Assembly (NCBI RefSeq): GCF_024223415.1
Contig: NZ_CP100507.1
Strand: one strand, 5' to 3'
Origin: Escherichia coli
GTDB taxonomy: Bacteria; Pseudomonadota; Gammaproteobacteria; Enterobacterales; Enterobacteriaceae
DNA: 4,051 bases
Part shown: positions 1 through 4,051 of the stretch, one piece after another
Layout of the letters: the number at the start of each line of letters is the position of its first letter
How positions within the stretch are numbered: position 1 is the stretch's first letter
Position numbers and translations under genes: made by a program
The notes under the pieces: model-generated
Told to the model about the DNA's origin: nothing
What the model saw: only the letters and a program-made list of their open reading frames with translations
Database searches by the model: none

Positions 1-887
1 GGGCGTTAAGTGGTCGCGATTATATATCTAATGCCGCTGTTCATACTAGGAAAAGAACAGTTATATGTCTTGATATCACCAATTTTTATCCCAGCATTAG
101 TAAAAAAGATGTTTGTTCTATTTTTAAAAATTTAATGCGTTTTTCTCCTGATGTTTCTTTATGCTTAACGGAACTTGTGACGTTGAATAATAAGGTCCCT
201 CAGGGTGGGTGCTGTTCTAGTTATATTGCAAATCTTTTATTTTTTAATAGTGAGTATAATCTCTATAATAGATTGAAGTCTATGGGGCTTTCATATTCAA
301 GGCTTTTAGATGATATTACTATATCTTCTGATAAGGATCTTTCATCAGAGGAAAAAACAAAAGTAATAAAACTCGTTCACGGAATGGTGAATCAGTACAG
401 ACTTTCAATAAATGAAAGTAAGACAACGATAGAGCACTCAAAAGATTCGTCTTCTAAACTTAGTGTCACTGGGTTGTGGGTAAAGCATGGTGTTCCTAAG
501 TTAACAAAAGAAAATAGACGTTATATCAGGTACTTAGTTTATATATGTAAAAAACAAGGTGCTTATGAACGTCATACGAAAGAGTACCATGATTTATGGA
601 ATAGATGCTCTGGCAAGGTTGCTCAAATGTCGAGGCTTGGGCATGTCCAGGCGGTTGAATTGAGGGCGATTCTTTCTGAGATAATGCCAGTTTATGATGA
701 TTACAAGATATCTAAATTAAAGTTGATGGCTAAGCACTATCTAAATAAGTTTACGCCGCCTTTAACTGATGATCAGATTAGGAAAATAGATAGGATGCTC
801 TATGATTTTGATATAGTAGGGCGGACTAATAAGAATCTTGCAAAACTATATAGACGTAAGCTCGTGGCATTACTTCCAGATAGGTGA
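1..887 (+). CDS. Retron-type reverse transcriptase, 3' part (nt 1-2 complete the codon begun at 4051; 294 further codons; TGA 885-887). Whole gene 3799..4051 + 1..887 = 379 aa
   Basis: Frame 3 is open from nt 3, upstream of the track's first Met at 135. RT motifs occur in the canonical order:
- ISNAAVH (NAxxH, 30-44)
- VICLDITNFYPSI
- VPQGGCCSSYIANLLF (PQG)
- YSRLLDDITIS (catalytic box, LLDD at 303-314)
- LSINESKT
- SVTGLWV (VTG at 465-473)
NAxxH and VTG are signatures I associate specifically with retron RTs. Confidence 0.9.
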   Translation, partial: ALSGRDYISNAAVHTRKRTVICLDITNFYPSISKKDVCSIFKNLMRFSPDVSLCLTELVTLNNKVPQGGCCSSYIANLLFFNSEYNLYNRLKSMGLSYSRLLDDITISSDKDLSSEEKTKVIKLVHGMVNQYRLSINESKTTIEHSKDSSSKLSVTGLWVKHGVPKLTKENRRYIRYLVYICKKQGAYERHTKEYHDLWNRCSGKVAQMSRLGHVQAVELRAILSEIMPVYDDYKISKLKLMAKHYLNKFTPPLTDDQIRKIDRMLYDFDIVGRTNKNLAKLYRRKLVALLPDR

Positions 888-891
888 TTAT

Positions 892-1095
892 ATGGAAAAT
901 GGATTTGTTAATTTTTATGACCATGTTAAAGGGTATGGCTTTATAAGGCGTGAGCGTGGACGTGATGTTTTCTTTCGGTATGATGATTTTTTGTTTTTAG
1001 GGCATGATGTCGATATATGTAAAGGTATTTTAGTTAGGTTTAAATTAGAAAAAACAGATAAAGGGTTTAAAGCTGTAGCGATTCAAAAGGTATAA
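892..1095 (+). CDS. Cold-shock-domain (CspA-like OB-fold) protein, 67 aa, translationally coupled to the RT
   Basis: ATG at 892 lies 4 nt after the RT stop, with AGGTGA (882-887) as a Shine-Dalgarno overlapping that stop. MENGFVNFYDHVKGYGFIRRERGRDVFFRYDDF... aligns by eye to CspA ([28 protein letters not shown]). The RNP1-like KGYGFI (928-945) and RNP2-like VFFRY (967-981) motifs are retained. The track's 838 start is a TTG inside the RT gene, so I prefer 892. Confidence 0.85.
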   Translation: MENGFVNFYDHVKGYGFIRRERGRDVFFRYDDFLFLGHDVDICKGILVRFKLEKTDKGFKAVAIQKV

Positions 1096-1134
1096 CATCG
1101 TGGATGTGTCAGCTTGTTTTTATGATATGAGAAC

Positions 1135-1163
1135 TTGAGATCCTTTCTATCTCGTCGTAATCT
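1135..1163 (+). promoter_or_regulatory. RNA II (replication primer) promoter
   Basis: -35 TTGAGA (1135-1140), 17-bp spacer, -10 TAATCT (1158-1163). The hexamers and context (cttgagatcc...cgtaatct) match the ColE1/pMB1 RNA II promoter. Confidence 0.8.
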
Positions 1164-1171
1164 CTTGCTGT

Positions 1172-1205
1172 GTAAACGAAAAAACCGCCTTGCAGGGCGG
1201 TTTTT
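1172..1205 (-). terminator. RNA I terminator hairpin (also stem-loop I of RNA II on the plus strand)
   Basis: ccgcc(t)-tgca-(g)ggcgg stem at 1185-1200, flanked by an A-run (1179-1184) and a T-run (1201-1205). On the minus strand the hairpin is followed by TTTTTTCGTTT. Confidence 0.75.
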
Positions 1206-1278
1206 CGAAGGTTCTCAGAGCTACCAACTCTTTGAGCCGAGGTAACTGGCTTGGAGGAGCGCAGTCACCAAAACTTGT
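1172..1278 (-). ncRNA. RNA I antisense copy-number regulator (~107 nt)
   Basis: The minus-strand 5' end ACAAGTTTTGGTGACTGC aligns with pMB1 RNA I ACAGTATTTGGTATCTGC. The 3' end is a GC hairpin (1185-1200) followed by a T-run on the minus strand. RNA I is fully complementary to the RNA II 5' end. Confidence 0.85.
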
Positions 1279-1284
1279 TCTTTC

Positions 1285-1314
1285 AGTTTAGCCTTAACAG
1301 GCGCATGACTTCAA
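1285..1314 (-). promoter_or_regulatory. RNA I promoter
   Basis: Minus strand: -35 TTGAAG (1309-1314), 18-bp spacer, -10 TAAACT (1285-1290), start near 1278. This matches the pMB1 arrangement (ttgaag...tacact...acagt). Confidence 0.7.
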
Positions 1315-1932
1315 GGCTAACTCCTCTAATTCGGTTACCAGTGGCTGCTGCCAGTGGCGATAAGTCGTGTCTTCTCGGTTTGGATTCAAGTCGATAGTTA
1401 CCGGATAAGGCGCAGCGGTCGGACTGAACGGGGGGTTCGTGCATACAGTCCAGCTTGGAGCGAACGACCTACACCGGGCCGAGATACCAACAGCGTGAGC
1501 TATGAGAAAGCGCCACGTTTCCCGAAGGGAGAAAGGCGGACAGGTATCCGGTAAGCGGCAGGGTCGGAACAGGAGAGCGCACGAGGGAGCTTCCAGGGGG
1601 AAACGCCTGGTATCTTTATAGTCCTGTCGGGTTTCGCCACCTCTGACTTGAGCGTCGGTTTTTGTGATGCTCGTCAGGGGGGCGGAGCCTATGGAAAAAC
1701 GCCATCGGCGCGGCCTTTGTCCCTGGCTTCGGCTTTTTGCTCACATGTTCTTTCCGGCGTTATCCCCTGATTCTGTGGATAACCGTATTACCGCCTTTGA
1801 GTGAGCTGACACCGCTCGCCGCAGTCGAACGACCGAGCGTAGCGAGTCAGTGAGCGAGGAAGCGGAAGAGCGCCTTATGTGACATTTTCTCCTTACGCTC
1901 CTCTATGCCGTTCTGCATCCTGTCCGGATGCG

Positions 1933-2127
1933 TTATATCCCGGTGCGATTTTCCGCTTCAAAGCGTGTCTGTATGCTGTTCTGAAGTTCTTCCGCGAGTT
2001 CGTGCAGCTTCTCACACATGGCGGCCTGTTCGTCAGCATCAAGTGCGTCCAGTTTTTCGAGCAGCGTCAGGCTCTGGCTTTTTATGAATCCTGCCATGTT
2101 GAGTACGGTTTGCTGCTGCTTGTTCAT
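1933..2127 (-). CDS. rop: Rop/Rom, RNA I-RNA II kissing-complex modulator (64 aa)
   Basis: MNKQQQTVLNMAGFIKSQSLTLLEKLDALDADEQAAMCEKLHELAEEL... aligns by eye along its length with pBR322 Rop (MTKQEKTALNMARFIRSQTLTLLEKLNELDADEQADICESLHDHADEL...). Its position and orientation relative to the origin match pMB1. GGAG lies 11 nt upstream of the ATG. Confidence 0.93.
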   Translation of the reverse strand: MNKQQQTVLNMAGFIKSQSLTLLEKLDALDADEQAAMCEKLHELAEELQNSIQTRFEAENRTGI

Positions 2128-2410
2128 CTTTCTGTTTTCTCCGTTCTTTCTGTCATCTGCGTTGTGTGATTATATCGCGTACCACTTTTCGACTGTTTTA
2201 CCGTCGGTATTCTGCTGTCTGACTCTTTGACGGGCATTTCTGTCAGACAACACTGTCACTGCCAAAAAACTGCCGTGCCTTTGTCGGTAATTTGAGCTTG
2301 CTGACAGGACAGGATGTGCAATTGTTATACCGCGCATACATGCACGCTATTACAATTACCCTGGTCAGGGCTTTGCCCCGACACCCATGTCAGATACGGA
2401 GCCATGTTTT

Positions 2411-2734
2411 ATGACAAAACGAAGTGGAAGTAATACGCGCAGGCGGGCTATCAGTCGCCCTGTTCGTCTGACGGCAGAAGAAGACCAGGAAATCAGAAAA
2501 AGGGCTGCTGAATGCGGCAAGACCGTTTCCGGTTTTTTACGGGCGGCAGCTCTCGGTAAGAAAGTTAACTCACTGACTGATGATCGGGTACTGAAAGAAG
2601 TTATGAGACTGGGGGCGTTACAGAAAAAACTCTTTATCGACGGCAAGCGTGTCGGGGACAGGGAGTATGCGGAGGTGCTGATCGCTATTACGGAGTATCA
2701 CCGTGCCCTGTTATCCAGGCTTATGGCAGATTAG
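2411..2734 (+). CDS. mobC: MobC-family ribbon-helix-helix relaxosome accessory protein (107 aa from ATG 2411; alternative ATG 2387 gives 115 aa)
   Basis: RPVRLTAEEDQEIRKRAAECGKTVSGFLRAAALGKK has the beta-strand/helix/helix RHH layout typical of MobC/NikA-type mobilisation accessory proteins. GGAG (2398-2401) lies 9 nt before ATG 2411. There is no Shine-Dalgarno before 2387. Confidence 0.7.
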   Translation: MTKRSGSNTRRRAISRPVRLTAEEDQEIRKRAAECGKTVSGFLRAAALGKKVNSLTDDRVLKEVMRLGALQKKLFIDGKRVGDREYAEVLIAITEYHRALLSRLMAD

Positions 2735-2898
2735 CTTCCAGGGGAGAAAACTGTCGAAAACAGACGGTATGAACACTGTAAGCTCCCAAAGTGATCACCA
2801 CTCGCTTTCATGCATAGCTATGCAGCGAGCTGAAAACGATCCTGACGCATTTCCCCGGTTTTCTTAGGGTAAAACATCTCTTTTTGCAGTGTCTGTGT

Positions 2899-2923
2899 CA
2901 GAATCGCGCTGAGCGCGATTCTG
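2899..2923. repeat. Perfect 25-nt palindrome (12-bp arms, 1-nt centre) abutting the XerC arm
   Basis: CAGAATCGCGCT-G-AGCGCGATTCTG. Its reverse complement differs only at the central base. The equivalent ColE1 cer position carries a shorter, imperfect GC hairpin followed by Ts (from memory). Confidence 0.85.
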
Positions 2924-2924
2924 T

Positions 2925-2954
2925 GGTGCGTACAATTAAGGGATTATGGTAAAT
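2925..2954 (+). promoter_or_regulatory. XerC/XerD recombination core: XerC arm GGTGCGTACAA (2925-2935), 8-bp central region TTAAGGGA (2936-2943), XerD arm TTATGGTAAAT (2944-2954)
   Basis: Direct read of the sequence. It matches the ColE1 cer core and is closely related to dif (GGTGCGCATAA-TGTATA-TTATGTTAAAT). Confidence 0.9.
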
Positions 2955-2958
2955 ACAA

Positions 2959-3225
2959 TTGGTTAAATTACTATTGGTGAGAAATGAATATTTCAATAAA
3001 AACAATGACTTAAAAACCGTTGCTCGGTTTGACGGTAAAACCTTAAGAGATGCCTTTTCGAGAAAAATAGCGACTTTTGATGGCAAGGTTTTAAGGGATG
3101 CCTCTTTAAAAAAAGTAGCAACCTTTGACGGTCAGAATTTAAGAGATGCTAGTTCAAAAATTATCCTGAGTGCCGATGCTGAGGTTGGGATTGTTGTTAT
3201 GGCCTTTGTAGCTGAGTTGATTTGA
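2959..3225 (+). CDS. Hypothetical small protein with three 16-aa tandem repeats and a hydrophobic C-terminal tail (88 codons from TTG 2959; GTG 2977 is an alternative start)
   Basis: Open frame from 2959 to TGA at 3223-3225. The repeats are VARFDGKTLRDAFSRK / IATFDGKVLRDASLKK / VATFDGQNLRDASSKI. The conserved residues use different synonymous codons between copies (gac/gat/gac, ggt/ggc/ggt, aga/agg/aga, gcc/gcc/gct), which argues for selection on the protein. Against: no in-frame ATG before codon 82 and no recognisable Shine-Dalgarno. Confidence 0.55.
   Translation: MVKLLLVRNEYFNKNNDLKTVARFDGKTLRDAFSRKIATFDGKVLRDASLKKVATFDGQNLRDASSKIILSADAEVGIVVMAFVAELI
3019..3162 (+). repeat. 3 x 48-bp diverged tandem repeat (3019-3066, 3067-3114, 3115-3162), in frame with ORF 2959-3225
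   Basis: Hand alignment gives about 31/48 identical nt between copies 1 and 2. The period is a multiple of 3, and much of the variation within the conserved F-D-G-x-x-L-R-D-A core is at third codon positions. Confidence 0.85.
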
Positions 3226-3507
3226 ATCTCATGCTGCATACCTTTTAGCCTATCGCTGGCAGGATAAGGCGCTTTCTTGTTGGTGACAGAAAGATAAAAA
3301 ACTTTATAATAATCAGCGAAGCGGGCGAACCACGCCTGGCTCTCGCTCTTTAACAAATGGTTACGTGTATGTTGCGCAAGGAAACCGATGCCTTGTTTTT
3401 AAGGCGATCTCGCATGAGATCATGACCGGCCTGGCCGCTAATTAATGGTGAGAACGCCCCTGAGCGTGTATCAGCACTAAAAGAATAGCGACGATTGTCT
3501 GGCAATG

Positions 3508-3520
3508 TGAGTTAAAAGTC
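3508..3520 (+). repeat. Inverted repeat arm a1 (candidate)
   Basis: 13/13 complementarity to 3780-3792. Confidence 0.7.
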
Positions 3521-3594
3521 CCAAAGAGCCAATAGAGTTTTTCCTTGCTTTCCTACTGGTCTGGCAAAATTTCATAACCAATAGGAGTTGCATC

Positions 3595-3777
3595 ATGTTT
3601 ATTATCAACATCAACATTAACGTAACCAAGAGCTCTTCATCTTGTTCTGGAGACGGTCAGATGAAGAAAAAAAGAGAGGTTGGCTCTCTGGAGGCACTGA
3701 AAAAAACACAGTTTTTGTTTTCTATGTGCTTGATTATGTTTAAAGTAATAGATTACGTATCGAAACTTTTTAACTAA
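3595..3777 (+). CDS. Hypothetical 60-aa ORF lying entirely inside the candidate retron ncRNA (internal alternative start 3661 gives 38 aa)
   Basis: AGGAG (3583-3587) lies 7 nt before ATG 3595, and GGAGA (3649-3653) lies 7 nt before the in-frame ATG 3661. The product MFIINININVTKSSSSCSGDGQMKKKREVGSLEALKKTQFLFSMCLIMFKVIDYVSKLFN is low-complexity with no motif I recognise. It may be non-coding. Confidence 0.3.
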   Translation: MFIINININVTKSSSSCSGDGQMKKKREVGSLEALKKTQFLFSMCLIMFKVIDYVSKLFN

Positions 3778-3779
3778 TC

Positions 3780-3792
3780 GACTTTTAACTCA
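3780..3792 (+). repeat. Inverted repeat arm a2 (candidate), preceded by a degenerate tandem copy at 3765-3776 (ACTTTTTAACTA vs ACTTTTAACTCA)
   Basis: 13/13 complementarity to 3508-3520. The adjacent near-duplicate offers an alternative pairing register. Confidence 0.7.
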
Positions 3793-3798
3793 AACATC

Positions 3799-4051
3799 AT
3801 GAATAAACCCAGGTTTAATGGAACTCCTGTTGCATCTTTGGATTCTTTATCTGCGATGTTAGGCATAGAAAGAAAAAGATTGGACTGGATAGTCAAGTCT
3901 GTATCGATGTCGTACAAGCAGTTTAAGGTTGAAACAGGGAAGAATAAAAAAGAAAGGCAAATTTTTGAACCCAAGAGATCTTTGAAAGGAATTCAAAAAA
4001 AAATAAATAAAGAGATTTTTGAGAAAATTGATTACCCTCATTATTTGCATG
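3799..4051 (+). CDS. Retron-type reverse transcriptase, 5' part (84 codons + 1 nt; runs off the window end and continues at nt 1)
   Basis: ATG at 3799 with no stop through 4051. An in-frame TAA at 3775-3777 makes 3799 the only available start. The translation MNKPRFNGTPVASLDSLSAMLGIERKRLDWIVKSVSMSYKQFKVETGKNKKERQIFEPKRSLKGIQKKINKEIFEKIDYPHYLH fits the retron RT N-terminal pattern (Y..F.h.K..G..R.I..P...LK.IQ..I...I). It is absent from the supplied ORF track because it is open-ended. No obvious Shine-Dalgarno. Confidence 0.88.
   Translation, partial: MNKPRFNGTPVASLDSLSAMLGIERKRLDWIVKSVSMSYKQFKVETGKNKKERQIFEPKRSLKGIQKKINKEIFEKIDYPHYLH

What the first reader, a model, noticed from the sequence alone, without database searches (positions are those of the whole stretch)
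1..1095. Retron-type RT translationally coupled to a cold-shock-domain protein, with no classical toxin domain
The RT stop (885-887) and the CSD start (892) are 4 nt apart, with the Shine-Dalgarno overlapping the RT stop. The two are therefore made from one mRNA, probably with coupled translation.

Established knowledge: retrons are tripartite anti-phage systems (RT, msDNA, effector). Effectors are usually nucleases, NAD- or nucleotide-targeting enzymes, or membrane proteins. A CSD-associated retron class has been catalogued (I believe as type V in the 2020 retron classification, to be checked). To my knowledge its mechanism is unresolved.

Here the only RT-coupled partner is a 67-aa OB-fold ssDNA/RNA binder that keeps the RNP1/RNP2 aromatic residues. 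It could sense or sequester msDNA, or act on translation or RNA, rather than kill directly. The system is the sole cargo of a multicopy plasmid.
Basis: partly seen in the sequence, partly recalled or inferred. Interest (0 to 1): 0.8.

Follow-up and report, generated by a model that had tools for sequence, protein, structure and literature searches.

The report
Known Se72 retron on small plasmid

Summary
The reverse transcriptase (RT) stop TGA is at 885-887 and the cold-shock-domain (CSD) start ATG is at 892. AGGTGA (882-887) overlaps the stop, and the CSD protein is 67 aa.

The window is a circularly permuted, complete 4051-bp ColE1-type plasmid, 100% identical to deposited E. coli plasmids. 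The RT actually starts at 3799 and wraps round to 887 (379 aa). PADLOC calls the proteins RT_V and CSD_V. NCBIfam and PGAP already name the CSD "retron Se72 family effector protein".

This is Retron-Sen1 (Se72), type V, a published anti-phage system. It is triggered by lambda Gam or loss of RecB. How the CSD acts is still unresolved.

A 60-aa ORF (3595-3777) lies inside a ~475-nt covarying structured RNA upstream of the RT. An ORF in that position is present in 25 of 26 type V loci (about 1 expected by chance). It resembles the toxic small protein of the sister type VI retrons in architecture, not in sequence.

Verdict: already known, low-to-moderate interest. The side lead is that the small protein, not the CSD, may be the toxin.

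The parts
3283..3310 (+). Sigma-70-type promoter-like site (GTGACA, 16 nt, TATAAT). Probable retron promoter.
   Evidence: 11 of 12 consensus matches, the best site in the window. Cross-species sequence conservation of the retron RNA begins a few bases downstream, at about 3318.
3318..3792 (+). Structured retron RNA of about 475 nt, containing the msr/msd functions and the small ORF. Similar in layout to the type VI 'hybrid RNA'.
   Evidence: Alignment of 11 type V loci (A7). RNAalifold consensus. 97.1% of cells paired; 21 pairs change on both sides against 8.0 +/- 2.0 in shuffles (0/500) and 5-9 in the slid controls. This stretch is 100% identical in Salmonella Se72-type plasmids. The msd position inside it was not determined here.
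3509..3520 (+). 5' arm of the outer (a1/a2-like) stem, GAGTTAAAAGTC. It lies just after the invariant TTGTCTGGCAA motif.
   Evidence: Pairs with 3780-3791. Compensatory changes in L009, L058, L059 and L060. Lineage-specific arm sequences at the same position in distant type V loci.
3780..3791 (+). 3' arm of the outer stem, GACTTTTAACTC. It lies immediately after the small-ORF stop and 7 nt before the RT ATG.
3521..3533 (+). 5' strand of the inner long-range stem (pairs with 3679-3691, inside the small ORF).
   Evidence: 11 pairs, 6 of them with changes on both sides (helix 8). Coordinates.
3357..3375 (+). 5' linker that pairs with nt 17-35 of the small ORF (3611-3629). This helix crosses the outer and inner stems, so it is either a pseudoknot or an alternative conformer.
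   Evidence: Present in all 11 sequences, with a different paired sequence in almost every lineage. dG -8.9 to -20.8 kcal/mol; z -1.7 to -4.4 against shuffled linkers. Also found as inverted repeat I4 and in the single-sequence MFE fold.
3595..3777 (+). Small ORF, 60 aa: MFIINININVTKSSSSCSGDGQMKKKREVGSLEALKKTQFLFSMCLIMFKVIDYVSKLFN. SD AGGAG at 3583-3587. Candidate toxin or regulatory ORF.
   Evidence: An ATG-ORF of at least 50 aa ends 10-60 nt before the RT in 25 of 26 type V loci; shuffles give a mean of 0.96 and a maximum of 4. dN/dS is 0.28-0.49 in frame and 0.88-2.8 off frame in the enterobacterial subgroup, but there is no such signal in two other pairs. About 30 database clusters, all named 'hypothetical', with no Pfam domain. 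AF2: residues 22-59 form one helix; block-mean pLDDT is 76-89 over residues 31-60. RBS and AUG are predicted to be mostly paired.
3799..4051 (+). Retron RT, N-terminal 84 codons. The ORF continues at window position 1.
   Evidence: The CDS is contiguous in NZ_CP066843.1.
1..887 (+). Retron RT, remainder (379 aa in total). Contains NAAVH (NAxxH, residues 95-99), catalytic LLDD (186-189) and VTG (240-242).
   Evidence: PADLOC RT_V, E 2.6e-127, residues 1-373. Pfam RVT_1. N95, H99, D188, D189, V240, T241 and G242 are invariant in 32 relatives.
882..887 (+). Shine-Dalgarno-like AGGTGA for the CSD gene, overlapping the RT stop.
   Evidence: Sequence. The arrangement is conserved in relatives.
892..1095 (+). 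Cold-shock-domain protein, 67 aa ('retron Se72 family effector').
   Evidence: NCBIfam NF038236, 85.2 bits (cut-off 82). PADLOC CSD_V, 3.4e-25. Pfam CSD. Full-length matches to solved Csp proteins, 2lxj at 1.3e-6. RNP1 KG[FY]GFI is conserved across type V.
1176..1276 (-). RNAI of a ColE1-type replicon (plasmid backbone, not part of the retron).
   Evidence: Rfam RF00106, 94.6 bits (gathering score 47).
1933..2127 (-). Rop (plasmid backbone).
   Evidence: Pfam Rop, 111.6 bits. PGAP annotation.
2387..2734 (+). MobA / NikA-like mobilization protein (backbone).
   Evidence: NCBIfam MobA, 112.7 bits; Pfam NikA-like.
2959..3225 (+). 88-aa ORF with three 48-nt tandem repeats. An independent plasmid gene, not part of the retron.
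   Evidence: Repeats. A 47%-identical homolog lies on Klebsiella ColRNAI plasmids that have no retron.

Best explanation
**Identity (shown).** The window is a whole 4051-bp multicopy ColE1-type plasmid. Its main cargo is Retron-Sen1 (Se72), the reference type V retron. The operon order is:
- promoter (3283-3310);
- a structured RNA of about 475 nt (3318-3792) that holds the reverse-transcription template functions and an embedded 60-aa ORF;
- the RT (3799 -> wraps -> 887);
- a translationally coupled 67-aa CSD protein (892-1095).

**Function (from the literature).**
- The system is an abortive-infection anti-phage defence active against lambda-vir.
- It is switched on when RecBCD is inhibited, by lambda Gam or by recB deletion.
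- T5 Rad, which degrades retron ncRNA, switches it off.

**Output step (inferred, not shown).** This is my preferred reading, held at about 0.4 on its own.
- The CSD protein is made in step with the RT. It acts as the single-strand-binding or chaperone subunit of the RT-RNA-DNA complex, not as the killer.
- The lethal output is the small protein with a hydrophobic C-terminal helix. Its translation is normally blocked because its ribosome-binding site and first codons are folded into the retron RNA.
- When RecBCD no longer removes the retron's linear DNA product, the RNA is remodelled and the small protein is made. This parallels what has been shown for the sister type VI retrons.
For: **Identity:**
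- 100% identity over the full length to circular E. coli plasmids. PGAP labels match.
- RT_V at 423 bits and CSD_V at 3.4e-25. NF038236 scores above its curated cut-off.
- Mestre 2020 lists type V as CSD-associated, with Retron-Sen1 (Se72) as the example.
- The ncRNA and small-ORF stretch is 100% identical in Salmonella plasmids.

**Function:**
- Defence against one phage of the panel.
- Gam is sufficient for toxicity, and the system cannot be transformed efficiently into a recB deletion strain. The Gam trigger was repeated independently.
- Rad rescues lambda-vir from Se72.

**Inferred output step:**
- The small ORF is present in 25 of 26 type V loci, against about 1 expected.
- Frame-specific purifying selection in the subgroup that contains the window.
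- A long C-terminal helix, block-mean pLDDT 76-89 over residues 31-60.
- The ORF is enclosed by covarying long-range helices.
- The RBS and AUG are predicted to be mostly paired in 11 of 11 RNAs: unpaired probability 0.21 and 0.18, against an RNA-wide mean of 0.40.
- In type VI, a small protein with a hydrophobic C-terminal helix, encoded in a ~470-nt RNA closed by 5'/3' repeats, is the demonstrated toxin. The DNA-binding accessory there is a regulator.
- Clade-3 loci exist with only a small protein and an RT (L047, L049, L050).
- Direction of the trigger: RecBCD loss should stabilise linear DNA, not destroy it. That fits activation by accumulated DNA better than the classical model in which msDNA is the antitoxin (inference).
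- From memory, because the paper is not held in the library: Rychlik 2001 reported that the CSD ORF and an ORF of unknown function are both needed for synthesis of the Se72 DNA product. [quoted passage not shown]
Against: **Identity:** nothing found against it.

**Against the inferred output step:**
- No experiment separates the small ORF from the CSD. All published constructs necessarily contain both.
- No sequence homology to the type VI small proteins (hhalign probability 1.2%).
- Two more distant pairs show no coding selection: dN/dS 1.0 and 0.72, no lower than the off-frame controls (0.56-0.74).
- Only about half of the small ORFs have a clearly membrane-like hydrophobic segment.
- The invariant SGD and other motifs coincide with invariant RNA elements. 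Part of the apparent protein conservation may therefore be RNA-level constraint.
- Se72 is reported to make detectable DNA without phage, unlike type VI.
- The field and NCBI call the CSD the effector.
- E. coli CspD, the closest generic Csp model by score, is toxic when overproduced (my own knowledge). So a CSD can itself be a toxin.
Confidence: 0.8

Rival explanations
1. Textbook reading. The CSD protein is the sole toxic effector. It is held inactive by the RT-msDNA complex, for example bound to the single-stranded overhangs of the Se72 DNA. When RecBCD is inhibited it is released, then arrests growth by coating cellular ssDNA or RNA, as a CspD-like block on replication or translation. The small ORF is irrelevant as a protein.
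For: - NCBIfam and PGAP name it the effector. The Sorek-lab paper calls it the effector.
- The CSD is present after the RT in 36 of 38 loci with a full-length RT; in the other two the fetched sequence ends at or just after the RT stop. It is translationally coupled.
- The RNP1 nucleic-acid-binding motif is conserved across type V, and there is an extra invariant I18/R20 basic extension (Arg19 varies).
- The best generic Csp model is CspD. CspD overproduction is lethal in E. coli (my own knowledge).
Against: - In the papers read here I found no test of the Se72 CSD alone or mutated; those papers name it the effector on the basis of its domain and position.
- RecBCD inhibition should preserve linear retron DNA, which would keep a DNA-sequestered CSD bound, not release it (inference).
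- In the sister type VI, the nucleic-acid-binding accessory turned out to be a regulator and the small protein the toxin.
- This reading does not explain why an open reading frame is kept in 25 of 26 loci.
Confidence: 0.35
2. The small ORF is not a functional protein. [quoted passage not shown]
For: - The ORF overlaps covarying helices and invariant nucleotide blocks, including TCTGGAGAC, which encodes 'SGD'.
- No coding signal in the L013/L028 and L019/L021 pairs.
- Protein sequences diverge almost completely between distant lineages.
- Simon 2019 treats it as an RNA element.
Against: - Open frames of at least 50 codons in 25 of 26 loci, against about 1 expected and a maximum of 4 in 200 shuffles. 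RNA structure does not require an ORF.
- A good SD at 7-nt spacing.
- In-frame dN/dS of 0.28-0.49 against 0.88-2.8 off frame in four pairs with off-frame controls.
- The same layout in distant lineages: a basic patch followed by a C-terminal hydrophobic helix.
Confidence: 0.25
3. The RT-CSD module is not primarily a phage-defence retron. It would be a plasmid-maintenance (addiction) module, or an RT of another class (group II intron, Abi, DRT).
For: It sits on a very small multicopy plasmid. Toxicity on perturbation could in principle stabilise the plasmid.
Against: - The RT matches RT_V over its full length at 423 bits. It scores 33 bits against the group II intron model and 17-36 bits against the Drt models.
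- The retron motifs NAxxH and VTG are invariant.
- Defence against lambda-vir and triggering by Gam are published.
- Relatives sit in chromosomes and in a P2-like prophage as well as on plasmids.
Confidence: 0.03

Closest known systems
Retron-Sen1 (Se72), Salmonella Enteritidis ~4.05-kb plasmid (Rychlik 2001; Pilousova and Rychlik 2011; type V of Mestre 2020)
   Same: - It is the same element: RT, CSD, small ORF and ncRNA in the same order on the same ColE1-type backbone.
- The ncRNA and small-ORF stretch is 100% identical to Salmonella copies.
- Whole-plasmid identity to Salmonella records is 97.8-98.4%.
   Different: - The exact 4051-bp sequence is deposited from E. coli. The backbone differs by about 2% from the Salmonella copies.
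- Variant plasmids of 4148 bp carry about 97 nt more, the length of two extra 48-nt repeat units of the neighbouring 88-aa ORF (this assignment was not checked by alignment).
Type VI retrons (Retron-Vpa2) with a 'hybrid RNA' (bioRxiv 10.1101/2025.10.22.683967)
   Same: - Same RT clade 3.
- A structured RNA of about 470 nt whose 3' end pairs back to a 5' repeat.
- A small ORF inside it, encoding a protein with a hydrophobic C-terminal helix.
- The RBS and AUG lie in structure.
- Conserved short direct repeats (here GTCTGGCAA at 3497 and 3559).
- A small nucleic-acid-binding accessory protein.
- Triggered through the lambda Red/Gam region and linked to RecBCD.
   Different: - The accessory is an HTH protein upstream of the RT, not a CSD downstream.
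- The small proteins share no detectable homology.
- Type VI DNA is undetectable without a trigger, whereas Se72 DNA is reported as detectable.
- Type VI needs Beta plus Exo, whereas Se72 needs only Gam.
- Toxicity of the type V small ORF is untested.
Type IV retron, Retron-Eco6 (Ec48)
   Same: Closely related RT. Same trigger logic: Gam or RecBCD inhibition, and toxicity in a recB deletion strain.
   Different: The effector is a two-transmembrane protein downstream of the RT, not a CSD. One type IV-like locus seen here (L044) has a 243-aa multi-TM protein after the RT.
Bacterial cold-shock proteins (CspA/CspB/CspD family, Pfam PF00313)
   Same: One-domain proteins of about 67 aa. Full-length alignment to solved Csp structures. 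RNP1 KGxGFI and the DVF part of RNP2 are kept.
   Different: - Sequence identity is low (E about 1e-6).
- There is a family-specific invariant I18/R20 basic extension (Arg19 varies).
- The RNP2 histidine is not conserved.
- The gene is always fused translationally to a retron RT.
Type I toxin mRNAs such as hok (analogy only, from my own knowledge)
   Same: A small hydrophobic-tailed peptide whose mRNA is kept untranslatable by long-range 5'-3' pairing and RBS occlusion.
   Different: No antisense RNA is evident here. The RNA is also an RT template. No homology.

Membership tests
Retron (RT + msr/msd ncRNA + effector) | RT of the retron clade, with the retron-specific NAxxH and VTG motifs and catalytic xxDD | tested here: met
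   NAAVH 95-99, LLDD 186-189 and VTG 240-242. The columns are invariant in 32 relatives. The best PADLOC hits are all retron RT models.
Retron (RT + msr/msd ncRNA + effector) | Structured ncRNA upstream of the RT, closed by inverted repeats (a1/a2) | tested here: met
   Outer stem 3509-3520 / 3780-3791 with compensatory changes. 21 covarying pairs overall. Present with lineage-specific arm sequences in distant loci. No Rfam family matched.
Retron (RT + msr/msd ncRNA + effector) | Production of msDNA with a 2'-5' branch from a priming guanosine | not testable with these tools
   The literature says Se72 makes a DNA product but lacks the observed 2'-5' linkage and an apparent priming G. The msd could not be mapped in the window.
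Retron (RT + msr/msd ncRNA + effector) | Anti-phage phenotype | not testable with these tools
   Published for Se72: lambda-vir defence, Gam trigger, recB dependence.
Type V retron / Se72 family | RT falls in the type V group of clade 3 | tested here: met
   RT_V 423 bits, against RT_VI 242 bits and RT_IV 219 bits.
Type V retron / Se72 family | Small CSD protein (67-86 aa) encoded directly downstream of the RT | tested here: met
   CSD at 892-1095, 4 nt after the RT stop. CSD_V 3.4e-25. NF038236 equivalog, 85.2 bits against a cut-off of 82. Mestre 2020 definition.
Cold-shock domain (PF00313) | Profile match above the gathering score, with RNP1 and RNP2 motifs | tested here: met
   33.4 bits against 27. 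KGYGFI is present. VFFRY corresponds to VFVHF with His replaced by Arg.
Cold-shock domain (PF00313) | Five-stranded OB-fold beta-barrel | tested here: inconclusive
   The single-sequence AF2 model had pLDDT 44 and is unusable. The fold is inferred from sequence only.
ColE1-type multicopy replicon | RNAI antisense RNA and Rop | tested here: met
   RF00106, 94.6 bits. Pfam Rop, 111.6 bits.
Type VI-like 'hybrid RNA' retron mechanism | Small ORF encoded inside the structured retron RNA, closed by a 5'/3' repeat, with an occluded RBS | tested here: met
   RBS occlusion is a thermodynamic prediction only.
Type VI-like 'hybrid RNA' retron mechanism | Small protein homologous to type VI SP | tested here: not met
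   hhalign probability 1.2%. The similarity is limited to size, the basic patch and the hydrophobic C-terminal helix.
Type VI-like 'hybrid RNA' retron mechanism | HTH accessory protein between the SP and the RT | tested here: not met
   No HTH ORF. The accessory is a CSD downstream of the RT.
Type VI-like 'hybrid RNA' retron mechanism | Small protein is the toxin, and msDNA derepresses its translation | not testable with these tools
   Requires genetics. See the decisive next steps.

The most novel reading that the evidence does not exclude
In type V retrons, including Se72, the killer is not the cold-shock-domain protein that databases call 'effector'. It is the unannotated ~60-aa protein with a hydrophobic C-terminal helix, encoded inside the retron RNA. 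The CSD is the RNA/ssDNA chaperone or repressor of an RT-RNA switch. The switch releases translation of that protein when RecBCD stops clearing the retron's DNA. On this reading, the 'hybrid RNA' mechanism just described for type VI would be ancestral to a larger part of retron clade 3.
Probability: 0.35. Interest if true: 0.6.

Novelty: already known. Interest (0 to 1): 0.3.

Why it matters
As stated, the finding re-discovers a catalogued defence system, so it adds nothing by itself.

It matters slightly more for two reasons.
- How RecBCD-guarding retrons sense their trigger and kill is still open. A July 2026 preprint says the surveillance mechanism 'remains undetermined'.
- The comparative data gathered here suggest the accepted parts list of type V (RT, ncRNA, CSD) lacks a conserved small ORF that is interwoven with the RNA structure.

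If that ORF is the toxin, the database label 'retron Se72 family effector protein' is attached to the wrong gene. Type V would then join type VI as a translation-gated retron.

Tried and rejected
- **Rfam scan of the whole window.** Only RNAI matched; no retron RNA family.
- **Phage collection.** No match to the ncRNA region.
- **Primary Se72 papers.** PMC99502 and PMC11114809, and their PMID and DOI, are not held. The 72-nt DNA product therefore could not be mapped onto the window. The type VI preprint's supplements mention Sen1 Spacer-seq coverage but give no coordinates. The census preprint does not mention type V or Sen1 by name.
- **Genome-contig scan with the single RT sequence.** It returned only near-identical copies, mis-binned into Oscillospiraceae and Streptococcus MAGs.
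- **Single-sequence AF2 of the CSD.** It failed (pLDDT 44). The word-based homolog search with the CSD returned only close copies.
- **Homology between type V and type VI small proteins.** Rejected.
- **Duplex search for the outer stem with long flanks.** The whole-segment z-scores were noisy because the method over-extends. Only the core helices were used.
- **The 88-aa repeat ORF as the third retron ORF.** Rejected, because a homolog sits on plasmids with no retron.
- **Group II intron, Abi or DRT identity for the RT.** Rejected on scores.
Full report
**1. What is in the window**

The 4051 bases are a complete, circularly permuted small plasmid.
- The whole window matches circular E. coli plasmids of exactly 4051 bp at 100% identity, as two pieces across each record's origin. 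It matches Salmonella plasmids of 4050-4054 bp at 97.8-98.4%.
- Joining the end of the window to its start gives one uninterrupted ORF from ATG 3799 through 4051 and 1 to the TGA at 885-887, 379 aa in all. In NZ_CP066843.1 the same ORF is annotated as one contiguous CDS.
- The backbone is ColE1-type:
  - RNAI at 1176-1276 on the minus strand (Rfam 94.6 bits against a gathering score of 47);
  - Rop at 1933-2127 on the minus strand;
  - a NikA-like MobA at 2387-2734.

**2. Check of the observation**

- The RT stop TGA is at 885-887, followed by TTAT, and the CSD ATG is at 892.
- AGGTGA (882-887) overlaps the stop.
- The CSD ORF runs 892-1095 and encodes 67 aa.

The only correction is that the RT is not confined to 1-887. 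Its first 84 codons are at 3799-4051.

The coupling is not a chance juxtaposition.
- Of 38 fetched loci with a full-length RT ORF at 33-100% RT identity, 36 have a CSD ORF immediately after the RT. In the other two (L004, L024) the fetched sequence ends at or just after the RT stop.
- In the 15 loci measured, the distance from RT stop to CSD start is -11 to +4 nt. Fourteen of the 15 have an SD-like motif inside the RT's 3' end.

**3. Identity**

The RT is a retron RT of type V.
- PADLOC RT_V matches residues 1-373 at E 2.6e-127 (423 bits). RT_VI scores 242 bits and RT_IV 219 bits.
- The group II intron model scores 33 bits and the Drt models 17-36 bits.
- In an alignment of 32 relatives, the retron hallmarks are invariant: N95 and H99 of NAxxH, D188-D189, and V240-T241-G242.

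The small protein is CSD_V.
- PADLOC gives 3.4e-25.
- It exceeds the curated cut-off of NCBIfam NF038236, 'retron Se72 family effector protein', at 85.2 bits against 82.
- It passes Pfam CSD and aligns over its full length to solved cold-shock proteins.
- PGAP already prints the 'retron Se72 family effector protein' name on the deposited plasmids.

Mestre et al. 2020 define type V as clade-3 RTs with small 67-86-aa CSD proteins, and give Retron-Sen1 (Se72) as the example. The 491 bases upstream of and into the RT are 100% identical in Salmonella plasmids. The window therefore carries Se72 itself. The module occurs in 29 of 5,426 complete E. coli genomes, nearly always on plasmids.

**4. What is already known about how it works**

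- Se72 with its accessory gene protects E. coli against one phage of a 12-phage panel.
- Nine of ten lambda-vir escapers map to the gam-bet-exo operon. Gam alone is toxic in Se72 cells, and the Se72 plasmid transforms more than 60-fold less efficiently into a recB deletion strain. The system was therefore concluded to guard RecBCD, like the related Ec48.
- The Gam trigger was reproduced independently.
- T5 Rad, which degrades retron ncRNA, rescues lambda-vir from Se72.
- Se72 is biochemically odd. No 2'-5' branch and no apparent priming G have been observed. [quoted passage not shown]
- From memory, because the paper is not held: Rychlik 2001 found that three ORFs were needed for the DNA product, namely an ORF of unknown function, the RT and the CSD.
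- How RecBCD status is sensed, and what the CSD does, remain unpublished in the searchable literature. A July 2026 preprint still says the surveillance mechanism is undetermined.

**5.

Between a near-consensus promoter (3283-3310, 11 of 12) and the RT lies a 60-aa ORF at 3595-3777. It has a strong SD (AGGAG at 3583-3587, 7-nt spacer).

Conservation of the ORF:
- Gene callers place a 51-73-aa gene in the same spot in eight looked-up relatives: Providencia, Leclercia, Pseudomonas, Massilia, Mixta, Halomonas, Morganella and the metagenomic L059 and L061.
- Systematically, an ATG-ORF of at least 50 aa ends 10-60 nt before the RT in 25 of 26 type V loci. Shuffled upstream regions give a mean of 0.96 and a maximum of 4 in 200 trials.
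- The layout recurs: an alternating N-terminal stretch, a basic patch, and a hydrophobic C-terminal segment.
- AlphaFold with a 22-sequence alignment gives one long helix over residues 22-59, with block-mean pLDDT of 76-89 over residues 31-60.
- In the enterobacterial subgroup that contains the window, in-frame dN/dS is 0.28-0.49 against 0.88-2.8 in the other frames. Two more distant pairs show no such signal.
- The family has about 30 clusters, all named 'hypothetical protein', with no Pfam domain. It is absent from the type V definition of Mestre 2020.

**6. The ORF is interwoven with a conserved RNA structure**

Conservation across 11 loci starts at about 3318, right after the promoter, and runs to the RT. 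The consensus structure has these elements:
- an outer stem, 3509-3520 / 3780-3791, whose 3' arm begins two bases after the small-ORF stop;
- an inner stem, 3521-3533 / 3679-3691, whose 3' strand is codons 29-33 of the ORF;
- several hairpins.

Support for it:
- 97.1% of cells are paired.
- 21 pairs change on both sides, against 8.0 +/- 2.0 in shuffles (0/500) and 5-9 in the slid controls.
- The outer stem recurs, with entirely different arm sequences, in Vibrio, Massilia, Mixta, Halomonas and most of the metagenomic type V loci tested. It always lies just after a TTGTCTGGC-like motif on the 5' side and just after the ORF stop on the 3' side.

A further helix joins the variable 5' linker (3357-3375) to nt 17-35 of the ORF (3611-3629).
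- It is present in all 11 sequences, with a different paired sequence in almost every lineage.
- It crosses the other two stems. It is therefore either a pseudoknot or an alternative conformer.

In thermodynamic ensembles of all 11 RNAs, the ORF's SD and AUG are much more paired than the RNA average: unpaired probability 0.21 and 0.18 against 0.40. This last point is prediction only.

**7. Comparison with type VI**

In type VI retrons, which share RT clade 3, a ~470-nt 'hybrid RNA' contains the msr-msd and a small ORF.
- Its 3' end pairs back to a 5' repeat, and the RBS and AUG sit in stem-loops.
- The small protein, whose hydrophobic C-terminal helix is essential, is the demonstrated toxin.
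- The HTH accessory represses reverse transcription, and accumulated msDNA derepresses translation.
- RecBCD is proposed to turn over the msDNA.

The type V anatomy found here is parallel to this in almost every structural respect. The differences are:
- The accessory is a CSD downstream, not an HTH upstream.
- The small proteins are not detectably homologous (hhalign 1.2%).
- Se72 is reported to make detectable DNA without a trigger.
- Gam alone triggers Se72.

I also saw clade-3 loci with only a small protein and an RT (L047, L049, L050).

**8. Most likely mechanism and its rivals**

Shown:
- the identity of the element;
- the operon anatomy;
- RT-CSD coupling;
- a conserved structured RNA with an embedded conserved ORF.

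Taken from the literature:
- abortive defence against lambda-vir;
- activation by Gam or loss of RecB;
- inhibition by Rad.

Inferred, at about 0.4:
- The CSD is the single-strand-binding or chaperone subunit of the RT-RNA-DNA complex.
- The small protein is the toxin.
- Its translation is gated by the RNA fold and released when RecBCD no longer removes the linear retron DNA.
- The direction of the trigger favours this. Inhibiting an exonuclease should increase retron DNA, not remove it. That fits activation by DNA accumulation better than the classical model in which msDNA is the antitoxin.

Rivals:
- The CSD alone is the toxin, as annotated (0.35).
  - For it: the CSD is found wherever downstream sequence exists, its binding motifs are conserved, and CspD is known to be toxic (my own knowledge).
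  - Against it: I found no test of the CSD alone, and the trigger-direction argument applies.
- The small ORF has no protein function and is simply part of the msr/msd, or only its translation matters (0.25).
- A non-retron or addiction-module reading (0.03), effectively excluded.

**9. Other content of the plasmid**

The 88-aa ORF at 2959-3225 has three 48-nt repeats. The 4148-bp plasmid variants are about 97 nt longer, the length of two more repeat units. A 47%-identical homolog lies on Klebsiella ColRNAI plasmids that carry no retron. It is therefore a separate plasmid gene. 'Sole cargo' is close to right but not exact.

**10. Verdict**

The finding is a correct reading of a known system and is scored low for novelty.

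The residual interest lies in the unresolved effector step. It also lies in the comparative evidence that type V retrons contain a hybrid-RNA-like element with a conserved small ORF. That ORF is unannotated in most of the deposited records inspected and is missing from the standard classification.

Noticed in passing
window 2959-3225: An 88-aa ORF built around three 48-nt (16-aa) tandem repeats (ATFDGKxLRDAxxKK...), with a hydrophobic C-terminus. It has a weak, sub-threshold Pfam hit to the '5-fold beta-flower' family (E 2e-4). The 4148-bp plasmid variants are about 97 nt longer, the length of two more repeat units. A 47%-identical homolog lies on 4773-bp Klebsiella plasmids that have no retron.
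   Followed up: partly
window 553-564 (RT residues 186-189) and alignment A2: The RT catalytic box is LLDD, not the usual retron YADD. Y183-x-R185-L-L-D-D is invariant in all 32 type V relatives aligned, whereas the sister type VI RT is described as YADD.
   Followed up: partly
window 3497-3505 and 3559-3567: The direct repeat GTCTGGCAA occurs twice in the retron RNA. It is nearly invariant in 11 loci (GTCAGGCAA in three). It is reminiscent of the conserved 7-nt direct repeats proposed to mediate msDNA-RNA hybridisation in type VI.
   Followed up: partly
window 3646-3654: TCTGGAGAC inside the small ORF (codons S-G-D): GGAGAC and the first C are invariant at every codon position in 11 loci, and the flanking bases nearly so. 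This suggests an RNA- or DNA-level constraint, such as a protein-binding or priming site, and not only a protein motif.
   Followed up: no
window 2899-2923: A perfect 12-nt palindrome, CAGAATCGCGCT-G-AGCGCGATTCTG, lies between mobA and the repeat ORF. It may be an oriT/nic-region element or a terminator.
   Followed up: no
loci L047, L049, L050: Clade-3 retron RTs (270-298 aa) preceded only by an 81-82-aa small protein with a hydrophobic C-terminus. No HTH ORF was seen between it and the RT and no CSD was detected, though two of the three contigs end soon after the RT. This may be a minimal two-gene variant related to type VI.
   Followed up: no
loci L013 (Mixta calida), L008/L061 (Leclercia and relative), L005 (Providencia): Type V retrons sit in varied mobile contexts: between tail genes of a P2-like prophage, next to SymE/HicB-like toxin-antitoxin genes, and on Rep3-type small plasmids beside ParE.
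   Followed up: no
loci L002, L003: Copies of this enterobacterial plasmid (100% and 85% RT identity) are binned into MAGs labelled Oscillospiraceae and Streptococcus mitis. This is almost certainly a metagenome binning artefact.
   Followed up: no

Follow-up and report, generated by a model that had tools for sequence, protein, structure and literature searches.

Resolution at cer is carried out by XerCD together with ArgR and PepA, and recombination at this site is strongly biased toward intramolecular events. An ArgR site and the promoter Pcer have been described inside cer, RNAII, the ARG box, XerC and XerD follow a conserved order relative to oriV, and transcription of rcd has the same polarity as that of RNAII (PMC2831885). 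The spacer of Pcer is 15 bp long and Rcd is about 70 nt in length (PMC5935869). Recombination at oriT and at Xer/cer sites has been implicated in the evolution of ColE1 plasmids (Tran et al., 2012; Zakharova et al., 2002; both as cited in PMC6764390 and PMC8683028). In addition, Retron-Sen1 (Se72) has been described as a plasmid-borne retron (PMC6868368, PMC7736814) of type V in the sense of Mestre et al. (2020) (PMC7736814), and its plasmid in Salmonella Enteritidis has been known since 2001 (Rychlik et al., 2001, as cited in PMC6868368).

The DNA analyzed in this study, referred to as the window, is 4051 bp long and is a complete circular ColE1-type plasmid. Three records of E. coli (NZ_AP027712.1, NZ_AP027661.1, and NZ_CP066843.1) were 100% identical to it, and the Salmonella relatives of this retron plasmid, of 4050 and 4054 bp, were 98% identical. 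The cer-retron junction was also matched at ~728101–728279 of NZ_CM168014.1, a 5.7-Mb E. coli chromosome record, which reflects either an integrated plasmid copy or an assembly artefact. The features of the window are:

1–1095, plus strand: retron module, rest, with the RT gene to 887 and the cold-shock-domain effector at 892–1095
1134–1900, plus strand: ColE1-type replication region; retron-less relatives match from 1134 onward
1176–1276, minus strand: RNAI (Rfam, 94.6 bits)
1933–2734, no single strand: remaining backbone (rom and mobA)
1933–2127, minus strand: rom (annotation of identical records)
2411–2734, plus strand: mobA (NCBIfam MobA, 113 bits; annotation of identical records)
2735–2924, plus strand: accessory region of cer, to the XerC side of the core, which aligns with ColE1 and further cer sites; outer limit approximate
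2811–2824, no strand: ARG-box-like perfect 14-bp palindrome TGCATAGCTATGCA, aligned to TGCATAGGTATTCA of ColE1
2899–2923, plus strand: perfect 12+1+12 palindrome adjoining the XerC arm; by position the 3' hairpin of an rcd-equivalent transcript
2925–2935, plus strand: XerC-binding arm GGTGCGTACAA, identical to ColE1 cer
2936–2943, plus strand: 8-bp central region TTAAGGGA, the place of strand exchange, identical to ColE1
2944–2954, plus strand: XerD-binding arm TTATGGTAAAT, identical to ColE1; its end is the last conserved backbone base
2955–3269, plus strand: AT-rich piece adjoining the XerD arm, with a 48-bp tandem repeat array (3028–3160) and an ORF (2959–3225)
3270–4051, plus strand: retron module, first part; Klebsiella homology from 3270, RT gene start at 3799; the module runs across the plasmid origin
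3283–3310: near-consensus promoter-like site GTGACA-16-TATAAT, just inside the start of homology at 3270 (promoter scan)
3521–3532 and 3680–3691: inverted repeat whose 12-nt arms are separated by 147 nt, flanking a small ORF
3595–3777: small ORF, conserved in Klebsiella (L008, 1323–1544)

The core GGTGCGTACAA-TTAAGGGA-TTATGGTAAAT at 2925–2954 matched ColE1 3909–3938 at 30/30 positions, in agreement with the first-pass annotation, which had read the sequence up to 2954 as typical ColE1 backbone and as the cer core. The 11-bp XerC arm, the central region (6–8 bp in cer-type sites) and the 11-bp XerD arm were all present, as was the standard orientation relative to oriV. Cer-type sites also have ~180–200 bp of accessory sequence next to the XerC arm, in which an ARG box lies ~100 bp from the core, and the left flank of the window aligned with those of ColE1 and 29 other sites. 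The accessory region at 2735–2924 is presumably the counterpart of the ArgR/PepA-binding stretch in ColE1. Within it, TGCATAGCTATGCA is centered ~107 bp ahead of the core, aligns with the ArgR site of ColE1 and overlaps the place of the Pcer -35 hexamer in ColE1; it is a putative ArgR site. RNAI is on the minus strand, which means that RNAII and replication proceed rightwards and that RNAII, the ARG box, XerC and XerD are found in the conserved order (PMC2831885). Positions 2735–2954 are identified by these features as a predicted cer-type multimer resolution site, made of ~190 bp of accessory sequence and a 30-bp core. Similar to ColE1 cer, it possesses the 30-bp core, an alignable accessory side with an ARG-box-like palindrome and the same orientation to oriV (PMC2831885). 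Different from ColE1 cer, however, its accessory region is just ~60–64% identical, the hexamer at the position of the Pcer -10 is TGAAAA rather than TAAAAT, and its terminal hairpin is a perfect 25-nt palindrome from which the T-run has been lost.

The cargo occupies the remainder of the circle. Backbone homology starts with the hexamer TTGAGA (1135–1140), which we take, by comparison with pMB1/ColE1, to be the -35 element of the RNAII promoter, and 1134, at this putative promoter, is the second edge of a variable cargo slot. The product of the RT gene (3799–4051 and then 1–887) was matched by RT_V of PADLOC with an E-value of 2.6e-127, and that of the effector gene (892–1095) by CSD_V of PADLOC (E-value 3.4e-25) and by retron_eff_Se72 of NCBIfam (85.2 bits, cut-off 82). 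As both the clade-specific RT and the cold-shock-domain effector of type V retrons are present, the cargo is identified as a predicted plasmid-borne type V retron, Retron-Sen1 (Se72). The promoter-like site at 3283–3310, the inverted repeat and the small ORF are candidates for the region of the retron non-coding RNA, for which no Rfam match was found in the window.

The retrons of Klebsiella plasmids were 78–87% identical to that of the window at the nucleotide level, and this homology was found from 3270 onward only. A different stretch of 266 bp lies between cer and the retron in the Klebsiella retron plasmids, and the piece at 2955–3269 is absent from one of them (L008). Thus, the DNA adjoining the XerD arm is a family-specific piece upstream of the shared part of the module. 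No more than 19 plasmid records contained positions 2955–3300, and every one of them belongs to the plasmid family of the window. The copy number of the 48-bp repeat (3028–3160) varied among relatives, with 96 bp more in plasmids of 4148 bp; plasmids of 4100 and 4244 bp were also found. The ATG at 2984 shares the frame of the repeat ORF or not depending on a 1-bp indel after 2997; it is out of frame in the window, and RefSeq annotates a TTG start for this ORF. The ORF at 2959–3225 may be a protein gene or a DNA/RNA element of the retron.

The GC content was 0.48 to the left and 0.22 to the right of 2954/2955 in 50-bp flanks, and 0.46 and 0.34, respectively, in 200-bp flanks. With 200-bp windows, the largest GC drop of the plasmid was found at 2917–2933, and 2954 ranked 96th of 4051. 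Composition by itself thus fixes the break to ~30 bp, and it was comparison with relatives that fixed it to the base. Plasmids pEA04.7 and Shigella sonnei p75-02_7, which share the backbone and carry other cargo, matched 1134–2954 at 95% identity, and both matches ended exactly where the XerD arm ends. A 501-bp query spanning the junction identified 734 plasmid records, from which 58 outside the plasmid family of the window were sampled evenly; their alignments ended at 2953–2960 in 55 cases, earlier in 3 and beyond in none. Among 30 distinct cer sites with the XerC arm of the window, gathered from genomes and plasmids by pattern search, the information content was 1–2 bits per column over the 120 bp before the core, 2.0 bits in the XerD arm, where it is partly forced by the search pattern, and 0.0–0.3 bits from the next base; as the XerC arm was fixed in the pattern used for genome contigs, breaks within that arm are invisible in this sample.

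The first-pass annotation had claimed an abrupt switch to AT-rich DNA from 2955 and a cargo boundary exactly at the XerD arm, and both claims held in these comparisons. Alignment of ColE1-family plasmids with and without this cargo placed their breakpoints at the core, and only relatives of the same family, which share the cargo, extended past 2954. A break flush with the XerD arm is, however, the default for cer sites, being universal among those compared by sequence. Thus, the flush boundary is not diagnostic alone and is no sign of a special event in this plasmid.

Some megablast matches ended at 2970 or 3149, and neither position was retained as a breakpoint: the former corresponds to an insertion of a Tn3-family inverted repeat at 2970/2971 in derivatives, and the latter to copy-number variation of the 48-bp repeat. 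In two such derivatives, NZ_CP138772.1 (L005) and NZ_CP051740.1 (L006), the inverted repeat GGGGTCTGACGCTC... begins 16 bp past the XerD arm; the positions of the window involved are 2970/2971 and 1090/1091. The whole retron cargo is replaced by tnpR-blaTEM-1 in L005, and the RT gene is cut off by IS26 at 188 in L006. In addition, many exact cer cores were found on short contigs of assemblies with non-enterobacterial labels, among them Rhizobium, Hymenobacter, Cutibacterium and a Streptococcus mitis MAG (within L011–L043); these contigs look like contaminating small plasmids of enterobacteria. A further five sites of similar sequence were on large contigs labeled Scandinavium, Dryocola or Chryseobacterium, and these share a common right flank.

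Evidence for exchange at the core came from the combinations of left and right flanks. The window combines a left allele, A, with the retron cargo. Plasmid pECOD1-7 (L050, 3173 bp) combines allele A with another cargo, Y; it had 0 differences from the window over 2294–2955, the perfect palindrome included, and was unrelated to it from 2956. A second left allele, B, is joined to cargo Y in L035, whose right flank was identical (1.00) to that of L050, and to the retron cargo in p8GC-4kb (L052), whose left allele was 0.97 identical to that of L035. For all four combinations to exist, exchange must have taken place between 2924 and 2956 at least once.

Three relatives that carry the retron also differed from the window almost only in tracts with one end at the core. 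The 4054-bp plasmid NZ_CP130128.1 of Salmonella Schwarzengrund (L045) differed from the window at 89 positions, all within 1658–2924, and its remaining 2784 bp, including the core, the cargo with the retron and the RNAII region to about the origin, had 0 differences. Its backbone half is thus ~7% different and its cargo half identical, with the switch at 2924/2925. The identical half includes the RNAII/RNAI replication control to ~1657, and the swapped half is the accessory half with rom, mob and cer. Similarly, 65 of the 67 differences of L052 were in 1518–2924 and 17 of the 21 differences of pMB9635_5 (L051) were in 2777–2924. In all three plasmids the last difference of the tract was at 2924, immediately ahead of the XerC arm; as all tracts were compared with the window, this common end partly reflects changes specific to the window, a dependence from which the four-combination test is free. 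The other end of the swapped tracts varied within the common backbone (~1518, 1658, 2293, and 2777–2853). In complete E. coli genomes, moreover, no fewer than four accessory alleles were linked to the retron cargo junction. These comparisons show, at the level of sequence, that backbones and cargo have re-assorted across the 30-bp core. A hypervariable patch at 1704–1734, just downstream of the predicted replication start, varied among otherwise near-identical backbones, and the left ends of the tracts of L045 and L052 fall shortly before it.

As the relatives of the window all carry TTAAGGGA, they are uninformative on the break point within the core. Eight Klebsiella-type sites were informative. 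Their left flanks were 94–100% identical over 120 bp, their central regions were different in each (TCATGGCC, TTAAGGGA, TTATAGCT, and others), and their right flanks were unrelated pairwise. Two of the sites compared, L020 and L025, have identical left flanks and different G/T variants of the XerD arm, and the variant therefore travels with the central region and the right flank. This pattern places the switch beside the XerC cleavage position, as Xer exchange predicts. The cer site of pF374-4 (NZ_OY754375.1, L048) reads GGTGCGCGTAA-TGCGACG-TTATGGTAAAT, with a central region of 7 bp. Its left flank was 98% identical to that of L045, and the break follows the sixth base of the XerC arm rather than the cleavage point.

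We consider it probable that the core serves as the joint and that the new combinations arise in two steps, a homologous crossover and then resolution by XerCD at the cer cores. When two related ColE1 plasmids are co-resident, a homologous crossover at any point of the backbone they share would produce a heterodimer, which XerCD, ArgR and PepA would then resolve at its two cer cores. In the product, the DNA between the crossover point and the XerC arm would come from one parent, and the central region, the XerD arm and the cargo from the other. Recombination would also keep the sharp joint sharp. Flanking sequence is required for function only on the XerC side, so that constraint on the backbone ends with the XerD arm and the rest, to 1134, is a free cargo slot. 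The reverse order of the two crossovers would give identical products; given the intramolecular bias of cer, however, direct Xer fusion of two plasmids should be rare, which favors the homologous crossover as the first step. The first-pass annotation had proposed shuffling between plasmids by XerCD. Its exchange at the core stands, on the four combinations and the tracts ending at 2924, and from the position of the junction we infer the part of XerCD. The break within the XerC arm between L045 and L048, off the cleavage position, is a counterpoint to XerCD catalysis.

That same break, with no cleavage point at its position, would be expected if RecA-dependent homologous recombination or gene conversion alone were at work and the core were merely the last block of identity between unrelated cargos, and the left junctions of the swapped tracts do lie in ordinary homologous backbone. 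We regard this explanation as unlikely. The 30-bp core makes up <2% of the 1.8-kb common backbone and yet is the endpoint of every cargo swap seen, although a block of 30 bp is close to the minimum length for RecA-dependent exchange; moreover, the eight Klebsiella-type sites diverge at the first bases of the central region, by the XerC cleavage position, rather than at scattered positions. It is still less probable, and in our judgment very improbable, that there was no recombination at the core and that the boundary is only the end of constraint, with cargo changed by unrelated insertions, deletions or transposition near cer. An edge of conservation is expected anyway, as the XerD arm holds the last functionally required base, and the Tn3-family end at 2971 in L005 and L006 shows that other events occur nearby. 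However, the four combinations demand exchange between 2924 and 2956, L045 joins an identical cargo half of 2784 bp to a backbone half that is 7% different with the switch at 2924/2925, and independent insertions would not share one base. Target-site duplications or transposon ends were not seen at the edges of the retron cargo.

The boundary flush at one Xer site and the precedent of the Acinetobacter pdif modules (PMC7399989, PMC5790767) might also suggest that the cargo is a Xer-dependent integrating module with two sites, IMEX or pdif-like, of which the second has decayed. Both strands of the window were scanned with spacers of 6–8 bp and with the arms alone, and no second Xer core was found; the best candidates, at 204–233, 249–278 and 3302–3331, had 7 mismatches each. 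In 181 of 200 block-shuffled sequences the best site had 6 or 7 mismatches, which puts these candidates at chance level, and the first-pass annotation was correct that a single core is visible. The regions that it had recommended for a search, 3226–3500 and 1096–1134, gave no better candidate, and 1096–1134 gave none. A weak direct repeat of 14–15 bp, TAAATACAATTGGT/TAAATTACTATTGGT, was noted at 2950–2978, overlapping the end of the XerD arm; its second copy has 3 mismatches as an XerD arm, is indistinguishable from chance and was rejected as such. In addition, the slot is bounded on its other side by the putative RNAII promoter, and the swapped units run from the core into the backbone rather than from site to site. 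With no second site found and none needed, a two-site module is unsupported, and we give it hardly any credence. The likeness to dif-integrating phages and pdif modules that had been suggested for this locus was accordingly not borne out, as those modules are flanked by two sites.

The palindrome next to the XerC arm differs from its counterparts in other cer sites. Its arms, 2899–2910 and 2912–2923, are 12 nt long and 100% complementary, and as RNA it had a folding energy of -17.9 kcal/mol, equaled by 0 of 200 shuffles. The counterpart hairpins of ColE1, L003, L002 and a Klebsiella plasmid had -9.2 to -10.5 kcal/mol, confirming the earlier impression that the palindrome is more symmetric than that of ColE1. 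In other cer sites, the counterparts are imperfect hairpins followed by TTTT or TTTC. ColE1 reads TTGCAT, 15 bp, TAAAAT and, ~70–78 nt downstream, a short hairpin with TTTT adjoining the XerC arm, and the palindrome of the window sits at the position of that hairpin. Inside it, alleles A and B differ by five substitutions, at 2909, 2911 (loop), 2918, 2922 and, for some relatives, 2905. The two in the right arm, at 2918 and 2922, pair formerly mismatched bases, which makes the 12-nt arms perfect and removes the T-run. The T-run after the hairpin is broken at 2916–2924 (GCGCGATTCTG), and the hexamer TGAAAA at 2831–2836 is 15 bp past the -35 equivalent. No promoter was found within cer by a consensus promoter scan, and RNAI was the sole match of the window in Rfam (E-value mode), where neither cer nor Rcd is represented by a family. 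Expression or termination of the Rcd checkpoint RNA may differ from that in ColE1.

The perfect palindrome belongs to backbone allele A and not to the cargo, as relatives with the same retron cargo have the imperfect version. Among the records compared, the allele-A accessory patch (~2851–2924) was seen only in the retron plasmid group, its Tn3 derivatives and pECOD1-7. The palindrome might be functional, either by altering or abolishing the Rcd checkpoint or because a hairpin or cruciform by the XerC arm changes recombination at the core, but we consider this unlikely. If it were functional, it could explain the presence of the retron cargo on so many backbones.

For annotation, a sharp break in composition or homology at the XerD arm is best read as the default of cer and not as evidence that an insertion was recent or unusual. 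Similar to the Acinetobacter pdif modules and to IMEX elements, in which host XerCD sites bound mobile DNA (PMC7399989, PMC5790767), the cargo of the window adjoins such a site; those elements, however, are flanked by two sites or integrate at dif, whereas the window has a single site. The exchange is closer to the ColE1 model of Tran et al. (2012) and Zakharova et al. (2002), as represented in the papers that cite it, in which the Xer core also joins the exchanged segments. Different from that model, the second joint is a variable point in the backbone (~1518, 1658, 2293, or 2777–2853) rather than oriT, and the cargo is a retron rather than qnrB19 or a restriction-modification system. Similar to the Retron-Sen1 (Se72) plasmid, an RT and a cold-shock-domain effector are encoded on a small plasmid; the copy described here is from E. 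coli, however, and the published work, as represented in later papers, concerns the retron rather than the cer junction. Thus, while the role of cer, the Xer-site route of ColE1 evolution and the retron plasmid were already known, this study adds a clear natural instance with defense cargo, in which anti-phage defense would move among small multicopy plasmids without mobile-element machinery of its own.

Follow-up and report, generated by a model that had tools for sequence, protein, structure and literature searches.

The perfect 13-bp inverted repeat located directly upstream of the reverse transcriptase (RT) gene on a small Escherichia coli plasmid is, as judged from the comparison of homologous sequences, a real, evolutionarily conserved and functional covarying helix of a retron leader RNA. 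What the repeat encloses is a hidden gene for a small protein (SP), together with the hairpin that holds its ribosome-binding site (RBS); the template for reverse transcription is most likely found outside the repeat, immediately upstream.

The window, that is, the whole stretch of DNA analyzed here, is a complete circular ColE1-type plasmid of 4051 bp, and all features described below lie on its + strand. In a plasmid comparison, its sequence was 100% identical to complete E. coli plasmids and 99-99.6% identical to Salmonella plasmids, and plasmids of Klebsiella and Serratia with 87% identity shared homology with the window from ~3270 onward. The locus is Retron-Sen1 (Se72), a type V retron and known anti-phage element, in agreement with the first-pass annotation, which had taken it for a retron. 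The open reading frame (ORF) of the RT begins at 3799, crosses the plasmid junction at 4051 and continues from 1 to 887, giving a continuous translation of 379 aa in all. Its best PADLOC profile is RT_V (E = 2.6e-127, 423 bits), followed by RT_VI (242 bits) and RT_IV (219 bits). Directly downstream of the RT, as is characteristic of type V, a cold-shock-domain (CSD) protein is encoded at 892-1095, for which RefSeq gives the product name 'retron Se72 family effector' and which matches Pfam CSD, PADLOC CSD_V (85.7 bits) and NCBIfam NF038236 (85.2 bits, cutoff 82). The structured ncRNA that type V retrons carry upstream of the RT is also present, as seen from the covarying structure described below and from the Retron-Sen1 ncRNA of the retron census, which aligns to 3358-3628 with only two 1-nt gaps. 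An Rfam scan of the window with E up to 10 gave no retron RNA family, and its sole significant match was RNAI of the ColE1 origin.

A 72-nt DNA and anti-phage activity have been reported for the Salmonella element, which is near-identical, and Se72 is among the retrons tested experimentally for anti-phage defense and is reported to guard RecBCD. The literature searched describes type V as a combination of RT, CSD protein and ncRNA, with the CSD protein as the accepted effector. Elements resembling a -10 box at comparable spacing were noted by eye in the alignment of homologous leaders. The retron leader transcript of the window likely starts from a promoter-like site at 3283-3310, where GTGACA and TATAAT are separated by a 16-nt spacer and 11 of 12 positions match the consensus.

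The two arms of the inverted repeat, which we refer to as helix I2, are located at 3508-3520 (proximal arm, TGAGTTAAAAGTC) and 3780-3792 (distal arm, GACTTTTAACTCA). They are perfect reverse complements spanning 285 nt, and 6 nt separate the distal arm from the RT ATG (3799), exactly as stated in the first-pass annotation. The distal arm starts 3 nt past the stop codon of a small ORF. Within the window, two or more arm matches with at most two mismatches occurred in only 2 of 200 dinucleotide shuffles. When folded as RNA, a region of 302 nt formed a structure in which the arms are paired (z = -3.9), and none of 100 shuffles folded as well. However, the chance of finding a perfect 13-bp inverted repeat with arms no more than 300 nt apart in a 4-kb AT-rich sequence is roughly estimated at a few percent, and a repeat in a single sequence is therefore only suggestive. 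It is the comparative evidence, and not the statistics of a single sequence, that is decisive for helix I2.

A scan of genome contigs with a single RT protein yielded only two near-identical loci, and diverged loci were collected by scanning metagenomes and viral sequences with an alignment of RTs. Among 44 diverged type V leaders, all 13 pairs of I2 were changed on both sides, with 81% of cells paired. The covariation score of the whole structure was 0.364 versus 0.183 in shuffles (0 of 500 reached 0.364), and slid controls gave values of 0.09-0.15. Similarly, the arms of I2 paired better within their own locus than across loci (26.0 versus 17.6 +/- 3.8), 27 of the 48 loci exceeded the 95th percentile of the cross-locus values, and the distal arm is found between the stop codon of the small ORF and the RT start in all loci. 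A chance origin of the repeat was rejected on the basis of this covariation across loci. An intrinsic terminator was also considered and rejected, as the helix is long-range and a terminator scan found none on the + strand. The degenerate tandem duplicate of the distal arm described earlier at 3765-3776 holds for the window and its closest relatives (8-9 of 13 matches), but it falls to chance level elsewhere, and the second pairing register that it was thought to offer is not conserved across loci.

Most of the 285 nt between the arms is taken up by an RBS-sequestering hairpin and a conserved ORF of 60 aa at 3595-3777 (MFIINININVTKSSSSCSGDGQMKKKREVGSLEALKKTQFLFSMCLIMFKVIDYVSKLFN) that RefSeq does not annotate. 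Every aligned type V locus, at RT identities down to 33%, has an ORF of 59-75 aa at the equivalent place, and a Shine-Dalgarno (SD) sequence precedes it in 41 of 41 loci. Given that RNA structure constrains synonymous sites, dN/dS is no clean coding test for SP, and the number of stop codons per frame was used in its place. Over 2642 codons, the three frames contained 0, 243 and 271 stops, the SP frame being the one with 0. The dN/dS values of SP are high (0.25-0.7), with differences nearly flat across codon positions, and in the same pairs SP has a much lower synonymous rate than the RT, which is expected of a sequence that is both coding and structured RNA. No family match for SP was obtained in Pfam, PADLOC or NCBIfam, its 22 relatives are all annotated as 'hypothetical', and the ORF is absent from the retron classification and the HMM libraries searched. 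AlphaFold predicts a hydrophobic C-terminal helix at residues 31-59 (pLDDT ~85) in a model with an overall mean pLDDT of 60. An 'ORF flanked by repeat regions' has already been mentioned for Se72 (Simon et al., 2019), and these are very probably the SP ORF and the inverted repeat.

The RBS hairpin ('riboregulator') occupies 38 nt at 3550-3587 and contains the SD sequence AGGAG (3583-3587) in its 3' strand. The predicted mean probability of the SD being unpaired is 0.17, versus 0.43 for the segment as a whole, and it is below 0.4 in 37 of 41 loci in silico.

Helix I2 is continued by a further helix, I6, whose 5' strand (3521-3532) directly follows the proximal arm. These 12 nt are 92% complementary to 3680-3691, inside the small ORF at the codons for VGSLE, and all 12 pairs are changed on both sides, with 71-84% paired. 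The guanine at 3528 does lie within AGC, 8 nt past the proximal arm, as previously noted. Its proposed role as the branching G of the retron is contradicted by the alignment, where this column contains G in 23, A in 8, T in 7 and C in 6 of 44 loci; as it is located inside the covarying helix I6, G3528 is not an unpaired branch G. No conserved G was found 3' of the distal arm in the homologous loci either. Se72 was described as having no apparent priming G, and no 2'-5' branch was observed (Simon et al., 2019).

A second covarying system interleaves with I2. It consists of helix I1, whose 17-nt 5' arm at 3358-3374 (a1 of Retron-Sen1 in the census) is 88% complementary to 3612-3628, and helix I7, formed by nine perfectly complementary nucleotides at 3376-3384 (GCAAGGAAA) and 3540-3548 (TTTCCTTGC). 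The 3' arm of I1 covers SP codons 6-11 and lies 17-31 nt into the small ORF in most loci. Since plain MAFFT aligned I1 poorly, as it did the RBS hairpin (41-52% paired), I1 was judged by anchored tests of own-locus versus cross-locus pairing, which gave 20.3 versus 13.0 +/- 2.9, with 26 of 42 loci above the 95th percentile. In I7, all 9 pairs are changed on both sides and 82% are paired. The two conformers fold at -137.5 and -135.2 kcal/mol, and the crossing systems represent either a pseudoknot or alternative states of near-equal energy. At the 5' end of the leader, a hairpin designated P0 (3322-3338, CGGGCG/CGCCTG) shows 95% pairing and changes on both sides in 2 pairs, and it is followed by a box (GCTCTTTAA, 3345-3353) that is nearly invariant in the leader alignment.

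The first-pass annotation had placed the msr-msd between the arms; however, the small, conserved hairpins expected of such a module and its long hairpin of variable sequence are found at 3390-3489, 5' of the proximal arm. The msr-like part (3390-3429) comprises hairpin A (3390-3405, 82% paired), hairpin B (3406-3421, 97% paired) and the near-invariant sequence ATCATGACCGG (3419-3429); in each of the two hairpins, 5 of 6 pairs have changes on both sides. A hairpin of 53 nt follows at 3437-3489, delimited from the fold and from a segment of variable sequence. Between ATGACCGG and the proximal arm, the distance is 66-88 nt (median 79, 42 loci), and this segment varies in sequence and always forms a stable hairpin. 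The census entry 'bacterial donor location 83;129' for Sen1 maps to 3440-3487. On these sequence features, 3437-3489 is most likely the msd stem-loop, within a predicted 72-nt template at 3436-3507.

The hairpin at 3694-3729, earlier proposed as the msd stem, is real, with the GCAC...GTGC base as described, and is moderately conserved; yet it is coding sequence for the hydrophobic C-terminal helix of SP, and nothing marks it as a template. It is part of the first of two hairpins folded in the 3' part of the small ORF (3692-3731 and 3732-3779), the bases of which are both 68% paired with most pairs changed on both sides. In Klebsiella, for example, AAAACA/TGTTTT is replaced by AACCCC/GGGGTT, a compensatory change.

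A direct repeat links the putative template region with the RBS hairpin. Copy 1 of this exact 9-nt repeat (GTCTGGCAA) is located at 3497-3505, directly 5' of the proximal arm and behind a conserved mini-hairpin, GAC-NGTT-GTC (3490-3499), and copy 2 at 3559-3567 straddles the inner stem and the loop of the RBS hairpin. Across lineages, both copies of this 7-9-nt repeat change in concert: the same core is found in both copies in 33 of 34 main-clade loci, including five variant cores (permutation, 0 of 5000), where the column-based comparison of cores misaligns seven deep-clade loci by ~4 nt. A 9-mer best-match statistic hardly separates own from cross loci for the direct repeats, because GTCTGGC is common to most loci. 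The predicted 5' end of the cDNA pairs with copy 2 over 9 bp (-16.1 kcal/mol). Which of the two copies belongs to the template is not indicated by the co-variation of the repeats alone.

Given these observations, we consider it probable that I2 is the closing long-range helix of a type V leader that is built like the recently described hybrid RNA (hyRNA) of the sister type VI retrons. A single transcript, with a leader of about 480 nt, would contain, in order, the 5' hairpin and box, the msr-like hairpins, the msd hairpin at 3437-3489, repeat copy 1, the proximal arm (3508-3520) with its extension at 3521-3532, the RBS hairpin with copy 2, the 60-aa ORF and the distal arm. Pairing of the proximal strand (3508-3532) with 3780-3792 and 3680-3691 would fold the ORF back on the reverse-transcription module, with the end of the distal arm abutting the template immediately 5' of the proximal arm. 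From this we infer that DNA synthesis may start opposite ~3507 and proceed leftwards through the msd hairpin, so that a product of 72 nt would end at 3436. Synthesis could start from a free RNA 3'-OH ('self-priming') or from a 2'-OH; the title of the 2011 paper on Se72 by Pilousova and Rychlik speaks of 'self-priming'. Self-priming would need an RNA 3' end that is created just upstream of the RT gene. By analogy with type VI, the 5' end of the DNA could pair with repeat copy 2, to which it is complementary, open the hairpin at the RBS and thereby switch on SP.

It can further be speculated, though with less confidence than for the helix itself and as a tentative proposal, that type V is a four-part system of leader RNA, RT, CSD protein and SP, with SP as the real or a co-essential toxin. 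The DNA product of the retron would gate the translation of SP through pairing of the co-varying direct repeats, and the two interleaved, nearly isoenergetic helix systems would act as the switch. The CSD protein might then be an RNA/DNA chaperone or a regulator analogous to the helix-turn-helix (HTH) protein of type VI, and the hybrid-RNA principle may be ancestral to the type V and type VI branches of clade 3.

Other explanations differ mainly in where they place the template. A rather unlikely one, although it has several points in its favor, treats Se72 as a canonical retron in which I1 (3358-3374/3612-3628) is the a1/a2 pair, G3374 (UUG/CGCA) primes, the template is 3540-3611, including the RBS hairpin, and I2 and I6 form only a structural or regulatory clamp by which the small ORF is folded back on the ncRNA. 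I1 is a covarying helix anchored beside I7, 72 nt counted back from 3611 end at 3540, the edge of helix I7, and the RBS hairpin, at 38 nt, fits the duplex part of about 38 nt reported for the DNA product better than does the 53-nt hairpin at 3437-3489. Also, UUG/CGCA after the arm resembles UUAG/CGCA in the census entry of the type IV Retron-Eco6. Against a primer at G3374 stands the description of Se72 without an apparent priming G and without a 2'-5' branch (Simon et al., 2019), and a template at 3540-3611 would include the start codon and RBS of SP. In type VI, whose RNA is homologous, the msDNA was mapped to the long stem-loop in the first arm and not to the RBS riboregulator. The census speaks for both sides. 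It took I1 as the boundary of the Sen1 ncRNA, and a construct without the distal arm, with the donor at ncRNA positions 203-220 in the RBS hairpin, gave 0.198% precise editing in human cells, 1.7x Eco1; this value is near the low Eco1 baseline, and the readout is editing and not RT-DNA. The census authors are not committed to the RBS hairpin, because they also list a donor site, designated 'bacterial', that falls in the upstream hairpin.

The original proposal, that the arms at 3508-3520/3780-3792 are themselves the canonical a1/a2 enclosing the msr-msd, with G3528 as branch, 3694-3729 as msd and a longer cDNA processed to 72 nt, appears very improbable, even though the helix is real and conserved, the hairpin at 3692-3731 is moderately conserved with compensatory changes in Klebsiella, and an I2-equivalent pair served in the census as the ncRNA boundary of another type V retron. 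A construct with exactly these boundaries, and thus without the upstream part, produced no detectable RT-DNA in the census. Moreover, G3528 is variable and paired, the interval is filled by a conserved ORF with an SD, the conserved msr-like hairpins are outside the arms, and no Rfam retron family matches the window. The published ncRNA boundaries of the two type V retrons are inconsistent with each other.

It is also improbable, if slightly less so, that I2 acts mainly on the RT gene or on RNA processing and takes no part in priming, either by throttling RT translation or by marking the site where the leader is cleaved from the RT mRNA. In the window, the distal arm ends where a ribosome would bind to the RT start, with no SD there, its position between SP stop and RT start is kept in all loci, and in canonical retrons cleavage separates the RT transcript from the msr-msd (Simon et al., 2019). 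In most other type V loci, however, the RT starts 20-55 nt past the arm with an SD-like sequence of its own, so that occlusion of the RBS is not a conserved feature, and the conserved repeat block directly 5' of the proximal arm is left unexplained. Such control of the RT is compatible with I2 as the closing helix of a hybrid RNA, and the two readings are not exclusive.

If the Se72 leader does contain a conserved, translationally masked SP, the assignment of the toxin needs to be re-examined, as does the design of minimal constructs, given that the census used two incompatible boundaries for type V ncRNAs, one of which gave no DNA. The HMM sets of defense-finding tools would also need to be updated, and the recently proposed mechanism by which a DNA product switches on a toxin would apply to one more type of retron besides type VI. 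A ready basis for mutational tests is provided by the co-varying repeats and the compensatory helices, and for genome editing, the identity of the template hairpin decides where the donor is placed.

Family-wide covariation, interleaved helices and co-varying direct repeats were not found in the literature searched on type V. Retron-Sen1 (Se72) from a small plasmid of Salmonella Enteritidis is the same element as the retron of the window. Work on it reportedly includes that of Rychlik from 2001, which is said to have detected the Se72 DNA without phage, that of Pilousova and Rychlik from 2011 and the classification of Mestre from 2020.

The closest parallel is the hyRNA of the type VI Retron-Vpa2, a single structured transcript in which an msr-msd arm is combined with stem-loops that hold an RBS and a start codon, the 3' end anneals back via a1/a2-like repeats, conserved 7-nt direct repeats are present in the msd and the riboregulator, and the 5' part of the 86-nt msDNA is needed for translation of the small protein (Zhang et al., bioRxiv 10.1101/2025.10.22.683967). 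In hyRNA retrons as defined for type VI, the small protein is toxic and is translated only when msDNA accumulates. As in type VI, the type V leader has a putative msr-msd followed by a small ORF with its RBS in a predicted stem-loop, short direct repeats with one copy at the msd and the other in the riboregulator, and sequence past the ORF stop that pairs back to the msr-msd arm, which is also seen in the type VI locus L103. The small proteins of both types have a hydrophobic C-terminal helix, their RTs belong to the same clade 3, and the type VI leaders L103 and L104 have a P0-like hairpin and a GTTCTTTRAA box in the same layout as type V. There are, however, clear differences. In type V, the RT is followed by a CSD gene, and no ORF lies between SP and the RT, where hyRNA retrons have their HTH accessory protein, a repressor of reverse transcription. 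The SP sequences of the two types have no detectable similarity. Concerted variation of the direct repeats sets type V apart, as does the second helix system that crosses the first. Also, type VI msDNA is undetectable until triggered, whereas Se72 DNA is reported at baseline, and Gam alone triggers Sen1, unlike type VI.

Like the canonical msr-msd of Retron-Eco1 (Ec86) and the type IV Retron-Eco6 (Ec48), Se72 has an inverted repeat adjoining the putative template upstream of the RT, and conserved hairpins of small size that precede a long, variable one. Unlike in these retrons, the arm adjoining the putative template pairs downstream and not upstream, giving the order msr-msd-arm...ORF...arm, the junction has no conserved G, and the repeat encloses a protein-coding ORF.

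The window is a complete circular ColE1-type plasmid of 4051 bases, and a 1152-base stretch of it searched against databases showed 100% identity to complete 4051-bp E. coli plasmids and 99-99.6% identity to Salmonella plasmids. The plasmid sequence was opened within the reverse transcriptase (RT) gene, a single 379-aa ORF on the plus strand (3799-4051 continued at 1-887), which is followed by a gene for a 67-aa cold-shock-domain (CSD) protein (892-1095, plus strand). Because the RT scored as RT_V (423 bits, PADLOC), the 892-1095 protein scored as CSD_V (PADLOC) and above the NCBIfam cutoff for 'retron Se72 family effector', which is also its RefSeq product name, and the census ncRNA of Retron-Sen1 (Se72) aligns with 3358-3628 with two single-base gaps (PMC10849725), the element is identified as Retron-Sen1/Se72, a type V retron in Mestre's classification. 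The backbone comprises RNAI of the ColE1-type origin (1176-1276, minus strand; Rfam 94.6 bits), rop (1933-2127, minus strand) and a mobA-like mobilisation gene (2387-2734, plus strand), which explains many partial matches to other small Col plasmids. An 88-aa ORF (2959-3225, plus strand; hypothetical in RefSeq) lies outside the conserved retron module, as homology to Klebsiella and Serratia plasmids begins only at about 3270. It contains an approximately 11-residue unit (ATFDGKxLRDA) three times in tandem and has a hydrophobic tail, with a sub-threshold Pfam match to '5-fold beta-flower' (21.5 bits against a cutoff of 38). Near-identical plasmid copies also occur in metagenome-assembled genomes labelled Oscillospiraceae (L003) and Streptococcus mitis (L004); these labels seem to reflect contamination during binning rather than true hosts.

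The first-pass annotation had drawn attention to a 13-bp inverted repeat (3508-3520 and 3780-3792) upstream of the RT, and all of its coordinates are correct against the sequence. Two matches to the arm arose in only 2 of 200 shuffles in a within-window chance test, and the predicted fold of the 302 nt has the two arms paired (z = -3.9); judged from the window alone, the repeat is unusual, not overwhelming. For comparison, about 100 loci with RT relatives (100% down to 33% identity) were gathered, nearly all with a CSD gene downstream. In nearly every locus an inverted repeat has its 3' arm after a small upstream ORF and before the RT start, with its 5' arm 290-360 nt upstream. The arm sequences diverge yet remain complementary (TGAGTTAAAAGTC/GACTTTTAACTCA, GAGAAAAGAGTC/GACTCTTTTCTC, GGTTAGGAGTTA/TAACTCCTAACC, GCAGACACCTG/CAGGTGTCTGT and many more). 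Pairing between 5' and 3' arm regions scored 26.0 within the same locus versus 17.6 +/- 3.8 with the 3' regions of other loci, and exceeded the cross-locus 95th percentile in 27 of 48 loci. The compensatory changes for which a comparative alignment had been proposed were found by plain MAFFT of 44 leaders, where each of the 13 helix pairs varies on both sides and pairing is kept in 81% of cells. The covariation score of the whole structure (0.364) was reached by none of 500 shuffles (0.183) and drops to 0.09-0.15 with the partners shifted by 1-3 columns. This comparative evidence settles that the repeat helix is under selection. Where the RT start lies near the distal arm (window 3793-3801, L006, L018, L021, L022 and the deep clade L080-L090), G is missing from the arm-to-ATG spacer, and the start codon supplies the first one. 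In several other loci the helix is lengthened outward (GCGTAAA paired with TTTTTGC) and a TTGC motif is present; with the pattern relaxed to TTGC or to TTTG followed by a pyrimidine, 18/44 loci match.

The interval between the arms had been assigned to msr and msd; it instead contains helix strands, a ribosome-binding-site (RBS) hairpin and a 60-aa ORF. The proximal arm runs unbroken into 3521-3532, the partner strand of which is 3680-3691 (12/12 pairs with changes on both sides, 71-84% of cells paired). The proposed branching G3528 falls inside this helix and its column is variable (G23, A8, T7, C6), so by alignment it is not a conserved unpaired branch point. In the RBS hairpin (3550-3587, plus strand), the 3' strand includes the Shine-Dalgarno AGGAG (3583-3587), for which the mean predicted unpaired probability is 0.17 versus 0.43 for the segment (41 loci), with a value below 0.4 in 37 of them.

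The small ORF (3595-3777, plus strand) is conserved across type V loci: the aligned ATG opens a frame of 59-75 aa in 44/44 aligned leaders, an SD-like motif precedes it in 41/41 loci, and gene callers also picked it in metagenomic relatives. Among 41 non-redundant loci (2642 codons), this frame contains no stops versus 243 and 271 in the other two. The small proteins share a common pattern, not a common sequence, with a short N-terminal alternating-hydrophobic stretch, a K/R-x-(V/I)-(G/D) motif set in a polar middle part, and hydrophobic residues over the C-terminal third; AlphaFold predicts a helix at residues 31-59 (pLDDT about 85) and nothing confident N-terminal of it. The protein has no match in Pfam, PADLOC or NCBIfam and the ORF no annotation on the RefSeq plasmid, and a profile of 37 family members retrieved just 22 of 5.8 billion called proteins, each labelled 'hypothetical'. 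Its dN/dS is high (0.25-0.7 versus 0.08 for the RT), and its synonymous divergence is three- to ten-fold below that of the adjacent RT gene in the same locus pairs (0.29 versus 1.04; 0.057 versus 0.635). Such a low synonymous rate is the signature of a coding sequence also bound to keep RNA pairings, and points to strong nucleotide-level constraint across the whole small ORF. The hairpin at 3694-3729, earlier regarded as a plausible msd stem, is real, its base being paired in 68% across the family and the AAAACA/TGTTTT of the window being AACCCC/GGGGTT in Klebsiella; it is located within the ORF part coding for the hydrophobic helix.

A second helix system crosses that of the repeat, since it encloses the proximal but not the distal arm. 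Within it, GCAAGGAAA (3376-3384) pairs with TTTCCTTGC (3540-3548; 9/9 pairs changed on both sides, 82% of cells paired), and 3358-3374 pairs with 3612-3628, which are codons 6-11 of the small ORF; the retron census took this pair as the boundary of its Sen1 ncRNA (PMC10849725). The latter helix is poorly aligned by MAFFT and was tested with a 5' window of the 20 nt before the GCAAGGAAA helix; own-locus pairing was 20.3 versus 13.0 +/- 2.9 across loci, with 26/42 loci above the 95th percentile and the 3' arm 17-31 nt into the small ORF. Two alternative folds without pseudoknots are nearly isoenergetic (-137.5 and -135.2 kcal/mol), and the two systems may represent either a coexisting pseudoknot or alternating states. 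A tandem CAACAT CAACAT occurs at 3606-3617, and the inner part of the 3358-3374 arm (ATGTTG, 3369-3374) could pair with either copy, giving two registers 6 nt apart.

The leader alignment gives the order of elements upstream of the proximal arm, all on the plus strand. A promoter-like site comes first, followed by a conserved 5' hairpin (3322-3338) and GCTCTTTAA box, the conserved 3358-3374 arm, the conserved GCAAGGAAA, small hairpins A and B (3390-3405 and 3406-3421; 82% and 97% paired, both with compensatory changes) ending in a nearly invariant ATCATGACCGG, a long hairpin (3437-3489) and, directly 5' of the proximal arm, the block GCGAC-N-GTT-GTCTGGC. The long hairpin is variable in sequence with a stable fold in every locus, and the variable stretch is held to 66-88 nt (median 79). 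A long variable hairpin after small conserved ones is the usual msr-then-msd pattern, and by analogy this is the order at 3390-3489. The census 'bacterial donor' at ncRNA 83-129 (PMC10849725) maps to 3440-3487, the top of the long hairpin. The 5' hairpin with its (G)CTCTTTAA / GTTCTTTRAA box is common to type V and type VI leaders (window 3322-3353; ~945-975 and ~868-900 in the type VI loci L103 and L104) and is a candidate protein-binding site or transcript 5'-end element.

The region also holds one copy of a direct repeat, GTCTGGCAA, which abuts the proximal arm on its 5' side (3497-3505); the other copy is part of the RBS hairpin (3559-3567), and nearly all loci have both. Variant cores match between the copies, with GTCAGGC, GTCTGGA, GTCTGGT, GTCAGGA or GTCCGGC replacing GTCTGGC among main-clade loci, and GTTGAGCGA, TGATGAGCA or ACGTGCAA among those of the deep clade; the 7-nt cores are identical in 33/34 main-clade loci (permutation control 0/5000). 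Such concerted change suggests that the complement of one copy pairs with the other, and this complement would be supplied by a DNA copy, whose predicted 5' end forms a 9-bp pairing with repeat copy 2.

We consider it rather probable that the inverted repeat forms a leader-RNA closing helix enclosing the small ORF, with the template just 5' of the proximal arm. This explanation draws on the helices, the ORF, the co-variation of the repeats and the layout common with type VI observed here; where DNA synthesis starts and what course it takes, we infer. The closing helix would set the RNA just past the ORF stop beside a template ending at 3507, where synthesis would start, copying the repeat, a mini-hairpin and then the long hairpin. 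With a length of 72 nt the DNA would reach 3436, one base past the hairpin base, and its 5' end on repeat copy 2 could open the RBS hairpin. A 2011 paper on Se72 has 'self-priming initiation' in its title; as a lead, not as evidence, this would suit an RNA 3' end that is kept in place by the helix and extended. The junction has no conserved G, in agreement with the report that Se72 lacks an apparent priming G and a 2'-5' link (Simon, 2019). A role of the helix limited to RT translation or RNA processing is compatible with this explanation and, taken as the whole account, improbable.

The census bounds imply another model, in which 3358-3374/3612-3628 are a1/a2 and the template is 3540-3611, and this main rival we regard as unlikely. 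That template is also 72 nt long, with the edge of the 3376-3384/3540-3548 helix as its end, and includes the hairpin 3550-3587, which at 38 nt comes near the '38-nt duplex part' that the DNA product of the Salmonella plasmid is said to have. A census construct with these bounds and a donor in the 3550-3587 hairpin gave 0.198% editing in human cells (PMC10849725), and the post-arm UUG|CGCA resembles the UUAG|CGCA of type IV Eco6. However, type VI mapping puts the msd in the first arm, no priming G is reported (Simon, 2019), and the template would have to take in the ORF's own start site. That the repeat represents canonical a1/a2 around msr-msd, as first proposed, is very improbable, given a variable and base-paired G3528 column and an interval made up of the RBS hairpin and a conserved ORF.

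The element is already in the literature, and probably so is the repeat itself. The literature searched contained no report that the small ORF runs through the whole type V family, that covariation supports two helix systems crossing each other, that the type V direct repeats vary in concert, or that type V is homologous in layout to the type VI hybrid RNA. These points are notable for retron specialists and directly testable; the mechanism itself we infer. Census boundaries for its two type V retrons are non-equivalent (PMC10849725, supplements 1 and 3). Its Sen1 ncRNA is bounded by the 3358-3374/3612-3628 type of pair without the distal arm and is listed with two different donor sites, and its Haliea ncRNA (L053) runs only from proximal to distal arm, without the msr/msd-like upstream part, and gave no RT-DNA (PMC10849725). 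The Haliea result fits an upstream template; a missing CSD gene or a low baseline could be other reasons.

Within RT clade 3, type VI retrons are the sisters of types IV and V, and a 'hybrid RNA' has been described for them in Retron-Vpa2, in which 7-nt direct repeats are conserved, the msd holding one copy and a riboregulator loop the other (bioRxiv 10.1101/2025.10.22.683967). The proposal made there is that the riboregulator, once hybridised with msDNA, releases the RBS; of the 86 nt of the full msDNA, the 5' 23 nt with a small stem-loop are needed for translation activation (bioRxiv 10.1101/2025.10.22.683967). Application of this scheme to type V is absent from that preprint and from the literature searched. 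Unlike the type VI hybrid-RNA retrons, type V has no HTH gene and a baseline DNA has been reported. On sequence grounds, we place the element as a putative member of the hybrid-RNA retrons, from whose definition it departs in lacking the HTH gene and may depart in the baseline DNA. The two type VI loci have the same element order as type V; among these elements are the 5' hairpin and GTTCTTTRAA box, TCGACTGG in repeated copies and the pair AGTGACCTGTGCTGT/ACAGCAGGTCACT, with its 3' arm placed after the small ORF.

Follow-up and report, generated by a model that had tools for sequence, protein, structure and literature searches.

The small open reading frame (ORF) between the ncRNA hairpins and the reverse transcriptase (RT) gene of Retron-Sen1 (Se72) is best explained, taken as a whole, as a genuine and conserved small gene of type V retrons, in which the same 285 nt (3508-3792) would serve as protein-coding sequence and as functional RNA alike; we put the probability of this reading at roughly 55%. 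The conservation of the ORF, the type V architecture and the pairing across the ORF emerge from the comparison of related loci. The window, that is, the whole stretch of DNA that was analysed, is a complete ColE1-type plasmid of 4,051 bp, and public records contain 4,051-bp plasmids 100% identical to it. It bears the known anti-phage type V retron Retron-Sen1 (Se72), which comprises an ncRNA, an RT and a cold-shock-domain (CSD) protein.

Retron-Sen1 and its small open reading frame

Se72 and the small Salmonella Enteritidis plasmid have been treated by Rychlik et al. (2001), who reportedly found phage resistance to be independent of DNA synthesis, and by Pilousova & Rychlik (2011). Type V retrons are defined by an RT plus a CSD protein, and Retron-Sen1, from the small Salmonella Enteritidis plasmid, has been assigned to this type (Mestre et al. 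2020). In the literature on type V, the CSD protein is named as the effector, and the ORF appears either as one of "unknown function" or as RNA only. Retron-Sen1 defends against lambda, the triggers being Gam and loss of RecB. Se72 makes a small reverse-transcribed DNA of 72 nt, which is detectable at rest and shows no apparent priming or branching G and no 2'-5' link, and "self-priming" has been published for it (review, Simon et al.).

The 379-aa RT of the window (3799-4051 plus 1-887) has a precomputed Pfam RVT_1 assignment and shares 99% identity with a cluster annotated as retron-type RT, and its list of homologues includes the label "Retron Se72 reverse transcriptase"; it is a retron-type RT of clade 3, as expected of type V. 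Every complete RT in the set of loci is followed by a CSD gene. No retron RNA family of Rfam matches the ORF/ncRNA region, the sole Rfam match on the plasmid being ColE1 RNAI, which lies elsewhere.

The preliminary description of this DNA had pointed to two ribosome-binding sites, each opening a small ORF, and both motifs are present 7 nt before their ATG. The first, AGGAG at 3583-3587, precedes ATG 3595-3597 and leads a 60-aa ORF that ends at TAA 3775-3777. This ORF is kept throughout the type V set of 54 loci, in which RT identity is 33-100%: all 54 have an ATG ORF of 52-85 aa in the same place, led by a Shine-Dalgarno (SD) sequence at a spacing of 4-10 nt. The second motif, GGAGA at 3649-3653 before ATG 3661-3663, does not stand as an SD, being part of a conserved CYG-GAGA-CRG tetraloop hairpin. 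The 38-aa ORF that it was thought to open was rejected as a gene because its start is not conserved, the codon being AAG in Klebsiella and missing in Hafnia and Edwardsiella. The protein sequence of the 60-aa ORF is that of UniProt Q9L7Z7 (Q9L7Z7_SALEN), an "uncharacterized" entry, and PGAP leaves the small ORF uncalled in nearly all records.

Chance could hardly keep such a frame open. When the interval was dinucleotide-shuffled in 34 lineage representatives, the mean probability per locus that an ORF with an ATG and 50 codons or more arose was 0.096, and the product over the 34 is ~10^-36. The substitution and indel-phase check proposed in the preliminary description also favours a coding frame. 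At least 1000 contigs carry the intact Sen1 frame, 188 an in-frame variant of 62 aa and 32 the Klebsiella form, and frameshifted forms are single contigs only, compared with more than 1200 contigs having an intact frame; judged from the peptide sequences, the frameshifts probably lie in or near two A7 runs. Differences are distributed over the codon positions as 177/133/188 (p = 0.006), and pN/pS is 0.62 in frame and 0.80 and 1.11 out of frame, the in-frame value being only mildly under the others. The minus strand and the remaining frames are not kept open across type V loci. Collectively, as judged from this comparison, the 60-aa ORF is not a chance frame and is most probably a real small gene in type V retrons.

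The ORF had also been described as sharing the reading frame of the RT. This is true of the window, where RT ATG 3799 lies 204 nt past ATG 3595 with a gap of 21 nt after the stop. The relation is not conserved, since the 54 loci are spread 13/21/20 over the three frames, and a meaningful same-frame link between the two genes was rejected on this ground.

The small proteins of type V retrons are no longer alignable across loci (mean column identity, 18%). A single sequence family for all of them was rejected because an HMM made from the enterobacterial members picks up those of Pseudomonas and no others, and searches of Pfam, NCBIfam and PADLOC gave no family match. Across the loci, what unites these proteins as a family is their position and architecture rather than their sequence. 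A hydrophobic window is C-terminal in 52/54 of the proteins, and AlphaFold2, given three close sequences as input, places a C-terminal helix at residues 29-59 (pLDDT 71-91), with low confidence for residues 1-26. The protein would begin with an N-terminus of weak conservation, continue with a polar middle part and end in a C-terminal helix of hydrophobic or amphipathic character. Some of its conserved residues (VGSLE, SGDG) may stem just from the RNA helices and the tetraloop.

RNA structure around and across the ORF

In every locus the same order is found, namely msr-like hairpins, an msd-like hairpin, repeat copy 1, a1, an SD-pairing hairpin with repeat copy 2, the ATG, an ORF of 52-85 codons, its stop, a2, the RT and the CSD gene (Table 1). 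Three long-range helices and two ORF-internal hairpins are conserved, with pairing kept as the sequences change. Pairing was assessed by anchor-based tests of cognate against non-cognate arms, with null controls. These took the place of RNAalifold, which on a plain 12-locus MAFFT alignment gave only spurious pairing between the repeat copies, the divergent parts being misaligned.

Table 1. Features of Retron-Sen1 in the window
Feature	Position	Strand	Basis and remarks
Promoter-like site GTGACA-16 nt-TATAAT, candidate retron-transcript promoter	3283..3310	+	Consensus match only, 11/12
Helix A 5' arm, a1 of the published Sen1 ncRNA	3358..3374	+	Partner 3612-3628; 17 nt, 88% complementary; census ncRNA 5' end
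msr-like module: hairpins 3390-3405 and 3406-3421 (GATCTC/GAGATC), then box ATGACCGGC 3422-3430	3390..3430	+	MFE helices
Long irregular hairpin of lineage-variable sequence, msd-like candidate template of the 72-nt DNA	3429..3503	+	MFE; putative template role
Direct repeat copy 1 (GTCTGGCAA)	3497..3505	+	Ends 2 nt before a1; 3' base of msd-like hairpin (candidate template)
a1 (helix B / P1), 5' arm	3508..3520	+	Partner 3780-3792; perfect 13-bp inverted repeat enclosing the ORF
P2 5' arm, immediately after a1	3521..3533	+	MFE; partner 3679-3691, mid-ORF
SD-sequestering hairpin: anti-SD UCCUA (3551-3555) with UAGGA (3582-3586)	3551..3586	+	MFE
Direct repeat copy 2 (GTCTGGCAA)	3559..3567	+	Upper part of SD-sequestering hairpin
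Shine-Dalgarno AGGAG of the small ORF	3583..3587	+	Read from sequence
Small ORF, 60 aa plus TAA (MFIINININVTKSSSSCSGDGQMKKKREVGSLEALKKTQFLFSMCLIMFKVIDYVSKLFN), conserved type V small protein	3595..3777	+	Comparative conservation; exact UniProt match
Helix A 3' arm, over ORF codons 6-12 (AAC-N3 hexamer run)	3612..3628	+	Partner 3358-3374
ORF-internal hairpin with conserved CUG-GAGA-CGG cap (GNRA-type tetraloop), holding GGAGA and ATG 3661	3634..3667	+	9-bp stem 3634-3642/3659-3667
P2 3' arm, encoding VGSLE	3679..3691	+	MFE; partner 3521-3533
ORF-internal hairpin P3	3692..3731	+	Conserved with compensating changes
a2 (helix B / P1), 3' arm	3780..3792	+	Partner 3508-3520; begins 2 nt past stop codon
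Retron RT gene, 5' part	3799..4051	+	Runs across window ends to 887 (379 aa); without preceding SD
CSD protein gene, 67 aa plus stop, "retron Se72 family effector"	893..1096	+	Pfam CSD, E = 4e-8, above cut-off; PGAP name

For P1, the a1/a2 helix, whose arms are lineage-specific, cognate arms pair over more base pairs than non-cognate ones (10.05 bp vs 6.70 bp, p = 1.6e-12); the best a2-type 3' arm begins -1 to +8 nt from the first base of the stop codon in 45/54 loci, most commonly at +5. Helix A has arms at equivalent positions and with different sequences in many lineages (9.72 bp vs 7.75 bp, p = 3.7e-11), and the P2 arrangement recurs in at least 15 lineages with differing sequences (p = 1.5e-8 for cognate against non-cognate arms). 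Helix A crosses P1 and P2, and so a nested fold cannot contain all of the conserved helices at once. Within the ORF, ATG 3661 indeed sits inside the 9-bp hairpin as first described, and in 7/8 divergent loci folded, this hairpin has different stems and the same apical motif. Compensating changes preserve P3 across Sen1, Klebsiella, Hafnia and Edwardsiella, as in AAAACA/TGTTTT against AACCCC/GGGGTT. The AAC-N3 run aacatc/aacatt/aacgta was likewise read correctly at 3607-3624, where it encodes NININV. In addition, the small ORF has a far lower dS than the RT gene (0.07 vs 2.07 in one comparison).

The ncRNA published for Sen1 in the census of Khan et al. corresponds to window positions 3358-3628 and is bounded by the inverted repeat 3358-3374/3612-3628. 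An ncRNA with terminal inverted repeats thus adjoins the RT, as type V demands, and two such pairs are conserved. The claim that the ORF lies wholly between a1 and a2 holds for the pair 3508-3520/3780-3792 and fails for the census pair, whose 3' arm is inside the ORF. Upstream of the ORF, a conserved motif, (A/G)GGAAAYCGA, follows the first arm of helix A, and the msr-like hairpins and the box after them are also present in divergent loci. A long hairpin occupies the msd-like position in 18/18 divergent loci folded, and the "bacterial donor location 83;129" given in the census for the Sen1 ncRNA falls inside it; the census (Khan et al.) employs two distinct donor sites and lists no RT-DNA sequence for Sen1. 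This long hairpin upstream of 3508 is the more likely template of reverse transcription, in which case the ORF-bearing RNA would be the primer or a regulatory part. Of the dual coding and templating RNA envisaged in the preliminary description, the comparison therefore favours coding plus structured RNA for the 60-aa ORF, and the templating part is not retained.

The SD of the small ORF is predicted to be sequestered. Its predicted pairing probability is 0.95 in Sen1, and over the 54 loci the mean is 0.85 vs 0.65 in controls, being higher than the control in 48/54 (Wilcoxon p = 1e-8); in most loci the predicted anti-SD strand lies 41-80 nt before the ATG. Two direct repeats of 7-10 nt, one at the base of the msd-like hairpin and the other in the SD hairpin, have a lineage-specific sequence, with both copies changing together (cognate match 7.95 vs non-cognate 6.31, p = 5e-14). 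The repeat of another lineage, for example, reads GATGAGCA. A third copy within the ORF was considered and rejected, being inconsistent across lineages.

Related systems and a proposed mechanism

The closest parallel is provided by the type VI retrons, whose RTs form a sister lineage to those of type V within clade 3. Type VI systems produce a hybrid RNA (hyRNA) with a small toxic protein (SP), a hidden ribosome-binding site (RBS) and 7-nt repeats, as described for Retron-Vpa2 (bioRxiv 10.1101/2025.10.22.683967), and in Retron-Sen3 the SP toxin is combined with RecBCD surveillance (bioRxiv 10.64898/2026.04.27.721009). In both types, the retron RNA is extended and structured, encodes a small protein within itself and folds back at its 3' end through a1/a2-like repeats, and the RBS is within a stem-loop, which in type V is predicted. 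Type VI has two short direct repeats, located at the msd and at the RBS hairpin; the two type V copies would correspond to them, copy 1 lying at the 3' base of the candidate template hairpin. A hydrophobic C-terminal helix of the small protein, predicted for type V, and the link to RecBCD and lambda Red/Gam are also shared. There are, however, clear differences. In type V loci, the small ORF is separated from the RT by only 13-74 nt, without an intervening HTH gene, whereas the type VI loci compared have one, and a CSD gene follows the type V RT. The type V RNA is shorter, with about 285 nt between the arms compared with about 470 nt, and its coding region carries P2, the second arm of helix A and two conserved hairpins. 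Unlike that of Vpa2, the DNA of Sen1 is detectable at rest according to the literature. Homology between the small proteins was rejected, since an hhalign comparison of 43 sequences from type V with 9 from type VI gave a probability of 0.2% and detected none.

Two other systems offer looser comparisons. The canonical msr-msd RNA of Ec86 also has terminal inverted repeats and short conserved hairpins followed by a long variable one directly upstream of the RT. The type V RNA differs from it in containing a conserved protein-coding ORF (54/54 loci), two interleaved terminal helices instead of one, and ~105 nt from the long hairpin to the a2 of the published annotation; it also differs in the lack of an Rfam match and, as reported for Se72, of an apparent branching G or 2'-5' link. 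The hok/sok-type mRNAs of type I toxin-antitoxin systems encode a small hydrophobic toxin, fold back from 5' to 3' with a sequestered SD, and are activated by RNA remodelling or processing. The type V RNA would resemble them in bearing a small hydrophobic protein on an mRNA with long-range fold-back and a predicted sequestered SD. It has no sequence relation to them; its locking RNA belongs to a reverse-transcriptase system, and its presumed activator is DNA or a phage trigger.

On the favoured reading, in which the type V region is a small gene and a structured RNA at once, the following mechanism could be proposed. At rest, the small ORF would be translationally silent, its SD held by the anti-SD strand and codons 6-12 paired with the upstream arm of helix A, while a1/a2 and P2 would close the coding region. 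The small protein would be the type V counterpart of the type VI SP. Inhibition of RecBCD by phage Gam, a known trigger of Sen1, would cause the reverse-transcribed DNA to accumulate or change. Because the 5' end of this DNA would be the complement of repeat copy 1, it could pair with copy 2, which would open the SD hairpin and allow translation. The CSD protein, as a binder of single-stranded nucleic acid, may be a regulator or partner, instead of or alongside a toxin role. Since the msd-like hairpin directly adjoins the a1/a2 duplex at its 3' end, an RNA 3' end at a2 would form a primer-template junction, which would fit the "self-priming" published for Se72. We infer the translation of the small ORF, the toxicity of its product and the position of the template.

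A bolder form of this model would make type V retrons hybrid-RNA systems like type VI, with the small protein as the true toxic effector, the CSD protein as a regulator or antitoxin, and the ORF-bearing RNA doubling as the primer (the msr equivalent) that self-primes from the 3' end at a2. Stated in full, it can be held only tentatively and is doubtful as a package. No description of a hybrid RNA plus a small protein for type V was found in the literature.

Alternative explanations and significance

The small ORF may be translated while its peptide is irrelevant, so that ribosome passage melts P2 and a1/a2 and thereby controls RT translation or the priming helix in the manner of a leader ORF. 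No SD-like sequence is found at the RT start in 52/54 loci, where the small-ORF stop lies 13-74 nt upstream, and the stop codon adjoins a2 in 45/54 loci; moreover, the peptide is poorly conserved, with a pN/pS of just 0.62. Such a role nevertheless leaves the length of 52-85 aa and the C-terminal hydrophobic helix (52/54) superfluous, and a random frame relation to the RT speaks against it. In addition, silencing by the SD hairpin would silence a coupled RT as well, although the RT is needed for DNA at rest. A pure leader function is, on balance, unlikely.

A conserved hairpin that sequesters the SD would be unexpected for a constantly required protein, and the small protein at the same position in the sister type VI retrons is a toxin. 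Both points make it distinctly improbable that the small protein merely assists DNA synthesis in a structural or catalytic role, such as that of an RT-RNA cofactor, while the CSD protein is the effector. Rychlik et al. 2001 reportedly state in their abstract that three ORFs, including "an ORF of unknown function", are required for the small DNA, as a helper would demand; however, old knock-outs of this kind cannot tell an effect of the peptide from one of the RNA, since P2, helix A, two hairpins and a2 all overlap the ORF. A helper would also agree with the literature in leaving the CSD protein as the effector and with the census, in which the type V construct (from Haliea, the sole one tested, and without a CSD gene) yielded no RT-DNA by PAGE.

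The preliminary description had raised the further reading that the "ORF" is really the ncRNA. Its disruption would indeed hit the RNA, most of the ORF being paired, whereas the frame, SD and ATG are kept in 54/54 loci. That the region is purely non-coding RNA, with frame, ATG and SD-like purine run as by-products of RNA constraint, is highly improbable despite the very strong RNA constraint (dS far under that of the RT gene, helices and hairpins maintained across the ORF), the near-absence of PGAP calls and the existence of a few frameshifted variants, because RNA structure needs no open frame of 52-85 sense codons behind an ATG and an SD at 4-10 nt, the minus strand and other frames are not kept open, the frameshifts are single contigs, apparently in or near the A7 runs, against >1200 intact ones, and a codon-position bias exists.

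Retron-Sen1 is a classic retron that has been odd for 25 years, with its "ORF of unknown function", its lack of a branching G and its unusual DNA product, and current papers still give type V as RT plus cold-shock protein. What the comparison of loci appears to add is the conservation of the ORF across all type V retrons, the predicted sequestering of its SD, repeats that co-vary, and two long-range helices beyond the first. Exact coordinates are thereby available for testable elements, namely the SD hairpin, both copies of the repeat and all three long-range helices. Should the small ORF prove to be a conserved gene under translational lock, the effector of type V retrons would have to be tested anew. 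Published minimal constructs would in that case omit essential parts, as the Sen1 ncRNA of the census ends at 3628 and so excludes a2, the P2 3' arm and the greater part of the ORF. The logic of a toxin in the retron RNA would then reach beyond type VI to another retron type, whose small protein is unrelated, which would indicate a convergent or very old use of a shared design.

Identity of the plasmid and its retron

The sequence is a complete circular ColE1-type plasmid of 4,051 bases (features are collected in the Table). Plasmids that match positions 3300-4051 of the window at 100% are found in E. coli, Shigella, and Salmonella, and some have a length of exactly 4,051 bp. Among 5,426 complete E. 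coli genomes the locus is present in 27, and in 26 of these it is plasmid-borne. Linear-window ORF lists miss the full 379-aa reverse transcriptase (RT), and a false 250-aa ORF appears at 135-887. The cold-shock-domain (CSD) protein encoded next to it is named "retron Se72 family effector protein" by the NCBI pipeline. From the RT and CSD gene content, the Se72-family annotation, and the identical plasmids, it follows that the element is Retron-Sen1 (Se72), the founding member of type V, which is defined by an RT plus a CSD protein (Mestre et al. 2020). Retron-Sen1 itself is already known, and the literature describes its defence against lambda, with Gam or RecB loss as triggers. The catalytic motif of the RT is RLLDD (YSRLLDD, window 544-561), the usual retron form being YADD, and Y183, R185, L186, L187, D188, and D189 are invariant in an alignment of 22 type V RTs. 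The hypothetical 88-aa protein, whose ORF lies a short way 5' of the promoter-like site of the retron, contains three tandem repeats of ~15 aa each, A(T/R)FDG(K/Q)xLRDA, and matches Pfam Bflower_2 weakly, below threshold.

Table. Features of the plasmid and of the type V retron locus; bp values are cognate versus non-cognate pairing
Feature	Position	Strand	Remarks
RNAI	1176-1276	minus	Rfam, 94.6 bits
Rop gene and small MobA gene			annotation in identical plasmid records
88-aa ORF	2959-3225	plus	WP_224471576.1, annotated hypothetical
Promoter-like site	3283-3310		GTGACA-16 nt-TATAAT
Helix A	3358-3374/3612-3628		9.72 vs 7.75 bp, p = 3.7e-11
Two small hairpins	3390-3405 and 3406-3421		
Conserved box	3422-3430		ATGACCGGC
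Long hairpin	3429-3503		variable sequence; repeat copy 1 at its 3' base
Repeat copy 1	3497-3505		GTCTGGCAA; 0-7 nt 5' of a1 in nearly all loci
P1 (a1/a2)	3508-3520/3780-3792		perfect 13-bp inverted repeat; 10.05 vs 6.70 bp, p = 1.6e-12
P2	3521-3533/3679-3691		9.47 vs 7.55 bp, p = 1.5e-8
Anti-SD UCCUA with UAGGA	3551-3555/3582-3586		predicted pairing
Repeat copy 2	3559-3567		inside SD hairpin; 33-69 nt 5' of ATG
SD of 60-aa ORF	3583-3587		AGGAG, 7 nt 5' of ATG 3595
60-aa ORF	3595-3777	plus	TAA at 3775-3777
AAC-N3 hexamer run	3607-3624		
9-bp hairpin	3634-3642/3659-3667		within the ORF
GGAGA	3649-3653		7 nt 5' of ATG 3661
Second ORF-internal hairpin	3692-3731		
RT gene	3799-4051 joined to 1-887		379 aa; spans window ends
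CSD protein gene	directly 3' of RT		67 aa; Pfam CSD, E = 4e-8

Conservation and coding character of the small ORF

The 60-aa ORF, its Shine-Dalgarno (SD) sequence, its stop codon, and the inverted repeat surrounding it are present as the preliminary description reported. Its product is exactly UniProt Q9L7Z7_SALEN ("uncharacterized protein"), and because of this entry and a mention in a review (Simon et al. 2019) the ORF as such must be regarded as already sighted. Type V loci were gathered from plasmids, genomes, and metagenomes of Gamma- and Betaproteobacteria, plus some MAGs, with RTs 33-100% identical to that of Sen1, and every locus with a complete RT carries a CSD gene directly 3' of it. 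An ATG-initiated ORF of 52-85 aa is found in all 54 loci analysed; its SD, in most cases AGGAG or GGAGG, precedes the ATG by 4-10 nt, and its stop lies 13-74 nt upstream of the RT start. In a strict chance test, each locus was dinucleotide-shuffled 500 times, and 0-9 of the shuffles reached the observed ORF length; under a fairer criterion, which accepted any ATG ORF in the interval with 50 codons or more, the mean probability was 0.096 per locus and the product over 34 lineage representatives ~10^-36.

An indel-phase check, which had been proposed earlier, favours the ORF, as the intact frame dominates among near-identical plasmids. At least 1000 contigs have the exact 60-aa form, 188 have a 62-aa variant that stays in frame and is longer by one hexamer (extra IN), and 32 have the Klebsiella 60-aa form; frameshifted versions are single contigs, with shifts in or near two A7 runs as judged from the peptide sequences, a pattern typical of homopolymer sequencing error. 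The AACATC hexamer run (window 3604-3624) varies in length in six-base units, and 6 additional bases are present there in one complete E. coli plasmid; such an insertion stays in frame and also extends the second arm of helix A. In one MAG locus (L032, 1257-1500), the small ORF is split by a frameshift near its C-terminus and the RT is interrupted too, probably by assembly error or in a decaying copy.

Two further proposals on the reading frames did not hold across loci. The RT ATG (3799) does lie in the frame of the 60-aa ORF in the window, but the three relative frames are seen 13, 21, and 20 times, so that frame sharing is rejected as a meaningful link. The 38-aa ORF is likewise rejected as a gene: its ATG 3661 is AAG in Klebsiella and is missing in Hafnia and Edwardsiella, and its supposed SD, although present, is part of a conserved tetraloop. 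In 52 of the 54 loci nothing SD-like precedes the RT start codon, and the RT may rely for its translation on the small ORF or on some mechanism other than an SD.

The sequence of the small protein is poorly conserved, with a mean column identity of 18% and 0 invariant columns; a profile from enterobacterial members detects only Pseudomonas members, and no match was found among Pfam, NCBIfam, and PADLOC families. The kept architecture comprises, from N to C, a short alternating-hydrophobic stretch in many lineages (FIINININV in Sen1), a polar or charged middle, and a C-terminal segment that is either hydrophobic or amphipathic. The 15 consecutive residues of highest hydrophobicity fall in the C-terminal part of 52 of the 54 proteins, and their Kyte-Doolittle hydropathy is at least 1.6 in 39 of 54. 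AlphaFold2, using a three-sequence alignment, predicts a single long helix at residues 29-59 (pLDDT 71-91), the N-terminus being without reliable prediction.

A comparison of the dN/dS type had also been suggested. Among 14 largely independent pairs of loci, differences at codon positions 1/2/3 numbered 177/133/188 (p = 0.006), and pN/pS was 0.62 in frame versus 0.80 and 1.11 in the other two frames, which points to a coding signature that is real but weak, because the nucleotides of the small ORF are under constraint too. Its synonymous divergence is far below that of the neighbouring RT gene, with dS of 0.07 versus 2.07 for the Pseudomonas loci L005/L006, 0.29 versus 1.12 for Sen1/Klebsiella, and 0.35 versus 1.48 for the Shewanella loci L013/L016.

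Long-range helices and predicted pairing of the SD

Three long-range helices were examined in 40 lineage representatives with windows anchored independently of complementarity, comparing arms from one locus (cognate) with arms from different lineages (non-cognate). Cognate pairing is the longer for P1, P2, and helix A, while two mismatched-window controls gave 8.40 versus 8.32 bp (p = 0.22) and 5.75 versus 5.99 bp (p = 0.95). The P1 arm sequences are wholly different between lineages. Counted from the stop codon's first base, the best 3' arm begins at -1 to +8 nt in 45 of 54 loci, most commonly 2 nt past the stop. P2 pairs the bases immediately 3' of a1 with the middle of the ORF, an arrangement seen in at least 15 lineages. 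The arms of helix A, which are the terminal repeats of the Sen1 ncRNA in a retron census (Khan et al.), have equivalents in many lineages, the 3' arm overlapping ORF codons 6-12. The AAC-N3 run singled out in the preliminary description is present, but it is simultaneously this 3' arm and the N-terminal alternating segment, and is rejected as a feature by itself. Helix A crosses both P1 and P2, and the three conserved helices cannot all nest; therefore, either a pseudoknot or alternative folds (a conformational switch) must be considered.

Folding of Sen1 3495-3800 gives z = -4.15. The 9-bp hairpin described earlier within the ORF is present, and it is kept between loci with differing stems, its apical CYG-GAGA-CRG (a GNRA-type tetraloop) being conserved in 7 of 8 loci folded. 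The second internal hairpin is preserved across four enterobacterial plasmids, where changes in one arm are compensated in the other (for example AAAACA/TGTTTT in Sen1 versus AACCCC/GGGGTT in Klebsiella).

In predicted folds, a pyrimidine-rich anti-SD strand pairs with the SD in nearly every lineage, and lineage-specific complementary bases lengthen this stem. The predicted pairing probability of the SD is 0.85, compared to 0.65 with the upstream sequence shuffled, and exceeds the shuffled control in 48 of 54 loci (Wilcoxon p = 1e-8). A direct repeat of 7-10 nt is present in two copies; by lineage it reads GTCTGGCAA, GTCAGGAGT, GTCAAGCTT, TGTTGAACG, GATGAGCA, TGTTGAGC, or GTTGAGCGAA, and the copies co-vary between lineages (cognate 7.95 versus non-cognate 6.31, p = 5e-14). 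An Alteromonas type VI locus (L080, 1190-1240) has GATTGTCTTAGGCAATC, which is similar to CGATTGTCTGGCAATG, the context of the type V repeat; this similarity hints at homology of the ncRNA repeat element across types V and VI.

Proposed template placement and relation to type VI retrons

A common upstream order was found in all 18 lineages folded: the first helix A arm, a conserved (A/G)GGAAAYCGA motif, two small hairpins, the box, and the long hairpin. In its predicted fold the long hairpin resembles an msd, and of the two donor sites that the census chose for Sen1, one falls within it (Khan et al.). From its base to a1 (~3436-3507) there are 72 nt, matching the reported size of Se72 DNA. With its outer end the a1/a2 duplex adjoins the long hairpin, so that an RNA terminating 3' at a2 would form a primer-template junction and would prime copying of the hairpin. 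Se72 is reportedly "self-priming", as claimed in the title of a 2011 paper by Pilousova and Rychlik. No 2'-5' link or priming G was apparent to the reviewers, who considered that the ORF and repeats are possibly the msr (Simon et al. 2019). The a2-primed model would fit both the claim and these statements of the review. Alternatively, the DNA might start at 3611, beside the second arm of helix A, in which case it would be antisense to the start and SD of the small ORF. The stretch after a2 (window 3778-3798; L002-L065 equivalents) is pyrimidine- or U-rich in many loci, and a2 with the U-run could mark the RNA 3' end. Minimal type V constructs may be incomplete, since the census Sen1 ncRNA spans 3358-3628, without most of the ORF, the P2 3' arm, and a2, and the census Haliea type V ncRNA, whose arms enclose the ORF, gave no RT-DNA by PAGE (Khan et al.).

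Of the two readings offered in the preliminary description, a dual-function coding and templating RNA or a pure ncRNA, the sequence comparisons support a dual function for the RNA in which the 60-aa ORF lies; the templating part of that proposal fares less well, as the RNA with the ORF more probably acts as the primer or a regulatory part than as the template. A comparable design was described in October 2025 by the Shipman laboratory for Retron-Vpa2, a sister type VI retron, whose "hybrid RNA" (hyRNA) holds the msr-msd together with the sequence that encodes a small toxic protein, folds back its 3' end via a1/a2-like repeats, buries the RBS and start codon in stem-loops, carries direct repeats of 7 nt in both the msd and an RBS "riboregulator", and requires the reverse-transcribed DNA for toxin translation (bioRxiv 10.1101/2025.10.22.683967). 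In Retron-Sen3, also of type VI, the small protein is confirmed as the toxin; the antitoxin is an HTH protein, the system surveys RecBCD, and control is post-translational, unlike in Vpa2 (2026 preprint, bioRxiv 10.64898/2026.04.27.721009). The type V arrangement, as read from sequence and predicted folds, has this design in common, but it has a CSD gene 3' of the RT in place of the HTH gene, its RNA is more compact with conserved helices in the coding region itself, and Se72 DNA is detectable at rest according to the literature. No homology was detectable between the type V and type VI small proteins. Three metagenomic loci (L068 358-603, L071 880-1128, L072 175-423) have an 81-82-aa small ORF directly 5' of a shorter RT (270-298 aa, 31-35% identical to that of Sen1) and no HTH gene in between, and may represent a type VI-like variant without antitoxin.

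The literature searched still gives type V as the "canonical CSD-associated" architecture and uses it only as a comparator or outgroup, and a conserved small gene of type V that is translationally locked, as the folds predict, appears undescribed there. It fits best under the hyRNA/small-protein design, as a variant whose product is putatively toxic.
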